DNA of 64,000 bases. Origin: Candidatus Portnoybacteria bacterium (lineage in GTDB: Bacteria > Patescibacteriota > Minisyncoccia > Portnoybacterales > GWB1-42-6). Below are positions 1 to 64,000 of this stretch, piece after piece. The stretch spans positions 9,062-73,061 of the forward strand of contig JACQXN010000020.1 of NCBI GenBank assembly GCA_016208745.1, given 5' to 3'. The translations under genes and the position numbers were made by a program. The notes below the pieces were generated by a model, which was given only the letters and a program-made list of their open reading frames with translations, was not told where the DNA came from and searched no databases. Positions within the stretch are counted from its first letter, which is position 1. The number at the start of each line of letters is the position of its first letter.

Positions 1-1
1 G

Positions 2-1438
2 ACGAGCCTGGAGGTTGCCCTTTGGAATTATCTTAAAGAAAAAAATGAGTTTGACCATAAAAAAATTCCCGAGCTTTATCCCCGTCTTTTTGAGGAGCCT
101 TTTGATAGCGAGAAAAAATATTCTATGACCATTAATCAGGTTGACGGGCATAAAATGGCTTTGATCCTGGGAGCGCCAGAAATTGTTTTGTCTTTTTGTG
201 ATATCGGAGCCGAGCAAAAAACCCAAGCTTTGGCCAAAATTGACAACTGGGCTGAGCAGGGATTAAGGGTTTTGGGCGTGGCTTTCAAGGAAAAAGAAGA
301 TTTAAGAGAAAAAATAAATTATTCCTGGGTGGGGTTGGTTGGGATTGAAGACCCGATCAGAGAATCAGCCAAAGAAACGATTTTAAAAACGCAGGAAGCG
401 GGCATAAAAATAAAAATTGTTACGGGCGACTATAACAAAACCGCCCAGAATGTTGCTAGGCGTCTTGGTTTTAAAATAAATCCGGAAAATATTATGGAGG
501 GGGCGGAGCTTGAAAAAATAAGTCAAGATGAGCTAGAACAAAAAATCGACAACATTTTTTTATTTGCCAGAGTTCTACCCCATCAGAAATTAAAAATTGT
601 TAAAGCCTTACAGGCCAAAGGAGAAACAGTCGCTATGACTGGTGACGGCGTTAATGACGCGCCAGCGCTTAAAGCGGCTGATATCGGGGTGGCAGTTGGC
701 AGTGGTTCGGAAGTGGCCAAAGAGGCTGGCGATTTGATTTTGCTTGATAATAATTTTAAAACGATTGCCGCAGCAGTAGAAGAAGGCCGGTTAATTTATG
801 CCAACATTAAAAAAGTGGTCGGTTATGTATTATCTAATTCATTTGTTGAAATTATTTTAATTTTTGGCGCGATAATGGCTGGTCTGCCTGCGCCTTTAAC
901 CATTGTCCAGATTTTATGGATTCATTTAATTTGCGATGGGCCGCCTGATATTATGCTTGGTTTTGAGCACAAAGAAAAAGGGCTCATGCAGGAAAAACCA
1001 AAAGACATAAAAAAGGACGAGATTTTATCAGGTTACATGAAATTTTTAATTTTCAGTATTAGTTTGACGGCTGGTTTGGCAGCGCTAATGTTTTTCTGGT
1101 ATTTTATGGATAAAACCGGCAATTTAGAGTTAGCCCGAACTATTGCCTTTGCCACAATTGCTACGGTGGATCTGGTCTATGTTTTTTCTTTCAAAAATCT
1201 TAAAAGTTCGCTTATCAAAGCAGGAAAATTCTTTGACAATAAATTATTGATATTGGGAGTGATATACGGTTTTATTTTGATCTTTGCTGCTATTTATTTG
1301 CCCTTTCTTAATCGGATTTTGGGGACGACGCCGATTTTGGCCTGGCATTGGTTAATTGTTTTTGGCGTGGCCTTTGGCGTTACAGCAATGATAGAAATAG
1401 TTAAAGCGCTGGCTAATAATAATGCAAACCATCATTGA
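2..1438 (+). CDS. Cation-transporting P-type ATPase, C-terminal part. The reading frame is open from window position 2, so the gene is truncated by the window edge.
   Basis: The frame is open upstream of the ORF-track start (TSLEVALWNYLKEKNEFDHKKIPELYPRLFEEPFDSEKKYSMT...), which matches the P-type ATPase EPFDSERKRM-like segment. It has the hinge motif MTGDGVNDAPALKAADIGVAVG and the C-terminal TM10 region. Confidence 0.85.
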   Translation, partial: TSLEVALWNYLKEKNEFDHKKIPELYPRLFEEPFDSEKKYSMTINQVDGHKMALILGAPEIVLSFCDIGAEQKTQALAKIDNWAEQGLRVLGVAFKEKEDLREKINYSWVGLVGIEDPIRESAKETILKTQEAGIKIKIVTGDYNKTAQNVARRLGFKINPENIMEGAELEKISQDELEQKIDNIFLFARVLPHQKLKIVKALQAKGETVAMTGDGVNDAPALKAADIGVAVGSGSEVAKEAGDLILLDNNFKTIAAAVEEGRLIYANIKKVVGYVLSNSFVEIILIFGAIMAGLPAPLTIVQILWIHLICDGPPDIMLGFEHKEKGLMQEKPKDIKKDEILSGYMKFLIFSISLTAGLAALMFFWYFMDKTGNLELARTIAFATIATVDLVYVFSFKNLKSSLIKAGKFFDNKLLILGVIYGFILIFAAIYLPFLNRILGTTPILAWHWLIVFGVAFGVTAMIEIVKALANNNANHH

Positions 1439-1495
1439 TTTTTAAAATAAAAAAAATACATCAGATAGCTATTTTATCATTAGGCAGTCAAAAAA

Positions 1496-2053
1496 ATGCC
1501 AAAGCAAAAAAATAATAATATAGTGCGGGATCTTATACTGATTACTTTAAGCGTTATTATTGCTGTTATTCTGGCTAAAACCGGAGCGCTGGAAGGCTTT
1601 TTGGCCGGCGCAAAAGAATACGGATTTTTAGGCAGTCTGATAGCGGGCATGTTTTTTGTTTCAATATTCACTGCGGCGCCAGCAGGCGTTGTTCTTTTTG
1701 AGATTGCTGCTGCTGGTTCTATGTGGGAAGTGGCGCTTTTGGGCGCAATAGGCGCCATGATCGGCGATCTTTTGATTTTCCGATTTATCAAAGTCAGAAT
1801 ATCTAAAGATGTCAGCTGGCTTATCAGAAAAACGAAACAAGAACGATTGGCCTCTATATTTAGGCTTAAGCTTTTTAGGTGGCTGGTGCCGTTTTTTGGC
1901 GCCTTGATTATTGTTTCTCCATTACCAGACGAATTAGGGCTGGCTATGATGGGGCTGTCAAAGATGAAAACAGCGATATTTATGCCAATGTCATTTGTGC
2001 TAAATTTTTTGGGGATACTGATAATTGGTTTGTTTGCCAAAGATCTGCTTTAA
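1496..2053 (+). CDS. Hypothetical polytopic membrane protein
   Basis: 185-aa ORF that is strongly hydrophobic with multiple predicted TM segments. The antisense ORF 1480..2040 is less plausible. Confidence 0.45.
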   Translation: MPKQKNNNIVRDLILITLSVIIAVILAKTGALEGFLAGAKEYGFLGSLIAGMFFVSIFTAAPAGVVLFEIAAAGSMWEVALLGAIGAMIGDLLIFRFIKVRISKDVSWLIRKTKQERLASIFRLKLFRWLVPFFGALIIVSPLPDELGLAMMGLSKMKTAIFMPMSFVLNFLGILIIGLFAKDLL

Positions 2054-2077
2054 TTTTCTCTGTTGATAACTTTCCCC

Positions 2078-2106
2078 TTGACAAGCTTTTTGGATTTTAT
2101 ATAATA
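2078..2106 (+). promoter_or_regulatory. Sigma70-like promoter, TTGACA-17-ATAATA
   Basis: TTGACA at 2078-2083, a 17-nt spacer, then ATAATA at 2101-2106. Read directly from the sequence. Confidence 0.4.
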
Positions 2107-2329
2107 GAAGTAGTTAGATTCTTTCTAACATCAAAAAAAGCGACACCTTAGTGTCAAAAATCATATAGCTCTTTCTCCATCAACCCATTCAAAAGCCCAT
2201 ACCTCGGTATGGGCTTCAATCTTTTTACAGATCTTTATAGTTATTTTTTGTTTGTAGTTTTCAAAGTTTATTACAACGTTGTTATATTGTTGCATTGAAT
2301 TTAACCCGGCATCCAGAAAAACAAATCTG

Positions 2330-2412
2330 GATTCCGGCTGGAGTTTACCCTCGATCTGGATTCCTGCTTTCGCAGGAATAACAGAGTCGGGGCGGGAATG
2401 ACAGAAAGGGGA
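2330..2412. mobile_element. Degenerate copy of the TGTCATTCCCGC-TIR MITE family
   Basis: ATCTGGATTCCTGCTTTCGCAGGAATAACAGAG...CGGGAATGACAGAA. The stem CTGC/GCAG replaces CCGC/GCGG, a compensatory change. Track ORF 2161..2514(-) overlaps it and is probably spurious. Confidence 0.45.
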
Positions 2413-2493
2413 AGCATTCTGCAGAGCCTTATCATAACGATTGCTGACGCTATTTAATCGCCATCTGGGCGGTTTTTTGTTAGAATAAAATAT

Positions 2494-3177
2494 ATGACCC
2501 AGTTGTCTTATCAATATGCCTATATTATTGCCTGTTTAATCCTCCTTATTTTTTGGCTCTTTATATTTCTAAAACGCAAGGATTTGCGAAAAGAAATGAT
2601 TTGGGCAAGTTTAGCTGGCCTGCCCTTTGGTTTTATTGACTGGTTTTTGGTGCCAGTTTATTGGCATCCAGAATCTCTGTTTGATTTAATAAAAAAATAC
2701 GGTGTGGGGATTGAGAGCTTTGTTTTCTTTTTCGCCATGGCCGGCATTGCGGCGGTGGCTTATGAATTTACTGAAAAAAGAAAGATAAAAAGGATAGGCC
2801 GGAGTAAAAAATTGCATCTTCTGCCTTTTTTTCTGGCTTTGGTTTCCTTTCTGATATTAACCATCGCTTCTCCTGAAAAAGCGGTTTATAATCTTATGGC
2901 TTCTGGCGCTATTGGCACTTTTTTAATAATTTTTTTCCGCCGCGATCTTTTAGAGCAGATTTTGGGGAGTGCTTTTATTTTTAGCTTTTTTTATTTTGTC
3001 GCCCTGTTTTTGGTCGGTCGGATTTTTAACGGGGTGATTGAAAGTTTCTATAACCTTTCAAGCATTTGGGGGATATTTATTGCCGGCGTGCCGCTGGAAG
3101 AAATATTGGTGGCATTTTTTGCCGGCGCTTTTTGGTCATGTGCCTATGAATACGCCAAGTCGTATCAAGAAAGATAA
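2494..3177 (+). CDS. Membrane protein, possibly lycopene-cyclase-domain (CrtYcd-like) family
   Basis: 227 aa with two internally similar hydrophobic halves. This resembles lycopene cyclase domain proteins that are common in small genomes. It is a weak family call. Confidence 0.4.
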   Translation: MTQLSYQYAYIIACLILLIFWLFIFLKRKDLRKEMIWASLAGLPFGFIDWFLVPVYWHPESLFDLIKKYGVGIESFVFFFAMAGIAAVAYEFTEKRKIKRIGRSKKLHLLPFFLALVSFLILTIASPEKAVYNLMASGAIGTFLIIFFRRDLLEQILGSAFIFSFFYFVALFLVGRIFNGVIESFYNLSSIWGIFIAGVPLEEILVAFFAGAFWSCAYEYAKSYQER

Positions 3178-3268
3178 TTAAGCCAGTTTAGCTATTATAG
3201 AACTCCCTGTCTATAAAACCCAAGGCATTATTTTAGAAAAGACCGATCTTTCGCCAACTGATCGGCTT

Positions 3269-3805
3269 TTGACTATTTACACTAAAAGCTTTGGCAAAAT
3301 TTTAGTTAGAGCCAAGGGGGTTGGCAAAAAAGAATCAAAGCTTAAATCTTTTCTGGAGCCGTTTAATTTATGCGAATTTTTACTGGCCAGAAGCAAAACC
3401 ATTGATGTTTTAACTGGCGTTGAATGTTTAAAAGAATTTATTCATTTGCGAAGCAATCTTGAGTCTCTGGCGCTCGCTTTTTATTTTTCGGAACTGATTG
3501 ATAAATTAGTTGTGGCGCCAGAACGAGATGAAAAAATTTGGACGTTATTGACAAGGGCGATGGAGGCGTTGGAAAAAGCATCATCCACAGAAGCAGAGCC
3601 AAAATTTTACCCTTCGACAAGCTCAGGGAATAAAATTTTAGCTCCAGGTTTACTCAAATTAAAATCAGCTTTTGAGGAAAAGCTGATTGAGTTTCTGGGA
3701 TATAAAATTGAAAAACCAAAAGATAATTTACGCTATATTCAATCTTTGGCTGGCGAAGAAATAAAATCAGCTAGATTTTTAAGGTCATTAAGTTTAAGCA
3801 AATAA
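3269..3805 (+). CDS. recO: DNA repair protein RecO. The true start is probably upstream, near 3182-3230, with a non-canonical start codon.
   Basis: The N-terminal OB-fold-like sequence continues in frame upstream of the TTG at 3269 (ASLAIIELPVYKTQGIILEKTDLSPTDRLLTIYTKSFGKI...), typical of a RecO N-terminus. No ATG, GTG or TTG lies between the upstream in-frame TAA (3179-3181) and 3269. Confidence 0.65.
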   Translation: MTIYTKSFGKILVRAKGVGKKESKLKSFLEPFNLCEFLLARSKTIDVLTGVECLKEFIHLRSNLESLALAFYFSELIDKLVVAPERDEKIWTLLTRAMEALEKASSTEAEPKFYPSTSSGNKILAPGLLKLKSAFEEKLIEFLGYKIEKPKDNLRYIQSLAGEEIKSARFLRSLSLSK

Positions 3806-5037
3806 GTCTCTTGGGCGTTTCTGGCTTTTAGTTCCATTGAGCTTTTGTCTAACGATTTTTGCGAAATAACAATTCGCCAAGGAATGCCGATTAAATCCGC
3901 TTCAGCAAATTTTTTGCCGGCAGTGGCGTCTCGGTCGTCATATAAAACAGCATATCCGCGGCTTATCAGTTTTTCATAAAGGGCCTCCGCCTCTTTTTTT
4001 ATTTTTTCATCTTCACCTAAAGCTAGAAGATGAATATCAAATGGCGCGACTTCTTTGGGCCAAATAAGGCCTTTTTCATCGTGCCAGACTTCGGCTATGG
4101 CGCCCATGATTCTGGCTGGGCCCATGCCATAGCAACCCATAATGACTAATTTCTCTTGGCCGTCTTTGTCGCGGAATTTTAAATCAAACGGCTCGGAATA
4201 CTTTGTTTTTAGTTTAAAGATATTGGCGATTTCAACGGCTTTGACTTCTTTGAAATCATTACTGCCGCAGTCAGGGCAAGTTGGATTTTCTGGTTTTATT
4301 TCTTCATTAATTGCTAAGTCGCATTGCTGGCAAATATGGATTTTATCCTCGCCGCCTTCGGTTATGGTTTGGAATTCATGGGAATATTTGGAAAAACTGC
4401 CGCCCGAAGCCGCAGTTAAATAAGTTTGTTCATCTAATCCGCAGCGCTCAATGATTTTAAAATAAGCATCGGTTATTTTTTCGTAATAGCTATCAAGGTC
4501 TTTTTCGTCGGCATGAAAGGAATAAAGATCTTTCATGGAAAATTCGCGGGTGCGCAAGAGGCCGGATTTGGCGCGGATTTCATTGCGGAATTTGGTTTGA
4601 ATCTGAAAAATATATAGCGGGAGATCCTTGTAAGATAAAATAAATTTTTGCGCCAAAGGCACAACAATTTCTTCGTGTGTCGCGCCAAGCGCATATTCTT
4701 TTTCATCAGCCCCTTTTATTTTAAAAAGCGCATCAAAATTCTCCCAGCGGCCGGTTTTCTGCCAGTTTTCTTTGGGGTTTAACGCCGGCATCAAAATTTC
4801 TTGTCCGTCAACCGCAACCATTTCCTCACGGACAATGTTTTCTATTTTCCGCAAAACTTTCAAGCCCAGTGGCAGAAAAGAAAAAATTCCAGCTGAAAGC
4901 TTGTCAATAAAACCGCCCCGCGTTAGCAATTTGGCATTGACGCTTATTTCGTCTTTGGGCGCCTCTTTTTGAGTTTTGGTAAAAAGTTGCGATTGATGCA
5001 TTAACTTTAGTATAATAGCTGAAAGTCTATTTTGCAA
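3739..5037 (-). CDS. proS: Prolyl-tRNA synthetase, archaeal/eukaryal-like short form without an editing insertion. It starts with TTG.
   Basis: Class II aaRS motifs (LTRGGFIDKLSAGIFSFLPLGLKV, REFSMKDLYSFH) and a Cys cluster CQQCD...CPDCG. It is 432 aa. Its 3' end overlaps the recO 3' end by about 67 bp. Confidence 0.85.
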   Translation of the reverse strand: MQNRLSAIILKLMHQSQLFTKTQKEAPKDEISVNAKLLTRGGFIDKLSAGIFSFLPLGLKVLRKIENIVREEMVAVDGQEILMPALNPKENWQKTGRWENFDALFKIKGADEKEYALGATHEEIVVPLAQKFILSYKDLPLYIFQIQTKFRNEIRAKSGLLRTREFSMKDLYSFHADEKDLDSYYEKITDAYFKIIERCGLDEQTYLTAASGGSFSKYSHEFQTITEGGEDKIHICQQCDLAINEEIKPENPTCPDCGSNDFKEVKAVEIANIFKLKTKYSEPFDLKFRDKDGQEKLVIMGCYGMGPARIMGAIAEVWHDEKGLIWPKEVAPFDIHLLALGEDEKIKKEAEALYEKLISRGYAVLYDDRDATAGKKFAEADLIGIPWRIVISQKSLDKSSMELKARNAQETYLLKLNDLKNLADFISSPAKD

Positions 5038-5097
5038 TAATCCGATTTTATTGTAGAATACAGAAAGGAGGGTTTTTAGTTTTAAACTTCTAATAAT

Positions 5098-8275
<3,178 letters not shown>

Positions 8276-8483
8276 TTCTTATTATTGGTATTTATACGAA
8301 ATAAAAAAGCGCCGTTTTATTAGCGCTTAAAGAGATGGGCGCGACAGAGAAAGGAAAGGAGAAATAGTTTTTTGCAGTTGGGGCCGGTTTCCCCTTCTGC
8401 AAAATCCTACCCTGTCGCGCCCGGCAAATTGGAAATTAGAAATTAGGGTACTATATTGCAATAATAGGTTAACTCAAATAACT

Positions 8484-8512
8484 TGTCAAGAGACAGGCGA
8501 AATATTATACTA
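8484..8512 (+). promoter_or_regulatory. Sigma70-like promoter, TTGTCA-17-TATACT, upstream of glyQS
   Basis: TTGTCA at 8484-8489, a 17-nt spacer, then TATACT at 8507-8512. Confidence 0.4.
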
Positions 8513-8654
8513 AGTTTAGTTATCGTAGCAGATTTTTACGTTTTTTGATTATTTAACTTTCAACCATGCAAGAAAACAATCTTATGGATAAAATAGTGAG
8601 TCTTTGTAAAAGGCGGGCCGCCCCTTTGGCGAGCCTCGCCTGACTTTTTAACAT

Positions 8655-9968
8655 ATGAAAGAAAATAATACAAACAATCAATCTGTGATGGATAAAATAG
8701 TAAGTTTATGCAAAAGGCGGGGTTTTATTTTTCCGGGTTCGGAAATTTATGGCGGTTTGGCCAATACTTATGATTATGGTCCGCTTGGCGTTGAACTTAA
8801 AAATAATATCAAGAATCTTTGGTGGAAATATTTTGTTCAGACTCGAGATGACATGGTTGGTTTGGACGGCGGGATAATTTCTAATGCCAAAATATGGGAA
8901 GCTTCAGGCCATATTAAAAATTTTAAAGACCCATTGGTAGAATGCAAAAAATGTCATCATCGCTTCCGGCCTGATAAATTAATAGATCCTTCAAAATGTC
9001 CTGACTGCGGCGGAGAATTTACCGAATCAAAAATGTTTAGCGGTTTATTCAAAACAACCATTGGGCCAGTTGAAGAAGAAGGAGAAATTGCTTATTTGCG
9101 GCCTGAAACCGCCCAGAATATGTTTGTGAATTTTAAAAATATTCTTGATTCATCGGGCAAAAAATTGCCGTTTGGCATTGGGCAAATGGGCAAGGCGTTT
9201 CGCAACGAAATAACGACCGGCAATTTTATTTTTCGGACTTTAGAATTTGAGCAAATGGAAATAGAATATTTCATTGCGCCCCAAAGCGATTGGAATAAAA
9301 TTTTTGAAAGTTGGCTGGAATATATTTATGGCTACGCTGATTTAATCGGGCTGGCGCGCGATAATTTCTTTAACCACGAAATTCCGGATGAAGAACGCGC
9401 TTTTTATTCCAAAAGAACAATTGACATAGAATATAAATTTCCTTTCGGCCAAGATGAACTTTGGGCAATTGCCTATCGGACAGATTATGATTTATCAGCG
9501 CATCAAAAAGCATCAAGCAGGAATCTTGAATATTTTGATGAAGAAACTAAGAAAAGATTTATTCCCCATGTGATTGAGCCGACTTTTGGCGTTGATAGAA
9601 CACTACTAGCTCTTTTATCAGAAAGTTACAGCGAAGAAGAAGGTAGAGTTGTTCTAAAGTTAAATCCTAAAGTCGCGCCATATAAAGCGGCGATATTTCC
9701 ATTATTGGCCAATAAGCCGCAATTGGTTGAGTCGGCACGTAAAATTTATGAGGATTTGCGGAAAGAATTTAATGTGGCTTTTGACGATCGCGGCAATATT
9801 GGCAAGCGTTATTTTTCTCAAGATGAAATCGGAACGCCTTTTTGTATTACAATTGATTTTGATAGCCTAGAGAAAAGCGATGTCACAGTACGCGATAGAG
9901 ATACAATGAAGCAGGAAAGGATTAAGATAGAGGACTTGAAGAGTTATTTTGAGAAGAAGCTGAATTAA
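8655..9968 (+). CDS. glyQS: Glycyl-tRNA synthetase, dimeric archaeal/eukaryal-type
   Basis: The N-terminus DKIVSLCKRRGFIFPGSEIYGGLANTYDYGPLG is diagnostic of alpha2 GlyRS, and class II motifs are present. Confidence 0.9.
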   Translation: MKENNTNNQSVMDKIVSLCKRRGFIFPGSEIYGGLANTYDYGPLGVELKNNIKNLWWKYFVQTRDDMVGLDGGIISNAKIWEASGHIKNFKDPLVECKKCHHRFRPDKLIDPSKCPDCGGEFTESKMFSGLFKTTIGPVEEEGEIAYLRPETAQNMFVNFKNILDSSGKKLPFGIGQMGKAFRNEITTGNFIFRTLEFEQMEIEYFIAPQSDWNKIFESWLEYIYGYADLIGLARDNFFNHEIPDEERAFYSKRTIDIEYKFPFGQDELWAIAYRTDYDLSAHQKASSRNLEYFDEETKKRFIPHVIEPTFGVDRTLLALLSESYSEEEGRVVLKLNPKVAPYKAAIFPLLANKPQLVESARKIYEDLRKEFNVAFDDRGNIGKRYFSQDEIGTPFCITIDFDSLEKSDVTVRDRDTMKQERIKIEDLKSYFEKKLN

Positions 9969-9978
9969 TTTTCTTTAA

Positions 9979-10168
9979 GCCACTTTTTGTGCCGACAAAA
10001 AGTGGCCAAAAAACTCTCGCCACGCGTAAAAAATAAAGAAAAATCGGGCTCGCTTCGCTAAATTTGCTATGCCCAGCGCTTCGCGCTGACAACCACAACA
10101 CGCAAATTTTTAACGCTCGGCTCGTCTCGATTTTCTAGTTATTTTTTCGCGATGGCGAATAAATTTTA
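9979..10168 (+). repeat. Copy 1 of a ~190-bp structured intergenic repeat, glyQS to M16 peptidase
   Basis: A 5' hairpin CCACTTTTTGTGCCGACAAAAAGTGG, conserved blocks AAAAAACTCTCGCCA, ATCGGGCTCGCTTCGCTAAATTTGCTATGC and ACGCAAATTTTTAACGCTCGGCTCG, and a variable apical hairpin. Confidence 0.65.
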
Positions 10169-10172
10169 GGCC

Positions 10173-11441
10173 ATGTTTAAAAAATATACTTTACCAAATG
10201 GTTTGAGAATTATTACGGCGCCGATTGAAGGAAGTAAATCGGTGACGGTTTTAGTTTTGGTTGGAACCGGCTCAAAATATGAGACAAAAGAGAATAATGG
10301 CTTATCTCATTTTTTAGAACACATGTTTTTTAAGGGGACAAAAAAGCGGCCGACCACCTTGGAAATTTCTTCTGATTTAGACGCGGTTGGCGGATCATAC
10401 AATGCCTTTACTTCAAAAGAGATGACTGGTTATTGGGCTAAGGTTGATGCTTCCCATTTTGATCTGGCGCTTGATTGGGTCTCAGATATATTTTTAAATT
10501 CAAAATTAGAAGAAGAAGAAATTGAGCGGGAAAAAGGCGTGATTTTGGAAGAAGTTAATATGTATTTGGATACGCCAATGACCGATATCTGGCATATTTG
10601 GGAGAAACTTTTATACGGCGATCAGCCAGCCGGTTGGCTGACGCTTGGCGAAAGAGAAATTATAAAATCAATGCGGCGCGAGCAGTTTTTGCAGTATCTT
10701 AAAAATCAATATGTCGCTAAAAACACAATGGTCGTTGTGGCCGGAAGCGAAAAAATAATTCAAAATTCAAAATCTAAAATTCAAAATTGTTTCAAAGATA
10801 TAAGAAAAGGGAGTTTTAAAAATAAACAAAAGGCCGTTGAGAAACAAAAAACACCGCAGGTTTTAATCCGTTTTAAAGAAACCGACCAGACACATTTAGT
10901 TTTGGGCGGGCGAAGTTATGATATTTTTCATAGAGACAGATTTGCTGCGGCTCTTTTAAATACGATCCTTGGCGGCTATATGAGTTCGCGTTTATGGATT
11001 GAAATTAGGGAGCGCCGGGGTCTAGCTTATTATGTCCGTTCAATCAATGAGACATATACTGACACAGGATATTTAGTGGCCAACGCCGGGCTTGATATTT
11101 CAAGAATCGACGAAGCGATAAAGGTTATTTTGGGAGAATTTAAAAAAATTAAAGAAGAGAAAGTTCCCGATAAGGAGCTTAAGAAAGCTAAAGATCATAT
11201 TAGGGGCGCGACTTTATTGGCTTTGGAATCATCTGATGAAATGGCCTCATATTTGGGCATGCAAGAAGTGATCAAAAAACAAATCTTGACACCAGAGCAA
11301 TTTTTCAGTAAAATAGAGAAAGTAACTCCTAATGATTTACAGCGAGTGGCTAAAGAAATTTTCCGACCTGAAAAATTAAATTTGGCCTTAATCGGGCCAT
11401 TTAAAGATAAGCAGAAGTTTGAGCGGTTGATTAAGATCTAA
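10173..11441 (+). CDS. M16 family zinc peptidase (insulinase-like)
   Basis: It has the inverted zinc motif HFLEHMFFKGT and the N-terminus MFKKYTLPNGLRII typical of M16B. Confidence 0.8.
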   Translation: MFKKYTLPNGLRIITAPIEGSKSVTVLVLVGTGSKYETKENNGLSHFLEHMFFKGTKKRPTTLEISSDLDAVGGSYNAFTSKEMTGYWAKVDASHFDLALDWVSDIFLNSKLEEEEIEREKGVILEEVNMYLDTPMTDIWHIWEKLLYGDQPAGWLTLGEREIIKSMRREQFLQYLKNQYVAKNTMVVVAGSEKIIQNSKSKIQNCFKDIRKGSFKNKQKAVEKQKTPQVLIRFKETDQTHLVLGGRSYDIFHRDRFAAALLNTILGGYMSSRLWIEIRERRGLAYYVRSINETYTDTGYLVANAGLDISRIDEAIKVILGEFKKIKEEKVPDKELKKAKDHIRGATLLALESSDEMASYLGMQEVIKKQILTPEQFFSKIEKVTPNDLQRVAKEIFRPEKLNLALIGPFKDKQKFERLIKI

Positions 11442-11578
11442 AAAGTAGCGTAAAATTGTTCGGTAGAAATAATCATATTTTTCCGCACGCCTCTGTTATA
11501 TTGGCGCTCGCGCCAAAATCAATGAACCCACGGCCAGCCCGATGCAGAAAAATATGATTATTTCCACGCCTTAAAGCG

Positions 11579-12598
11579 ATGAATCAAACAATAAATATTT
11601 CAAGTTCTACTATCTGGCGCGCTATTTTCATAGTGATTTTTATTTTGCTTCTCTATTTTGTGCGCGATATTTTAATCTTGGTTTTCACTTCTTTAATTTT
11701 GGCGGCAGCGCTTGACCGGCCGATTGATCGTCTGCAAAAACATAAAATTCCCCGTGCTTTGAGCGCAATTTTAATATATGTTATCGCCCTCTCTGTTTCA
11801 GGCTTGATTATCTATTTAATAGTTCCGCCTCTGGTTTCTGAGGTTAAGGCTTTTGCTTCCAATTACTCTTTCTATCTTGATAAAATTAGCGATTGGTCAA
11901 AAAATACAGCTTCAATTGATTTTAGCGGTTTGTTAAAAGATTTGCCCGGCCAGCTGGCCGGCGGAGTGCAACCGGTTTTGACGGTGATTTCTAATATTTT
12001 TGGCGGGTTTGTTTCTTTTATCGTTATTTTCTTTTTGGCGCTATTTTTCAATATTCAAGAAAACGGCGTTAAAAAATTTATTTATTATTTAACGCCCAAT
12101 AAAAACCGCGAATATATTTTGGAGCTTTTCGGAAAAATCCAGCAAAAGATGAGCGCTTGGCTCTGGGGAAAAATTCTAATTGCTTTTTCTTTGGCGATTT
12201 TAACTTCAGCCGGATTGTATTTTATGGGAATAAAATACGCCCTGACTTTGGGCGTTTTGGCTGGTTTGCTAAATTTTATTCCTTATATCGGCGTGATTAT
12301 CGCCGCCATTCCGGCCATATTTTTGGGATTAGTTGAATCGCCTTTAATGGCATTAATCGTGGCGGCTTTTTATACTTTTCTTAACGCGGTGGTGGAGTCT
12401 TTTTTCTTAACGCCGCTTTTAATGAGAAAGGTGACCGGGCTTAATGCCGGGCTTTTGATATTAGTTGTTTTAATCGGCGCCAAACTCGCGGGAGTTTTGG
12501 GCATTATTTTGGCAATTCCTACAGCGGTTATTGTTTCTGTCTTAATTGATGAGTATATCAGAGGAAAACAGGTTGTCGGGAAAGAAACTGAACTCTAG
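11579..12598 (+). CDS. AI-2E family transporter (PerM/YdiK-like)
   Basis: 339 aa with a 7-8 TM architecture and a conserved C-terminal region like AI-2E permeases. Confidence 0.65.
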   Translation: MNQTINISSSTIWRAIFIVIFILLLYFVRDILILVFTSLILAAALDRPIDRLQKHKIPRALSAILIYVIALSVSGLIIYLIVPPLVSEVKAFASNYSFYLDKISDWSKNTASIDFSGLLKDLPGQLAGGVQPVLTVISNIFGGFVSFIVIFFLALFFNIQENGVKKFIYYLTPNKNREYILELFGKIQQKMSAWLWGKILIAFSLAILTSAGLYFMGIKYALTLGVLAGLLNFIPYIGVIIAAIPAIFLGLVESPLMALIVAAFYTFLNAVVESFFLTPLLMRKVTGLNAGLLILVVLIGAKLAGVLGIILAIPTAVIVSVLIDEYIRGKQVVGKETEL

Positions 12599-12633
12599 TT
12601 AACGTTTGCGCTTTCCAATCAGGCGATTAGAGA

Positions 12634-13107
12634 TTAATTTAAGGAAAAAAGCAACGCGATAGTAATAATCGTTACAGATGTTTGAAAGACCAGGCCGAAC
12701 CAATTGGGGCCCGGTTTTTCTTTTTGAAGATGAACAGTTTCGTGTATAAGCGCCAATACCTTAAGAATTTTTTGTTTTGGCATGCGCCAGTATAAAAATG
12801 TGAGTCCGTCAGGGATTATTGATCCAAGCATTGCCCAAGTTATCGGTGAATTTAAAGAAGGCGTGCCAAGAATCCAGAAAACAATGACTACGCCTGCGGC
12901 CAAATCCAAGAAGACTTTTAGCATTTGGGACAGAAATTTTTCATTGAATTTTGAATTGACCCTTTTTAAATAATAGATGGGATAATCGTAATGAGGAAAT
13001 AGATCCAAGAAATAATGTCCCAAAACACCAAGGGCAAAAGCGGTCGCGCTTGAACTAACTTGCGAGCCAATTAGTGCACCGGCAAGAATATGGGGGGCTA
13101 GAGTCAT
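12634..13107 (-). CDS. Membrane-bound metal-dependent hydrolase-like protein (DUF457/YdjM-like)
   Basis: 157 aa, hydrophobic, with His-rich motifs (LGHYFLDLFPHYD). A similar protein is at 17308..17847. Confidence 0.45.
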   Translation of the reverse strand: MTLAPHILAGALIGSQVSSSATAFALGVLGHYFLDLFPHYDYPIYYLKRVNSKFNEKFLSQMLKVFLDLAAGVVIVFWILGTPSLNSPITWAMLGSIIPDGLTFLYWRMPKQKILKVLALIHETVHLQKEKPGPNWFGLVFQTSVTIITIALLFSLN

Positions 13108-13151
13108 AAAACGACTTTAAACTTTAAACTTGTTACTTTATACTTCATAAT

Positions 13152-13835
13152 ATGGGTATATTATACATTATTGCGACGCCCATTGGCAATTTGGAGGATT
13201 TAAGCTTTCGGGCTTTGCGGGTCTTAAAGGAGGTTGATTTAATTGTTTGCGAAGATACGCGCCAGACTATAAAATTATTAAATCATTATAATATCCAAAA
13301 ACCGCTGGTTAGTTATTTTCAGCATAGTAAATTATCAAAAATAGAATATATCGGGGAACAGTTGGCGCAGGGCAAAAATATCGCGCTTGTTACAGATGCT
13401 GGCACGCCCGGGATTTCGGATCCAGGAGGCATGCTAGTTAACAAGTTAACAGGTGAACAGGTGAACAAGGAAGAATTTAAAATCGTGCCAATTCCTGGTC
13501 CAAACGCAGCGATTGCGGCTTTAAGCATTTCTGGCTTACCGGCTGACAAATTTATTTTTATGGGTTTCCCGCCGCACAAAAAGGGGAGAAATAAATTTTT
13601 TGATGAAGTCTTAGCTGCAAAATACACGGTCGTATTTTACGAATCAACGCATCGGATTTTGAAAACATTGGGACAATTGAATAAAGTCGCGCCGCAAAAA
13701 AATATTGTAGTTTGTCGTGAGCTAACCAAGCAATTTGAATCTATATATCGGGGTAGTGCACAAGAAATAATTAAAATTTTGGAAAGCGATAAAAATAATT
13801 TAAAAGGGGAATTTGTGATTGTAATCGGGAAATAA
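13152..13835 (+). CDS. rsmI: 16S rRNA (cytidine1402-2'-O)-methyltransferase RsmI
   Basis: N-terminus MGILYIIATPIGNLEDLSFRALRVLKEVDLIVCEDTR matches tetrapyrrole-methylase-fold RsmI. It contains a small tandem duplication, (AACAGGTG)x2. Confidence 0.85.
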   Translation: MGILYIIATPIGNLEDLSFRALRVLKEVDLIVCEDTRQTIKLLNHYNIQKPLVSYFQHSKLSKIEYIGEQLAQGKNIALVTDAGTPGISDPGGMLVNKLTGEQVNKEEFKIVPIPGPNAAIAALSISGLPADKFIFMGFPPHKKGRNKFFDEVLAAKYTVVFYESTHRILKTLGQLNKVAPQKNIVVCRELTKQFESIYRGSAQEIIKILESDKNNLKGEFVIVIGK

Positions 13836-13863
13836 AAAAAGCAGAGCGTTTAATTTGCTCTGC
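13834..13863. terminator. Bidirectional hairpin terminator, GCAGAGC-N10-GCTCTGC, with a flanking A/T run
   Basis: Perfect 7-bp stem at 13841-13863 preceded by A7. It lies between the convergent rsmI gene and the lipoprotein gene. Confidence 0.5.
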
Positions 13864-13894
13864 CATTAGGATAGGATGTAATAGGTGGTGGTTG

Positions 13895-14251
13895 CTATTT
13901 CTTTTGAGTTTCGCCGCCGATGTCGATATTTTTGACAATTTTTGGCGGCCGGTCGTCGTCAAGAAGGACCAACGCGTATTTCTCTTCGCCTTTCTTTTTG
14001 TATATTATTTCATGAACGATTACGGAGCTTTCTTCTGTGATCATGGGGTTGCTTCCTCCTATAAATGGATCATTTGGCGTATCAATGGCCCTGCCAGAAC
14101 GGATATTCAGGTACTGGATTATTCTGTCACAGTCGGAGAGCGAAGACACCACAAACCTAGCTTCCTCTTCGGAAGAACTCTGTAAGTTGGTGCATGCCAA
14201 AATTAAAGCAGAAAGCGATAGTAATACAATAAAAAGTGCTATCTTTTTCAT
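13895..14251 (-). CDS. Putative lipoprotein
   Basis: It has a signal peptide with a lipobox-like LILAC (MKKIALFIVLLSLSALILAC) and is 118 aa. Confidence 0.55.
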   Translation of the reverse strand: MKKIALFIVLLSLSALILACTNLQSSSEEEARFVVSSLSDCDRIIQYLNIRSGRAIDTPNDPFIGGSNPMITEESSVIVHEIIYKKKGEEKYALVLLDDDRPPKIVKNIDIGGETQKK

Positions 14252-14320
14252 TCCATCCTCCCTATTTTCATTATTCCGCTAGAATTCGCGGTTAAATTAA
14301 TATAGTATATATAGATAAAA

Positions 14321-15775
14321 ATGTCAAAATTTTATATCACCACAACCCTGCCTTATATCAACGCTGACCCGCATATCGGTTTTGCGATGGAAATAATTCA
14401 AGCGGATGTTTTGGCGCGGTTTTATCGAAAACAAGGCGCTGAAGTTTTTTTTAACACTGGCACAGACGAGCACGGTTTAAAAGTTTTTCGCAAAGCGCAG
14501 GAATTGGGCATCGAGCCGCAGGTATATTGTGATCAAAAAGTTGAGGTCTGGAAAAACTTAAAAGAGCTTTTAAATTTAAGCTTTGATAATTTTATTAGGA
14601 CAACCGATAAGCATCATATAGAAGCGGCGCAGGAACTTTGGCGGCGCTGTAAGCAAAACGGTTATCTTGATAAGAAAAAGTACAAAATTAAATATTGCGT
14701 TGGCTGTGAATTGGAAAAAACAGAGTCGGAATTAATTAATGGCTGCTGCCCTTTGCATCCCGACCAAAAACTTGAAATTATTGAAGAGGAAAATTATTTT
14801 TTCGCTTTTTCCAAATTTCAAAAAGAGCTCCTTTCTCTTTATGAGGCAAATCCATCTTTTGTTTATCCGCCTAAAAAATTTAACGAGATAAAAAAATTTG
14901 TCCAAATGGGGCTGGAAGATTTTAGCGTCTCACGTCTTAAAGCTAAGATGCCTTGGGGCATTGACGCGCCAGATGACAAGGAGCACGTAATGTATGTTTG
15001 GTTTGATGCGCTGGTTAATTATATTTCCGCCCTTGGCTGGCCAAAAGATTTGGAAAACTTTAACCAATGGTGGCCGGGAAGCCAAATCGCCGGCAAGGAT
15101 AATTTAAGACAGCAGACAGCTATGTGGCAAGCAATGCTTTTGGCCGCTGGCTTGCCAAATTCAAAGCAGATTTTTATCGGCGGCTTTATCACCGTCGCTG
15201 GCCAGAAAATGAGCAAAAGTCTGGGAAATGTTATCAGCCCCAAAGATATGGTGGATAAATTTGGCGCAGACGGCACGCGTTATTTACTCTTAACTTTGGG
15301 AGCTTTTGGCGAAGATGTGGATGTGACAATGGAAAGATTAACGGAAAAATATAATGCCGATTTGGCGAATGGACTAGGAAACTTAATTTCGCGGGTGATA
15401 AAATTGTCTCAAAATTATTCTTCGACCAAGCTCCGACCGAAGGTCGGAGCGCGTGGAGAAGTTCTCGACTCGTCCCGCTTGGCGGGACTCGCTCGAACAA
15501 TAAATGAAAGAATGCGGGAAATGAAATTTAAAGAAATTTTAGATGAAATCTGGGCGCAAGTGGCTTGGGCGAATAAATATATTGAGGAGAAAAAATTGTG
15601 GGAATTGGTAAAAAATGATCCGGAAGAAGGAGAGAAGGTTTTAGCAGAGTTACTTTCTTTAATTTCTGAAATTTCAGATGCCCTTACTCCTTTTATGCCC
15701 GAAACCGCGGAGAAAATTAAAAATATTTTATCTGGCGGCGAGTCGGGAGAAATATTATTTCCGAGGGTAAAATAA
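14321..15775 (+). CDS. metG: Methionyl-tRNA synthetase (short form) with a GC-rich hairpin insertion in the anticodon-binding region
   Basis: Class I motifs are present (PYINADPHIGFA as HIGH-like, KMSKSLGN). The segment KLRPKVGARGEVLDSSRLAGLARTIN is encoded by three GC-rich hairpins at 15428-15495. Confidence 0.9.
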   Translation: MSKFYITTTLPYINADPHIGFAMEIIQADVLARFYRKQGAEVFFNTGTDEHGLKVFRKAQELGIEPQVYCDQKVEVWKNLKELLNLSFDNFIRTTDKHHIEAAQELWRRCKQNGYLDKKKYKIKYCVGCELEKTESELINGCCPLHPDQKLEIIEEENYFFAFSKFQKELLSLYEANPSFVYPPKKFNEIKKFVQMGLEDFSVSRLKAKMPWGIDAPDDKEHVMYVWFDALVNYISALGWPKDLENFNQWWPGSQIAGKDNLRQQTAMWQAMLLAAGLPNSKQIFIGGFITVAGQKMSKSLGNVISPKDMVDKFGADGTRYLLLTLGAFGEDVDVTMERLTEKYNADLANGLGNLISRVIKLSQNYSSTKLRPKVGARGEVLDSSRLAGLARTINERMREMKFKEILDEIWAQVAWANKYIEEKKLWELVKNDPEEGEKVLAELLSLISEISDALTPFMPETAEKIKNILSGGESGEILFPRVK

Positions 15776-15811
15776 TAAATATAAGCGTCATGGATTGCAG
15801 GAGTTAATAAT

Positions 15812-16330
15812 ATGGATGTAAAATCATATTTGTCGCCCAAAATAAAAATAGGCCAAAGCAAGGTACAGGGGCTTGGGTTGTTTGCGGTCGAAAATATAAA
15901 AAAAGACGAAATTATTGGTATAAAAGCGGGGTATATAATTAATAGAGAAACCCTAGAGAGAATAGGAGGATTAAAGAGCGATATAGGGCAAAGTATGCTG
16001 CAGGTTAGCGATGAATTTTTCATCGGTCCGTTAACCGCGGATGATATTGGAGATAGCATGATGTATGTTAATCACTCATGCGAGCCCAATATTGGAATGC
16101 TGGGCGATGTCATTAATGTAGCGATGAGAGACATAGTTATAGGTGAGGAGTTAACCGCGGATTATGCCGTTGCATTGATCCATCCCTCTCTTTTAATGGA
16201 ATGCAATTGTGGGGCTATAAATTGCCGTAAGATAATTACTGGCGAAGATTGGAAGCGACCAGAATTACAAGGCAGATATAAAGGATATTTTTCGGCTTAT
16301 ATTCAAAAAAAGATAAAGGAAGAAAAATGA
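15812..16330 (+). CDS. SET-domain protein (putative lysine methyltransferase)
   Basis: SET signature MYVNHSCEPNIGM and the post-SET Cys cluster CNCGAINC are present. Confidence 0.75.
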   Translation: MDVKSYLSPKIKIGQSKVQGLGLFAVENIKKDEIIGIKAGYIINRETLERIGGLKSDIGQSMLQVSDEFFIGPLTADDIGDSMMYVNHSCEPNIGMLGDVINVAMRDIVIGEELTADYAVALIHPSLLMECNCGAINCRKIITGEDWKRPELQGRYKGYFSAYIQKKIKEEK

Positions 16331-16331
16331 C

Positions 16332-16598
16332 ATGGCAACCATTAAGAAAAAAATTTGGCCGGAATATTTTGATGATGTAGCTTCGGGGAAAAAGAAATAC
16401 GAGCTACGTTTAAATGATTTTAAAGTTAAAGAAGGGGATACATTAATCCTTGAAGAATGGGATCCAAGAACTAAAAAATATACAGGCAGAAAAACTGAGA
16501 AGAAAGTAACTTATGTCGGGAAATTTAAGGTTGATAGATTATTCTGGCCGGAAGAAGAGATAAAAGAAAAAGGAATACAGATTATATCATTGGAATAA
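16332..16598 (+). CDS. Small ASCH/DUF3850-like protein
   Basis: 88 aa. The pattern KIWPEYFDDVASGKKKYELRLNDFKVKEGD resembles DUF3850/ASCH-fold proteins. Confidence 0.5.
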   Translation: MATIKKKIWPEYFDDVASGKKKYELRLNDFKVKEGDTLILEEWDPRTKKYTGRKTEKKVTYVGKFKVDRLFWPEEEIKEKGIQIISLE

Positions 16599-16602
16599 TT
16601 TT

Positions 16603-17151
16603 ATGAGTTTTGAATCTAGCAAAGAAAATATAAAAGAGTCGGAGAAAGAGATAAAGTGGCGCCAGGCCGAACAAGAAATTGAGGGTATCGGAGACAAGCG
16701 GAGGAAAGGAATTGATGAGGGGATAAAATTTACAGTGGTTTCTCTTAGGGTAAATGGTTTTGGAACTACGGCCTCCTGCGAGGGTCATTTAGATCGTGGC
16801 CTCCCTTGGCCATGGGTTGATGTGGAGTCTAAATTAGCGGAAAGTTTGATTGGCAGTCCCCATTATAATGAATTACGAGAAAAGGCCGGAAGCATGTTAA
16901 GGAGAGAAGGGAAAATGATTGAGGAAGAGAAATCAGAATACCAGAGTTTAGTTAGCGCGCAAATAGAAGAGAACGAGAAAGAATATAGGCGGCTTAGCGG
17001 TTTACTGGAAGAGTTTTACGGGCAAGAATCTCAAAAAAAAGAAGAGGGTCTTGTGGGGGTCGCTCATCTAAAAATCAAAAAATTTCCGTGGAACCAAAGC
17101 CGGCTTCAACCGGAAGACGTTCCTGAAAATTTAATGCCGCGGGAAGCCTAG
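16603..17151 (+). CDS. Hypothetical protein
   Basis: 182-aa ORF with good coding periodicity and no recognised motif. Confidence 0.45.
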   Translation: MSFESSKENIKESEKEIKWRQAEQEIEGIGDKRRKGIDEGIKFTVVSLRVNGFGTTASCEGHLDRGLPWPWVDVESKLAESLIGSPHYNELREKAGSMLRREGKMIEEEKSEYQSLVSAQIEENEKEYRRLSGLLEEFYGQESQKKEEGLVGVAHLKIKKFPWNQSRLQPEDVPENLMPREA

Positions 17152-17307
17152 AAATTATGGACCAAGGAAGAAAAATCAAAAAAACTTATGGTATACAGAC
17201 AAGAGATGGAAAGATTTGCCGATTTTCTTAAAGAGAAATTTTTAACGCAGGGAGTATAAATGATGCTTCAAAGCGCAGGGGCAGATAATTAGTAAGTAAG
17301 TAATTCT

Positions 17308-17847
17308 ATGGACATCTTTTCTCACGGCCTTTGGGCCGGTGCGCTTTATAAGGCGATAAATTTAAAGAAGGAAAAGCCTAAATTGAAGGTTTGGCTGGCG
17401 GCTCTTTGGTCAGTGGCGCCGGATATTTTTTCTTTCGCGCCTGTTTTTATATGGGTTTTTGCGGGTGTCATTTTTGGCGGAATGAGTTTTTCTGATTTGC
17501 CGGGCCCTGATTCAGTTGAGCCAATGGCCAGAAATTCGCTGGCAATTTTTCGGTTCACCGACACGCTTTATAATATCACGCACAGCTTAACGATTTTTCT
17601 TATCGCCGCTGGCTTGGTTGGCTTTTTTGGCAAACGCATTCCTTGGGAAGCAGGCGGTTGGCTATTCCATATTCTAATTGATATTCCAACCCATTCTTAT
17701 AAATTCTATCCAACGCCATTTTTATGGCCTTTTTCTGAATGGAAATTTGACGGATTCGCTTGGGGAAATTGGTGGTTTATGATAATTAATTATTCTTTGT
17801 TAATTTTGGTTTTTTTGGCGTTGAGGTCGGCGCGTAAAAAAGGTTAA
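17308..17847 (+). CDS. Membrane-bound metal-dependent hydrolase-like protein (DUF457-like)
   Basis: 179 aa, hydrophobic and His-rich (HILIDIPTHSYKF). It is a paralogue-like relative of the 12634..13107 product. Confidence 0.45.
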   Translation: MDIFSHGLWAGALYKAINLKKEKPKLKVWLAALWSVAPDIFSFAPVFIWVFAGVIFGGMSFSDLPGPDSVEPMARNSLAIFRFTDTLYNITHSLTIFLIAAGLVGFFGKRIPWEAGGWLFHILIDIPTHSYKFYPTPFLWPFSEWKFDGFAWGNWWFMIINYSLLILVFLALRSARKKG

Positions 17848-17932
17848 TTGTGCAACCGGTAACTTGATCAATCGTTGCACAGTCTATTAAATCTCCCCTA
17901 GCCCCTCCTAAAGGAGGGGAATTACTCCTTAT

Positions 17933-18763
17933 ATGCTTATTGATACTCACGCTCACATTAACTTTATTGCCTACAAAGAAGATGGCGGGGAAGTTATAAA
18001 AAGGGCATTAGAAAATAATACCTGGATAATTAATGTCGGCTCGCAATGGGATACTAGCCGCCGGGCAGTTGAATACGCCAAAAAATATGAAGAAGGCATA
18101 TTTGCGGCTGTGGGCTTGCATCCTATTCATTTAAGAAGCATAAAAATAAAAGAGGAATTTGATGAACAGGAATTATTAGAATTTGAAACGCAGGAAGAAA
18201 AATTTGATTATGAAAAATATAAAACATTAGCCAGTGAGTCGGGCGCCATAGCTATAGGCGAAACAGGATTGGACTATTACCGTATTAATGAGGAAGACAA
18301 GGAAAATCAAATAAAACTTCAAAAAGAAAATTTTTTAGCGCATATTAAATTGGCGCAAGAAATTAGCAAACCTTTGATTGTCCATTGCCGCGAGGCGCAT
18401 AACGAGGTTTTGGAAATATTAAAGTCGCAAGTGACAAGTGACAAGTTGCAAGGAGTAATTCATTCTTTCTCGGGCCGGTTGAGCCAGGCAGAGCAATATT
18501 TAGAAATGGGATTTTATTTAGGATTTAATGGTATCATTACTTTTGCGCGGGATTATGATAAAGTAATAAAGGAAATACCGCTTGAGAGAATTTTGGTTGA
18601 AACCGACTGCCCTTATTTAACGCCGATTCCTTTCCGCGGAAAAAGAAACGAGCCTTTATATGTTAAATATGTGGCGGAGAAGATAGCGGAAATAAAAGGA
18701 GTTTCGTTTGATGAGGTGTCAGAAGTGACAACGGATAATGCGAGAGGACTATTCTATATATAA
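17933..18763 (+). CDS. tatD: TatD-family Mg-dependent DNase/hydrolase
   Basis: Contains MLIDTHAHINF, then GLHPIH, and further HS/D motifs. It also contains a heptad-like duplication, (CAAGTGA)x2. Confidence 0.85.
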   Translation: MLIDTHAHINFIAYKEDGGEVIKRALENNTWIINVGSQWDTSRRAVEYAKKYEEGIFAAVGLHPIHLRSIKIKEEFDEQELLEFETQEEKFDYEKYKTLASESGAIAIGETGLDYYRINEEDKENQIKLQKENFLAHIKLAQEISKPLIVHCREAHNEVLEILKSQVTSDKLQGVIHSFSGRLSQAEQYLEMGFYLGFNGIITFARDYDKVIKEIPLERILVETDCPYLTPIPFRGKRNEPLYVKYVAEKIAEIKGVSFDEVSEVTTDNARGLFYI

Positions 18764-18784
18764 TGCAAATATCATGCGAATCTT

Positions 18785-19180
18785 ATGCAAATGCCGCAAA
18801 TAGATAAGATGATCTATCCGGAATTATCATATAAGGTCTGTGGTCTATGTTTTTATATTCATAACCGACTGGGTCGATATAGGAACGAAAAGCAATATGG
18901 CGATGCACTAGAAGTTGCTTTTGATGAAGCGGGCATCATTCACAAAAGAGAAAAAAGGTTGCCAGCATCTTTTGTCGGAGAGAAAAGCTATAGGAATATA
19001 CCGGACTTTATCATTGAAGATAAGCTGATTGTTGATTTGAAAGCCAAAACCATAATCACAAAAGATGATTATTTCCAGATGAGGCGCTATCTAGTCTCTT
19101 ATAAAAAGAGGCTGGGTCTCATTATTAATTTCCGTCAAAAATATTTGAGACCAAAAAGAATCCTAAATAAATTTGCTTGA
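18785..19180 (+). CDS. GxxExxY family protein
   Basis: 131 aa. The N-terminal region IYPELSYKVCGLCFYIHNRLGRYRNEKQYGDALEVAF is typical of the GxxExxY family, which is often mobile or intron-associated. Confidence 0.65.
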   Translation: MQMPQIDKMIYPELSYKVCGLCFYIHNRLGRYRNEKQYGDALEVAFDEAGIIHKREKRLPASFVGEKSYRNIPDFIIEDKLIVDLKAKTIITKDDYFQMRRYLVSYKKRLGLIINFRQKYLRPKRILNKFA

Positions 19181-19228
19181 TTTATTCGCATCATTTGAAT
19201 ATCATTCGCATTTATTTGAATTATATTT

Positions 19229-19705
19229 ATGCTTGAGATCAAAAAATACGGCGAGCCGATTTTAAGGAAAAAAGCTAAACCGGTTGGAAAAATAGACCCG
19301 GAGATTTTGAAATTGATAGATTATATGATTCAGGCCATGCGGCAGAATCAGGGAGTCGGCGTGGCGGCAAATCAAATTGGCATTGATTTGAGAATCGCGG
19401 TTGTCGACGCGGGCAATGGTTTAAAAATTTTAATTAATCCCGAAATTATTAAAGCAAGGGGAAAAAGCGTTAAGGATGAAGGATGTTTGAGTTTCCCGGG
19501 AATATATTTTAAAATCGCGCGGCCAGAAATCGTGGAAATGAAAACTTTAAATAAAAAAGGCGAGGAGGTTATTTTAAAAGCCCAGGGCTTGGAAGCCCGG
19601 GCTTTTTGTCATGAGATAGACCATTTAAACGGGAAATTAATTATAGACCATTTAAGTTTTTGGCAGAAATTAAAGTTTAAAAAGGGTCGGCTATCTAATC
19701 GTTGA
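19229..19705 (+). CDS. def: Peptide deformylase
   Basis: All three Def motifs are present: GVGVAANQIG, EGCLSFPG and HEIDHLNG. Confidence 0.9.
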   Translation: MLEIKKYGEPILRKKAKPVGKIDPEILKLIDYMIQAMRQNQGVGVAANQIGIDLRIAVVDAGNGLKILINPEIIKARGKSVKDEGCLSFPGIYFKIARPEIVEMKTLNKKGEEVILKAQGLEARAFCHEIDHLNGKLIIDHLSFWQKLKFKKGRLSNR

Positions 19706-19721
19706 TAAAGGTAAGCAAAAA

Positions 19722-19748
19722 GAAAAAGGGCATAGCGCCCTTTTTAAG
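19722..19748. terminator. Bidirectional intrinsic terminator, AAAGGGC-ATAGC-GCCCTTTTT
   Basis: Perfect 7-bp stem flanked by an A-run and a T-run. It lies between def (+) and the convergent - strand gene. Confidence 0.6.
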
Positions 19749-19766
19749 TTTGAGATTTAATCTCCT

Positions 19767-20198
19767 TCATCTTTTCTCCCTGTATATTAGTCGCAAGACG
19801 AAGAACGTTACCCCAATTACAACCAGAGAAAAAACTAATTCTGCTGCGCTATTTACTATCAAAGATTTCCACCCTATTTTTCGTGAGAGATCCAAAACAA
19901 AGCCTGCCAATCCAAAAGACATATTTGCTATCAGGATTGTAATTGCCCAGAGCGCCAATTTTTGATTGAGGTCCATTTTATTTCTTTCGTTTCTTTTTGT
20001 CGCTTTATTAAGAAGTCGCGCTCCGAAGAAGGCGAGGATGCAGGCTGCAATAGCGCAGATCAGGATATCTGTTTTTGAAATAAGCGGTATAGTTTGATAA
20101 TTTCCGGTCGCGGCTAATGCGTTTAAGAATATAAGCATAAACCACATACAAAATATGGGTAATGCTTTTTCAAAGCGGGTCAATTCCATTTCTGCCAT
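19767..20198 (-). CDS. Hypothetical membrane protein
   Basis: 143 aa with four predicted TM segments. It is more plausible than the overlapping + ORF 19702..19965. Confidence 0.45.
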   Translation of the reverse strand: MAEMELTRFEKALPIFCMWFMLIFLNALAATGNYQTIPLISKTDILICAIAACILAFFGARLLNKATKRNERNKMDLNQKLALWAITILIANMSFGLAGFVLDLSRKIGWKSLIVNSAAELVFSLVVIGVTFFVLRLIYREKR

Positions 20199-20228
20199 AA
20201 GCCCCCTCCTTTTTTAAGATAAAATTTG

Positions 20229-20423
20229 TTAGTATTTTCTAATGTAAATGAACTTCCATAGCTGTTTATACTCTCTTGGTTCAACAAATCCACCTTTCAT
20301 TGCTCGCCGGTCAAGCCACGGGTTAATAACGAATGCCCATGCCATATCAGCGATAATCGCTGTCAGAATTAAAGGCCACCATTCTTTCAGAAATCCCATC
20401 ATTAATTCTATCAAGGCAATCAC
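20229..20423 (-). CDS. Small hypothetical protein of 64 aa, downstream of ccdA
   Basis: Small ORF co-oriented with ccdA with no motif. This is a weak call. Confidence 0.25.
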   Translation of the reverse strand: MIALIELMMGFLKEWWPLILTAIIADMAWAFVINPWLDRRAMKGGFVEPREYKQLWKFIYIRKY

Positions 20424-20438
20424 CCCCTCAATATTTTT

Positions 20439-21236
20439 TTATAACCATCCTCCCAACATAACAATTCCCAAGCCAATTAATATTACGCCGGCGATTAAAT
20501 GCAGAAGCCGGATTTTTTGTTTACGCCAATTTTCAGCGCGCTCTGGAGCAAGGCCCCAATACATCGCAAAAACTATAACTAACATTGGTAAAACAAAAAT
20601 TAAGTTGTAAATAATAAGATATAAAATCGCTTTGATAAACGAAACCTTGCTGGCTAGCATTCCAAGAATTACTACATAGGGCCCAGAAGTGCAGGGCAGT
20701 AAAAACAGGCTGATTAAAAGACCAATGGCAAATGCGCCAACGGGATTGGTTACCCTTTTTATCATGGATTTCATTTTTGGCCGCCAGCTTTGCGGAACTT
20801 CCATTAAAAAACCCTTGCCATACCAAAAATAATCCTTGATATTTAAAAGCCCAATAATTATGGCTAAAATGCCAATAACTTTATAAAAAACTCCTGAAAA
20901 AGAAAGAGTATATTGCCGGATAACAGCGAAAAGCCCGACGCCCATTAGGAAATAGGCAAGAAAAATTGCTGTGGTAAACGCCAGCCCCGCCCAAAGCGCC
21001 TTTTTCCTATTACTTTCATCAATTAGCATCGAGGCCATTAAAAGTATTAAAATAGCAAATTCACAGGGATTAATTGCATCAACCGCCGCGCCACAAATAA
21101 CTGCCACAGGCGTTAAATGCAGCGATTGAAGGCCTGTATGGCAGGCGGCTTCATCCGCAGAGGCAAATTCAGGCAATAAAAAAACAGCTGCAATAAGTAT
21201 TGATAAAGCTATCTTTACGGCTAAGTGTTTATTCAT
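20439..21236 (-). CDS. ccdA: Cytochrome c biogenesis / thiol-disulfide transporter CcdA (DsbD-family) membrane protein
   Basis: It has two conserved Cys in TM segments (NPCEF and LLPCTSGP), a signal peptide, and 6 TM segments. Confidence 0.7.
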   Translation of the reverse strand: MNKHLAVKIALSILIAAVFLLPEFASADEAACHTGLQSLHLTPVAVICGAAVDAINPCEFAILILLMASMLIDESNRKKALWAGLAFTTAIFLAYFLMGVGLFAVIRQYTLSFSGVFYKVIGILAIIIGLLNIKDYFWYGKGFLMEVPQSWRPKMKSMIKRVTNPVGAFAIGLLISLFLLPCTSGPYVVILGMLASKVSFIKAILYLIIYNLIFVLPMLVIVFAMYWGLAPERAENWRKQKIRLLHLIAGVILIGLGIVMLGGWL

Positions 21237-21365
21237 ATAGTCTTTGGATATAGTAGATCATATTTGAAAAAAAAGCAAAATTGAGGTAGAGTAAAATAAA
21301 AATCCACCCCGACCCTCCTTTTCCAAAGGAGGGGATATTCCTTCTTTCGAAAAAGGGAGGCCAAG

Positions 21366-21488
21366 ATGGATTTGGAATATATGGATAAATATGACCCGAA
21401 AAAAGTAGAGCCCAAATGGCAGAAGTTTTGGGAGGAACATCCCGAGCTTTTTTCAGCCAAAGAAGATTCCAAGGGAAAAAAGGAATAG
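21366..21488 (+). other. leuS: N-terminal 40 codons of leuS, separated from the main ORF by an in-frame TAG at 21486-21488
   Basis: The translation MDLEYMDKYDPKKVEPKWQKFWEEHPELFSAKEDSKGKKE is followed by TAG, then ILDMFPYPSGDG. This is the canonical LeuS N-terminus (YNPKEIExKWQKxW...). Confidence 0.8.
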
Positions 21489-21491
21489 ATT

Positions 21492-23987
21492 TTGGATATG
21501 TTTCCATATCCTTCAGGCGATGGTTTGCATACCGGGCATGTTGAAAGCTATACCGCAACAGATATCATTTCCCGTTATTGGCGTATGAAGGGAAAAAATG
21601 TTTTGCATCCGCAGGGCTTTGACGCTTTTGGTTTGCCGGCAGAAAACTTTGCCATTAAAACAAAGATTCATCCTTCGCAAACCACTCAAAAAGCAATTGC
21701 CACTTTCAAGCAGCAAATGAATATGCTCGGATTTTCCTATGATTGGTCGCGGGAAGTTAATTCGTCTGACCCAAAATATTATAAGTGGACACAATGGTTT
21801 TTTCTTTTACTTTACAAAAATGGTCTGGCATATAGGGGTAAAGCAAAAGTTAATTGGTGCAATTCTTGTCAAACGGTTTTGGCCAACGAACAGGCCGAAG
21901 GCGGAGTTTGCGAGCGATGCGGCAGTCCGGTTGTGCAAAAGGATTTGGAGCAGTGGTTTTTTAAAATTACTGATCTTATTGAATCCAAGGGCGCTACTTC
22001 CGGATTGCTACAGGGTCTTGATAAAATTGACTGGCCAGAATCAACCAAAGCCGGCCAGCGCAACTGGATAGGGAAGTCAGAGGGAGCGCAGTTTAAAATG
22101 GAAATTATAACCAGTACCACCCCGGCCTCCGGCCACCCCTCCTCAGCTGAGGAGGGGACGAAAGGGGAGGTGTTGGATTATATTGAAGTTTTTACAACGC
22201 GATTGGACACGGTTTTTGGGATGACTTTTGCCCTTATCGCTCCGGAACATAAGATTATCAACGAGCTTAAATCGCAAATTGAGAATTGGAGTGAGGTTGA
22301 AAAATATATTGAAGAGGCCAGGAAAAAATCAGAGTTGCAAAGAATTTCTGAAACCAAAGAAAAAACAGGAGTGGAAATAAAAGGCGTAAAAGTTATTAAT
22401 CCTTTTACCGAGCAGGAAATTCCGGTTTTTATTTCCGACTTTGTTTTAGCGCATTATGGAACAGGCGCTGTTATGGCCGTTCCCGGACACGACCAGCGCG
22501 ATTACGAATTTGCTAAAAAATTTAACCTGCCGATTATTGAAGTGATAAAAAGCGAGGACAGAAAATCATCAATTGAAAAGGAGGCATTTATAGAAGATGG
22601 GGTATTGGCTAATTCGCGCGAATACGACAATACAACTTCTGCAAAAGCACGCGAAAAATTAATTGAGTGGATCCAGAAAAATAATCTGGGCGAAAAGAAA
22701 ATTAATTACAAAATGCGCGATTGGTTGGTTTCGCGGCAAAGATATTGGGGCGCGCCAATCCCGATAATTTATTGTCCGCAATGTTGTCATTCCCGCCCCG
22801 CATCGCAGTACGGGGCGAATCTAGAAAACGAAAAATCTGGATCCCGGATCAAGTCCGGGATGACAGAATTTGAAATTACAGAGATTGACGGAAAAAAATA
22901 TGCGATGGTCCCCATTCCAGAAAAAGATTTACCAGTGCTTTTGCCTGATGATGTTGATTTTATGCCGCATGGCGAATCCCCTCTTTCAAAATCAAAAAAA
23001 TTTCACGATGTTTCGTGTCCAAAATGCGGAGAGAAGGCGAAAAGGGAGTCAGACACAATGGACACATTTGTCTGTTCCTCCTGGTATCATTTCCGTTATG
23101 CTGATCCGAAAAACGAAAAAGAATTTGCCAGCAAAGAGAAAATAGAGAAATGGTTGCCAGTTGATTTGTATGTTGGGGGCGCGGAGCATACGGTTTTACA
23201 TCTTTTGTATTCCCGTTTTTTTACCAAGGCCTTGCATAATCTCGGCTACATTGATTTTGACGAGCCGTTTTTAAAAATGCGGCATCAAGGAATAATTTTG
23301 GCTGAAGACGGCCAAAAAATGTCAAAGTCGCTCGGCAATGTTATCAATCCTGATTCGGTGGTGGCACAATATGGCGCCGATGCCTTACGGATGTTTGAAA
23401 TGTTTATGGGGCCGCTGGAAGATGCAAAACCTTGGAATACTAAGGGGATCACCGGGATCTATAGGTTTTTGGAGAAAGCATGGAGGATAAGCTTAAAGTT
23501 TAAAGTTAAAAGTGAAAAGTCAGGGCTAGAAGTTAAAAGTTTAATACATAAAACAATTAAGAAAGTTAGTGAAGACATAGAAAAATTAAAATTTAATACA
23601 GCTATCAGCGCATTAATGGTTTTGCTAAATGAGATTGAAAAAAACGAAGAAATGCCCATCGAGGTTTTTGAAAAGTTTTTAATTCTCCTTTCGCCCTTTG
23701 CGCCGCATATCTCAGAGGAGATTTGGTCACAGTTAGGTCATGAAGAAAGTATTTTTAAAGAAAAATGGCCTGAATATAATCCCGAATTAATTAAAGAAGA
23801 GATAATTGAGTTGATCATTCAGATTAACGGCAAGGTGCGCGATACGATTTCTGTGGCGGTTGATATTTCGGAAACTGACGCTAAAAAACTCGCGCTTGAA
23901 AGCGAGAAGATAAAAAAATATCTTTTGGGCAGAGAGCCAAAGAAAATTATTTTTGTTAAAGAGAAACTAATAAATATTGTATTGTGA
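21492..23987 (+). CDS. leuS: Leucyl-tRNA synthetase main ORF (TTG or ATG restart just after the TAG). It carries at least three in-frame repeat insertions.
   Basis: Contains MFPYPSGDGLHTGH (HIGH), KMSKSLGN, the editing domain and a Zn knuckle CPQC...CPKCG. The insertions are at 22118-22175, 22785-22865 and 23492-23547. Confidence 0.9.
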   Translation: MDMFPYPSGDGLHTGHVESYTATDIISRYWRMKGKNVLHPQGFDAFGLPAENFAIKTKIHPSQTTQKAIATFKQQMNMLGFSYDWSREVNSSDPKYYKWTQWFFLLLYKNGLAYRGKAKVNWCNSCQTVLANEQAEGGVCERCGSPVVQKDLEQWFFKITDLIESKGATSGLLQGLDKIDWPESTKAGQRNWIGKSEGAQFKMEIITSTTPASGHPSSAEEGTKGEVLDYIEVFTTRLDTVFGMTFALIAPEHKIINELKSQIENWSEVEKYIEEARKKSELQRISETKEKTGVEIKGVKVINPFTEQEIPVFISDFVLAHYGTGAVMAVPGHDQRDYEFAKKFNLPIIEVIKSEDRKSSIEKEAFIEDGVLANSREYDNTTSAKAREKLIEWIQKNNLGEKKINYKMRDWLVSRQRYWGAPIPIIYCPQCCHSRPASQYGANLENEKSGSRIKSGMTEFEITEIDGKKYAMVPIPEKDLPVLLPDDVDFMPHGESPLSKSKKFHDVSCPKCGEKAKRESDTMDTFVCSSWYHFRYADPKNEKEFASKEKIEKWLPVDLYVGGAEHTVLHLLYSRFFTKALHNLGYIDFDEPFLKMRHQGIILAEDGQKMSKSLGNVINPDSVVAQYGADALRMFEMFMGPLEDAKPWNTKGITGIYRFLEKAWRISLKFKVKSEKSGLEVKSLIHKTIKKVSEDIEKLKFNTAISALMVLLNEIEKNEEMPIEVFEKFLILLSPFAPHISEEIWSQLGHEESIFKEKWPEYNPELIKEEIIELIIQINGKVRDTISVAVDISETDAKKLALESEKIKKYLLGREPKKIIFVKEKLINIVL
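22785..22865. mobile_element. TGTCATTCCCGC-TIR MITE inserted in-frame (81 bp, 27 codons) inside leuS
   Basis: TGTCATTCCCGCCCCGCATCGCAGTACGGGGCGAATCTAG...ATCTGGATCCCGGATCAAGTCCGGGATGACA encodes the extra segment between CPQCC and EFEITEIDGKKY in the LeuS Zn-knuckle region. Confidence 0.65.
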
Positions 23988-24011
23988 TTTTCAGTTTTTT
24001 ATATAAAAAGA

Positions 24012-24040
24012 TTGACTTTAAAGTGCTATTGCGATAGATA
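24012..24040 (+). promoter_or_regulatory. Sigma70-like promoter, TTGACT-17-TAGATA
   Basis: TTGACT at 24012-24017, a 17-nt spacer, then TAGATA at 24035-24040. Confidence 0.35.
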
Positions 24041-24302
24041 TAACATAAAGGGAGCAAAAATCGGTATCTGTTGCATGGGGCGTGTGGAAATAAGCAAAAT
24101 GAGAAGTCCCGGGCTAGTATCGTTTTGCAAAACTTCCATAATCTTGCTGGAGGCCAGGCGCATTTATTGCGGCTGTTGCCGAAAAAAAGAGTGCATGAAA
24201 GATTTTGCCGGTTAATCTCCTCTCTCCCTTCCCCCTTGCATCAACAAGGGGGATTTTCATTTGTATTTTTAGCGAGATTGAGGATATAATTGATTTAAAG
24301 AT

Positions 24303-24947
24303 ATGGACGTTATTAAAATCAACCCCGAAAATTTAAGGCCTTCGCGATACGGCATAGAAAAAGCCGCCGAAATTATTTTGCGCGGCGGGGTAGTTGTAAT
24401 TCCTACAGACACTGTTTATGGTTTGGCGGCTGACGCGACAAAAGAGTATGCTGTCAAAAAGATTTTTAAAATAAAAAAAAGACCGGAAACCAAGCCTGTG
24501 CCTTTGATTGTCCGCGACTTAGAAATGGCAAAAAAACTGGCGTTTGTCGATAAAAGGCTTGAAAGAATTTTAAACCTTATCTGGCCGGGCGCCATCACGG
24601 CTATTTTGCAAAAAAAATTTAATTTGCCAGAAATTGTGACAGCCGGGAAAAGAACGATTGGCCTGCGGATTCCAGATTATAAACTAATTCATTTTTTGAT
24701 TGAAGAGATTGGCCGGCCTCTTACTGCCACTTCCGCTAATATTTCCAGTCAGCCGCCATCAAATAAAATTGAGGATGTTTTAAGCCAATTTCGAAACGAA
24801 TTTTTTCGGCCGGATTTGGTTTTGGATGCTGGCGATTTGAAATGTTGTGAACCTTCAACTGTTCTTGATTTATCAACTGATCAGCCAAAAATTATCAGAA
24901 TTGGGCCAGCTAGCCCTAAGAAGTTGATGGAGATACTTTCAATATGA
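24303..24947 (+). CDS. tsaC: L-threonylcarbamoyladenylate synthase (TsaC/Sua5/YrdC family)
   Basis: Contains GGVVVIPTDTVYGLAADA and KIFKIKKRPETKPVPLIV, the YrdC-domain signature. Confidence 0.85.
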   Translation: MDVIKINPENLRPSRYGIEKAAEIILRGGVVVIPTDTVYGLAADATKEYAVKKIFKIKKRPETKPVPLIVRDLEMAKKLAFVDKRLERILNLIWPGAITAILQKKFNLPEIVTAGKRTIGLRIPDYKLIHFLIEEIGRPLTATSANISSQPPSNKIEDVLSQFRNEFFRPDLVLDAGDLKCCEPSTVLDLSTDQPKIIRIGPASPKKLMEILSI

Positions 24948-24954
24948 TTTTCAT

Positions 24955-25150
24955 GCCGCTTTTTTGGCAGCAAAAAAGCGGCGGAAAAAACTGCGCCCAG
25001 AGCGTAAAAATTTAATAAAATCGGATTCGCCTCGCTAAATTTGCTATCCACAACGCCCCAACCTTACGGTCGGGGCCCCACCACAGCACGCAAATTTTAC
25101 GCTTGGCTCATCGCGATTTTATTAATAAATTTTTCGCTATAGGCGGTGAA
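24955..25150 (+). repeat. Copy 2 of the ~190-bp structured intergenic repeat, tsaC to PAP2
   Basis: Same block order. The 5' hairpin is CCGCTTTTTTGGCAGCAAAAAAGCGG, a different sequence with the same fold. Confidence 0.65.
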
Positions 25151-25154
25151 TTAA

Positions 25155-25697
25155 TTGGATTATTTAATCTTTCAGTATTTCAACAATCTTGCTGGGCAAT
25201 ATAAGATAGTCGCTGATTTGGCGATTTTTTTTGCTCGCTTTTTCCAATATTTTTTAATTGGCGGAGCGATTCTATTTTTGCTGGCGAGGAAAAATAAACT
25301 AGGCAGGATAAAAAGTTTTAAAATTATCATTTTGTCTTTTGCGGCGGCCTTAGTTTCCCGTTTTATTTTCGCCGAAATTATTCATCTTTTTTGGTCTAGG
25401 CCCCGACCATTTTTAAGCCACGAAGTTTATAAATTAATTCCTGTTTTAACGGACGTCTCTTTTCCTTCGGGCCATATGTCGTTTTTATTCGCTTTTAGCG
25501 TTGCCGCATATTTATTAATTAAAAAAACCGACCCCTCAATTAAATGGGTCGGCTGGCTGCTTTTTTCAGGCAGTTTTTTAATCGGCATTGCCAGAATTTT
25601 TTCTGGAGTCCACTATCCTTCAGATATTCTAGCAGGCATTATTTTAGGGATTCTGGTGGGGTGGGGAAGCTATGTAATATTCAAAAAATGGTGGTAG
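25155..25697 (+). CDS. PAP2-family membrane phosphatase (undecaprenyl-diphosphatase-like)
   Basis: PAP2 motifs PSGH and SGVHYPSD are present and the protein is membrane-embedded. Confidence 0.8.
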   Translation: MDYLIFQYFNNLAGQYKIVADLAIFFARFFQYFLIGGAILFLLARKNKLGRIKSFKIIILSFAAALVSRFIFAEIIHLFWSRPRPFLSHEVYKLIPVLTDVSFPSGHMSFLFAFSVAAYLLIKKTDPSIKWVGWLLFSGSFLIGIARIFSGVHYPSDILAGIILGILVGWGSYVIFKKWW

Positions 25698-25717
25698 GGG
25701 ATTAATATGTTAGCTTT

Positions 25718-26863
25718 CTATCCAAAGAGTAACTTTTTCAAAATAACATCCGGCCTGAGCCGTTTTTTTAATTCAAAAAATGTTTTATCGCCTCGAATCA
25801 CCCGGCAGAATGTATTCCAGGAGCGATCGTTATTTTTTAAGACATTAAAGACAAACGAAGATATAGGCATAAGTATTCCAGAAAGTTTTTTTGAAGCTTT
25901 AAGTTCCGGCATAATCTGTTGGTTGATGTCGGTTTCGTAATCCCCGATAGCTTTTTTATGTCCTTCAAAAAATCTTTTTATTTGTTTGGCCGCGATTTTG
26001 GCGCTTTTAATAGCATAAAAAATTCCTTCGCCCGTCCAATAATCTACTAACCCCGCTGCTTCGCCAACCAAAAGCGCCTGTTTGGCAGTAATGGGTTTTC
26101 CGCTTGTGCGGTGATTAAATAAGTGGCCAGTTAGATTCAGGTTATCCGTTTTGACTCCTAGATATTTTAATAGTTCAAAAAGATACAATTTTAATTGCTG
26201 GCCGGAAGTTATTGGTCCGCCAACGCCAATTGAGAATAAATCGCTTTTTGGAAATACCCAGCCATAGCAATGCTTTATGGTCCCCAAATCAAGGAAAATC
26301 GTTTGGGCGTTAAGGGCAGAATAATTTTTTGCTAGACTGGCCGGAATTTCAACCTGGATGGCCACTCCCATAAAATCAATTGGGTTTAACCCAATGTTTT
26401 TGGCAACGAAACTATCTGCGCCGTCAGCGCCAACTAAAATTTTTCCTTGAAAAAAGTTAGTAGATGTGTTTATTTGCCAATTATCTTTTTCAAAAAATAT
26501 GTTTTCTATCCTCTGGCCATCAAAAAATTCAGCACCAGCCTCTTTTGCCTTTTGAACTAAAAAATCATCAAATTTTTCCCGTTTAATCATAGCAACCAGG
26601 CGCTTATCGTAGCTTCTTGTAAATTCTTTTTTAAGGCCATGAGCTAGGGTAATTTTGGAAATTTCGCATTCAATAATCGAGCTAATATCAAAGGGGAGGA
26701 CACTAAAGACCCTGTTGCTTAATCCGCCGGCGCAAACTTTTTTTCTCGGAAATTTTTCTTCATCAATAAGCGCGACTTTGAGTTTTGATTGCGCGAGATA
26801 AAAAGCCAGCGAAGATCCTGCTGGCCCAGCGCCGACGATTACTATGTCGTAATTTTTGTCCAT
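25718..26863 (-). CDS. FAD-dependent oxidoreductase of the geranylgeranyl reductase family
   Basis: N-terminal dinucleotide fold DIVIVGAGPAGSSLAFYLA and CAGG present; 381 aa. Confidence 0.8.
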   Translation of the reverse strand: MDKNYDIVIVGAGPAGSSLAFYLAQSKLKVALIDEEKFPRKKVCAGGLSNRVFSVLPFDISSIIECEISKITLAHGLKKEFTRSYDKRLVAMIKREKFDDFLVQKAKEAGAEFFDGQRIENIFFEKDNWQINTSTNFFQGKILVGADGADSFVAKNIGLNPIDFMGVAIQVEIPASLAKNYSALNAQTIFLDLGTIKHCYGWVFPKSDLFSIGVGGPITSGQQLKLYLFELLKYLGVKTDNLNLTGHLFNHRTSGKPITAKQALLVGEAAGLVDYWTGEGIFYAIKSAKIAAKQIKRFFEGHKKAIGDYETDINQQIMPELKASKKLSGILMPISSFVFNVLKNNDRSWNTFCRVIRGDKTFFELKKRLRPDVILKKLLFG

Positions 26864-26879
26864 TGAGGAATGAAGCTAG

Positions 26880-26963
26880 TGCCGCTGGTCGGAGTCGAAC
26901 CGACATGAGCTTGCGCTCACAGCATTTTGAGTGCTGCGTGTCTGCCAGTTTCACCACAGCGGC
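26880..26963 (-). tRNA. tRNA-Leu (anticodon CAA), class II with a long variable arm
   Basis: Folded by hand from the reverse complement. Acceptor GCCGCTG/CAGCGGC, D-stem GTG/CAC, anticodon stem CAGCA/TGCTG with loop CTCAAAA, variable arm TGAGCGCAAGCTCAT, T-arm GTCGG-TTCGACT-CCGAC, discriminator A. CCA is not encoded. Confidence 0.85.
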
Positions 26964-27003
26964 GCGACCTTCTTTAGATTTATCTTATTTGGATAACTGC
27001 TAT

Positions 27004-27031
27004 TTGTCAATTTGGATAGTTGAAGTATAAT
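27004..27031 (+). promoter_or_regulatory. Sigma70-like promoter, TTGTCA-16-TATAAT, upstream of parA
   Basis: TTGTCA at 27004-27009 and TATAAT at 27026-27031. Confidence 0.45.
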
Positions 27032-27039
27032 AGACTTAA

Positions 27040-27804
27040 ATGGCCAAAATTATTTCATTTATCAATCAAAAGGGAGGCGTTGGGAAAACGACCTCGGCTG
27101 TTAATTTGGCAAGTTATTTAGCCGCGCTTGGTAAATATGTTTTGTTAGTTGATTTAGATCCGCAAGCCAATGCTACAGCTGGTCTTGGTTTTGAGCCAGA
27201 AAGCCTGGAAAGAAGTCTTTATCATAGCTTGCTTGGCCAGGCACACCCTTTGGAATTAGTTAAAAAGACCAATCTTTTCGGTTATGAGTTGATGCCTTCT
27301 TCTTCGGATTTGGCCGGAGCGGCAGTGGAGCTAGTTTCTATTCCCAATCGAGAGTTTAGGCTTTACGAACTTTTAAATAGCATCCGGACTAACTATGATT
27401 ATATAATAATTGATTCGCCGCCAAGTCTGGGACTTTTAACAATTAATGGTTTGGTAGCGGCAGATGAGGTTATCGTTCCGGTGCAGTGCGAATATTATGC
27501 TTTGGAAGGGTTAGGGCAACTTTTAAAAACCGTTAATTTAATTCAGGAAAATTTAGGCAAGGATTTAAAGATTAAGGGCGCGCTCTTAACGATGTTTGAT
27601 AAACGTAATAAACTTGCTCAACAAGTAGCTAAAGAAGTGCGTTTGCATTTTCCCGGCTATGTTTTTGAATCAGTTATTCCCCGTTGTATCAGACTGACCG
27701 AAGCGCCGAGTTTTGGCCGAACAATCCTGCAATACGATCCATCTTCCAAGGGCGGAAAAGCATATAGGCAACTAGCAGAAGAATTTTTGAGAATGGAAAG
27801 TTAA
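27040..27804 (+). CDS. parA: Chromosome partitioning ATPase ParA/Soj
   Basis: Deviant Walker A KGGVGKTT and the N-terminus MAKIISFINQKGGVGKTTSAVNLA. Confidence 0.9.
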   Translation: MAKIISFINQKGGVGKTTSAVNLASYLAALGKYVLLVDLDPQANATAGLGFEPESLERSLYHSLLGQAHPLELVKKTNLFGYELMPSSSDLAGAAVELVSIPNREFRLYELLNSIRTNYDYIIIDSPPSLGLLTINGLVAADEVIVPVQCEYYALEGLGQLLKTVNLIQENLGKDLKIKGALLTMFDKRNKLAQQVAKEVRLHFPGYVFESVIPRCIRLTEAPSFGRTILQYDPSSKGGKAYRQLAEEFLRMES

Positions 27805-27810
27805 ATTTTG

Positions 27811-27963
27811 CTACGGAATACAGATAAGTACAGATATACGGATAAAAACAAAATCCACCCCGCCCCTCCTTTAAAAAGGAGGGAGATTCCTCCCTTTGAA
27901 AAAGGGAGGGTAGGAGGGATTTGGATTTAATCTGTATATCTGTAATAAATCCATAATCCGTAG
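27811..27963. mobile_element. MITE-like element. It has roughly 35-bp terminal inverted repeats (CTACGGAATACAGATAAGTACAGATATACGGAT) and a CCTCC-family palindromic core.
   Basis: The left end 27811-27845 and the reverse complement of the right end 27925-27963 match. A second copy with the same TIRs and a different core is at 44658-44858. Confidence 0.6.
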
Positions 27964-27970
27964 AGAAATC

Positions 27971-28867
27971 ATGCAAAATATCGGCAAAGGCCTTCATTCA
28001 TTAATTCCGCCAAAATCAGCTTCCGGCGAAGTTTCTTTTCCGAAAATCTCCCAGCCTCTAAGGTCAAAAAAAGAGAGCGTTTTTAATGTCGAAACGAATA
28101 AAATTAAACCTAATCCCATGCAGCCGCGTCAGGAAATGGACAGAGAAGATTTGCAGGATTTAGCGGAATCAATAAAAGAACACGGCATTTTGCAGCCTTT
28201 GATTGTTACCAAATCTGTCAAGGATTTAGCCAAGGGGCAAGACGTTGAGTATACATTAATTGCCGGCCACAGGCGATGGGAGGCGGCTAAAATGATCGGT
28301 TTGCCGCATGTGCCAGTTATTATCAGGGACTCCACGGAGCAGCAAAAATTAGAATTGGCTTTAGTTGAAAATCTACAAAGGAGCGATCTAAATGGCCTTG
28401 ATAAGGCCAAAGCATTTAAGCGCTTAAGCGAGGAATTTGATTTAACGCATCAGGAAATCGCGCAGAAAGTTGGCAAAAGCCGAGAGCTGGTAACAAATAC
28501 CATCAGGCTTTTAAATCTTCCCCAGGAGATTAAAGATGGAATGATGGCGGGAAAAATTTCCGATGGTCATGCCAGAACCCTAGCTGGCATAAAAAGCCCG
28601 CAAGCGCAGAAGGCGCTTTATGACGAGATTATCAAAAACAATATGAATGTCAGGCAGGTTGAGCAGAGAGTGAGAGAAATTTCCGTTAAAGCTCATAGGC
28701 GGAAAGTATTTTTGGACCCGGAAATTAAAAAAATCGCCGGGGAATTAACGGCGTTTTTGGGAAACAAAACTGAAGTTAGGCGGGCGGGTATTGGCGGGAA
28801 AATAGTTATTGAATTTTCAGATAAAGGGGACTTAGAAAAAGTGATTAAAAAGATTTTAAAATCGTAG
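27971..28867 (+). CDS. parB: Chromosome partitioning protein ParB/Spo0J
   Basis: ParB box ILQPLIVTK...GHRRWEAAKMIGLPHVPVIIRD and an HTH region are present. Confidence 0.9.
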   Translation: MQNIGKGLHSLIPPKSASGEVSFPKISQPLRSKKESVFNVETNKIKPNPMQPRQEMDREDLQDLAESIKEHGILQPLIVTKSVKDLAKGQDVEYTLIAGHRRWEAAKMIGLPHVPVIIRDSTEQQKLELALVENLQRSDLNGLDKAKAFKRLSEEFDLTHQEIAQKVGKSRELVTNTIRLLNLPQEIKDGMMAGKISDGHARTLAGIKSPQAQKALYDEIIKNNMNVRQVEQRVREISVKAHRRKVFLDPEIKKIAGELTAFLGNKTEVRRAGIGGKIVIEFSDKGDLEKVIKKILKS

Positions 28868-28971
28868 AAGCCAATTCACGCAAGGCCGAATTCTAGAAGC
28901 CAATTCACGCCAAATTGGCGTTTCGTCTGGCTTATAGTATTTTATTTTGGCGTTTTGTTTATTGGCCTCTA

Positions 28972-30714
28972 CTATTTCCTCCACGACACCGGAATTAATC
29001 TTTCGGTGTTTTTTAGCTTTTTGATATTTGAACAGCTGATTTTGTGGACGGATATGCCGCGGTTTAAGGTTATATAACCAATTATTTCGTCGCCTACTTG
29101 AGGATGGCAGCATTTAGCAAAATTGGTTAAGATTCTTGTCTCGCCTTTGATTTCAACGGCTTGCAGAGGAAGTCTTTTTTTGCGAATGGGCGGCGGTTGA
29201 ATAATTTTAGGCGTTGGTTTAGCTTCTTCTATTTCTGGCTCCTGTAGCCCAATTATTTCGACTCTATTTCTCTTAAACCAATTTTTTATTTTGTTTCTGG
29301 CAAAATTTGTTTTAACAAAATTTAGCCAGTCGCGAGAGGGCTTTTCTTTGTTTTGGGTAACAATTTCCACAACCTGTCCATTATTAAGCGGCTGGTCTAA
29401 AGAAACAAGCTTTCCTTCAATTTTTGCGCCGACACACCGATGGCCAATGGCTGTATGGACGCGATAGGCAAAATCAATCGGCGTGGCTCCTTCTGGCAAA
29501 TCAATCAGGTCGCCCTTGGGGGTAAAAACAAAAATCTGGTCTTTGAATAAATCAATTTTTAGCGATTGAATAAATTGGGGGTCGGCTTCCTGCTCTTTCT
29601 GCCACTCCTGCAATTCCTTTACCCAAGTGAGCTCCTTTTCGGGCGGTTTATAAAAAAGCCGTTTGATATAAGCCATAAGCCCCTTTTGCTCTGAATAATA
29701 CCAATGAGCGGCGATGCCGTATTCGGCTTCTTTGTGCATTTCGGGCGTTCTAATTTGAAATTCCGTAATTTTTCCGCCCGGACAAAAGACGGTTGTGTGA
29801 AGCGATCGATAGCCATTCGGTTTTGGCAGAGCAATATAATCTTTTATTCTGCCGGGCAACGGCCGCCATAATTTATGGATAACGCCAAGCGCGGCATAGC
29901 AGTCATCTATATCTTTGACAAGAATTCGCAGCGCCACTAAATCATATATTTTATTTAAATCCATATCATAGCGCTGGAGTTTTTTAAAAAGACTAAAATA
30001 TCTCTTGGCGCGGGAATGAATTTCCAGCGGTACAACATTAATTTTTTCAAGCTCCCTTTTAATTATTGGCATCAATCTATTCAAATATCTATCCCGTTCT
30101 TGATATTTGTCTTTCACCTGATTAAGCAGCCATTTGTATTCCTGCGGGTAGACCAAAGGAAAAGCCGCATCTTCCAGCTCGCCGGAAATTTTCCGCATAC
30201 TTAAGCGGTAGGCAATAGGTGCATAAATTTCCAATGTCTCCTGGGCCAGCCTTCTTTGCTTTTCTTTATCAAAAACTGAAATTGTCTTTAAGCCATGCAG
30301 CCGATTAATTAATTTAATAATCACCACCCGGATATCTTTGGCGGTGGCCAAAAACAATTTTCTTAAATTTTCCATGCTGCGCTTAACTCCTTTATGCTCA
30401 ACCTTCCCAACATTGGTTACGCCCTCAACTAAAAACACAACTTCTTCTCCAAACTCTTTTTTTAGTTCCAGCCGGTTGACATCAGTTTTTTCCAAGGCTT
30501 CGTGAAGAAGGCCGGTTATGACAGAGGGAGAGCCTAAATTTATTTCTGCTAATTCCAAAGCGATTTCAGCACAATGGTCAATCATAGTTTGTCCGGAGAG
30601 CCTTTTTTTCTCATTGTAGATTTTTTTGGCATAATTAAAAGCCCGGCCGAGCTGGTCTTTGCTAAGCCTGGGATTTATCTGCTCTATTCGCATTAAAAAT
30701 TCTTCTTTTTCCAT
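28972..30714 (-). CDS. RelA/SpoT-family bifunctional (p)ppGpp synthetase/hydrolase, short 580-aa form
   Basis: HD-domain N-terminus (MIDHCAEIALELAEINL...LLHEALE), synthetase motif RSLHTTV, and a TGS-like C-terminus. Confidence 0.85.
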   Translation of the reverse strand: MEKEEFLMRIEQINPRLSKDQLGRAFNYAKKIYNEKKRLSGQTMIDHCAEIALELAEINLGSPSVITGLLHEALEKTDVNRLELKKEFGEEVVFLVEGVTNVGKVEHKGVKRSMENLRKLFLATAKDIRVVIIKLINRLHGLKTISVFDKEKQRRLAQETLEIYAPIAYRLSMRKISGELEDAAFPLVYPQEYKWLLNQVKDKYQERDRYLNRLMPIIKRELEKINVVPLEIHSRAKRYFSLFKKLQRYDMDLNKIYDLVALRILVKDIDDCYAALGVIHKLWRPLPGRIKDYIALPKPNGYRSLHTTVFCPGGKITEFQIRTPEMHKEAEYGIAAHWYYSEQKGLMAYIKRLFYKPPEKELTWVKELQEWQKEQEADPQFIQSLKIDLFKDQIFVFTPKGDLIDLPEGATPIDFAYRVHTAIGHRCVGAKIEGKLVSLDQPLNNGQVVEIVTQNKEKPSRDWLNFVKTNFARNKIKNWFKRNRVEIIGLQEPEIEEAKPTPKIIQPPPIRKKRLPLQAVEIKGETRILTNFAKCCHPQVGDEIIGYITLNRGISVHKISCSNIKKLKNTERLIPVSWRK

Positions 30715-30847
30715 GGCATATTAATAGTGTAAAATTCTTAACCTGCCCGCTAAAGCTTGTTTGGCGCATGCGGGCGAGTTCGCCCATGCGAATAAAATCC
30801 GAGTCATCCGGGTGTAATCCGGATAATCAGGGTCGCCTTGAAAAACA

Positions 30848-30875
30848 TTGACAATCTTGACGAAAAGCCTATAAT
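30848..30875 (+). promoter_or_regulatory. Near-consensus sigma70 promoter, TTGACA-16-TATAAT, upstream of the NUDIX gene
   Basis: TTGACA at 30848-30853 and TATAAT at 30870-30875. Confidence 0.5.
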
Positions 30876-30953
30876 TATATGATAAAAGAGAGTCAGTTCC
30901 TTTCAAAAAACTTAAAAATTGCTGATAAAGAAGTATAACACGGAGGTGTAAAA

Positions 30954-31469
30954 ATGGGCAAAGAAAGGGTTTCTGCTGCTCCTGTGGCAGTAGGATTTAT
31001 TAGAAATCCCAAAAGCGAATTATTGCTTGTTGGAAGATTGAATTTATTAACGCTTCCGACCGGCCATATGAAGCCGGGCGAAAAAAGCTTAAAAGAAACA
31101 CTCGTGCGGGAAATGGTTGAAGAACTAAGCATAAAACCTGATCAGATTAAAATTACAGAATCTCTCGGAACACTCTTTCGTGACAATGGCAGTGGACTAA
31201 AGGTCTTTGAGATTTTTTCTTGTAAAATAGGGCAAGGAACAGCGGATGAGGTTAGATACAAGGAAGATGGAGAAGTAATTCATATGTGGCTGACTCCGGC
31301 ACAAGCTATAAGATCTAGCGCATTAGATCCGCTGGCAAGAGAAGCCATCAGTATGTTTATCAAGAAATATCCAAGATACACAGGTCCGCAGAGCAATAAG
31401 GAGGGGTCATGGAGAAAGAGAGATTTACAAGATCAGGGAGCAAGAGGCCAGAGAGCCGTCAATTTTTAA
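30954..31469 (+). CDS. NUDIX hydrolase
   Basis: Nudix box GHMKPGEKSLKETLVREMVEELSI, which fits Gx5Ex7REUxEExGU. Confidence 0.7.
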   Translation: MGKERVSAAPVAVGFIRNPKSELLLVGRLNLLTLPTGHMKPGEKSLKETLVREMVEELSIKPDQIKITESLGTLFRDNGSGLKVFEIFSCKIGQGTADEVRYKEDGEVIHMWLTPAQAIRSSALDPLAREAISMFIKKYPRYTGPQSNKEGSWRKRDLQDQGARGQRAVNF

Positions 31470-31483
31470 AACTTTATCAGCAA

Positions 31484-31530
31484 AAAACAGGGCCTCGATT
31501 AATTTTAAAATCGAGGCCTTTTATTTTTCT
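31484..31530. terminator. Bidirectional intrinsic terminator, GGCCTCGAT-N10-ATCGAGGCC plus a T-run
   Basis: Perfect 9-bp stem at 31491-31518 with an A-run before and a T-run after. It lies between the convergent NUDIX gene and topA. Confidence 0.6.
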
Positions 31531-33557
31531 TCTTTTTGGATAAAGCCGCATTCTTTGTTTGAGCATTTAATTCGGCCTTTTTTATCAGAGATCAACAGGG
31601 AGCCGCATTTGGGGCAGGTTTCGCCGGTTGGCTTGTCCCAGAGAGCGAATTTGCAGTCGGGATAATTTGAGCAAGCATAGAAAATTTTTCCCTTTCTGGT
31701 TCTTTTTTCATTGATTTTTCCCTGTTTACATTCCGGGCAAGTCACGCCGGTTGAATTGGCAATGTTTTCAGTATAACGGCATTCAGGAAAACCGGAGCAA
31801 GCATAGAATTTTCCAAAACGGCTGGTCCTAATTACTAGCGGCTTGCCGCATTGGGGGCAAGTTTTGTCTGTCGGCTCAACAGGCGCTTTTTGTTTTTTTA
31901 CTTCTTCGTATTTTTGGTCTAAGTTTTCTTTAAAGGGATCATAAAATTCTTTAATAACTGGTTGCCATTTTATTTGGCCTTCAGCTATTTTGTCTAAATC
32001 CTCTTCCATATGCGCGGTGAATTTTAAATCAACAATTACGGGAAAATGTTCAACTAATAAATCGTTAACCGTAAAACCAATATCAGTCGGGAAAAATTTT
32101 CGCGCCTCATCTTTTTGGATATAATTTCGGTCTTGGATGGTGGAAATAATCGGCGCATAGGTTGATGGCCGGCCAATGCCGTCTTCTTCCAAAGCCTTAA
32201 TCAGTGTTGCTTCTGAGTATCTTGGCGGTGGTTGGGTGAAATGCTGGCTAGAAATTAATTTTATCAATTCCAAAATTTCTTTTTCTTGGAGCGACGGCAA
32301 ATCCATTTCTTGAAATTTTATCGGATAGACCCTTAGAAAGCCATCAAATTTCATCATTGAACCATTGGCGCGGAAAATGTGATTATTCGCTTCAATATCA
32401 ATACTAGTTGAATCAAAAATTGCGCTTGACATCTGGGAAGCCAAAAATCGCGACCAGATAAGTTGATAGAGTTTTGCTTGGCTTGCATCTAGTTTAAGAT
32501 TCTCCGGCTCAGCTTCCGGAGAAGTTGGCCTAATTGCTTCGTGCGCTTCCTGCGCGCCTTTTGATTTTGTTTTGTATGTTTTAGAAAACCCCGGCCAATA
32601 AGTAGCCCCAAATTTTTCTAAAATAAATTTTTTAGCAGCGTCCAAAGCTATTTGGGAAATATTTAAAGAATCGGTTCGGTGATAAGTTATATGACCTTCT
32701 TCATAGAGTCTTTGCGCCAAACTCATTGTCATCTTGGCCGAAAAATGGAATTTTTGCCAAGCAGCCTGTTGAAGAGTGCTGGTGGTAAATGGCGGCAGGG
32801 GATTTCTCTTCGTTTCTTTTTTCTCTATTTTTGCAATCTGATATTTTGCACCTTCAAGATCTTTTAAAATTTTATCGGCGTTTTCCTTAGTTCCAATATC
32901 AAGCTTGCCGATTGGTATTTCTCCTCTTTTGATAAGGGTCGCGGTGAATTCTTTTTCCGACTCAGCTTTTTTAAGCAGCGCTTCTATGCTCCAGTATTCT
33001 TCCGGTTTAAAATTTTGGATTTCCCGTTCTCTCTCAACAATTAAGCGCACAGCCACTGATTGCACTCGTCCAGCTGAAAGGCCCTTGGCTATTTTACGCC
33101 ATAAAAAAGGCGAAAGCTGATAGCCAACAATTCTATCTAAAATTCTGCGCGCTTGCTGGGAATCAACCAAATCCATATCTATTCTTCGGGGATTTTTGAG
33201 CGCCTCTTGAATCGCACTTTTGGTTATTTCATGAAAAACAATTCTGTCTGATTTTTCGGCATCCAGTTTTAAGGCCTGCGTTAAATGCCAGGCAATGGCT
33301 TCGCCTTCGCGGTCTTCGTCAGTTGCCAGAATAACTTTGTCTGCTTTCTCTAAAGATTTTTTTATCGGCGTCAACTTTTTTCTGGATAGCATTGGCACAA
33401 CATATTTTGGCTCAAAATTATTTTCAATATCAATGCCGAGCTCCTTTTTTGGCAGATCGCGGATATGGCCAAAAGAAGACACGACCGAATATTCCTTGTT
33501 CAGGAATTTTTGGATTGTTCGGGCTTTAGTTGGGGATTCAACGATGATAAGATCCAT
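31521..33557 (-). CDS. topA: DNA topoisomerase I with C-terminal zinc ribbons
   Basis: TOPRIM N-terminus MDLIIVESPTKARTIQKFL, an active-site Tyr region, and four C4 zinc-finger repeats. Confidence 0.95.
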   Translation of the reverse strand: MDLIIVESPTKARTIQKFLNKEYSVVSSFGHIRDLPKKELGIDIENNFEPKYVVPMLSRKKLTPIKKSLEKADKVILATDEDREGEAIAWHLTQALKLDAEKSDRIVFHEITKSAIQEALKNPRRIDMDLVDSQQARRILDRIVGYQLSPFLWRKIAKGLSAGRVQSVAVRLIVEREREIQNFKPEEYWSIEALLKKAESEKEFTATLIKRGEIPIGKLDIGTKENADKILKDLEGAKYQIAKIEKKETKRNPLPPFTTSTLQQAAWQKFHFSAKMTMSLAQRLYEEGHITYHRTDSLNISQIALDAAKKFILEKFGATYWPGFSKTYKTKSKGAQEAHEAIRPTSPEAEPENLKLDASQAKLYQLIWSRFLASQMSSAIFDSTSIDIEANNHIFRANGSMMKFDGFLRVYPIKFQEMDLPSLQEKEILELIKLISSQHFTQPPPRYSEATLIKALEEDGIGRPSTYAPIISTIQDRNYIQKDEARKFFPTDIGFTVNDLLVEHFPVIVDLKFTAHMEEDLDKIAEGQIKWQPVIKEFYDPFKENLDQKYEEVKKQKAPVEPTDKTCPQCGKPLVIRTSRFGKFYACSGFPECRYTENIANSTGVTCPECKQGKINEKRTRKGKIFYACSNYPDCKFALWDKPTGETCPKCGSLLISDKKGRIKCSNKECGFIQKEEK

Positions 33558-33683
33558 AAATAGTTAGAAGGTTTAAGTTAAAAGTTCAAAGTCAAAGTTG
33601 AAAGTTTAAAATTTATTGCGCAAAGCGCGATGCCAAAATTTTTCATTTTCAACTTTTAATTTTTAACTTAGTTCTTTCGAGAT

Positions 33684-34778
33684 CTATCTTGAAAGAACGT
33701 AATTCATTCCTCCTAAATTTCTAATCTTTCCTTTTATCTCCATCAAGGCAATCGTGGCGTTAATTGTCGCGGTGTCTATTTTAGTTTCAATTACGATTTT
33801 GTCAATATGCGTTGGCTCGTCTCCGAGTATTTCTAAAATTTTTGCCTCCTCTTCGTTGTCAGGCAGAATTTGTCGAATTTCAATCTGCTCAGTTAGCGCT
33901 TTCAGGTTTAATTCTTCTAAAATATCATTGGTGCCAAGAACTAGCTTTGCCCCCATTTTTATTAAGTTATTTGGCCCAATTGAAGTTTGAGAATATATGG
34001 GGCCGGGGATAGCAAAGACTTCGCGGTTTTGTTCTAAAGCATGCTTGGCAGTAATTAAGGCGCCGGATTTTTCTTTTGCTTCAATAACTAATGTGCCAAG
34101 CGATAAACCACTGATAATGCGATTTCGGGCATGAAAATGGTGTTTCAAAGCCGGCGTGCCGGGCGGATATTCTGAAATCACCGCGCCGTTTTCTGAAATT
34201 TGCTGGGCTAATCGGCGATTTGATGGCGGATAAACGCTCTGTTCGTCAATGCCAGAGCCGACAACTGCGATTGTCCGTTTTTTATCCTGCAGGGCCGCCA
34301 TATGCGCCAGTGAATCAATTCCGCGCGCCAGGCCCGAAACAATAGTTAAACTAGCTTGGCTTATTTGATTAGCTAAATGCGAAGCAACCTGTTGGCCATA
34401 GAGAGTCGGTATTCTTGTTCCGACTATTGCCAGCGCCCTTTCGTCTTGAGGCATAATTTTCCCTCTAACATATAATAGCGGAGGCGGGTCGTAGATTTCT
34501 TTTAAAAGCGAGGGATAGTTTTCGTCTGAAATTGTAATAACATCAATGTTGTGCGCTTTTAATTCTTCAAGTTTTTTATCCGGATTAATAGTTATCCTTC
34601 GGCTGCAAAATTCTTTGATAATATTTTCATCAAGCCCGGCGTTTAAAAGCTCCAATTCTTCTGCTTTCCAGGCGTTTTCCAAATTTCCAAAATAATTCAA
34701 TAGCCGCTTGATTCTTTGCGGCCCGATTTTTTCGTGGAATTGGTTGAAGGCGATAAAGTATTTTGTTTGGTCGCTCAT
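33684..34778 (-). CDS. dprA: DNA processing protein DprA/Smf
   Basis: Rossmann-like core ALAIVGTRIPTLYGQQVASHLANQISQASLTIVSGLARGIDSLAH. Confidence 0.9.
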   Translation of the reverse strand: MSDQTKYFIAFNQFHEKIGPQRIKRLLNYFGNLENAWKAEELELLNAGLDENIIKEFCSRRITINPDKKLEELKAHNIDVITISDENYPSLLKEIYDPPPLLYVRGKIMPQDERALAIVGTRIPTLYGQQVASHLANQISQASLTIVSGLARGIDSLAHMAALQDKKRTIAVVGSGIDEQSVYPPSNRRLAQQISENGAVISEYPPGTPALKHHFHARNRIISGLSLGTLVIEAKEKSGALITAKHALEQNREVFAIPGPIYSQTSIGPNNLIKMGAKLVLGTNDILEELNLKALTEQIEIRQILPDNEEEAKILEILGDEPTHIDKIVIETKIDTATINATIALMEIKGKIRNLGGMNYVLSR

Positions 34779-34783
34779 CCTTT

Positions 34784-34856
34784 TGTCATTCTGGGCCCCT
34801 ACCCGTCCGGCAGACGGGAACCCGCAATCTAGATTCCCGTTTTCACGGGAATGACA
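34784..34856. mobile_element. MITE of the TGTCATTCCCGC-TIR family (REP-like hairpin pair)
   Basis: It starts TGTCATTC and ends GGGAATGACA, with internal hairpins CCCGTCCGGCAGACGGG and TTCCCGTTTTCACGGGAA. Related copies are at 2330-2412, 22785-22865 and 52780-52849. Confidence 0.55.
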
Positions 34857-34913
34857 GAATAGAAATTAAACAACTTGTATTTAATATAACACTTAGAATA
34901 AATCGCGACAAAT

Positions 34914-34942
34914 TTGACAGATTAACGGCCCAGCTGTATATT
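34914..34942 (+). promoter_or_regulatory. Sigma70-like promoter, TTGACA-17-TATATT
   Basis: TTGACA at 34914-34919 and TATATT at 34937-34942. A strong RBS AAAGGAGG follows before the ATG at 34980. Confidence 0.45.
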
Positions 34943-34979
34943 AAAATTAAAATTTGTTTTTTAAAAAAAGGAGGCAGTT

Positions 34980-35441
34980 ATGTTCCCGAATATTTCTGAA
35001 AAGCAAAAGAATACCCTTGGATCGTTTGTTGAGCTTTTATGCCTGTATTTTAAAGGAAAAGAGATCCCTCTAAAATATTACATGGATAGATCTTGGTTTA
35101 TTGAGAATCGACAGCGAATTGGGTGTTTGCCTAATACTCCTGGCGCAGAAGAAAAGTTCGGCGGTTGGTTTAATTCTTTGGAGAAAGGCGACAAGAATAT
35201 TTGGGCTCGGTTCCTCGGCGATCTTTCGGACGCCGGGGTAAGCGAACATATGTATGCAGAAGTAAAAAAATATTCGCCCTTTGCAGATGAGCTTATTGTT
35301 GTCAAGCGAGGCGCAGGCGAAATTTATTTGTCTAAGCACGAGGGGCATGCGTTGATGAAAAATGTTTTTCCTGTTGAGTGCGGAGAAACATTTTTGGTTT
35401 TTTCAATCGATAGACGACAGATTATCTATCCAAGGCCATGA
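34980..35441 (+). CDS. Hypothetical protein
   Basis: 153-aa ORF with a good RBS and promoter and no recognised motif. Confidence 0.5.
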   Translation: MFPNISEKQKNTLGSFVELLCLYFKGKEIPLKYYMDRSWFIENRQRIGCLPNTPGAEEKFGGWFNSLEKGDKNIWARFLGDLSDAGVSEHMYAEVKKYSPFADELIVVKRGAGEIYLSKHEGHALMKNVFPVECGETFLVFSIDRRQIIYPRP

Positions 35442-35577
35442 TTAAGGTTATAAGCCCGAGCCATTTTTAGGATTCGGGTTTTTTATTTCTTCATTTCCTC
35501 CACCCCGTTAGAAATTACTGCGATTAATCGTATGAGGCAAAATTATCTTTTTGCGTTATAAGTATACTTATTTATGT

Positions 35578-37695
35578 TTATACGTTCTCATAATTTCTAA
35601 CGAGGTCCACCGCTTCATTCAGCATCTGGATATATAGATTAAGCCCCACGGCGTTGATTTGGCCTGATTGTTCGCGGCCCAAGATATTGCCTGCCCCGCG
35701 GATTTCCAAATCGCGCAGAGCGATTTGATAGCCAGAACCAAGCGCTTGCGCTTCTTTTAGCGCGTCTAATCTTTGTTGCGCAATGTCGGTCAGATTTTTT
35801 TCATTATACAAAAAATAGGCATAGGCCTGTTTATCAGAGCGCCCAATTCTGCCTCGCAATTGATAGCTTTGGGCCAGGCCAAGTTTTGTCGCGTTTGCAA
35901 CAATTAGAGTATTAACATTGGGAAAATCCAAGCCGTTTTCAATAATTGTTGTGGCCACTAGAATATCAATCTTTTTTTCGCCAAAATCATCCATCACTTT
36001 TATCAATTGTTTTTCGTTCATGCGGCCGTGAGCAATAGCAATATAAATTTTCCCCCCCTCCTTTTTAAAGCCTGCCTGTCCGGTAGGCAGGGAGGGGTGG
36101 GGTGGATTTTTTGAATTATCTCCATCCGTAGAATAAATCCCTCCCAGCCTCCCTTTAAAAAGGGAGGAGTTTTTTAGTAATTTCTCAATCTGCTTCTTTG
36201 CCAGTTCAATTGTTTCAATCCGATTATGCAGATAATAAATTTGTCCGCCTCGCTTTAATTCAAATTCAATCGCTTTTTTAATTGTTTTTGGTGAATAGGG
36301 TTCAATAAATGTTTTAACTGCCAATCGGCCGGGCGGCGCGGTTTGAATTAAACTGATATCGCGCAAGCCGGTTAAAGATAAATGCATTGTTCTTGGGATA
36401 GGCGTGGCGCTCAAACTTAAAATATCTATGTTGGCGCGCATTTCTTTAAATCGCTCTTTTTGTTTAACGCCAAATCTTTGTTCCTCATCTATTATAACTA
36501 GTCCAAGACTTGGAAACTCTACGTCTTTTTGAATGAGACGATGGGTGCCAATAACAATATCAGTCTGGCTGTCTTTAATTTGTTTTATGGTTTGAGCCTG
36601 ATTCTTTTTTGATTCCAATCTTGAAAGCAGCGCGATATTAATTGGAAATTTTTTAAGCCGGTTTAAAAAATTATGATAATGCTGGTGGGCTAAAATGGTT
36701 GTTGGCGTGATTAAAGCTACCTGTTTGCCAGCAGTTACTGCTTTAAAAGCCGCGCGCAAAGCGATCTCTGTTTTGCCAAAACCAACATCCCCGCAAATTA
36801 ATCTGTCCATTGGTTTTTCCGATTCCATATCTTTTTTAACGTCTCTCATAGCAGACAATTGATCTTCGGTTTCAATATATAAAAAAGAATCTTCCAGCTC
36901 TTTTTGCAAAGCGTCATCTGGCGGAAATTTAAAACCAGAAACTGCTGCGCGCTTGGCATAAATCTCCAATAATTCTTTAGCCAGATTCAAGGCGCTTTCT
37001 TTGATTTTTCTTTTGGTTTTATACCAGAGCGTTCCGCCAAGGCGATGCACAATCGGCGTTTCAAAGCCAATGTATCTGGTTAATTTTTCTTCCAGTTCAA
37101 GCGGCACATAAAGCCGGTCATTTTTGGCGTATTCTAAAACGAAATATTTTTCTTGACTCTCGGGCGTCGGCGAGTTAAAAGAAAGCTCGCCACCTAGTTC
37201 TTTGGCAAAGCCCTTAAAAATGCCAATGCCATGGTCCAGATGAACCAGATATTCATTCGGTTTTAAATTTGCCAGAAGTTGCGAAGGCGCTTGTTTTTTA
37301 AGGGCTTTCTTGATTGTTTCTGGCTTTTCGTCGATTTTAATTTCAAGAGAAAAAATTTCAGCCAGCTCATTGCCGGAAAATTCAAGGCGCAAGGCCGAAT
37401 CCATATTTATCGGAAAAATATCTAAGATCCCGCCGCGTTGGGAGAGCTCGCCGGGTCTAGCCAATGTTTGCACGCGCTCATAACCAAAATTAGTCAGTTT
37501 TCTTAATAGCTCAAATAGATTTATTCTCTGATTTTTTTCTAAAAAGATCGTATTATCCTTCCACCAGATCTGGGTTTTAGCTACTTCTTCTATTTTTTTT
37601 TGGTTTTCGGAGAACCAAAAGATATCCCGATCTAGGAAATACGGCGACAAGCTTGCAATTAGAATTTTAGTTGGATTTTTACTTTCTGATATCAT
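35578..37695 (-). CDS. mfd: Transcription-repair coupling factor Mfd, compact 705-aa form, carrying an in-frame palindromic-repeat insertion
   Basis: UvrB-homology region (ARPGELSQRGGILDIFP), SF2 helicase motifs (GDVGFGKTEIALRA, DEEQRFGV) and the TRG motif. The insertion ...KGRLGGIYSTDGDNSKNPPHPSLPTGQAGFKKEGG... is encoded by a CCTCC-family element at about 36050-36172. Confidence 0.8.
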   Translation of the reverse strand: MISESKNPTKILIASLSPYFLDRDIFWFSENQKKIEEVAKTQIWWKDNTIFLEKNQRINLFELLRKLTNFGYERVQTLARPGELSQRGGILDIFPINMDSALRLEFSGNELAEIFSLEIKIDEKPETIKKALKKQAPSQLLANLKPNEYLVHLDHGIGIFKGFAKELGGELSFNSPTPESQEKYFVLEYAKNDRLYVPLELEEKLTRYIGFETPIVHRLGGTLWYKTKRKIKESALNLAKELLEIYAKRAAVSGFKFPPDDALQKELEDSFLYIETEDQLSAMRDVKKDMESEKPMDRLICGDVGFGKTEIALRAAFKAVTAGKQVALITPTTILAHQHYHNFLNRLKKFPINIALLSRLESKKNQAQTIKQIKDSQTDIVIGTHRLIQKDVEFPSLGLVIIDEEQRFGVKQKERFKEMRANIDILSLSATPIPRTMHLSLTGLRDISLIQTAPPGRLAVKTFIEPYSPKTIKKAIEFELKRGGQIYYLHNRIETIELAKKQIEKLLKNSSLFKGRLGGIYSTDGDNSKNPPHPSLPTGQAGFKKEGGKIYIAIAHGRMNEKQLIKVMDDFGEKKIDILVATTIIENGLDFPNVNTLIVANATKLGLAQSYQLRGRIGRSDKQAYAYFLYNEKNLTDIAQQRLDALKEAQALGSGYQIALRDLEIRGAGNILGREQSGQINAVGLNLYIQMLNEAVDLVRNYENV

Positions 37696-38134
37696 AGCGA
37701 AAGGGATATCTTTTCAGAAGGGGCGACGGGGAAACTGGGTGTTTCCCCGTGGTGGAAATATTAAAACCGCAAGGTTTTAAGGAGTGAGCCTAAAAAGGCG
37801 AACGACAAAATATCCCGCTCTAAAAAATAGGGGGTAAGGCTGGCAATTAAAATTTTTTCTTTTTCACTTGACAAGCCCATTAAACCAGATAATAATAACC
37901 TATTCTGGATAAATGGTCAAAAAGCATCCGAATAGCGCAAAATTCTACACGAATGCGTCCATACGAATAAAAATTCTTTCTACCATCCTATCTGTGAGTG
38001 GCCAAAGCCAAAGTTAACCCTCCTAAACTTTGGTGAGTAACCTCAAGTATCAAGGGCGAATCCTTTTGGAATCTGCTCTTGTCACTCGCAGGTAGGATGG
38101 TGGATGGGATTAAGTTCTTTTAAAAAGGAGAAGT

Positions 38135-38344
38135 TTGATGAGCAAAATTTTTAAGCATTTCTCTGCATTCGGGCTATTTTTGCTTCTGTGTTTAGGAAGT
38201 TACTCGTTTTCGGATCTAATCCAAGCAATAATAGGAATAGTTGTTGGACTTTTCTTGACTTTTTGTTTTTTACCTTCCGGGTATTTGATAAAAAAGGGTT
38301 CTTCATGTGGGGGAGAGAAGCTCTTAAAAAAAGGAGAATTCTGA
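38135..38344 (+). CDS. Small membrane protein of 69 aa with 2 TM
   Basis: RBS AAGGAG 8 nt upstream; hydrophobic. It shares the leader AAGTTCTTT(T)AAAAAGGAG with the downstream cassette ORFs. Confidence 0.45.
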   Translation: MMSKIFKHFSAFGLFLLLCLGSYSFSDLIQAIIGIVVGLFLTFCFLPSGYLIKKGSSCGGEKLLKKGEF

Positions 38345-38757
38345 TGGGTTTTAAAATTTTTGGAGCGATCTCTATTGTCATCGGATTATTGCTGGTATGG
38401 TATTGGTGTGCGAATCGCGAAGCGATAAAGGGGGGTTCGTCAATGAATTCGTTTTTATTTTTAAGCAGTCCTCTGCTGGCCATAATAGCCGGGATTATTT
38501 TTATTGTCTCCTCGCCATCGTATTGGTTAAACTTGTTTGCTGCGAACAATTTAAAGAGTGGCAGTGTGACGCTTGGCGAAGCTATGAGCGCTACACTATT
38601 CTTTGCCACGTCGGTATTTTTAGCAGGATCGCTTTTCTGCGTGGTCTGGAAACGGATTTTCAAAGAAGACAGAAGAAGATTCGCGGTTATCGTTGGGTCG
38701 TCTACCTTCTTTGCTGTTACGATTATTCTCTGGCTGAAATATTTTAAGGTGTTTTGA
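38344..38757 (+). CDS. Small membrane protein of 138 aa with about 4 TM
   Basis: The start overlaps the upstream stop (TGATG), which suggests translational coupling. RBS AAGGAG is present. It is the same frame as track ORF 38188..38757. Confidence 0.5.
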   Translation: MGFKIFGAISIVIGLLLVWYWCANREAIKGGSSMNSFLFLSSPLLAIIAGIIFIVSSPSYWLNLFAANNLKSGSVTLGEAMSATLFFATSVFLAGSLFCVVWKRIFKEDRRRFAVIVGSSTFFAVTIILWLKYFKVF

Positions 38758-38813
38758 CCAATTGGTGGGCAAGGATGGTGGATGGGACTAAGTTCTTTAA
38801 AAAGGAGGTTTGT

Positions 38814-39053
38814 ATGAGGCCGGAAGCATATTCTGTACTCGCTACTATAGCTGTTTGGGCCGTAATTTTAATCTTTATGTATATTTTTCGCCCCATGGCT
38901 TTTTGGTGTTTGCGTGGATTATTAGAGCAGAGGGAATTGGAAGACGCCGTAAATGCAGTGCAGGTATTTTCATTAGTAACCCTACACGCCGTTTTTTTCT
39001 TAACGTTGATCGGTATAGGGGTATATTATCAAATACTAATACAGGTTAATTAA
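38814..39053 (+). CDS. Small membrane protein of 79 aa
   Basis: The ATG at 38814 is preceded by the duplicated leader GGATGGTGGATGGGACTAAGTTCTTTAAAAAGGAGG. The product is hydrophobic. Confidence 0.45.
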   Translation: MRPEAYSVLATIAVWAVILIFMYIFRPMAFWCLRGLLEQRELEDAVNAVQVFSLVTLHAVFFLTLIGIGVYYQILIQVN

Positions 39054-39100
39054 ACCGATTCGCGGTTTAATTAAAAACAAGTTCTTTATAAGGAGGAAAT

Positions 39101-39328
39101 ATGAAGCTAGCAGTGAGTGGCGGTATACAATCGGTTGGCGGTAAAATTATGGGAGATTCTTTTGATATAATCCCGGACGATCCCATGGCTCCTGTAGTTC
39201 TCTATTTGCACCCGGGCGAACATCTAGAGGTGGCTTATGAGCTTGACGGAAGAGGGGCAAAGAAATGCATTTTTATTGATGAGAATAGCAATCTTGTAAT
39301 GGCAAATAAATTTCCCGGCCAAGATTAA
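39101..39328 (+). CDS. Small soluble protein of 75 aa
   Basis: RBS TAAGGAGG is present. It has GG-containing N-terminus MKLAVSGGIQSVGGK. No family assignment. Confidence 0.4.
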   Translation: MKLAVSGGIQSVGGKIMGDSFDIIPDDPMAPVVLYLHPGEHLEVAYELDGRGAKKCIFIDENSNLVMANKFPGQD

Positions 39329-39912
39329 TTAAATCGATTCATCGCGGATTCAATGCCGCTTTCGCATGCCGTCTCAATCGCTTGAGCGGCTTTTTTTATT
39401 GTTTCTTGAACCGCCGGTATTTCCTCTTTTGAAAAATTTTTGAGAACGAATTTTTCAAGCGATGTAATTTTTTGCATTATAGTTGAAATGAAAGTTTTTC
39501 CAATAGGATGGATACCAAGACGGAAGCGGATAAATTCTTTATTGCCAAGAGCCTCAATAATTGATTTAACGCCATTATGGCCGCCGCCAGAAGAATTTTT
39601 ACTGATTCTAATGAGTCCCAAAGGCAAATCAAAATCATCATGGATTATCCAAATATCTTCTGGCTGCGTTCTGTAAAAATCAGCTAATTCTTTGACTGCG
39701 GAACCAGAAAGATTCATAAAAGTCTGGGGTTTGGCTAGAATGATTTGCTCGCCTTTTATCTGGCCTTCGGCGATTTGAGATTTGTCTTTTTCCCGCCAAC
39801 CAGAAAATCCGCCCAGATTTTTCTGGATATAATCTAGAGCCATAAAACCAAAATTATGGCGCGTCCTTTCGTATTTTTGGCCCGGATTGCCAAGACCGAA
39901 GATAATTTTCAT
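39325..39912 (-). CDS. pth: Peptidyl-tRNA hydrolase
   Basis: N-terminus MKIIFGLGNPGQKYERTRHNFGF and the HNG region GGGHNGVKS. Confidence 0.9.
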   Translation of the reverse strand: MKIIFGLGNPGQKYERTRHNFGFMALDYIQKNLGGFSGWREKDKSQIAEGQIKGEQIILAKPQTFMNLSGSAVKELADFYRTQPEDIWIIHDDFDLPLGLIRISKNSSGGGHNGVKSIIEALGNKEFIRFRLGIHPIGKTFISTIMQKITSLEKFVLKNFSKEEIPAVQETIKKAAQAIETACESGIESAMNRFN

Positions 39913-40052
39913 AATTTCTAATTGATCTAATTGCTCTAATTAACCTAATCAATACTCAATGCCCAACGGCAAAATTATTAAAAATTTTTAGACATTGGAT
40001 ATTCAAAAAATTGGGATTTGATTAGAAATTAGGAATTAGAAATTAGATATTT

Positions 40053-41138
40053 CTATTGGTTTTTATCAATAAATTCCTGTATCTCCTCATAGTTTTCCAA
40101 TCCCGCTTTCGGTTTTAAAATTGATGCCTGTTCGTTGCCTAGCCAAATTTGTCCGGAGGCTAGCAGGTTATTTTCGTCTCTGTCAATTACAATATTTTTA
40201 ATATTATCCGGCGAAATATTTTTGGCGATTTGCCAAAATTGCGGCACTTCTGTTAAGGGGAGATTGGTTTTTGTCTGGCTCCAAATATTATTTAAAACCT
40301 TTAGCAACGAAGGCAAATCCCAAACAGGATGGAGGCCAGCCACTTTTTGTTTTAAAGCTTCAAGCACTTGTTGTTGGCGTCCGATTCGGTCGAAATCTCC
40401 AGCGACGCTGTGCCTTGTCCGGACATATTTTGAGGCGGTTTCGCCGTCCATATACCGCCAGCCAGCCTGAATTTGGAAAGTTTGATAAGAATGATTCGGA
40501 CCGGGAAATTGCGGGTCGTAGATATCTTTTTCCACCCAGACATTAATTCCGCCCAAACTATCAATCACTTTTTTGACAACCGACAAATCAACAAAAACAT
40601 AATAATCAATTTTTTGGCCGGTTATCTCTTCTACTTCTTGTTTTACAAGTTCTAGTCCATAATTTTCATCTTTGGAGTTTTTCCCTAAAGCATACAGCGA
40701 GTTAATTTTAGCATAAAAATTAGTTTCTGGAACTTTAACCCAAAGATCGCGGGGGATTGAAATTAAGGTGGCGTCGTTTGAGGAGCTGGGATTAATTTTT
40801 GCCAGAACAATTGTATCAGTCAAATCCGGCGCGTCATTGCCCGGACCAGCCGCGCCCAAAAGCAAAATGTTAATTTCTTCTTGAGACGACGAAAAACTGG
40901 ATGGCAGAAAAGAGGCCGCTAATTTTTTAAAACTTGTCTGGCTAGCCTTTTCTTTGTTGGCGAGGTTCTTTCCTTGTGATCGAGAAACGTCTTTAACGAA
41001 AAATTTTGGCAGAAAGAAAAATAGAGCGACAAGAGTAATAAAGACAAGAAGCCAGAGCCAGATTTTTTTGGATTTGGTCGATTGGCTTCCTAGGTCGCCT
41101 TGTACTATTTGATTAAATTGGTTTAGATAATCAGCCAT
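40053..41138 (-). CDS. LytR-CpsA-Psr (LCP) family cell-envelope glycopolymer transferase
   Basis: An N-terminal TM followed by the LCP core (ILLLGAAGPGNDAPDLTDTIVLAKIN...ISIPRDLWV...YVRTRH...DFDRIGRQQQVL). Confidence 0.85.
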   Translation of the reverse strand: MADYLNQFNQIVQGDLGSQSTKSKKIWLWLLVFITLVALFFFLPKFFVKDVSRSQGKNLANKEKASQTSFKKLAASFLPSSFSSSQEEINILLLGAAGPGNDAPDLTDTIVLAKINPSSSNDATLISIPRDLWVKVPETNFYAKINSLYALGKNSKDENYGLELVKQEVEEITGQKIDYYVFVDLSVVKKVIDSLGGINVWVEKDIYDPQFPGPNHSYQTFQIQAGWRYMDGETASKYVRTRHSVAGDFDRIGRQQQVLEALKQKVAGLHPVWDLPSLLKVLNNIWSQTKTNLPLTEVPQFWQIAKNISPDNIKNIVIDRDENNLLASGQIWLGNEQASILKPKAGLENYEEIQEFIDKNQ

Positions 41139-41250
41139 TGGTTCTATTATAAATAATATTGCGGATTTTAGAAACAGGCCGCTCTAGATTCGGGCTTGAC
41201 AGCGCGGGTAGCAAACGTTATGCTTTTTATAAAAAACGAGGAGGGAAAAT

Positions 41251-41835
41251 ATGTTTAGTTCTCTAAAAAAAGAAAATAAAAAAACAGAAGGGGAAACCCA
41301 GAGAGCGGTTCTTAGCCTAGTTAGGCCAATTGCTTCTTTGCCCAAAACAGAGAATGCGCCGCTGGATGATTACGAAGCTCTCGCAGGAGAATTGGGCTTC
41401 AGGCCTGCGCAGCTTTTAAAAGAGCAGGTATTGCGATTTTTGGCCGAGCAAGGGATTCCAATTTTTGATTATGGCGAAGTTGATCGATATTTAACCAACA
41501 CAGTCAAGCAGACAGAAGAGAACTGGATTTGGAGGCCGCTTCGTGAACAGGACAAGCTGGAACATGGATGGAGCGGCCATTGCCCCGAGGGTACTATTCT
41601 TACGCGTGGTCACGGAAGCTATCATAATGAATGGGGATACCGCCCCTACGATAAGGCGGTGCCACTGCCTATTTTGAAGCAAGTTAAAACTATTCAAGAT
41701 CGCTTAGGGGATCAAGTCTCATTCTTTGTCAGCGACTATGCTGCTGTGAATCCTGATCCTTTCATTATGCTCACCGCTGTTGACTTGGGAATAATCGTCT
41801 TCGGCGTTTGGGACGAGCCGGGATTTGGAGTATAG
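41251..41835 (+). CDS. Hypothetical protein
   Basis: 194-aa ORF with an RBS GAGGAGGG and locally higher GC. No recognised motif. Confidence 0.5.
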   Translation: MFSSLKKENKKTEGETQRAVLSLVRPIASLPKTENAPLDDYEALAGELGFRPAQLLKEQVLRFLAEQGIPIFDYGEVDRYLTNTVKQTEENWIWRPLREQDKLEHGWSGHCPEGTILTRGHGSYHNEWGYRPYDKAVPLPILKQVKTIQDRLGDQVSFFVSDYAAVNPDPFIMLTAVDLGIIVFGVWDEPGFGV

Positions 41836-41967
41836 GGGGTCGCTTGCTCCCGTGTGTTAAGTTGAATATTCTTTATCGCCGCTTAGATTTCCTAGGCGGC
41901 TCTTTTATTTAAAATTGGGAGACAGGACTAGCTTAAAAGCCTTTCTACTGATAAAATAAACGAATAT

Positions 41968-42570
41968 ATGACAAATCAAATATTCCAAAAAATAGTTAAA
42001 GAATCTCAGTCAATATTAGAGGGGCTCGCCAAGAAAAACGGTTGGTCGTGGTTTATTAATATGCATCAGAAAGAAGTGATAAAGTATGCAAGTAGACTAT
42101 TGAAAATTTATAAAAAAGCAGACAGGAAAATAGTTTTAATTTCATGTTGGTTGCATGATATCGCCCATTTATATGCTAAAGATGGTGAAGAAATTACAAT
42201 GGTTAAAAAGGATCATCATATAAATAGCGCTAAAATAGCCGAACAAATTTTAAAAAAATACAATATTGAGGAGAAGGAAATCGACAGAATTAAAAATTGT
42301 ATTTTAAGACATAGAAACGCAGGTTTGCATAAGGCAAGAAGTTTAGAGGAAAAAGTTGTTGCTGTAGCCGATACTTTATCGCATTTTGGAAGCATTTTTT
42401 ATTTTACCTATTTTAAATTTCATCCCCATCGTTCCCTAGAGAGAATGGTGAAAGACGACCTGGCAAAATTGGAGAGGGATTGGCGGGATTTACAGCTTTT
42501 GCCGGGCGCAAGGGAGTTGGTTGAGGCTGAATACAAAGTCTTAAAAAGACTGCTAGGAAATTATAAGTAA
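41968..42570 (+). CDS. HD-domain phosphohydrolase-like protein
   Basis: Contains H...HD (WLHDIAH) and a later D. This is a weak family call. Confidence 0.45.
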   Translation: MTNQIFQKIVKESQSILEGLAKKNGWSWFINMHQKEVIKYASRLLKIYKKADRKIVLISCWLHDIAHLYAKDGEEITMVKKDHHINSAKIAEQILKKYNIEEKEIDRIKNCILRHRNAGLHKARSLEEKVVAVADTLSHFGSIFYFTYFKFHPHRSLERMVKDDLAKLERDWRDLQLLPGARELVEAEYKVLKRLLGNYK

Positions 42571-42682
42571 AATAGTCCTAATCTATTTGTGAATCATAGT
42601 CTCGATTAAATAGATGACCCCTTGCGGCAAGCCTAAAAATGTTTTAATATATATTTAATCCGTTTAATGCTAATATTATTTT

Positions 42683-43231
42683 ATGAAAACCTTTGGACTT
42701 TTTGTGTGGGAAATATTTAAGATAGTGATTATTTCTTTGGCGATCATTATCCCGATTCGTTATTTTTTGGTTCAGCCGTTTTTCGTCAAAGGCGCCTCAA
42801 TGGAGCCAAATTTTGAGGATAATCAGTATCTGCTAATTGATGAGATATCGTATAGGTTTAGAGAGCCGCAGAGAGGAGAAGTGGTAGTTTTTAAATACCC
42901 GCTTAAGCCATCGGAATTTTATATCAAAAGAATTATTGCTTTGCCCGGAGAATCAGTCCAGATAAAAGATAGCAAGATTTCTGTTTACAACAAAGAACAT
43001 CCGGATGGTTTTTCCCTAGATGAATCCAGCTACCTTGGGACTATTCCTATGTCTGACGAGCCCAAAATTACCTTAAAGGAAAATGAGTTTTTCGTTTTGG
43101 GCGACAATCGCCAAGCCAGTTATGATTCAAGGCGCTGGGGGCCTTTGCCCCGCGAAGATTTAATCGGGCGAGTTTGGATAAGAGTTTGGCCACTAGCCCA
43201 AGCGCAGGCGATCGGAGCGCCGGCATATTAA
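42683..43231 (+). CDS. lepB: Signal peptidase I
   Basis: Catalytic Ser box GASMEPNF, the Lys box YIKRIIALPGE, and GDNRQASYDSRRWG. Confidence 0.9.
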   Translation: MKTFGLFVWEIFKIVIISLAIIIPIRYFLVQPFFVKGASMEPNFEDNQYLLIDEISYRFREPQRGEVVVFKYPLKPSEFYIKRIIALPGESVQIKDSKISVYNKEHPDGFSLDESSYLGTIPMSDEPKITLKENEFFVLGDNRQASYDSRRWGPLPREDLIGRVWIRVWPLAQAQAIGAPAY

Positions 43232-43327
43232 TAAATTAAAAATTAAAATTTAAGAATTAAAAACGACATTTAAAAAATAAAAACAGAAAAATCCTAATTT
43301 TTTACTTTTTCATTTTTACTTTTTAAA

Positions 43328-44644
43328 TTGAGCGGAGCGAACGTGCCGCGAAAAAAAACAAAACTTTTGCAGGCGCCGCGAGGCACCTACGATATTCTAC
43401 CCGAAGACCAAATTTATTGGGAGCGGGTTTTTCGGGTGGTTAAAGAATTAGCCAATGATTATGGTTTTGAAAAAATTGACACGCCTATTATTGAAGACAC
43501 AGAGCTTTTTATTAAAGGCACAGGCCAGACGACCGATATAGTTGAAAAGCAAATGTACACTTTAAAAACAAAAGGCGGCTCCAGCCTTACCCTGCGGCCC
43601 GAAGGCACGCCGGGCATTATCCGCGCGTATCTTCAAAACGGCCTTTTTAACCTTCCTCAACCCTTAAAGCTTTTTTATTTTGGTCCGATGTTTCGCCATG
43701 AGCATCCTCAAGCCGGCCGCTTCAGGCAGTTTTATCAATTTGGTTTTGAAACGATTGGCGGGACCGAACCGGTTTTGGATGTTCAGATCTTGCAGCTTTT
43801 TTTGCATATTTTAAAAGACTTAGGCCTAAAGAAGATAGGTGTCCAAATCAATAGCCTCGGCTGTCCCAAATGCCGACCAGCTTTCAGGCGCGCTTTAATA
43901 GACTATTATAAAAACAAAAAACAGAAAATTTGTCCGGATTGCGAGCGGCGTCTAAAAATAAATCCATTGCGCCTGCTTGATTGCAAAGAAGAAAAATGCC
44001 AGCCGATTAAAGTCGGCGCGCCTTTATTTCTTGATTATTTATGCCAAGAATGCCATAATCATTTCAAAAGCGTCTTGGAATTTCTGGATGAGTTGGAAAT
44101 GCCGTATTTTTTAAATAATCATCTGGTTCGGGGATTGGATTATTACACTAAGACGGTTTTTGAGGTTTGGTTTGACGAGAAAAAAGATGAGGCTTCTCAA
44201 GCCCCTCTTGCTTTGGGCGCTGGCGGCCGTTACGATGATTTGGTAAAGCAGCTGGGCGGCAAAGCAACGCCGGCAGTAGGCATGGCAGCTGGCATTGAGC
44301 GGATAATTGCTTTAATGAAAGAGCAAGAAGTTAAAATTTCTCCTCGTTTGGCCCCGAAAGTATTTTTAGTTCAGCTTGGCGAGCTTGGCCAGAGAAAAGT
44401 CCTAAAGCTTTTTGAAGAATTGCATCAGGCAAATATCTCGGTCGCCGAATCAATTAGCAAGCCCAGCATTAAATCGCAATTAAAAATCGCTGATCGGCTC
44501 GGCTCTAAATTTTCTTTGATTTTGGGCCAGCAGGAAGCACTTGATGGCTCGGTGATAATCAGAGATATGGAGAGCGGCGTTCAGGAAACACTGCCTAAAG
44601 ATAGGGTTATTAATGAACTTAAAAAGAGATTAGCGAAGAAGTAA
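43328..44644 (+). CDS. hisS: Histidyl-tRNA synthetase
   Basis: Class II motifs (RGTYDILPED, LRPEGT, GGRYD) and a Cys-rich insertion (CPKC...CPDC...C...C). Confidence 0.9.
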   Translation: MSGANVPRKKTKLLQAPRGTYDILPEDQIYWERVFRVVKELANDYGFEKIDTPIIEDTELFIKGTGQTTDIVEKQMYTLKTKGGSSLTLRPEGTPGIIRAYLQNGLFNLPQPLKLFYFGPMFRHEHPQAGRFRQFYQFGFETIGGTEPVLDVQILQLFLHILKDLGLKKIGVQINSLGCPKCRPAFRRALIDYYKNKKQKICPDCERRLKINPLRLLDCKEEKCQPIKVGAPLFLDYLCQECHNHFKSVLEFLDELEMPYFLNNHLVRGLDYYTKTVFEVWFDEKKDEASQAPLALGAGGRYDDLVKQLGGKATPAVGMAAGIERIIALMKEQEVKISPRLAPKVFLVQLGELGQRKVLKLFEELHQANISVAESISKPSIKSQLKIADRLGSKFSLILGQQEALDGSVIIRDMESGVQETLPKDRVINELKKRLAKK

Positions 44645-44657
44645 TTATAGAAAATAG

Positions 44658-44858
44658 CTACAGAATACAGATTTTATACAGATATACGGATAAATGCCGA
44701 CTGGCGGTTAAGATTACGAGGCTCGTTTTGCCAAGCGGTTAGGTTTTACGTCTTTTTGACGAATGACGCTTGACGCTAAACGATACGAGCTTTGTAACCG
44801 ATAGACGTTAAACGAATGACCAAGTATCTGTATATCTGTACTTATCTGTAATCCGTAG
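44658..44858. mobile_element. Second MITE-like element with the CTACRGAATACAGAT...TIRs and a different internal sequence
   Basis: The left end CTACAGAATACAGATTTTATACAGATATACGGATAAA matches the reverse complement of the right end (GGCTACGGATTACAGATAAGTACAGATATACAGATAC). It shares TIRs with 27811-27963. Confidence 0.55.
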
Positions 44859-44865
44859 CCAGATC

Positions 44866-45216
44866 ATGGCTTGTATTTTTTGCAAAATCGCCAGCAAAGA
44901 AATCCCGGCCGATATTTTATATGAGGACGAATTAGTAGTGGCATTTAAAGATGCTAAACCCATTGCGCCGGTGCATATTTTAGTTATTCCCAAAGAGCAC
45001 ATAGAGAGTGTCGCGGATTTGAAAGATAATCACGAAGTATTAGCTGGCCGAATGATTATGGTTGCCAGGAGATTGGCCGAGGAATTAGGAATTTCAGAAA
45101 ACGGCTACAAATTGCTTTTTAGAGTGAGAAAATATGGTGGCCAAGAAGTGCCGCATATTCATTTGCATCTTTTGGGCGGGGCGAGATTGAGCGAGAATAT
45201 TAAACCAGTAGAATAA
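44866..45216 (+). CDS. HIT-family (histidine triad) nucleotide hydrolase
   Basis: Histidine triad HIHLHLLGG is present, with N-terminus MACIFCKIASKEIPADILYEDE. Confidence 0.9.
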   Translation: MACIFCKIASKEIPADILYEDELVVAFKDAKPIAPVHILVIPKEHIESVADLKDNHEVLAGRMIMVARRLAEELGISENGYKLLFRVRKYGGQEVPHIHLHLLGGARLSENIKPVE

Positions 45217-45312
45217 TAGGGCGGCCCGCCTTCGCCCCGCAAATGCGGGGCTTCGGCGAGGCGCTAAATTTTCTAACAAAATTAAAATTTTGAGAAAATT
45301 TGCGAAAGGAGG

Positions 45313-45585
45313 TTGATTATATTGGCAATTGAAGTAAGAAAAAAACAAAAAGAATCAACAGGATCATTATTAAGACGCTTTTCAAGGCGAGTCCAGCAAA
45401 GCGGGGTTTTGTTGCGTGCCAGACGCCAGAGATTTTACAAAAAGCCAAAAACCAAACTTCAGGAAAAACAAAGCGCCCTGCGCGCTACGCAGCTGCGCCG
45501 GCAAAGAGTAAAATTGATGAAGCTGGGGCTGCTTGAAGAGGGCCAGCTGATTCCAAAGGAATTATTAAAGTTTGAGAAAAAATAA
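45313..45585 (+). CDS. rpsU: 30S ribosomal protein S21. The start is probably TTG at about 45322.
   Basis: AIEVRKKQKESTGSLLRRFSRRVQQSGVLLRARRQRFYKKPKTK matches the S21 core. AGGAGG lies upstream. Confidence 0.7.
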   Translation: MIILAIEVRKKQKESTGSLLRRFSRRVQQSGVLLRARRQRFYKKPKTKLQEKQSALRATQLRRQRVKLMKLGLLEEGQLIPKELLKFEKK

Positions 45586-45667
45586 ATTTTCAGCTGCAAG
45601 AAGAAATTAAAAATCAGGCATCAGAATTTTTATTTTTTACTTCTGATTTTTTACTTTTAACTTTTTT

Positions 45668-46159
45668 ATGACTCTTCGCGAAAAAATTGATCAAGATTTC
45701 AAGGAAGCGTTTAAGGCCCAGAAAGAGGCGCAGGTTTCAACCTTGCGTCTTCTTTTGTCGTCTATAAAAAACAGAGAGGTTGAGAAAAGAACAAAATTGA
45801 GCAAGACAGAAGCAGCAGAAAAATTAGAAGAGTTAAGTAAGCTTGGCGACGAGGAAATCATAGGGGTTATTTCTTCAGAAGTTAAAAAACGAAAGGATTC
45901 AGCCGAGCAATATAAGGCAGGCAATCGCAATGAACTAGCCGAGAAAGAAGAAGCAGAAATCAAAATTCTATCAGTCTATCTGCCCGAGCAATTGGGCGAA
46001 GATGAAATCCGAAAAATGGTCAAGGAAGCAATTCAAAAATCAGGCGCGCAAAGCCAGAAAGAAATGGGAAAAGTGATGGGAATTTTAGCGCCGCAGATAA
46101 AAGGCAAGGCGGATGGCGGCTTGGTGAGTGGGATTGTTAAAGAAGAACTTTACGGTTAG
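45668..46159 (+). CDS. GatB/YqeY-domain protein
   Basis: N-terminus MTLREKIDQDFKEAFKAQKEAQVSTLRLLLSSIKNREVEKR with a YqeY-like C-terminus. Confidence 0.8.
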   Translation: MTLREKIDQDFKEAFKAQKEAQVSTLRLLLSSIKNREVEKRTKLSKTEAAEKLEELSKLGDEEIIGVISSEVKKRKDSAEQYKAGNRNELAEKEEAEIKILSVYLPEQLGEDEIRKMVKEAIQKSGAQSQKEMGKVMGILAPQIKGKADGGLVSGIVKEELYG

Positions 46160-46200
46160 CACTTTTATTTTTCGGCATATCCCTTAGTGAATTTTTTAAA

Positions 46201-46390
46201 CCTACTTTTTGTACCGACAAAAAGTAGGCAAAAAACTCTCGCCAAGCATAAAATTTTGATAAAATCAGACTCGGCTCGCTAAAATTGCTATGCACCCCGC
46301 ATTCTGCGGGGCCCAAAGGCACAGCACGCAATTTTTTAACGCTCGTCTTGCCTCGATTTTATTGCAAAATTTTTGCTATGGCGAAGAGGG
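46201..46390 (+). repeat. Copy 3 of the ~190-bp structured intergenic repeat, yqeY to ybeY
   Basis: Same block order. Hairpin CCTACTTTTTGTACCGACAAAAAGTAGG. The long-stem pairing AAAATTGC/GCAATTTT differs from AAATTTGC/GCAAATTT in copies 1 and 2 in a compensatory way. Confidence 0.65.
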
Positions 46391-46423
46391 TATTAAAAAT
46401 GCAGAGGCCTGAACTCTAGATTT

Positions 46424-46816
46424 ATGTTGGAAATCACCAATCTTACAAGGCATAAGATATATGGACGGGAATTAATAGAGGTAGCTCAAAAAGTTTTAAA
46501 AATTGTTGGCAGCGAAAATCTTAAAGAGATTAGCCTGGTTTTCGTTGACGAGAAAAAGATTCAGGAAATCAATAAAAAATACCGCCGTAAAAATAAGCCG
46601 ACTGATGTTTTAAGCTTTGAGGGTTTAAATGAAGTTTTCATTTGTCCTCAGGTAGTCGCAAAACAAGCGCGAGAGCTTGGAGTTAGTTTTGAAAGTGAAT
46701 TGATGAGAGTTTTGGTTCATGGTATATTACATTTAATAGGGCATGACCACGAAAAAAGCGCGAAAGAAGCGGAGAAGATGAGAAAAATAGAAGAGAAAAT
46801 TTTGAGACAGGATTAA
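46424..46816 (+). CDS. ybeY: rRNA maturation endoribonuclease YbeY
   Basis: Zinc motif HGILHLIGHDHE. Confidence 0.9.
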   Translation: MLEITNLTRHKIYGRELIEVAQKVLKIVGSENLKEISLVFVDEKKIQEINKKYRRKNKPTDVLSFEGLNEVFICPQVVAKQARELGVSFESELMRVLVHGILHLIGHDHEKSAKEAEKMRKIEEKILRQD

Positions 46817-46875
46817 TGATGGTAAGCTAATTTTTTAATTTCTTCGCCCACTAAGATAGGCGGGCTGAAATTTTT

Positions 46876-48141
46876 TTGATGTCCAGACAAAAAATCATCG
46901 TGGGCCTTGATATAGGCTCATCTAATATTAAAGTGGCGGTAGCTCAGCAAAGAGAGCAGGCAGAGCAGGCTTTTCAGATTTTAGGCGTGGGGCAGGCAAA
47001 ATCTTCTGGCATAAGGCGGGGGGTGGTGGTTGATTTGGAAGAAACGATAAGAAATATTAGAGAAGCCGTTATTTGCGCTGAGCGAACCAGCGGCATGCAG
47101 ATTGAAAACGCCATCATCAGTCTTGGCGGCGGTCATTTGGGTTGTCGCCAGAGCAAGGGCGTGATTGCTGTTTCCAGAGCCGATGGGGAAGTTTCAAGAG
47201 AAGATACAGACAGGGCAGTTAGCGCGGCTTCGGCCATTTCTTTGGGCGCTAATCGCGAAATCATTCAGATTATTCCCAAGCAATTTAATGTTGACAATCA
47301 GGGCGCGATAAAAGACCCGGTTGGAATGAGCGGGGTCAGGCTTGAGGTAGATGTTTTAATTGTTGACGGCTCAACGCCTTTTATCAAAAATTTAGTTAAA
47401 TGCCTTTCTGAGGCGGAGGTTGGGATTGAAGGTTTGGTGCCTTCTTCCTTGGCGGCTGCCCGTTCGGTTTTGGATAGACGCCAAAAGGAACTTGGCGTTT
47501 TAGTTTTGGATTTAGGCGGCGGCACGACCGGTTTTACGGTTTTTGAAGAAGGAGAGGTTTTGGATACCTGCGTTTTGCCGGTGGGTTCCGGCCATATAAC
47601 TAATGATTTGGCTATCGGCCTTAGAACTTCTATTGATGTGGCTGAAAAGATTAAATTAGAATACGGTTCTGTTTTGCCTGAGGAAATCAATAAAAGGGAA
47701 ATGATAAATTTAGAAAAATTAGGCGGTGAAGCAGGAGAAATTTCCCGCCAGAAGGTGGCGGAAATTATTGAAGCCAGGATCAGCGAAATTTTTGATTTAG
47801 CGTTGAAGCGCCTAAAGCAAATTGACCGGGCGGGACTTTTGCCGGCTGGCGTTGTCTTGGTTGGCGGCGGAGCTAAATTGCCCGGCTTGGTTGATTTGGC
47901 AAAAGAGAAGTTGAGGCTGCCGGCTCAGGTTGGTTTTCCGATTCAATTTGAAGGGATAGTTGAGCAAATAGATGATCCAAGCTTTGCGACAGTTTTGGGT
48001 TTAGTTTTGTGGAGCGAGGATGAAAGCGGCGAATTTAAAGCGCCAAAAATGCCTTTGGCAAATTTGTCGCGCAATCTTTCAAAAAAGATGAGTCCGCTGA
48101 TGAAAAAATTTAGAAGTTTGATTAAGGGAATAATACCGTAG
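46876..48141 (+). CDS. ftsA: Cell division protein FtsA
   Basis: Actin-fold N-terminus IIVGLDIGSSNIKVAV and a GGG motif VLVLDLGGGTTG. Confidence 0.9.
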   Translation: MMSRQKIIVGLDIGSSNIKVAVAQQREQAEQAFQILGVGQAKSSGIRRGVVVDLEETIRNIREAVICAERTSGMQIENAIISLGGGHLGCRQSKGVIAVSRADGEVSREDTDRAVSAASAISLGANREIIQIIPKQFNVDNQGAIKDPVGMSGVRLEVDVLIVDGSTPFIKNLVKCLSEAEVGIEGLVPSSLAAARSVLDRRQKELGVLVLDLGGGTTGFTVFEEGEVLDTCVLPVGSGHITNDLAIGLRTSIDVAEKIKLEYGSVLPEEINKREMINLEKLGGEAGEISRQKVAEIIEARISEIFDLALKRLKQIDRAGLLPAGVVLVGGGAKLPGLVDLAKEKLRLPAQVGFPIQFEGIVEQIDDPSFATVLGLVLWSEDESGEFKAPKMPLANLSRNLSKKMSPLMKKFRSLIKGIIP

Positions 48142-48437
48142 AATTTTTAATTAACCTAATTATTCTAATTTCTAATCAAATCCCAAAATCCCAATACCTA
48201 ATTTAATTTTAAAACAGGGATATCCGGTATTTTATTAGAAATTGGAATTTGGGAATTATTTAGGTCAATTAGAAATTAGGTTAATTAGAAATTCTCCTCC
48301 TGCCTCTTGACAGCTTTCGCCCTTTTGACCTATCCTGATATAATCTTTACATAAAGAAAAATTTCTCAATTTTTTCAAAATCTTTCCCTTCGACAAGCTC
48401 GGGGCAAACTAAGCCCGGGGTATAATTATAAAATATT

Positions 48438-49568
48438 ATGGCGCAAATTAAACCAAACATAGAAACATTTGCTAAAATAAAAGTAGTGGGAGTTGGCGGC
48501 GGCGGCGGCAATGCGGTTTCGCGAATGGCCGATTGCAAAATTCAAGGCGTGGAATTAATTGCTATTAATGCCGACGCGCAGGATTTGCATAGCTGTCTTG
48601 CTCCTCAAAAAGTTCTTATCGGAAAAAATTTAACCAGAGGTCTTGGCGCGGGAATGAATCCAGACATCGGCCGCCAGGCAGCTGAAGAAAACCGCGATGA
48701 AATCCACGAAGTTGTTAAAGGCGCGGATTTGGTTTTTGTTACCTATGGTTTGGGCGGCGGTGTTGGCACAGGAGCCGGGCCGGTGGTGGCCGAAGCAGCC
48801 AGAGATGCAAGCGCTTTAACTGTTGGCGTTGTTACCAGGCCTTTTTCTTTTGAAGGAAATCAGAGGTCTCGTTTAGCTGAAGAGGGCTTAAAGTCGCTGG
48901 CTGATAAGGTTGATGCTTTAATCACTATCCCCAATGACAAACTTCTTTCTATAATTGACCGCAACACTTCTTTATTGGATGCGTTCAAGGTGGTTGATGA
49001 TGTTTTGCGACAAGGCGTTCAGGGGATTTCCGATATAATCGTTACGCCCGGAATTGTTAATGTTGACTTTGCTGATTTGAAGGCGATATTGCAGGGAGCC
49101 GGCTCCGCGCTTATGGGCATTGGATTTGGTTCGGGCGACGATAGAGCAGCCGAAGCCGCGCGTCAGGCAGTAAATTCTCCTTTGCTTGAGGCTTCAATTG
49201 AGGGGGCAAGGGGAGTCGTGTTTAATGTTAGCGGCGGTTCTGATTTAACAATGGCTGAAATCAACGAAGCAGCTAAAATTATTACAGATGCTATTGACCC
49301 GCAGGCCAAAGTCATTTTTGGCGCGGTGACAGATGATAAATTAAAGAAAGGCGAAATAAAGATAACGGTTATTGCGGCTGGTTTTGGCGAACGCCAGGCC
49401 AAAAAAGAGGAAGCGACAACGCGTCTGCCGCTTGATGAAAGAATGATGTCTGCGGCAGCAAAAACTAAAAAACAGCCCGCTTTCACCACATCTCAGGTGA
49501 ATCCTACAGAAGGTCAGGAAGAAGACGAATGGGATATACCGGCTTTTATTAGGAAGAAGATGAAATAA
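48438..49568 (+). CDS. ftsZ: Cell division GTPase FtsZ
   Basis: Tubulin signature GVGGGGGNAV, a T7 loop and a C-terminal tail. Confidence 0.95.
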   Translation: MAQIKPNIETFAKIKVVGVGGGGGNAVSRMADCKIQGVELIAINADAQDLHSCLAPQKVLIGKNLTRGLGAGMNPDIGRQAAEENRDEIHEVVKGADLVFVTYGLGGGVGTGAGPVVAEAARDASALTVGVVTRPFSFEGNQRSRLAEEGLKSLADKVDALITIPNDKLLSIIDRNTSLLDAFKVVDDVLRQGVQGISDIIVTPGIVNVDFADLKAILQGAGSALMGIGFGSGDDRAAEAARQAVNSPLLEASIEGARGVVFNVSGGSDLTMAEINEAAKIITDAIDPQAKVIFGAVTDDKLKKGEIKITVIAAGFGERQAKKEEATTRLPLDERMMSAAAKTKKQPAFTTSQVNPTEGQEEDEWDIPAFIRKKMK

Positions 49569-49587
49569 TCCCAATCCATTTTTTAAA

Positions 49588-49622
49588 AAAGAGCCCATAA
49601 TTACAGGGCTCTTTTAGTTTTT
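49588..49622 (+). terminator. Intrinsic terminator downstream of ftsZ
   Basis: AGAGCCC-ATAATTACA-GGGCTCT followed by TTTTAGTTTTT. Confidence 0.55.
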
Positions 49623-49798
49623 AATCTCAGTTTTAGCATTAACTGGTTTAATTTATGAGGCATTATCTCTTTTTGCCTCAGTAATATCAGGCGTTCTTTG
49701 AGCCTTGAGAAGATAAAAATATTGACAAACTATCTATTATGTGGTAGCCTAAATAATCCAAAAATAAGGGGGAAAATCCCTTTAACCTACCCATAAAT

Positions 49799-50842
49799 AT
49801 GAGAATTTCTATTCTGATTCCTTGCCACAACGAAGAGCGGTCAATAGAAAGATGCGTCAAATCGTGTTTGGAGCAGACGAGAAAACCCGATGAGATTATC
49901 GTTGTGAACGACGGCAGCACCGATAAAACCGCCCAGATTCTGGCGGGTTTTGGCGACCAAATAAAAGTGGCTAATATTGAAAAGGCGACCGGCAATAAAA
50001 GCTATGCCCAGGAATTTGGGTTGCAATTTATAACCGGCGACATATTTATTGCCACAGACGGGGACACTTTTCTAGACAAAGATTTTGTCAAAACGATTGA
50101 GGAAGATTTTCTTGCCGAGCCCAAGCTGGCGGCAGTTGGTGGCTATGTCAGAAGTTTAAAGTATAATTGGTTGACCGCCTGTCGGGAAATGGATTATATC
50201 CTTGGGCAGGATTTATATAAAGTGGCCCAGGCAAGCATTGATTTCCTTTTTGTTATTCCCGGATGCGCCGGCGCTTTTAAGACGGATATTTTCAGACAAT
50301 ATATTAAATTTGATCACGACACCCTAACCGAAGATTTGGATTTTACATACAAGCTTCATCTTAATTATTTCAAGATTAAATATAACAAAAAGGCGATTTG
50401 CTATACGCAAGACCCCTTTACGCTTGGAGCCTATATTAATCAGATGAGGCGCTGGTTTGGCGGCGGCTGGCAGAATTTGATTAAGAACTTTCGGATTGCT
50501 AACCGGCCGGCCAACGCGCTTGAGCTTTCTTTAATGTATATTGAGGGGCTCATCTTTTCTTCCTGCCTCTTTATTTTCCCTTTGGTTAATATCCTCTTTT
50601 TTGAGCGGTTTATGAGCGCCTATTGCGTTTTTGTGCTTATGCTGGGTCTTTACTGCTCAATTAAAAGAAAAAGAATTGATCTTCTGCTTTTCTCCCCGCT
50701 TTATCTTGTTTTGGTTTTTATAAATTCATGGGTGTTTTTAGAGCAGTTTGTTAAAGAAGTTGTCTTGGGGCGAAAAAATCTGGATTGGTTTAAGCCGGAG
50801 AGATTTAAAAACGAGGAAATGAATCTAGCGCAGAAAATTTAA
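49799..50842 (+). CDS. Processive family-2 glycosyltransferase (PgaC/IcaA/NodC-like; QxxRW motif)
   Basis: GT-A N-terminus ISILIPCHNEERSIERCVKSCLEQT, DxD (TDGDT), and QMRRWFGGGW (QxxRW), with C-terminal TM helices. Confidence 0.8.
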   Translation: MRISILIPCHNEERSIERCVKSCLEQTRKPDEIIVVNDGSTDKTAQILAGFGDQIKVANIEKATGNKSYAQEFGLQFITGDIFIATDGDTFLDKDFVKTIEEDFLAEPKLAAVGGYVRSLKYNWLTACREMDYILGQDLYKVAQASIDFLFVIPGCAGAFKTDIFRQYIKFDHDTLTEDLDFTYKLHLNYFKIKYNKKAICYTQDPFTLGAYINQMRRWFGGGWQNLIKNFRIANRPANALELSLMYIEGLIFSSCLFIFPLVNILFFERFMSAYCVFVLMLGLYCSIKRKRIDLLLFSPLYLVLVFINSWVFLEQFVKEVVLGRKNLDWFKPERFKNEEMNLAQKI

Positions 50843-50861
50843 TTTTAAAGGGCAAACTTAT

Positions 50862-51347
50862 ATGCTTCCAAACGGATTATCGCTTATCGTGCATTTACTG
50901 ATTTTATTTTTAGTCTTTCTTAAAAGAACGATTGATTTGGCTATTCAAAAATTAGGATGGTATATTTTAAGATTTAAAATAAGTTTCTGGTTTAGAAAAA
51001 AATTGATTGTTTTTTTAATTGGCCAGCCGGGGAATATATTGTCCAGAAAAATCCTTTCTTATGCGATAGTGCTGTTTGTTTTTTCCGCTATTTCTTCTTT
51101 GATGATAATTTCAATGTGGCCGCGCTTAAGCACAGATTCAAACATAGAGCTTGTTGGGAGCGTATTAAAAAATAATTTTGCGGTTGCTGATGAAAGGGCC
51201 GCGGAAGTCTTTATCAAAGATGATTTTGATGTGGAGTATATCAATGTTTTGCCTTCATCTGATGACATTTCTTATCCGGAGCAAGACGTTTTTGTAGCGC
51301 TCCTGCCGGTTTCTGAAGATATCAAAGAGCCGATTAATAATAATTAA
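50862..51347 (+). CDS. Small membrane protein, possibly PgaD/IcaD-like accessory subunit of the GT2
   Basis: 161 aa with 2-3 TM, immediately downstream of the GT2 gene. The functional link is inferred from position only. Confidence 0.4.
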   Translation: MLPNGLSLIVHLLILFLVFLKRTIDLAIQKLGWYILRFKISFWFRKKLIVFLIGQPGNILSRKILSYAIVLFVFSAISSLMIISMWPRLSTDSNIELVGSVLKNNFAVADERAAEVFIKDDFDVEYINVLPSSDDISYPEQDVFVALLPVSEDIKEPINNN

Positions 51348-51393
51348 ACCAACGCTCAAGCCCGGCGCTAGACGCTAATCAACTGACCAAAAA

Positions 51394-52749
51394 ATGAAAA
51401 AAATTTATTTAATTCCAATTTATATCCTCTGTGTAAGCCTAATCTTTTCGCCGCTTAATTTCTTGTTGGCGGCCGATAAAGTTGATTTGGCCGGATACGC
51501 AATGAGCCGTTTGAGCGGTCTGTCTTTTGGCTTGTTTAATCAAGACCAAAATCAGTCAGAAGAACTAATCTTGTTAGACGGGGATATCTCTGAAGAATTT
51601 TCCTTGCTTTCGCCCGGCGCGCCATTTGGCCCCAATCTTATTAAAAATCCCTCGCTGGAGACAGCCGGCCTTTTAAGCGGTTTGCCGGAGTTTTGGTCCC
51701 ACGGAAGTTGGGACAAAAATAATCCAGTTCCAAGCTACCCGGTTTCTGGATTTGACGAAGAAAGAGCGGTTAGGATAGATATTGATAAATACGTTGGCGG
51801 AGACAGCAAATGGTATTTTGAAGACGTGGAGATTGCCGCTGGCAAGCATTATCTTTTTTCGGATTCATTTAAGTCTACAATTCCCAGCGTTTTAACTGCC
51901 AGATTCCTTTTAGCCGATAATACTTATCGATATTTTGATGTTGCTAATTTGCCTGCTTCATTTATTTGGCAGACAGCCTCGCAAATGATAACCGCGCCTT
52001 ATAACGCAAAATCGCTGACAATTTTCCATTCAATAAGAGGTAATGGTTCGTTGACTACTGATAACTTTTCTTTAAGAGAAATACCGGTCAGCGGCGGATT
52101 TTCTCAAGGTTTTGTTTCTTTGGATTTTGATGATGGTTGGGCGCTTACCTATAAAAACGCTTTGCCGATTTTAAACAAAGCGGGTCTAAAAAGCACGCAG
52201 AGCATAATCAGCGGTAGCATAAAAGATTGGCATTATGTTAATAAATCTCAGATTTTAGATATGCAAAATTCCGGACACGAAATTGCTTCGCATACAAAAA
52301 CGCACGCAGACTTAACTCGATTTTCAGCGAGCCGGGTGAAAGATGAAGTAGCCGGCTCAAAGAAAGCTTTATTATCGCTTGGCGTGGAGGCAATCAATTC
52401 ATTTGTGTATGCTCACGGAAAATACAATAACCAAGCAGAGGAAGCCGTAAAGGATGCTGGCTTCATAAATGCAAGAACCATTGATATTGGTTACAATACA
52501 AAAACATCCAATCCATATTTATTGAAAAGTCAGGTAATCGCATTAAACACTAGTTTTGATGAAGTAAAATTCTGGATTGACAGAGCGATTGCCGATAAAA
52601 CTTGGGTGATTTTGGTTTTTCATCAGATAGATTATAGCGGTCAAACATATAGCGCTACCCCAGAAATGTTGCAGCAAATTGTTGATTATCTAGTTTTACA
52701 GAATGTTTCGGTTTTGACCAATTCGCAAGGCGCGGCATTGCTTGAATAG
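51394..52749 (+). CDS. Secreted polysaccharide deacetylase (NodB homology) with an N-terminal CBM-like domain
   Basis: Signal peptide, a CBM-like segment (NLIKNPSLE...), then NodB motifs VSLDFDDGW and HEIASHTKTH. Confidence 0.75.
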   Translation: MKKIYLIPIYILCVSLIFSPLNFLLAADKVDLAGYAMSRLSGLSFGLFNQDQNQSEELILLDGDISEEFSLLSPGAPFGPNLIKNPSLETAGLLSGLPEFWSHGSWDKNNPVPSYPVSGFDEERAVRIDIDKYVGGDSKWYFEDVEIAAGKHYLFSDSFKSTIPSVLTARFLLADNTYRYFDVANLPASFIWQTASQMITAPYNAKSLTIFHSIRGNGSLTTDNFSLREIPVSGGFSQGFVSLDFDDGWALTYKNALPILNKAGLKSTQSIISGSIKDWHYVNKSQILDMQNSGHEIASHTKTHADLTRFSASRVKDEVAGSKKALLSLGVEAINSFVYAHGKYNNQAEEAVKDAGFINARTIDIGYNTKTSNPYLLKSQVIALNTSFDEVKFWIDRAIADKTWVILVFHQIDYSGQTYSATPEMLQQIVDYLVLQNVSVLTNSQGAALLE

Positions 52750-52779
52750 TTTTTGAATTGAATCATAGGCTCTGTTATT

Positions 52780-52849
52780 TGTCATTCCCGCGAAAGCGGG
52801 AATCCAGGCTCTTTTTTGAATCTAGATTCCCGCTTTCGCGGGAATGACA
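52780..52849. mobile_element. MITE of the TGTCATTCCCGC-TIR family (inverted pair of REP-like hairpins)
   Basis: TGTCATTCCCGCGAAAGCGGGAATCCAG...ATCTAGATTCCCGCTTTCGCGGGAATGACA. The two halves are reverse complements of each other. Confidence 0.6.
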
Positions 52850-52923
52850 AGACTGAGTATTATGTAATTCAAGCAGGAAGTTTTTTAAAAACAAAATAAA
52901 ACAAAAACATAAGGAGGCAAAAG

Positions 52924-54162
52924 ATGAAAGCAAGATTGAACGGTGTTTTTTTGGTGGCTTGTGCGGTTTTTTTCTTATTAACCTTAACCAGCGCGAGTTT
53001 CGCGTATGAACTGCCAAAGATGGTCGGCATTACCTGTGATGACGGGCAAGCCGATTCTTTGGAAAGAATGCTGTCTGTCACGATCCCTCTTGGGCTCAAG
53101 GTTGACCTTTTTTTGGTTACTGATTTCCTTGATGAAGGGGATTGGTCTATTGACTGGGCCAGGGCGAAAGAGCTCCAAACTCTTTATCCCGGCCTAGTTA
53201 AAATCAATAGTCACTCAAGGACTCATCCCTACTTTACGTCGCTTACCAATGCGCGATTGATTGATGAGACGCGCGGCTCAAAGCTTCAGTTCTCGGCTCA
53301 CGGCATTAATACAGATGACATGGGGATCGCCACGCCGTATGGCGACTTCAACCTTAAGGTCTTGTCTTTTGTGGCAAGATATTATCCTTGGCATCGGGCG
53401 GCTTGGGATTATGATGGTGATGGCGTGATCAACAAATGGCCTTTAAATGATTGTCAGTTGGAGATCTTTGAGCCGACACCGAATATGCCGGGCGAAGAAG
53501 TGATTGCCCGGGTCCAAGAAGACATAGCGCAAGGTGGACTTCCATTGCTTTTATTCCACGAATTTACGCCGGCTGGCGTTGTGCCGGGAGATTGGCAATA
53601 TCCAATTGAGGAATTCAAAAAAATTGTAAATTGGATTGCCGCAAACAGTGACACGATTAAATCTGTCACGATTTCGGAGGCACTGCATCTAACCGACGCC
53701 CCAAATTTGGTGAAAAACTATTCTTTTACTAACCGGAATGTTAATGGTTGGGCGAAGAATTGGTCGCGGAGCGGCGCGGGAGTTACGATCAATACGGCTC
53801 ACCAGGGCAATTTTCCTGAATTTACAAACAGCTTGCGAATTGTCGGTGGTTCTGTGGAGCGCAAAGCCTGGAACGATCAGGTGCCAGTGGATGAGGGCTC
53901 CGAATACATTATCAAGATGTATCAGAGCTGCCAGAATTGGGTCGCGGGCGGTTGGTGCGTCTGGGTTGATGAATTTAACTTAGACGGATATTATATTGGC
54001 GGCCAACGGTTAGGAGGCAACTACTGGAACTTCGTTGGCTGGCGGTATTATCAATATCAGCCTTCACCCGGAACCGCCAAAGCTTCTATCCAACCTTATG
54101 TAGAGGCGGGCAGTCGGTTGACTCTGTTCGTTGATTCAGTGGAGATGAGGAAGCTGCCATAG
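52924..54162 (+). CDS. Secreted polysaccharide deacetylase (NodB) with a C-terminal CBM-like domain; paralogue A
   Basis: Signal peptide, NodB motifs (ITCDDGQAD, NSHSRTHP), and a C-terminal CBM-like domain (NLVKNYSFTN...FVDSVEMRKL). Confidence 0.75.
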   Translation: MKARLNGVFLVACAVFFLLTLTSASFAYELPKMVGITCDDGQADSLERMLSVTIPLGLKVDLFLVTDFLDEGDWSIDWARAKELQTLYPGLVKINSHSRTHPYFTSLTNARLIDETRGSKLQFSAHGINTDDMGIATPYGDFNLKVLSFVARYYPWHRAAWDYDGDGVINKWPLNDCQLEIFEPTPNMPGEEVIARVQEDIAQGGLPLLLFHEFTPAGVVPGDWQYPIEEFKKIVNWIAANSDTIKSVTISEALHLTDAPNLVKNYSFTNRNVNGWAKNWSRSGAGVTINTAHQGNFPEFTNSLRIVGGSVERKAWNDQVPVDEGSEYIIKMYQSCQNWVAGGWCVWVDEFNLDGYYIGGQRLGGNYWNFVGWRYYQYQPSPGTAKASIQPYVEAGSRLTLFVDSVEMRKLP

Positions 54163-54257
54163 ATAATTATTTCCCCCTTTATAAAAGGGGGATTCAGGGG
54201 GATTTTTAAAATCCCTCCCAGCCTCCTTTTTTCAAGGGAGGAGTAAGAAAACAAATA

Positions 54258-54294
54258 CACCCGACGCAAAATAAAGCGTCGGGTTTTTAATTTT
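54258..54294 (+). terminator. Intrinsic terminator, CACCCGACGC-N8-GCGTCGGGT plus T5
   Basis: Perfect stem plus TTTTT. It is duplicated after the next paralogue at 55685-55718. Confidence 0.6.
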
Positions 54295-54397
54295 AGCAGC
54301 ACAAAAAACTTGACAACATTATTGTTGTGTGTTAGATTGGTTGATTCAAAGAGTGAGGAGAAATTCCTTAAAAACAAAACAAAAACGGAGGTAAAAA

Positions 54398-55621
54398 ATG
54401 GAAACAAGAAAGGTAGTAAGTATTTGGATGATTATTTTAGCGGTAACTTTTATGGTAACCGCGAATTCGGCCGCTTATGAGCCGCCGGCCAAGTGTACAA
54501 TCTTTTTTGATGATGGTCAGAGGTCAATTTATGACATCGCCTTGCCTATAATGGCGGCGAGAAACCTTAAGGCCGTAATTTGCCCTAGGGCCGATTGGAT
54601 GGGTTTGGGAGAAGGCTGGGTGATGAACTGGGAAGAGGTCTCGACTCTGAAGACGCAATATAAGTGGGAAGTTACCAGCCATGGAATAGACCATCCAGAT
54701 TTCACCACATTGTCAGACCCGGATCTGGAATGGCAGATGATAGGTTCCAAGGATGCATTTGCCGACCACAATATTATTGTTAGGGGCATCGCAACGCCTT
54801 TTGGTGCTTACAATGGCAAGGTTTTGTCGGCTATCGCCAGAAACTATTTTTGGCATCGCACAGCAGACGCAGGGGTGGATTCTTGGCCCTATAATGACTA
54901 TATGCTTAAGGTTATAGAGCCAAAAAGGGACACGCCGCCTGAAGATGTAATTACGCAACTTCAGGACGCCTTTGCTCAAGGCCAATGGCCTAAGCTTTTG
55001 TTTCACAATCTCGTGGATGGGGTGCCGTTGGATTATCAATACAACTCGGCGGACTTCGCCCAGATTATGGACTTTATCCAAGCAGAGAGAGACCGGGGAG
55101 CCGTTAAGGTTGTGACGGTTACGCAAGGTTTGAGGTTGCCTGCTGGCAACAACTTGGTGCCAAACAGCAGCTTTGAGAATTTAAAACCCAACGGTTGGCC
55201 AAAAAATTGGTGGCTGAATGATGGGGCTGATTCAAGCAAAGTCTTCTTGGACAACGCTAATCACGGTAATTTTCCAAAGCCGAAAAACTCCATCAAGATT
55301 ATTGGTGATGCTCTGCCGCAAGGCATCCAATCAGCCAAAATCGCAGTCAGCAGTAATTCTGAGTATATCGTCAAGATGTTTCAGAATGTTCAAGATCTTG
55401 TTGCTGGTGGTTGGAGCGTCCATGTAGACGAATTTGACTCATCTGGCGCTTATATCGGGACTCGGTGCCTTGGCAACAACTGGGATAATTTCTTTGACTG
55501 CCGGTATTATGAATATCAGCCATCTGTCAAAGCCGTGAAAACGGCTATCATAATTTCAACTTGGGAAAACAGCGAGTTGACGCTACGTGTTGACTCGGTT
55601 GAATTCCGGAGATTAAATTAG
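54398..55621 (+). CDS. Secreted polysaccharide deacetylase (NodB) with a C-terminal CBM-like domain; paralogue B
   Basis: Same architecture as 52924..54162 (IFFDDGQRS, SHGIDHP, C-terminal ...VDSVEFRRLN). This is a tandem duplicate that includes the downstream repeat and terminator. Confidence 0.75.
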   Translation: METRKVVSIWMIILAVTFMVTANSAAYEPPAKCTIFFDDGQRSIYDIALPIMAARNLKAVICPRADWMGLGEGWVMNWEEVSTLKTQYKWEVTSHGIDHPDFTTLSDPDLEWQMIGSKDAFADHNIIVRGIATPFGAYNGKVLSAIARNYFWHRTADAGVDSWPYNDYMLKVIEPKRDTPPEDVITQLQDAFAQGQWPKLLFHNLVDGVPLDYQYNSADFAQIMDFIQAERDRGAVKVVTVTQGLRLPAGNNLVPNSSFENLKPNGWPKNWWLNDGADSSKVFLDNANHGNFPKPKNSIKIIGDALPQGIQSAKIAVSSNSEYIVKMFQNVQDLVAGGWSVHVDEFDSSGAYIGTRCLGNNWDNFFDCRYYEYQPSVKAVKTAIIISTWENSELTLRVDSVEFRRLN

Positions 55622-55684
55622 CAAAAAGGGGAATAAATCCACCCCACCCCTCCTTTTTCAAAGGAGGGAGTAAAAAAACAAATA

Positions 55685-55718
55685 TACCCGGCGCAAAGCA
55701 ATGCGTCGGGTTTTTAAT
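55685..55718 (+). terminator. Intrinsic terminator (duplicate of 54258-54294)
   Basis: ACCCGGCGC-N9-GCGTCGGGT plus TTTTT. Confidence 0.55.
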
Positions 55719-55768
55719 TTGTCCGGCCTTTATTTTCAGGAAGTTATCCACAATAAACTTTTGACGTC

Positions 55769-56240
55769 TTGACAGCATTTTACTATTTGCTAAACTAATA
55801 TAACGCCTTAAAAAGGCGCTAAAAAACCATAGATTAAAATTAGAAAACAAAATTAGAATTTAGATTTAAACCACCTACGGAGGGTAGCGAGAATCGTAAT
55901 GCAAGAGCCCGATAAGCTCACACATTACATACTGATTGACTAGAAGGGTGGTTTTTTTATTTTCTCGTCAAAAATTTCAAGTGTTAACGCAGAAATTTTT
56001 GTAACGAGAAAATAACCCCGCATTTATTCTTACCAAAGGGCAAGAAGACCAGTAAACGAAGGCGCAGGTCTCAAGGCCGGAGCCGTTTCGCGCAATAATA
56101 CAGAAATAGATAAACTTGGCTGGAATAAGTGCGGGGTTGAAAACAGAATTTATTGTCCGCATACCCGCCGTCGCCAAGGCTTTGGCGGGCAGGCGCGGGA
56201 GATTCTTCTCCGTCCGCAAATGCGGACGGAGAAGAATGAC
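55769..56240 (+). ncRNA. Copy A of a conserved promoter plus structured non-coding element of unknown class
   Basis: Promoter TTGACA-16-TAAACT, then hairpin H1 (AAACCACC...GGTGGTTT plus T-run), hairpin H2 (16-bp stem), a domain H3 closed by a 15-bp stem ACCCCGCAYTTATTC/GAATAAGTGCGGGGT, and a 17-bp perfect hairpin at 56195-56236. It is homologous to 62808-63205 with compensatory changes. Confidence 0.5.
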
Positions 56241-56548
56241 AGAAGAAAGTTAATCCAAATTTTAACATCCGATTGTTAATCTGGCGCATAGGGGGCGAAG
56301 TTCTATAAATAATTTTTTTATAAATCCCTCCCAACCTCCCCTAAAGGGGAGGAGTAAAAAATTCCCCTCCTTTAGGAGGGGTTAGGGGAGATTTAGTAAA
56401 AGGTCGACATTGCCTGCTTTCCGCTTTTAGCGGTTTTCTGCCAAAAGCAGGGCAGTGAACTAGCACATTTTAAAAATAAAGGCAGAAAACAGATATTAAC
56501 GAATTGCGGATTAACGAATTTTAACGCGTTAGTTCGTTAATTCATAAA

Positions 56549-57412
56549 ATGATACAAAAATCTATGAAAAAAGTTTTCGTTACCTTAACAGTTTTATCGT
56601 TAATGGTATTGACGGCGGCTCCTGCTTTGGCTGGTCATCGTCCTTCAAGACACCAAATGCCAGCTAATGACAGCGATATCACAATTAATATTGATAATGA
56701 GGCGACTGTTACCAACATCGTTTCTGTCGGAGCTTACACCGGCGGCAATACCTCTAAAGGCGATGACGGCGGCGACGGCGGCGACAGCGGCGAAGCAGAA
56801 GTTGAAGGAGCTAAAGGCACTGCCACTTCCGGCGACGGCGGCGACGGCGGCGACGGCGGCAATGGCGGCACAATCACCTCTGGTGATGCAGATGCGAGCG
56901 CCTATATTGCTAACGTAGTTAATACCAATTTGACTTCAGTTGATGCTTGCGGTTGCGAAGAAGGAGAAGAGGAAGATGGCTGTGGATGTGAAGATCCTTG
57001 CGGCTGTCAGTCTCGCTGCGGCGGCTCTCAACAAGGGGATGACTGTGGTTGCATTGATGACATCAAAGTTGACATAGAAAACAAAAAGACTGATGTTAAC
57101 AACAATGCAGGAGTTATGGCCGACACAGGTTTAAATGAATCCAAAGGCGATGACGGCGGCAATGGCGGCGACAGCGGCGAAGCAGAAGTTGAAGACCAAG
57201 ACAAAGACAGAGACAACAGATGGCATCGCGGCGGCTGCAATACTTGCGGCAGTGATTCAGAAGACAGCGAATGCTGCCCTGAAGCCACTTCAGGTGATGC
57301 AGGCGATGGCGGCGACGGCGGCAATGGTGGTGAAATCACCAGCGGCGCAGCTGCGGCTACAGCCAAAGTATTTAATCTGGTTAACACCACTGTTACCAGA
57401 GTTCGCAGATAA
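56549..57412 (+). CDS. Secreted Gly/Asp/Cys-rich repeat protein
   Basis: Signal peptide, two internal repeats (SKGDDGGxGGDSGEAEVE...TSGDAxxxAxxxNxVNTxxT), and a CGC-rich metal-binding-like segment. The antisense ORFs are spurious. Confidence 0.6.
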   Translation: MIQKSMKKVFVTLTVLSLMVLTAAPALAGHRPSRHQMPANDSDITINIDNEATVTNIVSVGAYTGGNTSKGDDGGDGGDSGEAEVEGAKGTATSGDGGDGGDGGNGGTITSGDADASAYIANVVNTNLTSVDACGCEEGEEEDGCGCEDPCGCQSRCGGSQQGDDCGCIDDIKVDIENKKTDVNNNAGVMADTGLNESKGDDGGNGGDSGEAEVEDQDKDRDNRWHRGGCNTCGSDSEDSECCPEATSGDAGDGGDGGNGGEITSGAAAATAKVFNLVNTTVTRVRR

Positions 57413-57737
57413 CTATTTTTTGCGAAACGAGCAGGAGAAGCTTTCGGGCTTCTCCTCTCGGATAAGCTCTTAATTTATTTCCCCCTTTTTAAAGGGGGAT
57501 AAAGGGGGATTTAAAAAGACAAATCTAAATCCACCCCTCCCCTCCTTTAAAAAGGAGGGGAGGAATATCGATTGATAGCTTATGCGAGGGAAAAATGCCA
57601 GAATTTCTAATTACTCCGCCCAAGGCGGATCCGCCTCTGGCGGATAATTCAATCCCAATGCCCAATGTCAAGATTTAAAAATTAGACATTTGGGAACTAA
57701 ATATTTTATTGGAAATTAGGAATTATTTAAGAAATTT

Positions 57738-58346
57738 ATGGAGGTAAAGACGAGAAAAATTTTAAAAGTTATTTTACTTTTTTCATTAGTTTTGCCTCTG
57801 TCAGCCCAAGCGGCGTTGTTTGACGATTTTGTTAGCGGGATTGAAGATTGGGTTTCTGAACAAACAGGCAGTCAAACAAATAGTTCGGGCAATGTCCAGA
57901 TAAAAAACGAAGTAAAAGTTGAAGCTTCAACCGGCGGAAATTCTGTTGGTTCAGGCGGGGAAATTAAACAGGGCGAACAAAAAACCGAAATTGAAATAAA
58001 AAACATTATCAACGGACAGGAAATAGAGCCGGTTAATATTAATTCTTCAAGCAGCAAGGCAAAAGTGGAAATAAAAATAGAGGCCAATGATGGAAAAATT
58101 GAAGTTGAAAGAGAAATTGAAGTTGATTCGGAAAAAAGCGAGCAGAATTACCAGATTAATGCGGATAATCAAAATTCCCAAGATGATGCAAGCTCGCAAG
58201 AGTCTGCTGGCGCAGGCACAGATAGCGGCGTAGAAACGGAAAAGGAAAATATATTGGAAAAAACCGCAACAACAACTTCGGATTTCTTTTCAGCGATTTT
58301 TGAAAGCATAAAATCTTTTTTTGAAAATATATTTAGTATTTTTTAG
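57738..58346 (+). CDS. Secreted hypothetical protein sharing the (S/T)GGNS motif
   Basis: Signal peptide with a cleavage site ...LSAQA; acidic with low complexity. Confidence 0.5.
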   Translation: MEVKTRKILKVILLFSLVLPLSAQAALFDDFVSGIEDWVSEQTGSQTNSSGNVQIKNEVKVEASTGGNSVGSGGEIKQGEQKTEIEIKNIINGQEIEPVNINSSSSKAKVEIKIEANDGKIEVEREIEVDSEKSEQNYQINADNQNSQDDASSQESAGAGTDSGVETEKENILEKTATTTSDFFSAIFESIKSFFENIFSIF

Positions 58347-58544
58347 ATTCACTGAATCATAAAGCGGGCATTTTTTGCCTCCCCTCCTCAGATGAGGAGG
58401 GGAATTAAAGGGGTGGTGGTGACCTTAATAATTCAACACCCCACCCTACCCCTCCCCTCATCTGAGGGGAGGGAAGACGCCTATTTTATAATTCAATGTT
58501 AAGCCAATATTTTAATCTAACTCCGGAGGGAAGTTATATCGGTT

Positions 58545-61349
58545 ATGAAAGCCAAACAGAGCAGGAGGGGAGATAATTGTTTTTTAACTAATTTAACTCG
58601 GGGAAAACAGAAAAACTTTATTTTAATTCCCTTACTGGTTATCAGTTTGGTGGTTTTTAATTTTCCCGCCATATCGGTTTTAGCCGAAGAAGTCCCGACT
58701 GACGCGCCAGCAGACACAACTTTAAGCCAAGATGCGCCAGCGCCTGCAGAAACTCCTGCGCCAACGGAAAATCCTGCTCCGCCGGAAGATGTGGTTATTG
58801 ACACCGGGGACGCCAATGGCGGCATTGAGGTTGAAAACTCTGTTAACACCAATATCGCCCAGCTTGGCGATCCGGCAGAAAGCCAGACAGACTGGTCAGA
58901 GCTTGAAGGAGAAGTCCAAGGACAGGCTGATGAAGCCGCTCAAACAGAGGCTGAAGAAACCGGTGAAACTGAAACTCAAGAGACCGCAGAAACTTTAGGC
59001 GACAATCCTCCAGCCGAGCCAGAAGAAGAATTGGCTCAAGGCGTTGACAATAGCAATGACGAGGAAAATAATGACGGCCAAAACACACTCGATATTACAA
59101 ATGATAATCAGGCTGATGTTGGAAACGACGTTGTTGGAGTCGGCTCAACCGGCGACAATCAAGCAGAGGGCGAAGCTTGCGACGTTGATATTAATACCGG
59201 CGCTGTCAATTTATACACCTATTTAATAAATATCGTTAACACCAATATTTTTGCCTCTGATTTCTCCCAGTTTTTGTTAAATCTTTTTGAGGGTTTGCAA
59301 GGCGATATTGATTTATCCAGCGAAATTGCTTCTTCGGCAGAAGGATGCCTAGGCGATGATTGCATAGACAATATTAATATCACCAATAATAACAACGGCA
59401 CAACGACCAACGATGTTTTGCTTGACGGCTCAAGCGGGGGAAACACCGCGCAAAGCAATGGCGGATCGGCAACTATTAACACCGGCGATGTTAATGTGGT
59501 GGCCAATGTTTTAAATATCTTAAACTCCAATATCGTTGGCGCAAACTGGACTCAATTTATCATCAATGTTTTTGGCGATTGGATGGGCGATTTGGTTTTG
59601 CCCGGCAAGGACCAGATGCAGGATCAATTTGGCAATAGCGGCTCTGCCTGCTGCGGCGATTTGTCCATTACCAATTCAAATCAAGGCCAGATAATAAATG
59701 ATGTTAGCGTTATTTCAGACACCGGTTTAAACACAACGCAAGGCGATGGCGGCTCAATTAACACCGGCGACGCGCAAGCGGATGTTAATGTTTTCAATAT
59801 CGCCAATACCAATATAACCGGCAATAATTTCTTTTTGATGAAGGTTAATAATTTTGGCGACTGGAACGGCAGTATTTTCAGTCTGCCGCCCGGATTTTTC
59901 ATTAGCCAAGACGGAATGGGCTTTGAAATTATAAACGCTGGTTCAAGCAGCGGCGTGGGAATTTCTGGCAGCGACTTAAATATCACCAACAATAACGCCG
60001 GCGCGATTATAAACAGAGTAATCATCAATGCCTTTACCGGCGGAAACACCGCTCAATCATCAGGCGGCTCTGCTTCAATTAATACCGGCGATGCCCAAGC
60101 GATAGTCAATTTGATGAATATTATGAATACCAATATCGTGGGCAATAATTTCCTTTTGGGCATGGTTAATATTTTTGGCAACTGGCAGGGCAATTTGGCC
60201 TTTGGCCGGCCAGACAACTGGATTGGTTCCTCTGCCGCCACCCTGCCTGATCCGGTCAGCCCGGGCGGCGAAATTGCCTATAACCTGGCCTACACTAACA
60301 AAGGCAATGCCGATGCGAGCAATGTTTTGGTCAAAGCCGGCTTCAATAAGGGGATTGTGGAAATCTTAAATAGCGGCGGCGGCTTTATTGACGAAGCAGC
60401 CGGCGAAATTATCTGGAATGTTGGCGATTTATCAATCGGCGAAACCGGCGCAGTTTCCTATGCTGTCCAGGTTAAAGATGATGTGCAAAATGACGTAAAA
60501 ACAATTGATACCACTTCTTCCATTTCAAGCCTTGAGAGCGACAATAACAGCCAAGACAACACAGACACTCTTTCGGTGGCTCTTTATCGCGGCAGTTCTT
60601 TGGGCGCTTTGGTTGGCGGGCCAAACGAAACTTTGCCGAATATGAAATTAACTCAAGCCAACAATGCTTATGATGGCGCCTGGCAAGGTGGCAGCATTAG
60701 TTTCTCTACCAAGCTTTTTAACGATAGTTCGGGCTCTTCTTATGACACGATTCTTTACAATAACATCCGATCAGTTTCTTCAACCGATATTCTAGACACC
60801 CAGCAATGGAATTTGGGCAAAGTTTTTCCCAATGAAGAGATAACAATTGATTTTGCCATTGTGGTTGGCGAAAATTTGCCGCCGGGCGAGTATCTAAGCT
60901 TTACCCAGGCGGCTGGCAAAGATGCTTCTGGCAACGCCAGCTATTCAACTATTGCTTCAAGCGTATTTAAAGTTGTAGAAGCTCCGGATACTGAAAATGT
61001 CGCGTCAGAAGAGGCAGCCGAGCTGAATGAAGAAGAGAATTCACAAAACAATATTGTGTCGGACATAAAAGATGTGGTTCAGGAAATATTAGCGCCTCTT
61101 AGACCAAAAACCATTAGCGCTTCGGATGAAAATGGGCCAGCAGTTGTTCGCGAAGTTTCAGCTTCAAACGAACAAGGTGGCGTTTTAGGGGATTTGCAAG
61201 AAGAGTCAAATAACAGACGCAGCTTAAATCTTTTTTCAGCGATTGGGTCTTTGGGCTGGTGGGGCTGGCTGATTATATTGGCTATCTTGGCAGCATTCTT
61301 GATTCTTCTGTTTTTGACAAAGAAAAGGAAAAAGGAAGAATCTTATTAG
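58545..61349 (+). CDS. Large cell-surface protein with four tandem ~60-aa repeats and a C-terminal TM anchor
   Basis: N-terminal TM/signal, an acidic Pro/Glu-rich linker, four copies of ...GGNTAQSxGGSAxINTGDxxAxVNxxNIxNTNIxGNNF..., and a C-terminal LGWWGWLIILAILAAFLILLFL-KKRKK anchor. Confidence 0.75.
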   Translation: MKAKQSRRGDNCFLTNLTRGKQKNFILIPLLVISLVVFNFPAISVLAEEVPTDAPADTTLSQDAPAPAETPAPTENPAPPEDVVIDTGDANGGIEVENSVNTNIAQLGDPAESQTDWSELEGEVQGQADEAAQTEAEETGETETQETAETLGDNPPAEPEEELAQGVDNSNDEENNDGQNTLDITNDNQADVGNDVVGVGSTGDNQAEGEACDVDINTGAVNLYTYLINIVNTNIFASDFSQFLLNLFEGLQGDIDLSSEIASSAEGCLGDDCIDNINITNNNNGTTTNDVLLDGSSGGNTAQSNGGSATINTGDVNVVANVLNILNSNIVGANWTQFIINVFGDWMGDLVLPGKDQMQDQFGNSGSACCGDLSITNSNQGQIINDVSVISDTGLNTTQGDGGSINTGDAQADVNVFNIANTNITGNNFFLMKVNNFGDWNGSIFSLPPGFFISQDGMGFEIINAGSSSGVGISGSDLNITNNNAGAIINRVIINAFTGGNTAQSSGGSASINTGDAQAIVNLMNIMNTNIVGNNFLLGMVNIFGNWQGNLAFGRPDNWIGSSAATLPDPVSPGGEIAYNLAYTNKGNADASNVLVKAGFNKGIVEILNSGGGFIDEAAGEIIWNVGDLSIGETGAVSYAVQVKDDVQNDVKTIDTTSSISSLESDNNSQDNTDTLSVALYRGSSLGALVGGPNETLPNMKLTQANNAYDGAWQGGSISFSTKLFNDSSGSSYDTILYNNIRSVSSTDILDTQQWNLGKVFPNEEITIDFAIVVGENLPPGEYLSFTQAAGKDASGNASYSTIASSVFKVVEAPDTENVASEEAAELNEEENSQNNIVSDIKDVVQEILAPLRPKTISASDENGPAVVREVSASNEQGGVLGDLQEESNNRRSLNLFSAIGSLGWWGWLIILAILAAFLILLFLTKKRKKEESY

Positions 61350-61691
61350 TTTTTTGAGGCTGAGTTTGTCTAATAATAACTTGATTAGCCACAAATCCTC
61401 CCTCGCCTCGCTTAAGCTCCGGCGAAGCGGGCCAGCCCTCCCCCGTATCAAGTACGGGGCAAGCTCTAAAGGGAGGGAGCAGGGATTATTCCCCTCCTTT
61501 AGGAGGGGTTAGGGGAGATTTAGATTGGTGTAAGAGTTAATTAATTTCAGGAACCATCGCAGATTACATTATTATTCATTAAACCCTAGGCTATTATTTG
61601 TTTGACAGGATTCCTTGAGGCGGTAAAATGATAAATAAACATCGCTTTTTTTGCAGCGGGCGAGTTTTAATAATTATTAAAACTATAAAAA

Positions 61692-62504
61692 ATGAATAAA
61701 AAATCGCTTCTCAATAATTTAATTGTTTTGCTGGCGGCCTTTGCTTTGCTTTTAAGCCCGGTTTTGGCTAAAAACGACAATGCCATAGAAGTTGATATTC
61801 CAGACCAAGATGGGATATATGACGTGCCCGGCCATCAGGAACTTAAACTAAGAGTTATTGTCCACAAAGAGAAACCGGCAAAAACCGATCCAGAGGCTTT
61901 GCAATCTTTTGTCTGCACTCTCTCCGATCCTGATTCTCTGTCATTTATTGGCGCAACCGGCTGGTATTTGGCAACAACAACACCTTTCGTTTATACCTTA
62001 AATCCAAGCAGTGTGCCCGCTTCCATTGGCGCCAGCAACTTGCCAAAAATAGCGGAAAATTCATTTAAGGTTTGGACGGATGCGATTGGCAATAAGGTGA
62101 CTATTTCAAGAAACCCGATAAACACTTTAATCGCCAAAAAAGCTCTTGATGGCAAAAATATTATTGCCTGGAACAGATTGTCAAAATCAATTTTAGGCGT
62201 TACCTACACTTGGTATTACACGAGCACCGGTTTAGTAGCGGAGATTGATACCATAATGAATAAAAGCGTTGCTTGGAGCTGGTCTAATCCGACAACCTGG
62301 CCCCTGCCCTATATTTGCGCTGATAAATATTCTTATGACGCGCAGAATATCCTAACTCATGAAATCGGCCATTGGTTTGGCCTGATTGATAGATATGAGA
62401 CTGATTATGCCGCAAACACAATGTATGGTTATGGTTCAAAAATGGAAACAAAGAAGGATACTCTAACTGAAGGCGATATTTTGGGGGTAGAGGCGATTTA
62501 TTAA
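61692..62504 (+). CDS. Secreted zincin-like metalloprotease
   Basis: Signal peptide and HEIGHWFGLID, which is HExxH followed by G, matrixin/metzincin-like. Confidence 0.6.
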   Translation: MNKKSLLNNLIVLLAAFALLLSPVLAKNDNAIEVDIPDQDGIYDVPGHQELKLRVIVHKEKPAKTDPEALQSFVCTLSDPDSLSFIGATGWYLATTTPFVYTLNPSSVPASIGASNLPKIAENSFKVWTDAIGNKVTISRNPINTLIAKKALDGKNIIAWNRLSKSILGVTYTWYYTSTGLVAEIDTIMNKSVAWSWSNPTTWPLPYICADKYSYDAQNILTHEIGHWFGLIDRYETDYAANTMYGYGSKMETKKDTLTEGDILGVEAIY

Positions 62505-62526
62505 AACAGAGAAGTATTTATTTCAA

Positions 62527-62566
62527 AAACAGTCCGTTCGTAAAGGCGATCGGGCTGTTTTTTATG
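62527..62566 (+). terminator. Intrinsic terminator downstream of the metalloprotease gene
   Basis: ACAGTCCG-N14-CGGGCTGT plus TTTTTT. Confidence 0.5.
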
Positions 62567-62807
62567 TCTTTTTTCCTCCTCTCAGACTTGCCCCGTTCAG
62601 CGGGGTGAAGGAGAGGTAGGGTGGGGTGTTGAAAAGACAAATTTTACAATAATTCCCTCTCCTCAGTTGAGGAGAGGGGAAGGGTGAGGTGATGTTTTCA
62701 AATCAACACCACCCCCAACCCCTCCTCATCTGAGGAGGGGAGGAATCATTTTAGGGTTTTCCACAGATTTCTCCACATTTGGTTCACTTTTCATAAACAG
62801 CGCGATT

Positions 62808-63205
62808 TTGACGCTGTTTTTTTGTTTGGTTAAACTGATATAACGGGCTGGAAAAAGCGAGATTTTTTTCATCTGAAATTAATCTTTGTTATTTTAGAAT
62901 GCGATTGGGACATGATTATTTTATTTTAATTTTTTCAATTAGTTAAAAAACCACCTAATTATCAATAACTATGCTGAGGGAAAAACCCAAAATTGCATTT
63001 ATAGTTAGCTGAAAAGAAAGGGTGGTTTTTATTTGTTTGTCAAAATTTTAGAACTCGCCGCAGCGAGCGATAAAAATTTTATAACAAACAAATAACCCCG
63101 CACTTATTCTTACCAAAGAGCAAGAATGTCAAAGAACAAAGGCGTAGCCGTTTCGTGCGATAAGACGGAAATAAGAATACTTGGCTGGAATAAGTGCGGG
63201 GTAAC
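62808..63205 (+). ncRNA. Copy B of the conserved promoter plus structured non-coding element
   Basis: Promoter TTGACG-17-TAAACT and H1/H2/H3 homologous to copy A. The H2 stem is TTTGTTTGT/ACAAACAAA where copy A has TTCTCGT/ACGAGAA, a compensatory change. Spurious ORFs are called over it. Confidence 0.5.
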
Positions 63206-63410
63206 TCCCGATAAATAATTGCTCTCTCTATCAGAAAGTCCTTGATAGGTGGGGGAAAAGGTCGAAAAGTGGCTTCCCTTGGTTCTGCAGAAACGGAGCT
63301 AAGGCGAGCCACTTTAAGTAAAAAATTAATAAATTAGTCAATTAACGAATTAAAGAATTAACGAATTAAATCCGTTAATCCGTTAATGCGTTAATAAATA
63401 ATAATTAATA

Positions 63411-64000
63411 TGAAGAAGATTATATTAAGTTTAAGCATTATCGCGGCGGCCGCGGCAGTGGTCATCGGCGTCACGACTTCATTTTTTTCCGACACCGAAA
63501 CTTCCAGCGGCAACACCTTTACCGCTGGCGACATTGATCTCCAGATTGATAATGAAAGTTATGTGACTAATGAAGACGGAATATTGGTTGCGAGCCCTAA
63601 TACGAGCTGGGATTTAGCAGATCTTACAATAGAAAAATTTTTTGATTTTGATGATCTAAAACCCGGCGACATTGGCGAGGATACAATTTCAATTCATATT
63701 GGCTCAAACGACGCATGGGTTTGCGCTGCGGCAAGAATTACCGCAGACGAAGATGTTACGTGTACTGAGCCAGAAGGCGATGACGATTCAAATTGCGCCG
63801 AGTCGGGCGCGGGGCTTGGAGAGTTAGATGAAGAAATAAATTTTGCATTTTGGGTAGACGATGGTGATAACGTGCTTGAGGATAATGAGGTTAGCTCTAT
63901 TTTTCTCGAAGGACCATTAAGCGGAATTGGCGCGCAGGGGCAAATTACCTTGGCGGATTTCGATGAATCGATTCTTCCAGACAAAGGTCCTATTCCGGGC
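63411..64000 (+). CDS. TasA/camelysin-like protein with a SipW-cognate-class signal peptide; 3' end truncated by the window edge
   Basis: MKKIILSLSIIAAAAAVVIGVTTSFFSDTETSSGNTFTAGDIDL matches the SipW-cognate N-terminal signature (FSDTETS...N.F.AG.LDL). No stop codon before the window ends. Confidence 0.7.

What the first reader, a model, noticed from the sequence alone, without database searches (positions are those of the whole stretch)
27811..27963. MITE family with ~35-bp TIRs (CTACGGAATACAGATAAGTACAGATATACGGAT): two copies with different cargo
Copy 1 (27811-27963, between parA and parB) carries the CCTCC palindromic element as its core. Copy 2 (44658-44858, between hisS and the HIT gene) carries an unrelated ~130-bp core with internal ACGAATGAC repeats. 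The ends are nearly identical and inverted. This is a classic non-autonomous transposon signature, yet no transposase is present in the window.
Basis: seen in the sequence. Interest (0 to 1): 0.55.

Follow-up and report, generated by a model that had tools for sequence, protein, structure and literature searches.

The report
Arms-only copies of nuclease cassettes
The two repeats are real, gene-less copies of a small selfish DNA cassette, common in tiny "candidate phyla radiation" bacteria, whose full form carries an uncharacterised nuclease gene and wedges itself exactly between the stop codon of one host gene and the start codon of the next.

Summary
Copy 1 (27811-27963) and copy 2 (44658-44858) share ~34-nt inverted arms. 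Each arm is four copies of the 7-nt word TACRGAT, bounded by CTAC...GTAG.

The family is not limited to these two loci. The arm pattern hit 42 loci in a scan of 185,579 species genomes, about 40 of them in Patescibacteria MAGs, against roughly 1 expected by my own estimate.

It is not a classical MITE. There is no target-site duplication and no DDE transposase. In three other genomes the same arms bracket a ~125-aa GxxExxY (Pfam PDDEXK_3) nuclease gene. Of 80 metagenomic GxxExxY genes, 56 have clear four-word inverted arms.

The window holds one such full cassette (18761-19228), with different words (ATGCRAAT).

Cassettes and mini copies abut the upstream host stop codon. They most often end 5-7 nt before the downstream start codon, and exactly 7 nt in all three window elements.

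One relative genome has empty junctions: 16 nt between parA and parB, 4 nt between hisS and HIT. Other relatives carry different-word elements at the same junctions.

Best reading: non-autonomous derivatives of GxxExxY cassettes. That the nuclease mobilises them is inference. I found no published description.

The parts
27811..27963 (-). Copy 1: 153-nt arms-only element (TACRGAT words). It is inverted relative to the full-cassette orientation: its AAG-spacer end faces upstream.
   Evidence: A similar composite (arms plus CCTCC core, 72-74% identical) sits at another locus in L032.
27811..27844 (+). Copy 1 left arm: C-TACGGAA-TACAGAT-aag-TACAGAT-A-TACGGAT
27845..27926 (.). Copy 1 core: a nested CCTCC/GGAGG double-hairpin palindrome, a member of a separate repeat family that is abundant in the window.
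   Evidence: D4, D7: 92-93% identical to 7626-7712
27930..27963 (-). Copy 1 right arm. It ends in GTAG, 7 nt (AGAAATC) before the parB ATG at 27971.
44658..44858 (+). Copy 2: 201-nt arms-only element, collinear with the full-cassette orientation (TTTA-spacer end upstream, as in L047).
44658..44691 (+). Copy 2 left arm. It starts 13 nt after the last base (44644) of the hisS stop codon.
44692..44825 (.). Copy 2 core: an unrelated hairpin with GACGAAT/GACGCTT-type words. It is probably a decayed nested element and is not a remnant of the nuclease ORF.
   Evidence: blastx found no significant match
44826..44858 (-). Copy 2 right arm. It ends in GTAG, 7 nt (CCAGATC) before the HIT ATG at 44866.
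18761..19228 (+). Full cassette of the same superfamily, between tatD and def. In order: tatD stop TAA at 18761-18763; left arm about 18763-18801 (ATGCRAAT words); GxxExxY/PDDEXK_3 ORF 18785-19180; right arm about 19181-19221; 7 nt; def ATG at 19229.
   Evidence: (NCBI name 'GxxExxY protein', PF13366)

Best explanation
The two loci are non-autonomous, arms-only members of a family of small selfish cassettes that is widespread in Patescibacteria (CPR).

The full cassette is about 460-540 bp. It consists of a ~125-aa GxxExxY (Pfam PDDEXK_3) PD-(D/E)XK nuclease gene bracketed by inverted arms. Each arm is four copies of a 7-nt word; different cassette lineages use different words. Cassettes sit in the sense orientation between two co-directional host genes. 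They abut the upstream stop codon and end a few nucleotides, most often 5-7, before the downstream start codon. They show no promoter or terminator of their own above chance, so they presumably ride on operon transcription.

Shown:
- the family exists;
- the arms share a four-word architecture;
- arms and nuclease gene are linked;
- full and mini copies with identical arms, including a lineage-specific 2-nt extension, co-occur in one genome;
- the elements sit at gene junctions;
- related genomes have filled and empty junctions;
- there is no TSD.

Inferred:
- the nuclease, probably as a multimer, reads the word arrays and cuts at the CTAC/GTAG boundaries;
- arms-only copies are mobilised or maintained in trans;
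- integration uses host repair or recombination without staggered cuts;
- in the mRNA the ~34-bp stem loops the insert out, so host stop and start codons stay close and expression of the downstream gene is preserved.
For: Family exists. The arm pattern hit 42 loci in the genome collection, about 40 of them in Patescibacteria MAGs, against roughly 1 expected by my own arithmetic. About 30 are complete CTAC...GTAG elements of 78-482 nt.

Link to the nuclease gene:
- L017, L004 and L005 carry a GxxExxY gene between TACAGAT-type arms (PF13366 E about 1e-27, TIGR04256 E about 1e-29).
- Of 80 metagenomic GxxExxY loci, 56 have flanking inverted four-word arms scoring above all 20 shuffles by more than 8. 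These include TACAGAT/TACGGAT types (L047, L068).

Full and mini copies in one genome. CAZTBF01 has the full element L017, the minis L034 and L035 with the same GACTAC...GTAGTC ends, and L013, which shares only the left GACTAC end. MHKO01 has the full L005 plus the minis L007 and L043b with TACTAC...GTAGTA ends, and L043a with GTAGTT on the right.

Arms conserved more than cores. Three MHKO01 copies have 100% identical arms, while their cores differ at many positions.

Word changes are concerted. Within one protein clade all eight word copies differ together, TACGAAT versus TACAGAT/TACGGAT.

Placement. In 41 non-redundant cassettes, where a flanking host ORF was detected, the left arm mostly lies -5 to +2 nt from the host stop and the right arm mostly 0-6 nt from the host ATG. 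Flanking host ORFs were sought only on the cassette strand. The distance from arm end to start codon peaks at 5-7 nt (30 of 56).

Filled versus empty junctions:
- parA-parB is 16 nt in L125/L126. It holds this element in the window, a CACNAAT-word mini in L128 and another repeat in L127.
- hisS-HIT is 4 nt in L130. It holds this element in the window and a 66-nt TACGAAT mini in L132.

Homologues of the window cassette's nuclease (66-72% identical) occupy other junctions: nusG/rplK, adk/map and MFS/polX.

The modelled protein has a PD-(D/E)XK fold (pLDDT 86; weak matches to lambda exonuclease, Cas4 and Hjc).
Against: - No biochemical or genetic evidence shows that GxxExxY proteins cut or move DNA. 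The family is listed as function unknown (PMC3424549).
- The only GxxExxY gene in the window has arms with other words, so a cognate for the TACRGAT copies is not shown in this genome.
- The same junctions are occupied in divergent genomes (hydrogenase/hypA, upstream of fba, upstream of pilC, def/fmt). This could reflect long vertical residence rather than frequent movement.
- A 125-aa nuclease core has no obvious separate DNA-reading domain.
- Outside CPR the architecture is not the same. A Treponema copy is flanked by a single 11-12-nt inverted repeat, and a Persicobacter copy by direct word-rich flanks.
- Arms also flank non-nuclease content: rpsB with its promoter in L016, and solo arms upstream of 23S rRNA.
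Confidence: 0.6

Rival explanations
1. Classical MITE. On this reading the element is an internally deleted derivative of a DDE-transposase IS element (for example IS630/Tc1-like, inserting at CTAG and duplicating TA). It would be mobilised in trans by a transposase encoded elsewhere in the genome.
For: The elements are short, have no ORF, carry terminal inverted repeats and variable cores, and occur in several copies per genome. The ends read CTA...TAG, which on its own could be read as a TA duplication inside a CTAG target.
Against: - No direct duplication flanks any complete copy. The bases outside CTAC/GTAG extend the inverted repeat in a lineage-specific way (GA/TC, TA/TA, AG/CT), not as a direct repeat.
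- In sister subfamilies the terminal TAC is simply the first word, as in ATCAACGAAT..., so TA is not a duplicated target.
- Comparing filled and empty parA-parB junctions shows no duplicated bases.
- No transposase-like ORF lies beside solo or paired arms. The gene that shares the arms is PDDEXK_3.
Confidence: 0.07
2. The arms are mobilised by an unidentified host or element enzyme, and the GxxExxY gene is only frequent cargo (for example an addiction or defence-type nuclease). The window copies would still be non-autonomous mobile palindromes, but unrelated in mechanism to the nuclease.
For: - Arms bracket many kinds of content: CCTCC palindromes, other hairpins, rpsB in L016, or nothing at all.
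- Mini copies outnumber full ones among the arm-pattern hits.
- The nuclease is very small.
Against: - The linkage persists across deep divergence of both protein (33-65% identity) and words.
- No other recurrent gene was seen next to the arms.
- Arms are conserved more than cores, which calls for a trans factor. The only candidate consistently encoded in cis is GxxExxY.
Confidence: 0.2
3. The elements are not mobile at all. They are host-selected structural or regulatory palindromes at operon junctions, such as RNase III processing stems, translational-coupling devices or attenuators, inherited vertically.
For: - Placement is exact: next to the stop codon and 5-7 nt before the start codon.
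- The hairpins are very stable.
- The same junctions are occupied in divergent genomes.
- Solo arms lie 189-327 nt upstream of 23S rRNA in three lineages.
Against: - One relative genome has empty 4-nt and 16-nt junctions at both window sites.
- Different word families occupy the same junction.
- Several copies in one genome are close to each other in length and arms.
- Arm mismatches show no bias towards RNA wobble pairs: 34 sense-compatible, 30 antisense-compatible, 146 transversions.
- Uniform words within one arm are not needed for a stem.
- The two window copies lie in opposite orientations.
- No promoter or terminator signal appears above chance.
Confidence: 0.1
4. The similarity between the two loci is chance or low-complexity sequence.
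For: The genome is A+T-rich and full of short repeats.
Against: - The 14-mer gave 5 matches against 0.17 expected, and 0 of 100 shuffles reached 5.
- The arm pattern hit 42 loci elsewhere, with paired inverted partners.
Confidence: 0.01

Closest known systems
Bacterial MITEs such as Neisseria Correia elements (CREE) and enterobacterial RU/ERIC-type small mobile sequences (reviewed in PMC2229807 and PMC3184786; details from my own knowledge)
   Same: They are short (about 80-200 bp), lack an ORF, are bounded by inverted repeats, lie between genes, occur in several copies per genome, form long hairpins when transcribed, and have no adjacent transposase.
   Different: Correia elements duplicate TA and have plain TIRs. 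Here no duplication is seen, each arm is an array of four 7-nt words, the copies sit exactly at stop/start junctions, and a coding partner (a GxxExxY nuclease cassette) shares the arms.
REPIN/RAYT systems (REP doublets mobilised by a domesticated IS200/IS605-type Y1 transposase; from my own knowledge)
   Same: They are inverted doublets with a short spacer, produce no target duplication, are non-autonomous palindromes tied to a small protein gene that is itself flanked by the same repeats, and are kept long term in the genome.
   Different: The associated protein here is PD-(D/E)XK (PF13366), not a Y1/HUH enzyme. The arms are A+T-rich word arrays, not G+C-rich REP hairpins. Many cassette copies and word types exist per lineage, rather than one RAYT per REP family.
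Free-standing homing endonuclease genes of phages (seg/mob genes of T4-like phages) and the PD-(D/E)XK homing endonuclease I-Ssp6803I (from my own knowledge)
   Same: They are small nuclease genes wedged between conserved co-directional genes, with no transposase and no target duplication. The same junction recurs in different genomes.
   Different: Homing endonuclease genes have no flanking inverted arms and leave no arms-only derivatives. Here several copies sit at different junctions within one genome.
23S rRNA intervening sequences that carry a small ORF (S23p four-helix-bundle protein) flanked by inverted repeats cleaved by RNase III (from my own knowledge; compare PMC2672173)
   Same: They have a small ORF bracketed by inverted repeats that form a long stem in the host transcript, and they are tolerated inside an essential transcription unit.
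   Different: The location differs (protein-coding operon junctions, not rRNA helices), the protein family differs, and RNA processing is untested here. Arm mismatches show no RNA-pairing bias.

Membership tests
Classical MITE (derivative of a DDE-transposase IS) | Terminal inverted repeats on a short non-coding element | tested here: met
   The arms are about 34 nt at both ends of both copies.
Classical MITE (derivative of a DDE-transposase IS) | Target-site duplication flanking the element | tested here: not met
   No direct repeat flanks about 30 complete copies. The filled and empty parA-parB junctions show none.
Classical MITE (derivative of a DDE-transposase IS) | A cognate autonomous IS with the same TIRs that encodes a transposase | tested here: not met
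   Elements with the same arms encode only a PDDEXK_3/GxxExxY protein. No transposase ORF lies near solo arms. Whole genomes could not be searched.
Classical MITE (derivative of a DDE-transposase IS) | Several copies per genome and insertion polymorphism | tested here: met
   There are 2 copies in 64 kb here and 4-9 pattern hits in several MAGs. A relative genome has empty junctions.
IS630/Tc1-type MITE (CTAG target, TA duplication) | TA duplication, with TIRs starting inside it | tested here: not met
   The terminal TAC is the first word of the array. Sister families start with AAC and similar words. Flanking bases extend the inverted repeat and do not form a direct repeat.
REPIN/RAYT | Associated gene is a Y1 (HUH) transposase-like RAYT | tested here: not met
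   The associated gene matches PF13366 and TIGR04256 only.
REPIN/RAYT | Inverted doublet of a short repeat, no target duplication, intergenic | tested here: met
   Minimal copies are two arms 6-30 nt apart or directly abutting.
GxxExxY-cassette family (defined here) | Inverted arms, each an array of about four 7-nt words ending in (C)TAC/GTAG(G) | tested here: met
   Both window copies have them. The architecture is the same in 56 of 80 cassettes.
GxxExxY-cassette family (defined here) | Sits between the stop codon and the start codon of co-directional host genes, ending a few nt (most often 5-7) before the ATG | tested here: met
   Copy 1 lies 6 nt after the parA stop and 7 nt before the parB ATG. 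Copy 2 lies 13 nt after the hisS stop and 7 nt before the HIT ATG.
GxxExxY-cassette family (defined here) | Encodes a PDDEXK_3 nuclease between the arms | tested here: not met
   Both copies lack the ORF and hold no remnant of it, so they are non-autonomous members. The full member in the window is 18761-19228.
GxxExxY-cassette family (defined here) | The nuclease recognises and cleaves its own arms | not testable with these tools
   This needs biochemistry or genetics. Only the fold and the linkage are available.
rRNA IVS-type, RNase III-excised element | The stem is processed at RNA level and the element is inserted in rRNA | tested here: inconclusive
   The element is not in rRNA here. Stable stems are predicted, but arm mismatches show no wobble bias. 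Solo arms lie upstream of 23S in 3 MAGs. No RNA data are available.

The most novel reading that the evidence does not exclude
GxxExxY/PDDEXK_3 proteins form a large family of unknown function (6,159 clusters at 50% identity matched the profile). They may be the mobility nucleases of a previously unrecognised class of bacterial mobile element.

On this reading the element is a ~0.5-kb cassette whose ends are arrays of four 7-nt words that co-vary with the protein. It inserts without target duplication exactly between a host stop codon and the next start codon. Its arm stem loops the insert out of the mRNA, so operon expression survives. The arms-only copies in this window would be its MITE equivalents.
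Probability: 0.35. Interest if true: 0.85.

Novelty: new variant of a known kind. Interest (0 to 1): 0.68.

Why it matters
- **A function for an unknown family.** It would give a concrete, testable role to PDDEXK_3/GxxExxY, a widespread protein family listed as function unknown. The test is whether the nuclease acts on the word arrays that flank it.
- **A possible new kind of mobile DNA.** It would describe mobile DNA that lives inside operons of the most gene-dense bacteria known, without a DDE, HUH or serine/tyrosine recombinase.
- **Practical effects on CPR MAGs.** These elements fill many junctions: three consecutive ones in L132 and at least eight in this window. They coincide with contig ends (L001 and L002 both stop inside copy 1), and many GxxExxY proteins sit on contigs of 1-2 kb. 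They may also lead to fused gene calls. Recognising them should improve assembly and annotation.
- **A natural test case for translation.** The exact placement, often 5-7 nt before start codons in a genome that mostly lacks Shine-Dalgarno sites, could show how translation restarts across a large hairpin.

Tried and rejected
- **TA/CTAG (IS630-like) target idea.** Rejected. The flanks extend the inverted repeat instead of repeating directly, and sister families do not start with TA.
- **A conserved 'AGAAATCA' as part of the element.** It follows GTAG in the window, L027 and L037. The empty parA-parB site of L125 already contains AAATCAT, so it is probably host sequence or a weak target preference. 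Unresolved.
- **Transposase next to solo arms.** None was found. The neighbours are rRNA, rpsB and ordinary genes.
- **Cores as decayed nuclease ORFs.** No significant blastx match.
- **Promoter or terminator function.** Nothing above the shuffle expectation.
- **Known RNA family.** Rfam finds only a tRNA in the window.
- **RNA-level selection on the stem.** No wobble bias.
- **Sequence match of the nuclease to a solved structure.** None. The fold search gave only generic PD-(D/E)XK neighbours at E about 1e-3.
- **Literature.** 'GxxExxY' occurs in 3 papers and 'PDDEXK_3/PF13366' in 2. None concerns mobility or flanking repeats. No paper ties CPR bacteria to such elements. One query failed on syntax.
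- **Generality outside CPR.** Only 3 plasmid hits; the two examined had a different flank architecture.
- **Generic word-palindrome detector.** My run on the window was noisy (28 calls against 2-8 in shuffles). I used it only as a pointer and checked the hits by eye.

Full report
**1. The observation**

- Copy 1 runs from 27811 to 27963. It starts 6 nt after the parA stop and ends 7 nt (AGAAATC) before the parB ATG at 27971.
- Copy 2 runs from 44658 to 44858. It starts 13 nt after the hisS stop and ends 7 nt (CCAGATC) before the HIT ATG at 44866.

All four termini read CTACRGAWTAYRGAT-N3-4-TACAGATATACRGAT. Each arm is therefore four copies of the 7-nt word TACRGAT: two adjacent words, a 3-4-nt spacer, then two more words one base apart.

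The core 14-mer, allowing up to 2 mismatches, occurs 5 times in the window against 0.17 expected, and none of 100 shuffles reached 5. Arm 1L pairs best with 2R (90% over 40 nt) and 1R with 2L (78% over 37 nt). The element thus has two distinguishable ends, and the two copies lie in opposite orientations.

The core of copy 1 is a member of a separate CCTCC/GGAGG double-hairpin family that is abundant in the window (D4-D7). The core of copy 2 is another hairpin with GACGAAT-like words. Both copies fold far more stably than shuffles, with z = -10.0 and -7.7.

**2. The family extends far beyond the window**

I scanned one genome per species for CTACNGANTANNGATN{2,6}ACAGATATAC. This gave 42 loci. 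My own arithmetic for random sequence predicts about 1.4.

About 40 of the loci are in Patescibacteria MAGs (Komeili-, Falkow-, Uhr-, Saccharibacteria and Parcubacteria) or in unclassified small-genome MAGs. The Bacteroidales and Tatumella hits have no partner arm and look like chance.

Orienting each hit and searching for a partner gave about 30 complete elements of 78-482 nt, all bounded by CTAC...GTAG. The smallest are just two arms 6-15 nt apart.

The window itself comes from a Candidatus Portnoybacteria MAG.

**3. No target duplication, and lineage-specific ends**

No complete copy has a direct repeat in its flanks. Instead, the two bases outside CTAC/GTAG extend the inverted repeat in a way typical of each genome:
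- GA...TC in CAZTBF01;
- TA...TA in MHKO01;
- AG...CT in CAYOSD01.

This pattern fits amplification within each genome. It does not fit a TA duplication.

**4. The coding partner**

Two long elements, L017 (482 nt) and L004 (477 nt), carry between TACAGAT-type arms a 125-133-aa ORF. A third, L005, has arm-arm-ORF-arm.

The ORFs match Pfam PF13366 (PDDEXK_3, E about 1e-27) and NCBIfam TIGR04256 (GxxExxY, E about 1e-29).

L017 shares its GACTAC...GTAGTC ends with the minis L034 and L035 of the same genome; L013 shares only the left GACTAC end. L005 shares its TACTAC...GTAGTA ends with the minis L007 and L043b; L043a ends in GTAGTT on the right.

As an independent test I fetched 80 metagenomic loci through the protein alone.
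- In 56 of them the gene is flanked by inverted arms scoring above every one of 20 shuffles by more than 8. Most of the rest show weaker arms.
- The architecture is constant: four words per arm, usually starting with (C)TAC.
- The word differs between lineages: TACGAAT, TACGAAA, TACAAAT, TACTAAT, TACAGAT/TACGGAT (L047, L068), AACGAAT and others.
- Word type follows protein clades only partly. Within one clade all eight word copies differ together, TACGAAT versus TACAGAT/TACGGAT.

That kind of concerted change is more than a stem would require. It points to a factor that reads the words.

**5. The window contains a full cassette**

tblastn found a GxxExxY gene at 18785-19180. It is 33% identical to the L004 protein, and NCBI names it 'GxxExxY protein'.

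It is flanked by inverted arrays of the word ATGCRAAT. The left array starts at the tatD stop codon (18761-18763). The right array ends 7 nt before the def ATG at 19229.

So all three elements in the window end exactly 7 nt before the next start codon.

Homologues of this protein (66-72% identical) sit at other junctions with the same layout: nusG/rplK, adk/map and MFS/polX.

**6. Placement**

In 41 non-redundant cassettes (457-541 nt), where a flanking host ORF was detected:
- the left arm mostly lies -5 to +2 nt from the stop codon of an upstream host ORF;
- the right arm mostly lies 0-6 nt from a downstream start codon.

Flanking host ORFs were sought only on the cassette strand.

Over all detected arm ends that are followed by a gene start, the distance peaks at 5-7 nt (30 of 56).

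Most genes in this window lack a GGAGG-type ribosome-binding site (about 8 of 55). No promoter or terminator pattern above chance lies in or around the two copies.

**7. Filled and empty sites**

I used ParB and HIT homologues to fetch the same junctions from relatives that are 75-80% identical at the protein level.

parA-parB junction:

| Locus | Junction content |
|---|---|
| L125/L126 | 16 nt (TTTTTTAAATCATTCT), empty |
| Window | this element (153 nt) |
| L128/L129 | 86-nt mini element built from CACNAAT words |
| L127 | 209-nt unrelated repeat |

hisS-HIT junction:

| Locus | Junction content |
|---|---|
| L130 (same contig as L125) | 4 nt, empty |
| Window | this element (201 nt) |
| L132 | 66-nt TACGAAT-word mini with abutting arms |
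| L131 | another palindrome |

L132 has mini elements in three consecutive junctions. Comparing filled and empty junctions shows no duplicated bases.

In MHKO01 three 122-nt copies at different loci have 100% identical arms, while their cores differ at many positions.

A composite like copy 1 (arms plus CCTCC core, 72-74% identical over the whole length) lies upstream of rplC in the related MAG JAZDMV01.

**8. What the protein looks like**

A model of the window protein (pLDDT 86, pTM 0.79) has the alpha-beta core of PD-(D/E)XK nucleases. The alignment keeps the D...E-x-K motif.

Foldseek gives only weak, generic neighbours at E about 1e-3 to 1e-1: lambda exonuclease, Cas4, tRNA-splicing endonuclease and Hjc. 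No solved structure matches by sequence.

A profile search finds 6,159 clusters at 50% identity. Many are longer proteins in which the domain is joined to something else, possibly read-through calls with neighbouring genes.

**9. Mechanism: what is shown and what is inferred**

Shown:
- the family exists;
- its arms are four-word arrays;
- arms and nuclease gene are linked;
- full and mini copies with the same arms co-occur in one genome;
- placement at gene junctions is exact;
- related genomes have filled and empty junctions;
- there is no target duplication;
- within a genome, arms are conserved more than cores.

Inferred:
- the GxxExxY nuclease reads the word arrays and cuts at the boundaries;
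- arms-only copies depend on it in trans;
- insertion is completed by host repair or recombination;
- the ~34-bp stem loops the insert out of the operon mRNA, which would explain the strict distances to the stop and start codons.

The stem idea has no direct support. Arm mismatches show no bias towards wobble pairs: 34 sense-compatible, 30 antisense-compatible, 146 transversions.

Three alternatives remain open:
- the nuclease is only cargo;
- the elements are old vertical residents, since the same junction is occupied in divergent genomes;
- the arms have an RNA-processing role, hinted at by solo arms 189-327 nt upstream of 23S rRNA in three lineages and by arms around rpsB in L016.

**10. 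Comparison with known systems**

The copies behave like bacterial MITEs (Correia-type), but they fail the TSD and transposase criteria.

They resemble REPINs in being inverted doublets without TSD tied to a repeat-flanked gene. That gene, however, is PD-(D/E)XK, not a Y1 enzyme.

The full cassette resembles a free-standing homing endonuclease gene in where it sits. Unlike those, it has arms and arms-only derivatives.

The ORF-between-inverted-repeats layout also recalls 23S rRNA intervening sequences.

The literature I could search lists PDDEXK_3 as function unknown (PMC3424549). It contains no description of these arms or of CPR palindromic elements.

**11. Verdict**

I rate it a new variant of a known kind (a small non-autonomous palindromic element). 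There is a substantial chance that the full system is a new class of mobile element.

Noticed in passing
window 18761-19228: A full GxxExxY/PDDEXK_3 cassette lies between tatD and def. It is flanked by inverted arrays of the word ATGCRAAT, and its right arm ends 7 nt before the def ATG.
   Followed up: yes
window 7626-7712, 17885-17929, 21294-21373, 27845-27922, 36129-36175, 54167-54232, 55629-55670, 56320-56398, 57479-57562, 61391-61523: An abundant CCTCC/GGAGG double-hairpin palindrome family. It is also nested inside or next to TACAGAT arms in other CPR MAGs (L032, L008, L028, L021, L039). These are SD-like and anti-SD-like sequences in a genome where most genes lack an SD.
   Followed up: partly
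window 33558-33683; 39913-40052 and 48142-48300; 43232-43327; 45586-45667; 23496-23552: Further intergenic palindromes built from arrays of other short words (AAAGTT, CTAATT, AAAAGT). They look like more arms-only members of the same superfamily, so at least eight such elements lie in 64 kb.
   Followed up: partly
window 52779-52850 and 34829-34856; also L037 7680-7715 and L006: GTCATTCCCGCGAAAGCGGGAATCC palindromes occur in different CPR genomes. From memory they resemble Neisseria dRS3/NIME repeats.
   Followed up: no
window 9970-10160, 46192-46385, 25006-25056; L127 1292-1500: A repeat family of about 200 nt (hairpin plus conserved tail). A relative of it fills the parA-parB spacer in the MAG JAZDMV01.
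   Followed up: no
window 55993-56137 and 63073-63202: Two copies of about 145 nt, 80-83% identical, each ending in AAGTGCGGGGT. They are unexplained and could be a structured RNA or a leader.
   Followed up: no
L015 1376-1703, L019 2515-2704, L026 2385-2670: Solo TACAGAT-type arms lie 189-327 nt upstream of the 23S rRNA 5' end in three different CPR lineages. The loci stop inside the rRNA, so a partner arm downstream could not be checked.
   Followed up: partly
L016 (JAUYIW010000073.1) 190-1402: A TACAGAT arm and a degenerate partner bracket rpsB together with its sigma-70-like promoter (TTGACC-17-TACAAT). Arms can therefore flank host genes.
   Followed up: partly
L060, L063, L064 (flanks of the GxxExxY gene): Tandem arrays of many TACGAAA-type arm units (repeats of ...TTTTTCGTATTTCGTAGTATGGTAAA...) lie beside the nuclease gene, as if arms had been amplified locally.
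   Followed up: no
L132 1523-2394: Three consecutive operon junctions (hisS/HIT, HIT/rpsU, rpsU/yqeY) each hold a mini element with a different word type.
   Followed up: yes
window, all gene starts: Only about 8 of 55 predicted genes have a GGAGG-type Shine-Dalgarno sequence. Most starts are preceded by A/T-rich sequence.
   Followed up: partly
(protein representatives) and L001/L002 ends at window 27880: Many GxxExxY representatives are 270-900 aa, with the domain joined to other sequence, possibly read-through or fused calls with neighbours. Short-read contigs L001 and L002 end inside copy 1, and many GxxExxY hits sit on contigs of 1-2 kb. The elements may fragment assemblies.
   Followed up: no
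L133 (Treponema saccharophilum plasmid pTS1) 1150-1620; L134 (Persicobacter plasmid): Outside CPR, one GxxExxY gene is flanked by a single 11-12-nt inverted repeat (CACACGGATTCG / CGAATCCGTGT) and another by direct word-rich flanks. The four-word arms may be specific to CPR.
   Followed up: partly

What the first reader, a model, noticed from the sequence alone, without database searches (positions are those of the whole stretch)
36050..36172. Same CCTCC-family element inserted in-frame in mfd, reverse orientation
On the - strand the element encodes ...SLFKGRLGGIYSTDGDNSKNPPHPSLPTGQAGFKKEGGKIY... inside Mfd. The KGRLGGI peptide is the same as in the tgt insert because the same repeat arm (TTGAAAAAGGGAGGCTAGGAGGGATTT) is translated. 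The DNA carries the hairpins CCTGCCTGTCCGGTAGGCAGG, GGAGGGGTGGGGTGGATTTT and AAATCCCTCCCAGCCTCCCTTTAAAAAGGGAGGAG. These are GC-rich palindromes in an AT-rich essential gene.
Basis: partly seen in the sequence, partly recalled or inferred. Interest (0 to 1): 0.7.

Follow-up and report, generated by a model that had tools for sequence, protein, structure and literature searches.

The report
Palindromic repeat inserted in-frame in mfd
A 120-base copy of a small hairpin-forming repeat that is scattered through this ultra-small bacterium's genome sits inside the DNA-repair gene mfd without breaking the reading frame. It probably adds a floppy 40-residue surface loop, much like the palindromic elements of Rickettsia, and related bacteria carry similar repeats at the same loop.

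Summary
Window 36052-36171 (40 codons, minus strand) is an insertion in a Candidatus Portnoybacteria Mfd. It has no counterpart in E. coli or Mycobacterium Mfd, and most orthologues have only a 4-residue xPxA loop there.

The insert is two inverted ~35-nt "CCTCC" hairpin units. A separate 21-nt hairpin is nested in the loop of one unit. A covariance model finds 17 such units in the 64 kb. Most are intergenic, and one pair lies in-frame in tgt, giving the same KGRLGGI peptide. A related hairpin type lies in-frame in leuS.

AlphaFold models the insert as a low-confidence coil between a confident helix and strand of the second RecA-like domain.

Syntenic orthologues at 85-88% identity differ at this loop: empty, or filled by one of three repeat families, with different junctions. 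So the loop was hit repeatedly. The unit's exact 22-mer also occurs in other CPR lineages (in RecG, MurC-like and UvrC-like genes) and in MAGs assigned to Proteobacteria, Desulfobacterota, Deferribacterota and Elusimicrobia.

No transposase was found.

Best reading: a selfish, non-autonomous REPIN/MITE-like palindrome, tolerated in-frame as Rickettsia palindromic elements are. It is a new member of a known kind.

The parts
35578..37695 (-). Host gene: short CPR-type Mfd (transcription-repair coupling factor), 705 aa, intact reading frame
   Evidence: 100% identical to an NCBI Candidatus Portnoybacteria protein, P0001.
36052..36171 (-). The insertion: 40 codons (aa 509-548, NSSLFKGRLGGIYSTDGDNSKNPPHPSLPTGQAGFKKEGG). 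It is stop-free in 2 of 6 frames and has GC 0.52.
   Evidence: AlphaFold gives coil with pLDDT <50 for 516-547, between helix 493-508 and strand 552-555.
36054..36109 (-). Unit 1 of the CCTCC family (5'-AAATCCACCCCACCCCTCC...GGAGGGGGG on the minus strand). Hairpin stem 36055-36061 / 36091-36097. Its loop is enlarged by the nested hairpin.
   Evidence: Covariance-model hit of 35.1 bits, E 5e-11, model positions 1-36. Stem.
36071..36091 (.). Nested 21-nt hairpin CCTGCCT-GTCCGGT-AGGCAGG (7 codons, LPTGQAG) inside the loop of unit 1. It is absent from the orthologous inserts in L001 and L002.
   Evidence: A similar small palindrome, GCCTGCCTGCCGGCAGGCAGGC, lies at L002 4092-4113 and 9901-9922; both fall between the genes called on that contig.
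36110..36134 (.). Spacer between the two units (reads IYSTDGDNS). It differs in length and sequence among orthologous inserts.
36135..36169 (+). Unit 2 of the CCTCC family: AAATCCCTCCCAGCCTCCCTTTAAAAAGGGAGGAG. Hairpin 36148-36155 / 36160-36167. Its complement encodes SSLFKGRLGGI.
   Evidence: Covariance-model hit of 44.7 bits, E about 1e-15..
7632..7712 (+). Sister copy (two units, tails outward) in-frame in tgt. It encodes [29 protein letters not shown] (aa 193-221), which has no counterpart in the best-matching solved TGT (chain residues 175->180).
21300..21373 (.). Two-unit copy immediately 5' of leuS
27851..27922 (.). Two-unit copy in the parA-parB spacer, nested inside another palindromic repeat
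   Evidence: The orthologous spacer in L003 is 16 bp.
54170..54243 (.). Two-unit intergenic copy, tails inward as in mfd
55635..55670 (+). Single intergenic unit; best match to the model
   Evidence: 61.2 bits.
56322..56394 (.). Two-unit intergenic copy
57478..57561 (.). Two-unit intergenic copy, tails inward
17889..17921 (+). Single intergenic unit
61489..61521 (-). Single intergenic unit. A neighbouring CCCTCCC/GGGAGGG hairpin (61436-61477) has a large loop containing a further inverted repeat.
22126..22162 (+). Related B-type unit (CCACCCCTCCTCAGCTGAGGAGGGG) in-frame in leuS. It adds about 15 aa (TSTTPASGHPSSAEEGT).

Best explanation
The segment is a copy of a non-autonomous, selfish palindromic repeat. 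It resembles a REP doublet (REPIN) or a MITE. It landed in the 4-residue loop (xPxA) between a helix and a beta-strand of the second RecA-like domain of Mfd.

**Anatomy.** The basic unit is about 35 nt: an AAATCC tail, two C-rich blocks, an A/T-rich loop, and a G-rich arm that pairs with the second C block. Units occur as inverted pairs. A pair can fold either as two stem-loops or as one long hairpin.

**Why it persists here.** The copy is a multiple of three in length, is stop-free in the frame used, and sits in a surface loop. The mfd reading frame therefore stays intact. The insert is most likely read through by the ribosome and displayed as a disordered 40-residue loop with little effect on the enzyme. 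Selection removes copies that break genes, so only such tolerated copies are seen inside genes.

**Later history.** A separate 21-nt hairpin later inserted into the loop of one unit, again keeping the frame.

**What is shown.** The repeat-family membership, the in-frame loop position, its absence from most orthologues, the repeated filling of the same loop in relatives, and compensatory changes that preserve the unit's hairpin.

**What is inferred.** Translation of the insert, near-neutrality for the protein, and mobility itself. The enzyme that moves the element is unknown. By analogy with REPIN/RAYT and IS200/IS605, a trans-acting enzyme that recognises single-stranded hairpins is the leading guess, but only a guess.
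For: **1. It is an insertion.**
- No counterpart in solved Mfd structures.
- About 48 of the first 70 homologues, including 73-76% identical syntenic orthologues, have a 19-residue K-L-x-P-x-A-...HG stretch here, against 59 residues in the window.

**2. It is a repeat-family member.**
- Covariance-model hits with E about 1e-15 and 5e-11.
- 17 full-length units in 64 kb, mostly intergenic and mostly in inverted pairs.
- The motif is enriched 5 against 0.01 expected.

**3. In-frame copies also lie in other housekeeping genes.**
- In the window: tgt and leuS.
- In other CPR genomes: RecG, a MurC-like ligase and a UvrC-like protein.

**4. The position is structurally permissive.** AlphaFold gives confident flanks (pLDDT about 90) and coil with pLDDT <50 for 516-547.

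**5. The loop was filled repeatedly.**
- Orthologue pairs at 85-88% identity differ: empty, A-type, B-type or C-type.
- Junctions differ between alleles.
- 22 of the first 70 homologues are filled.
- Other loops (after residues 421, 573 and 631) are hit too, and the site-421 inserts examined at DNA level contain inverted repeats by eye.

**6. The hairpin is conserved by compensatory change.** 99.3% of cells pair, 6 of 9 pairs show double-sided changes, and 0 of 500 shuffles reach the observed values.

**7. Folding.** Pairs fold as long hairpins or as two stem-loops, as described for REPINs (PMC3116915).

**8. Precedent.** In-frame palindromic elements are established for Rickettsia RPEs (review PMC10969869).

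**9. The element is absent where the site is empty.** The syntenic loci of genomes with an empty Mfd site (L003, L057, L058) hold no unit.
Against: - No transposase or RAYT was found among about 50 ORFs of the window. None recurs among 124 ORFs next to 28 copies in other genomes.
- No target-site duplication could be recognised.
- There is no population data showing presence/absence polymorphism, so mobility is inferred from distribution only.
- Translation of the insert is not shown; there is no proteomic or transcript evidence.
- Compensatory conservation of the hairpin, and near-identity of the unit across phyla, are more than a decaying selfish repeat would need. They could point to a function.
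- All A- and B-type filled alleles share a K-I/V junction in place of K/R-A. That could mean shared ancestry or recombinational spread of a filled allele rather than independent hits.
Confidence: 0.8

Rival explanations
1. The hairpins are kept in mfd because they act in cis as an RNA or DNA structure. Possible roles are slowing translation, stabilising the mRNA, terminating antisense transcripts, or binding a protein. On this view the coding of a loop is a by-product.
For: - The same two-hairpin arrangement is kept in three orthologues with variable spacers.
- The sense RNA folds well, z = -3.3.
- Stems covary.
- A terminator-like hairpin plus T-run lies on the antisense strand at 36148-36167.
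- The G arm is Shine-Dalgarno-like and the C arm resembles an anti-Shine-Dalgarno sequence.
Against: - The same units sit in unrelated contexts: intergenic, tgt, leuS, RecG and a MurC-like gene.
- The same Mfd loop is filled by unrelated repeat families in close relatives and is empty in most.
- No Rfam family matches.
- Units do not systematically precede start codons: only 4 of 56 do.
Confidence: 0.08
2. The 40 residues are a lineage-specific functional protein loop, for example a partner-binding segment, that happens to be encoded by palindromic DNA.
For: - The insert is retained in-frame in three orthologues with a conserved KGRLGGI...NPPxPSFKKEG peptide.
- Inserts recur at this loop.
Against: - The peptide conservation follows from DNA hairpin conservation.
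- The same DNA is read in another frame in tgt, where the AAATCC-tail arm of a unit gives [12 protein letters not shown] rather than KNPPHPS.
- It is predicted to be disordered.
- Its distribution on the tree is patchy.
- Most copies are non-coding.
Confidence: 0.06
3. The element is removed before or during translation, by an intron-like excision or by ribosomal bypass, so that Mfd is made without the loop.
For: The insert is a compact, stable hairpin structure. CPR bacteria are known for insertions in rRNA genes (my own knowledge).
Against: - All four in-gene copies in the window (two of them from the related B- and C-type families) are multiples of three and stop-free. That would not be required if they were removed.
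- No gene in the window is split by a copy.
- There is no ribozyme or intron match in Rfam.
- It is far too small for a group I or group II intron or an intein.
Confidence: 0.03
4. The insertion is an assembly artefact: a repeat-induced chimera in the metagenome-assembled genome.
For: Short repeats can mislead assemblers. This exact Mfd protein is on record from only one contig.
Against: - The frame is preserved exactly.
- Equivalent inserts at the same site occur in independent assemblies, L001 and L002.
- The tgt protein with its insert recurs identically in three Logan contigs.
- Flanking sequence on both sides is collinear mfd.
Confidence: 0.02

Closest known systems
Rickettsia palindromic elements (RPEs)
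   Same: Both are short palindromic repeats present in many copies. A sizeable share of copies is inserted in-frame into unrelated housekeeping genes, adding a peptide segment compatible with the protein fold (review PMC10969869). Here that applies to mfd, tgt and leuS in 64 kb, plus RecG, a MurC-like gene and a UvrC-like gene in relatives.
   Different: - The host phylum is different: Patescibacteria/CPR rather than Rickettsiales.
- The elements are smaller: 35-nt units and 75-120-nt pairs, against about 100-150 nt.
- They are C/G-block rich.
- They have a modular unit/pair organisation with nesting.
- The same protein loop is filled repeatedly by several families in related species.
- The unit is also found outside the phylum.
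- Sequence similarity to RPE consensus sequences was not tested.
REP sequences, REPINs and BIMEs mobilised by RAYT transposases
   Same: - The unit is a 20-40-nt imperfect palindrome with a conserved single-stranded 5' tail.
- Units are organised as inverted doublets with a spacer.
- The doublets fold either as one long hairpin or as two stem-loops (PMC3116915).
- There is no coding capacity.
- No target duplication is evident.
   Different: - The REP-type GTAG tail is absent; the tail here is AAATC(C/T).
- No RAYT or other Y1 transposase gene was found in the window or next to 28 copies elsewhere.
- Copies are not restricted to extragenic space.
- Doublets occur in both tail-outward and tail-inward arrangements.
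[quoted passage not shown] ERIC, BOX, Correia/NEMIS
   Same: Small, non-coding and multi-copy, with terminal inverted repeats (AAATCC...GGATTT in the tail-outward form). Occasional intragenic in-frame copies are known for some MITEs.
   Different: No target-site duplication and no parent insertion sequence were identified. The element is built from hairpin units rather than from the two ends of an IS.
Small dispersed repeats of cyanobacteria (Elhai and colleagues, 2008; recalled from memory, paper not read here)
   Same: Very small palindromic sequences that are found nested inside one another and inside other repeats, and that can lie within genes without breaking frames. Examples here: the 21-nt hairpin nested in the mfd copy, the CCTCC pair nested in another repeat at 27805-27963, and copies nested in other palindromes in a Methylococcaceae MAG.
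   Different: The sequences and the host phylum are different. The comparison rests on my recollection of that work, not on a test.

Membership tests
Rickettsia palindromic elements (RPE) | Multi-copy palindromic repeat with copies inserted in-frame in protein-coding genes | tested here: met
   17 units in 64 kb. In-frame copies in mfd, tgt and leuS.
Rickettsia palindromic elements (RPE) | Sequence similarity to one of the described RPE families, in a Rickettsia host | not tested
   No RPE consensus was available to the tools. The host is Candidatus Portnoybacteria, so membership by descent is not expected.
Rickettsia palindromic elements (RPE) | The inserted peptide lies at the protein surface and is compatible with the fold | tested here: met
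   AlphaFold gives a low-confidence coil (pLDDT <50 for 516-547) between a confident helix and strand. The insertion replaces a 2-3-residue loop of solved Mfd structures.
REP / REPIN | Imperfect palindrome of 20-40 nt, arranged as inverted doublets that form a hairpin | tested here: met
   Unit of 33-37 nt with a 9-bp stem. 7 inverted pairs in the window. Long-hairpin folds.
REP / REPIN | Conserved GTAG-type tetranucleotide at the 5' end of the palindrome | tested here: not met
   The tail is AAATC(C/T) in all 42 aligned units.
REP / REPIN | A cognate RAYT (Y1 transposase) gene flanked by the repeats | tested here: inconclusive
   None among about 50 window ORFs or 124 ORFs within 3 kb of 28 copies elsewhere. 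Whole genomes could not be scanned.
REP / REPIN | Extragenic location | tested here: not met
   Two of the nine A-type loci in the window lie in genes (mfd and tgt), and leuS holds a B-type and a C-type copy.
MITE | Terminal inverted repeats, small size, no coding capacity | tested here: met
   AAATCC...GGATTT ends in the tail-outward pairs, 74-85 nt long.
MITE | Target-site duplication and a related autonomous insertion sequence | tested here: inconclusive
   No duplication is visible when the filled L001 site is compared with the empty L058 site, but those genes are 15% diverged. No transposase was found.
Introns / inteins | Ribozyme core, or intein splicing motifs and size | tested here: not met
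   No Rfam match at gathering score, and only chance-level hits at E>=1. 40 residues is too small for an intein, and Pfam found no intein domain.

The most novel reading that the evidence does not exclude
The CCTCC unit may belong to a broad-host-range family of mobile hairpins. An exact 22-mer, with the same downstream stem and the same partner unit, occurs in several CPR lineages and in MAGs assigned to Methylococcaceae, Smithella/Syntrophaceae, Deferribacterales, Seleniivibrio and Elusimicrobia. The family would be moved by a still unidentified trans-acting enzyme and might be exchanged between CPR episymbionts and their neighbours. In CPR bacteria this family, together with at least four other hairpin families, would be a major recurrent source of loop insertions in housekeeping proteins. 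Particular loops, such as Mfd after residues 421 and 508 and TGT after residue 111, would have been hit independently many times.
Probability: 0.35. Interest if true: 0.75.

Novelty: new member of a known kind. Interest (0 to 1): 0.5.

Why it matters
In-frame palindromic repeats are best documented in Rickettsia. Finding the same process in the Candidate Phyla Radiation would help explain why CPR proteins carry so many lineage-specific loop insertions. It would also warn annotators and structure predictors that such segments are repeat-derived.

The repeated filling of one 4-residue loop by several repeat families gives a natural experiment on which protein sites tolerate insertions. It may also reveal whether these elements have target preferences.

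The near-identical unit in distant phyla, with no transposase nearby, raises a tractable question about how such hairpins move and spread.

Tried and rejected
1. **"Portable Shine-Dalgarno" idea.** The G arm (AAAGGAGGG) is Shine-Dalgarno-like, but only 4 of 56 units have an ORF of at least 60 aa starting 2-15 nt downstream. Rejected.
2. **Known RNA family.** Rfam at gathering score finds only a tRNA in the window. A permissive scan of the insert gives chance-level hits only, E >= 1.
3. **Transposase nearby.** Pfam scans of about 50 window ORFs, and of 124 ORFs next to copies in 28 other loci, found no transposase, and no family recurred in more than 3 ORFs.
4. **Vectors.** The 22-mer has 0 matches in viral contigs. 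A blastn of a full pair against PLSDB plasmids gave one insignificant partial hit.
5. **Other host proteins found through the peptide.**
   - phmmer of the 40-residue insert against 1.8 billion representatives gave only two unrelated hits, a repeat protein and a repetitive ORF with no relation to this element.
   - A synthetic peptide query found nothing through the word index.
6. **Literature.** Searches for the DNA strings, and for MITE/REPIN/palindromic terms together with CPR/Patescibacteria, found nothing relevant.
7. **Close Mfd relatives from metagenome contigs.** The scan returned only 45-50% identical genes, which were not used.
8. **MAFFT alignment of units.** It misaligned the 3' arms because loop lengths differ. 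It was replaced by a model-based alignment.
9. **Single ancient insertion with vertical descent.** Considered and judged unlikely, because the closest relatives differ in state and in junctions. Recombinational spread of filled alleles is not excluded.
Full report
**What is there**

The window comes from a Candidatus Portnoybacteria (Patescibacteria/CPR) genome. The 705-residue product of ORF 35578..37695 (minus strand) is 100% identical to an NCBI protein of that name.

It is a short Mfd. Pfam finds the UvrB-interaction, RID, DEAD and Helicase_C domains. Solved Mfd structures match with E 1e-157 to 1e-153.

In those alignments query residues 509-550 have no partner. E. coli Mfd goes from residue 834 to 837 and M. 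smegmatis Mfd from 896 to 900.

The insert proper is 40 codons, window 36052-36171. Its GC is 0.52 against 0.40 for the rest of the gene, and it is stop-free in two of six frames.

**Anatomy**

The insert is built from two inverted copies of a unit of about 35 nt. Each unit has an AAATC(C/T) tail, a first C-rich block, 1-3 bases, a second C-rich block, an A/T-rich loop, and a G-rich arm that pairs with the second block.

- Unit 2 is 36135-36169 on the plus strand.
- Unit 1 is 36054-36109 on the minus strand.
- The loop of unit 1 carries an extra 21-nt hairpin (36071-36091, seven codons, LPTGQAG).
- A 25-nt spacer separates the two tails.

A covariance model built from 16 units scores the two mfd units at 44.7 bits (E about 1e-15) and 35.1 bits (E 5e-11). 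It finds 17 full-length units in the 64 kb, as seven inverted pairs and three singles.

Pairs occur tails-outward (tgt, 5' of leuS, parA-parB spacer, 56322-56394) or tails-inward (mfd, 54170-54243, 57478-57561). They fold either as two stem-loops or as one long hairpin. These are the two folds described for REPINs (PMC3116915).

On a model-based alignment of 97 matches from 29 of the 36 sources searched, 99.3% of cells pair and six of nine pairs show C-G to U-A double changes. No shuffle out of 500 reaches the observed values. That alignment is fitted to the model, so it leans towards the structure. Even so, the CCCTCC/GGAGGG versus CCTCCC/GGGAGG swap is plain in the raw sequences.

**It is an insertion, and not an assembly artefact**

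Seven syntenic orthologous loci were fetched. All share some of the conserved neighbours pth, dprA, topA, relA and parB-parA.

- Three loci have a 4-residue loop here: VPKA, APRA and APKA.
- Two independent assemblies (L001, L002) have the same two-unit insert without the nested hairpin.
- Two (L059, L060) have a related B-type insert, in which the hairpin loop is CAGNTG.

The window's tgt protein, with its insert, is present 100% identical in three Logan contigs. Reads for this assembly itself could not be examined.

**Structure**

An AlphaFold model built on 72 homologues has mean pLDDT 79.9. It places the insert between helix 493-508 and strand 552-555, both at about 90 pLDDT. Residues 516-547 are coil with pLDDT below 50.

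The insert therefore extends a surface loop of the second RecA-like domain, upstream of the conserved HGRM motif. All helicase motifs are intact.

**The same loop has been filled many times**

Among the first 70 Mfd homologues, 22 carry an insert at this loop. At least three repeat families are represented:

- A: KGRLGGI...NPPxPSFKKEG.
- B: SPPQ[LM]RGG...
- C: ...GEESPAYAG...GMTK.

Nearest relatives differ in state:

- P0003 (A) and P0018 (empty) are 85% identical.
- P0012 (empty), P0004 (C) and P0006 (B) are 85-86% identical.
- P0007 (C) and P0008 (empty) are 88% identical.

Junctions also differ. Some alleles keep the proline after the insert, some keep it before, and some lose it. This argues for repeated independent insertion into a permissive loop.

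A- and B-type alleles share a K-I/V junction in place of K/R-A. Shared ancestry of some alleles, or spread by recombination, is therefore not excluded.

Other Mfd loops (after residues 421, 573 and 631) carry inserts too. The site-421 inserts that I examined at DNA level also contain inverted repeats by eye.

TGT homologues show the same picture. 30 of 120 have an insert after residue 111, and at least four of these are B-type.

**Other genes and other organisms**

In the window:

- tgt carries a two-unit copy (aa 193-221, absent from the best-matching solved TGT).
- leuS carries a B-type unit of about 15 aa, and an 81-nt copy of a third family, TGTCATTCC...GGGATGACA.

An exact 22-mer of the unit occurs in 28 loci of the species-representative genome collection. 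All 28 continue with the complementary stem, which was not part of the search pattern.

- The hosts include other CPR lineages: Portnoybacteria, Parcubacteria, Saccharibacteria and Peribacteria.
- They also include MAGs assigned to Methylococcaceae (seven contigs), Smithella/Syntrophaceae, Deferribacterales, Seleniivibrio, Elusimicrobia and a gammaproteobacterium.
- Several of these contigs are 70-518 kb long, and some neighbouring genes are LpxB and MlaC.
- In three CPR loci the copy lies in-frame: in RecG, in a MurC-like ligase, and in a truncated ORF with a UvrC-like GIY-YIG domain.

**How it most likely works**

The best-supported reading (confidence about 0.8) is a selfish, non-autonomous palindromic repeat. 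Selection filters its in-gene copies down to those that keep the frame, lack stops and sit in surface loops. The ribosome reads through, and Mfd gains a disordered loop.

Read-through is inferred. All four in-gene copies in the window (two A-type pairs, one B-type unit, one C-type element) are 3n and stop-free, which would not be needed if they were removed.

The mode of movement is unknown. The unit/doublet anatomy, the conserved single-stranded tail, the lack of a visible target duplication, and the habit of landing inside the loops of other palindromes resemble REPIN/RAYT and IS200/IS605 biology. Examples of that nesting are the mfd copy, 27805-27963, 61436-61477 and the Methylococcaceae copies.

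However, no such enzyme was found in the window or next to 28 other copies, and the tail is not the REP-type GTAG. I would put no more than about 0.3 on a Y1/HUH-type enzyme.

**Comparison and novelty**

In behaviour this is closest to the Rickettsia palindromic elements. In anatomy it is closest to REPINs. It fails two REP criteria, the GTAG tail and extragenic location. Its membership in RPE families was not testable.

I found no description of such elements in CPR bacteria in the held literature. I therefore rate it a new member of a known kind.

Two features deserve follow-up: recurrent hits on the same protein loops by several families, and a nearly identical unit in distant phyla.

**Verdict**

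- Observation: confirmed.
- Interest: 0.5.

Noticed in passing
window 21486-21488 (leuS, 21381..23987 +): An in-frame TAG interrupts leuS 35 codons after the likely start (...SKGKKE*ILDMFPYPSG). From memory, LeuS usually has Tyr at this position, so TAT/TAC to TAG would be a single change. It could be a consensus error, a pseudogene or read-through.
   Followed up: partly
window 22785-22865 (in leuS); also 52779-52850, 34829-34856 and around 2395: A third palindromic family has TGTCATTCC...GG(A/G)ATGACA ends. The leuS copy is in-frame (CHSRPASQYGANLENEKSGSRIKSGMT) inside a 40-residue segment that T. thermophilus LeuS lacks. The same family, read as VIPAKAGIQ or ...GMTK, fills Mfd loops in relatives.
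   Followed up: partly
window 27805-27963 and 44658-44864: A fourth repeat family (CTACGGAATACAGATAAGTACAGATATACGGATA and its complement). In the parA-parB spacer it flanks the CCTCC pair, so the elements are nested. The orthologous spacer in L003 is only 16 bp.
   Followed up: partly
window 58371-58477 and 62655-62745: Intergenic B-type hairpins (CCCCTCCTCAKMTGAGGAGGGG with a preceding C block). These are the DNA behind the SPPQ[LM]RGG peptides seen in Mfd and TGT inserts of relatives.
   Followed up: partly
window 61436-61477: A CCCTCCC/GGGAGGG hairpin whose 28-nt loop holds another inverted repeat (CCCCGTA...TACGGGG). This parallels the nested hairpin in the mfd copy. The CCCCGT...ACGGGG stems resemble the inserts at Mfd site 421 in L002 and L059.
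   Followed up: no
window 35578-37695 (Mfd as a whole): The CPR Mfd is minimal, at about 650-700 aa. It aligns to E. coli Mfd residues 126-196 and 471-987 only. It therefore lacks most of the N-terminal UvrB-homology module beyond the UvrA-interacting domain, and it lacks the C-terminal domain that follows residue ~990 in E. coli.
   Followed up: no
L018:5706-8000 (-), RecG of Portnoybacteria CG08: This RecG carries several extra segments besides the A-type copy (for example NNSPHPPLNLRGGESASS and GGSPPDGRAGASGGK). One helicase gene appears to have been colonised several times.
   Followed up: no
window 56740-57340 and 48489-48771: GGCGAC/GGCGGC-rich tandem-like repeats inside ORF 56549..57412, which has no Pfam match, give Gly/Asp-rich repeats. 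They are unrelated to the palindromic elements.
   Followed up: no
window 9970-10159, 25006-25056 and 46192-46385: Long (50-75 nt) intergenic direct repeats at 73-81% identity (AAAAAGTGGCCAAAAAACTCTCGCC..., ...TCGGGCTCGCTTCGCTAAATTTGCTATGC...) lie upstream of several genes. They may be shared promoter or leader regions.
   Followed up: no
L009, L017, L022, L023 and L024 (non-CPR MAGs): In Smithella, Seleniivibrio, Deferribacterales and gammaproteobacterial MAGs the unit is paired tails-inward with a ...CCCCCTTT..AAAGGGGGATTnAGGGGGATTT partner across spacers of roughly 10-30 nt. This is the same architecture as the mfd copy.
   Followed up: partly

Follow-up and report, generated by a model that had tools for sequence, protein, structure and literature searches.

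The trans-acting small RNAs RsaE/RoxS of the Firmicutes are compact molecules with a strong promoter of their own, an unpaired C-rich motif that pairs with Shine-Dalgarno (SD) sequences and a conservation that extends past one genus. The 6S RNA, found in many lineages, combines a strong sigma-70 promoter with a length of 130-200 nt and a long closing stem built from its 5' and 3' ends. In the S. aureus RNAIII/hld and B. subtilis SR1/SR1P loci a structured RNA and a small-protein ORF lie on one transcript, and in the fluoride/crcB and guanidine/SugE leaders a structured RNA precedes small membrane protein genes at many loci. The Patescibacteria or Candidate Phyla Radiation (CPR), which are ultra-small, uncultured organisms with tiny genomes, constitute a large share of bacterial diversity; to our knowledge, almost no regulatory RNAs have been described in them.

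Here we analyse a 64,000-nt stretch of DNA from a Candidatus Portnoybacteria genome (hereinafter the window), in which a predicted structured RNA, termed RNA B, and four small open reading frames (ORFs) lie between the genes mfd and pth. The reading that we favour, with a probability of roughly 0.6, is that RNA B is a stand-alone small RNA gene, that the spacer behind it is hypervariable and currently holds orphan ORFs, and that the sequence repeats around these ORFs are scars of their acquisition.

RNA B and its distribution in the Patescibacteria

Comparative sequence analysis indicates that RNA B is a structured small RNA family, for which we found no earlier cataloguing, and which occurs in many Patescibacteria at a fixed spot between pth and mfd. 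In the window it is delimited by covariance models and covariation to positions 37967..38123 of the + strand, with a core at 37979-38104. Covariance model R1, made from three sequences, returned 41 strong matches of 60-182 bits and a second covariance model added six more; the family comprises about 38 distinct loci, all from Patescibacteria. Model R2 scores the RNA B of the window at 110.6 bits as its sole copy there, the remaining covariance-model matches being insignificant (E >= 0.002). A trimmed 20-sequence covariance model was used in place of one made from all 32 sequences. As the family was gathered through an exact 17-mer and through pth-anchored loci, both the distribution and the link to pth may be biased; among 15 genome loci chosen solely for encoding pth, RNA B is present in eight. 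A covariance-model search did not find it in seven other pth loci, which come from Saccharibacteria and other Patescibacteria.

We rejected the possibility that RNA B belongs to a known RNA family, because no Rfam 15 match comes near a gathering score. At the gathering threshold the library recovers only a tRNA-Leu from the whole window, between 37600 and 39400 it yields nothing but noise (<=18 bits) at E up to 10, and scans of sixteen other RNA B-carrying loci gave no match at the RNA B position; the riboswitch that the initial annotation had considered for this leader was thus not found. A mobile or phage origin of RNA B or of the mfd element described below was also rejected, since viral contigs hold no true matches: the conserved 17-mer of RNA B has only two viral-contig matches, neither of which is a family member. 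In the full-text literature, as far as its incomplete coverage reaches, no earlier description of RNA B or of the mfd leader was found.

The region 37900-38140 has a predicted folding energy of -85 kcal/mol (z = -6.9), which none of 200 shuffled sequences equalled. In the alignment of 32 RNA B sequences 93% of the cells are paired, as against 32-46% in slid controls, and compensatory changes are seen in 42 of the 53 base pairs. The consensus is a three-way junction, which becomes a four-way junction in some lineages; on the 5' side stem P2 follows stem P1 with 0 nt in between. The long closing stem P1, of ~27-30 bp, joins ~37972-38001 to 38083-38111; P2 contains an internal loop that resembles the sarcin-ricin/loop-E motif and is capped by the hairpin loop AACCCUCCUAA (38016-38026); and a variable hairpin, P3, occupies ~38050-38082, all on the + strand. 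The exposed loop sequence CCCUCCU is invariant and identical to the anti-SD core. Conserved G.U pairs at several positions of P1 (e.g. UG in 27, 23 and 28 of the 32 sequences), the scores of model R1 on the RNA B of the window (151 bits on the + against 34 bits on the - strand) and the orientation of the promoter together place RNA B on the + strand.

Several of these elements had been noticed by the initial annotation, which described a long structured leader of the ORFs with a long-range pairing around an inner hairpin. The pairing is real and far beyond chance, and its 3' arm lies where it was placed (38083-38103); the 5' arm, however, is at 37980-38000 and not at 38001-38021, a displacement of 21 nt. 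The inner hairpin, CCAAAGTT-AACCCTCCTAA-ACTTTGG, is located at 38008-38033. The leader is genuinely a structured RNA upstream of the ORFs, but it is not specific to this cassette, as it elsewhere precedes unrelated genes or nothing at all.

Upstream of P1, RNA B carries a lineage-variable 5' extension (37903..37966, + strand), which is predicted to fold into two small hairpins and contains the motif GUCAAA at ~37916-37921; GTCAAA is seen in many loci, 0-60 nt upstream of P1. A leader peptide encoded in the 5' arm of P1, to which an ATG after GGAGG in L003, L079 and L074 had pointed, is not conserved and was rejected because a start codon at that point is lacking in both the window and L004, and because the region covaries as RNA. 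A pseudoknot between a 5' GGAGG and the CCUCC loop was likewise discarded, as it is not conserved across loci.

The good promoter reported upstream of the ORFs is indeed present: a predicted sigma-70-type promoter at 37868..37896 of the + strand, with TTGACA at 37868-37873, a 17-nt spacer and AATAAT at 37891-37896, matches the consensus at 11 of 12 positions and would start transcription near 37903. In 29 of 33 related loci a promoter that agrees with the consensus at 10 or more of 12 positions precedes RNA B on its own strand, at a distance of no more than 130 nt. The flanking genes had also been correctly named, mfd (35578-37695) and pth (39325-39912) both being on the - strand. Across 32 loci, pth is downstream of and convergent to RNA B in 29, with a gap that ranges from 4 to 1678 nt, while mfd is upstream and divergent in 21. 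RNA B has the promoter of its own and, as the ORF-less loci described below show, the independence from flanking coding genes that characterise a stand-alone small RNA gene.

A separate observation concerns mfd itself, which is preceded by a conserved leader composed of an upstream ORF and an alternative helix. In this leader the segment directly before the mfd start (37703-37714) has two predicted pairing partners, at 37617-37628 and at ~37806-37815. If confirmed, this leader would be of unusual design, in that a duplicate of the N-terminal codons of mfd would form one arm of an RNA switch.

The variable stretch between RNA B and pth

The first ORF behind RNA B encodes a membrane protein in 17 of 32 loci, a lipoprotein-like protein in three and a soluble protein in three, whereas nine loci have no ORF at this place. 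By sequence, several types can be told apart among these ORFs, and the types appear to be unrelated. Some small membrane ORFs are kept at the same position between other lineages, for instance between L004 and L030; L021 has a stop-interrupted version of an ORF that is present in L074 and L079, which shows that genes decay in the spacer between RNA B and pth. Among the ORF-less loci some have only 4-34 nt between RNA B and pth, and others have a terminator hairpin directly after RNA B; terminator hairpins or U-runs are found after RNA B in this group. Given that the ORFs differ by lineage or are absent, the most likely reading of RNA B is that of a stand-alone gene.

The same comparison bears on the view that RNA B acts in cis as a regulatory 5' leader, be it a riboswitch, a thermosensor or a protein operator, in which CCCUCCU masks the SD sequence of the following gene and of which the ORF-less copies are remnants. 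This would account for the same-strand ORFs that lie within ~120 nt of RNA B in 23 of the 32 loci, 20 of them membrane or lipoprotein-like, and for the complementarity of the loop to GGAGG, which grows to a match of 8-10 nt in L077, L079 and L021; it also agrees with the result that no terminator was detected between RNA B and the ORFs of the window. However, the nine loci devoid of a downstream ORF keep a full RNA B and a strong promoter, and the downstream proteins are mutually unrelated, so that they point to no common ligand or pathway logic. A locus-specific pairing of the loop with the downstream SD sequence was rejected, as the extended complementarity is inconsistent across loci and passes beyond GGAGG in only three of them, and the minimum-free-energy fold of the window leaves the loop unpaired with the SD sequence. 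Further, a P1 of ~27-30 bp and invariant sequence is atypical of a riboswitch aptamer. Thus, RNA B shares with riboswitches and other cis-acting leaders a conserved, covarying structure, but not the constant placement before a functionally coherent set of genes, combined with an expression platform, that marks such leaders. We consider the cis-leader unlikely, and return to RNA B as a stand-alone gene with a variable set of ORFs in its wake.

The window has four such ORFs, all on the + strand. ORF1 (38138..38344) encodes 68 aa with two predicted membrane segments; ORF2 (38344..38757; NCBI tag HY764_03425) 137 aa with four; ORF3 (38814..39053) 79 aa, or 92 aa if it starts from the ATG at 38775, with two; and ORF4 (39101..39328; NCBI tag HY764_03430) a soluble, acidic protein of 75 aa, whose reading frame is convergent with pth and overlaps its stop by 4 nt. 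The initial annotation had delimited the four correctly save for the start of ORF1, which is most likely the ATG at 38138, with a GGAG 8 nt upstream, and not the TTG at 38135. Its TGATG overlap of ORF1 and ORF2 is present, the start of ORF2 sharing one base with the stop of ORF1, and its description of the products as mostly membrane proteins agrees with the hydropathy of three of the four (ORF1, ORF2 and ORF3).

As judged from database searches, the four ORFs are species-specific orphans with no convincing homologue anywhere. Among the matches listed, a search of ORF2 against 5.8 billion proteins returned only itself, and those of ORF3 and ORF4 also gave only self matches; ORF1 forms a singleton cluster that is called only in Logan assemblies. 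Identical DNA is present in the sequencing runs SRR12113404 and SRR12113398. No tblastn match below E 0.05 was obtained in 117 related loci. Pfam, NCBIfam, PHROGs and PADLOC produced only sub-threshold noise for the four proteins, in line with the earlier failure to recognise a family. ORF4 shows a weak similarity to MucBP adhesins when summed over their repeats (whole-protein E 4e-8 to 5e-6; best pairwise E 7e-5), and there is no match to the Pfam MucBP domain (PF06458) at E up to 1. Its AlphaFold model, computed without an alignment, is all-beta, with a pLDDT of 58 that is too low for a fold search. A likeness of ORF4 to the second ORF of L074, seen by eye, found no support from BLASTP, and the idea that it arose antisense to a duplicated piece of pth was dismissed as no similarity was found.

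Such a set of orphans raises the question of whether some or all of the four are genes at all, or whether the 1.2-kb spacer is fast-evolving non-coding or decaying DNA in which RNA B is the only functional element. The interrupted ORF of L021 is an instance of gene decay at this very place; the NCBI annotation calls only ORF2 and ORF4, omitting ORF1 and ORF3; and the codon scores of ORF1 (-0.12, ambiguous) and ORF2 (0.03) are poor beside those of real genes (0.28 +/- 0.07) and no better than that of an alternative frame. Nevertheless, ORF4 has a codon usage typical of real genes (0.35), the hydrophobic segments of the cassette are of membrane-helix length, and other lineages share conserved small ORFs of a comparable kind. 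Moreover, the four ORFs follow each other on one strand so as to tile the 1.2 kb, with one start/stop overlap and with canonical SD sequences at an ideal spacing (in all four a GGAG or GGAGG located 5-8 nt ahead of the ATG). We therefore regard the non-genic explanation as improbable.

The toxin/immunity, holin-like or double-glycine bacteriocin module that had originally been proposed for the cassette is very improbable: it fits the small hydrophobic products, the coupled ORFs and the GG pairs at residues 7-8 and 13-14 of ORF4, but the above profile libraries give no match, the immediate neighbours (mfd and pth) include no gene for a C39 peptidase/ABC transporter, a lysin or an antisense RNA, the ORFs are kept in no relative, and ORF4 has S, G and L at positions -4, -7 and -12. 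Addiction and bacteriocin modules usually have recognisable relatives, and the consensus of double-glycine leaders is hydrophobic at -4, -7 and -12, a pattern that the GG pairs of the supposed ORF4 leader do not fit. Type I toxins are small hydrophobic proteins, mostly shorter than 60 aa, that recur in related genomes together with an antisense RNA which overlaps them or lies beside them; the present ORFs have 68-137 aa and no relatives were found for them, and the promoter-like sites on the - strand of the cassette are weak (9/12) and no commoner than in shuffles (seven found, 4.5 +/- 2.2 expected). Class II bacteriocins have a consensus leader and, nearby, a C39-peptidase ABC exporter and an immunity gene, whereas ORF4 has no Pfam or NCBIfam match to a bacteriocin or its leader and no exporter is encoded among the adjoining housekeeping genes; no significant PHROGs or Pfam match identifies a holin.

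Repeats around the ORFs

Two copies of a leader of ~49 nt with ~92% identity, which runs through the SD sequence and ATGAG, are found on the + strand of the cassette. The first (38094..38142) takes in the outer 3' arm of P1 and, after a spacer rich in A/U, the SD sequence and the opening bases of ORF1; the second (38772..38818), which precedes ORF3, is a duplicate of the 3' tail of RNA B followed by the SD sequence and ATGAG. Repeat search and pairwise alignment further delineate a short leader of ORF4, AAGTTCTTTATAAGGAGGAAAT, at 39079..39100 (+ strand). Allowing up to three mismatches, the leader motif occurs five times in the window, thrice before ORF1-3, where 0.58 occurrences are expected. 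The initial annotation was therefore right about the duplication of the leaders, although it overlooked that the core AAGYTCTT..AAGGAG stands ahead of all four ORFs, including ORF2 (38318-38346). Its interpretation of them as parts of a regulated module did not hold: the duplicate of the RNA B tail is present only in this genome among the loci compared, and the repeats are hence not a conserved control device.

A perfect palindrome, TTAATTAAACCG-ATTCG-CGGTTTAATTAA, does separate ORF3 from ORF4, as had been noted, but at 39046-39074, 5 nt from the earlier placement at 39041-39069. Within this element, delimited more widely as 39043..39074, the left part is a relic that copies the end of pth: read on the reverse strand it gives ..ANRFN*, where the genuine gene has ..AMNRFN*. 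The genuine 3' end of pth (39322..39354) forms the second copy of this direct repeat, and the two copies bracket the ORF4 segment. Thus, the segment of ORF1 and ORF2 is flanked by ~49-nt copies of the RNA B 3' tail with its ribosome-binding site, and that of ORF4 by ~30-nt copies of the pth 3' end. These repeats look like duplication scars from the addition of the ORFs, probably by insertion or duplication; no close relative that shows the pre-insertion state was found. An origin of the ORFs by tandem duplication and divergence was rejected, as the segments between the repeats share no nucleotide or protein similarity and the comparison of ORF1 with ORF2 gives a z of only ~3.

A probable stand-alone RNA gene and comparison with known systems

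Taken together, we propose that RNA B is a stand-alone gene for a structured small RNA of ~130-160 nt, which would be transcribed from its strong predicted promoter on the strand opposite to pth and mfd, and that the stretch from RNA B to the pth 3' end is hypervariable, being taken up in this genome by the four orphan ORFs. These would be transcribed by read-through from the RNA B promoter, which is most likely since no terminator was detected between RNA B and the ORFs. Translation of each ORF would then begin at a strong SD sequence of its own, with ORF1 and ORF2 probably coupled via their overlap. The repeated leaders would mark how the ORFs were added rather than a conserved regulation.

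As to the function of RNA B, it is possible, if somewhat doubtful, that the CCCUCCU loop pairs with the SD sequences of mRNAs, either those of the downstream ORFs or others elsewhere in the genome. The S-turn of P2 and the long, G.U-containing P1 might serve as sites of protein binding or of processing by RNase III. A more speculative and in our view rather unlikely extension is that RNA B is a lineage-wide regulatory RNA of housekeeping type, acting as an anti-SD mimic or decoy or as part of a ribonucleoprotein, with the spacer as a nursery of small membrane-protein genes. The nursery is suggested by the strong, constitutive RNA B promoter in conjunction with the frequent absence of a terminator: new genes of this kind might be born, tried and lost behind RNA B, and the four ORFs with their fresh scars would be a snapshot of this process.

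With its strong promoter, its covariation and a single syntenic position across lineages, in a group with few described RNAs, RNA B makes a good core-regulator candidate, and it is ready to be entered into RNA family databases as a new family. The locus is accordingly better read as a conserved RNA with lineage-specific add-ons, namely the repeats and the ORFs, than as a toxin or bacteriocin module. In addition, the variable spacer offers a tractable site for studying the origin of orphan small membrane proteins in reduced genomes.

The systems with which we began each share a part of these features. Fluoride/crcB and guanidine/SugE leaders resemble RNA B in their position before small membrane protein genes, but RNA B precedes unrelated orphans, persists where there is no downstream gene and has no Rfam match. 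The combination of a structured RNA with small-protein ORFs on one transcript, probable for RNA B, recalls RNAIII/hld and SR1/SR1P; unlike in these, the ORFs are downstream of the RNA and not inside it, vary by lineage and are absent in nine of 32 loci. The 6S RNA is comparable in its wide occurrence, sigma-70 promoter, size and terminal closing stem, whereas RNA B has no central bubble, its 5' strand passing directly from P1 to P2 so that the junction is Y-shaped and not rod-like, and the Rfam 6S models do not match it in the window or in sixteen other loci. RsaE/RoxS, finally, are similar in their own strong promoter, compactness, exposed C-rich motif and conservation past one genus, but they have no sequence or model match to RNA B (Rfam, E up to 5-10), which differs from them in a closing stem of ~30 bp, a three-way (in some lineages four-way) junction and an S-turn-like internal loop.

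A conserved RNA between mfd and pth

The most valuable item in this region is RNA B, a structured RNA at window positions ~37967-38123 on the + strand, 5' of four small ORFs lying between mfd and pth. It belongs to an uncatalogued, covariation-supported Patescibacteria RNA family with fixed synteny. Aligning the mfd-upstream region of the window with its two nearest relatives found via pth (L003, from Portnoybacteria, and L004; L-numbers designate the related loci compared) revealed a long hairpin retained with compensatory changes. These three sequences served to construct a covariance model, which gave 41 strong matches (60-182 bits) among metagenome loci holding an invariant 17-mer and pth-anchored genome loci. 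A second model added six further members, the rest of the 17-mer matches being due to chance. Across an alignment of 32 sequences, 93% of cells are paired and compensatory changes occur at 42 of the 53 pairs; as a control, shifting the partners 1-3 columns reduced pairing to 32-46%. The long-range pairing pointed out in the initial annotation is likewise real, with the segment 37900-38140 being strongly folded (-85 kcal/mol, z = -6.9), though its 5' arm lies at 37980-38000, 21 nt lower than was then proposed. As for a known riboswitch in this 5' leader, Rfam 15 has no family matching RNA B, be it the window copy or those of 16 further loci, and a literature search recovered no earlier description.

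In the closing stem P1 (~27-30 bp) the core is invariant and several G.U pairs are conserved. P2 is broken by a GAAA/GAGUA internal loop, whose sequence we take to be characteristic of a sarcin-ricin or loop-E motif, and ends in a nearly invariant hairpin loop, AAUCCCUCCUAA. The P3 hairpin is variable, and in several lineages an additional hairpin enlarges it. One subgroup has a further hairpin (~40-50 nt) that separates P2 from P3, so that the junction is four-way instead of three-way (L054 1546-1747, L084 2295-2493, L023 524-725, L041 3921-4090; also L101, L102, L109 and L110). The conserved G.U pairs, the model score in the window (151 bits on the + strand vs 34 on the -) and the upstream promoters place RNA B on the + strand, antisense to both pth and mfd. 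A sigma-70 promoter matching the consensus at 10/12 or more positions precedes it in 29 of 33 loci; that of the window, already recognized upstream of the leader, is at 37868-37896 (11/12). In most loci the stretch from the -10 box to P1 contains two short recurring motifs (window 37897-37905 and ~37916-37921): YTATTCT comes directly after the -10 box, about where transcription is predicted to start, and GUCAAA lies 0-60 nt 5' of P1.

A convergent pth lies downstream of RNA B in 29/32 loci, at a gap of 4-1678 nt, and a divergent mfd upstream in 21/32, the remainder being mostly short contigs. RNA B was found neither in seven pth loci of Saccharibacteria and other Patescibacteria nor in viral contigs. 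What follows the RNA is far from uniform: small membrane proteins whose sequences fall into several seemingly unrelated types (17/32), lipoprotein-like proteins (3/32), soluble proteins (3/32), or nothing (9/32), with pth directly adjacent or a terminator hairpin right behind the RNA. As sequence, structure and promoter are kept with or without anything downstream, the preferred reading of RNA B is that of an autonomous RNA gene. The main rival, a cis-acting leader or riboswitch, could draw on the presence of an ORF, usually with a membrane or secreted product, behind the RNA in 23/32 loci; however, the ORF-less loci and the unrelatedness of the downstream proteins make it unlikely. The initial annotation was sound in its sequence observations and only partly right in interpretation, its "leader" being most likely a conserved RNA gene. 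With regard to the function of this putative RNA gene, we favor the idea that its exposed CCCUCCU loop binds Shine-Dalgarno sequences, either those of remote targets or those of the ORFs behind it; this remains a guess, since complementarity extending past GGAGG is confined to a few loci.

The ORFs of the variable spacer

In the window, part of a metagenome-assembled Candidatus Portnoybacteria genome (locus tags HY764_03425, HY764_03430), the spacer is bounded by mfd (35578-37695, -) and pth (39325-39912, -) and, as originally noted, contains four + strand ORFs. ORF1 (38138-38344; 68 aa) and ORF3 (38814-39053; 79 aa) each have two predicted membrane segments, ORF2 (38344-38757; 137 aa) has four, and ORF4 (39101-39328; 75 aa) is predicted to be soluble and acidic. 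An in-frame TTG at 38135 is a less likely start for ORF1 than 38138. All four have GGAG/GGAGG 5-8 nt 5' of the ATG, and ORF1 and ORF2 overlap at TGATG. No terminator was detected between RNA B and ORF1, and hence these ORFs, occupying the variable spacer behind the RNA, would probably be transcribed by read-through from it, each using its own ribosome-binding site for translation. The sole + strand terminator-like site of the cassette, which consists of a 5-bp stem and a T-run behind it, lies within ORF2 (38476-38502) and probably arose by chance (1 found vs 2.3 expected).

The four products gave no match above noise with Pfam, NCBIfam, PHROGs or PADLOC, and tblastn against all 117 related loci returned none. 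In a search of 5.8 billion proteins, the sole match of ORF2, ORF3 and ORF4 was the query itself; ORF1 and ORF3 form singleton clusters and are called in Logan assemblies only, being missing from the NCBI annotation. An exhaustive HMMER search with ORF4 recovered only weak, repeat-summed similarity to MucBP-repeat adhesins (best pairwise E 7e-5), and the Pfam MucBP model does not match it; its single-sequence AlphaFold model is all-beta with low confidence (pLDDT 58). Going by sequence searches, the cassette is a lineage-specific orphan gene set, any function of which is putative. Some of the four ORFs may not be genes; in its strong version, this claim appears improbable. The codon score of ORF4 (0.35) is gene-like (long genes 0.28 +/- 0.07) and that of ORF3 (0.16) borderline, while codon usage is uninformative for ORF1 and ORF2. 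The earlier suggestion of a toxin, holin or bacteriocin system found no support and is very improbable.

Some downstream ORFs are common to, and conserved among, related lineages (such as L004 and L030; the L020/L067/L051/L056 group); therefore, real small genes exist in the spacer. In L021 (~2040-2150, -), and identically in L034, L073 and L086, the soluble-protein ORF seen behind the RNA in L074 and L079 runs for only 7 codons before it meets an in-frame stop, which suggests that genes also decay there.

The near-identical repeated leaders described initially are borne out: 38094-38142 and 38772-38818 align over ~49 nt at ~92% identity, through the Shine-Dalgarno sequence and the first five coding bases, and ORF2 and ORF4 have shorter forms of the core AAGYTCTT..AAGGAG in front of them. 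The palindrome between ORF3 and ORF4 is also present, at 39046-39074, 5 nt from where it had been placed. As the duplicated leader is restricted to this genome and the palindrome holds a remnant of the codons for the Pth C terminus (..ANRFN* at 39046-39066; true pth end 39325-39345), the sequence suggests that the ORF1-ORF2 and ORF4 segments were each gained with duplication of junction sequence. Simple tandem duplication followed by divergence is disfavored, the inserted segments being similar neither to each other nor to pth.

A second conserved element in the mfd leader

Separate from RNA B, and partly inside 37696-39330, is the mfd leader (37617-37880, -), whose arrangement is shared by the window and nine other lineages (L004, L020, L021, L030, L037, L041, L042, L089 and L112). 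It opens with a 39-codon uORF (37880-37761, -), the first part of which duplicates mfd codons 10-28 (KILIASLTPYFLERDILSF vs KILIASLSPYFLDRDIFWF). Differences in this copy between lineages concentrate at the first and third codon positions, pointing to its putative translation. Between the uORF and the true mfd start is an element of ~100 nt, with 91-96% identity among genomes that encode Pth proteins just 50-58% identical to that of the window. The whole insertion is missing from seventeen other lineages, L003 and L079 among them, in which the mfd 5' end is single and uninterrupted.

The 12 nt just 5' of the mfd start (37703-37714) have two alternative pairing partners. Helix A, with mfd codons 24-27 (37617-37628), is 96.6% paired over the 10 lineages, with compensatory changes in 3/12 pairs, some alongside an Asp-to-Asn change in the protein. 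Helix B, with the equivalent uORF codons, comprises 10 bp (94% paired), its G.U pairs being valid in the mfd-sense RNA only. From these patterns the mfd leader looks like a translation-coupled RNA switch made from a duplicate of the mfd N-terminal codons. In L112 (~155-585) and L030 (~1401-1807) the first-hairpin loop of the element holds an added insertion of ~115-120 nt (alignment columns 180-293); the two insertions are similar to each other and may represent a nested small element.

A promoter-like site directed toward mfd (37892-37920, -; TTGACC, 17-nt spacer, TATTAT, 10/12) overlaps the RNA B promoter (37868-37896, +) back to back, sharing an A/T-rich -10 region; the uORF ATG (37880) would accordingly sit ~5 nt from the transcription start of a nearly leaderless mRNA. 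Two Logan contigs from independent assemblies, L001 (SRR12113404) and L002 (SRR12113398), are identical to the window and both break exactly at 37924, ~20 nt inside the RNA B transcript and just past the mfd-leader duplication. This break might stem from a heterogeneous population or from assembly difficulties caused by repeats in the 5' region of mfd. The Mfd protein of the window (35578-37695) has 705 aa and those of its relatives 658-686 aa; E. coli Mfd has ~1150 aa, and the version in the window presumably dispenses with most of the N-terminal UvrB-homology module.
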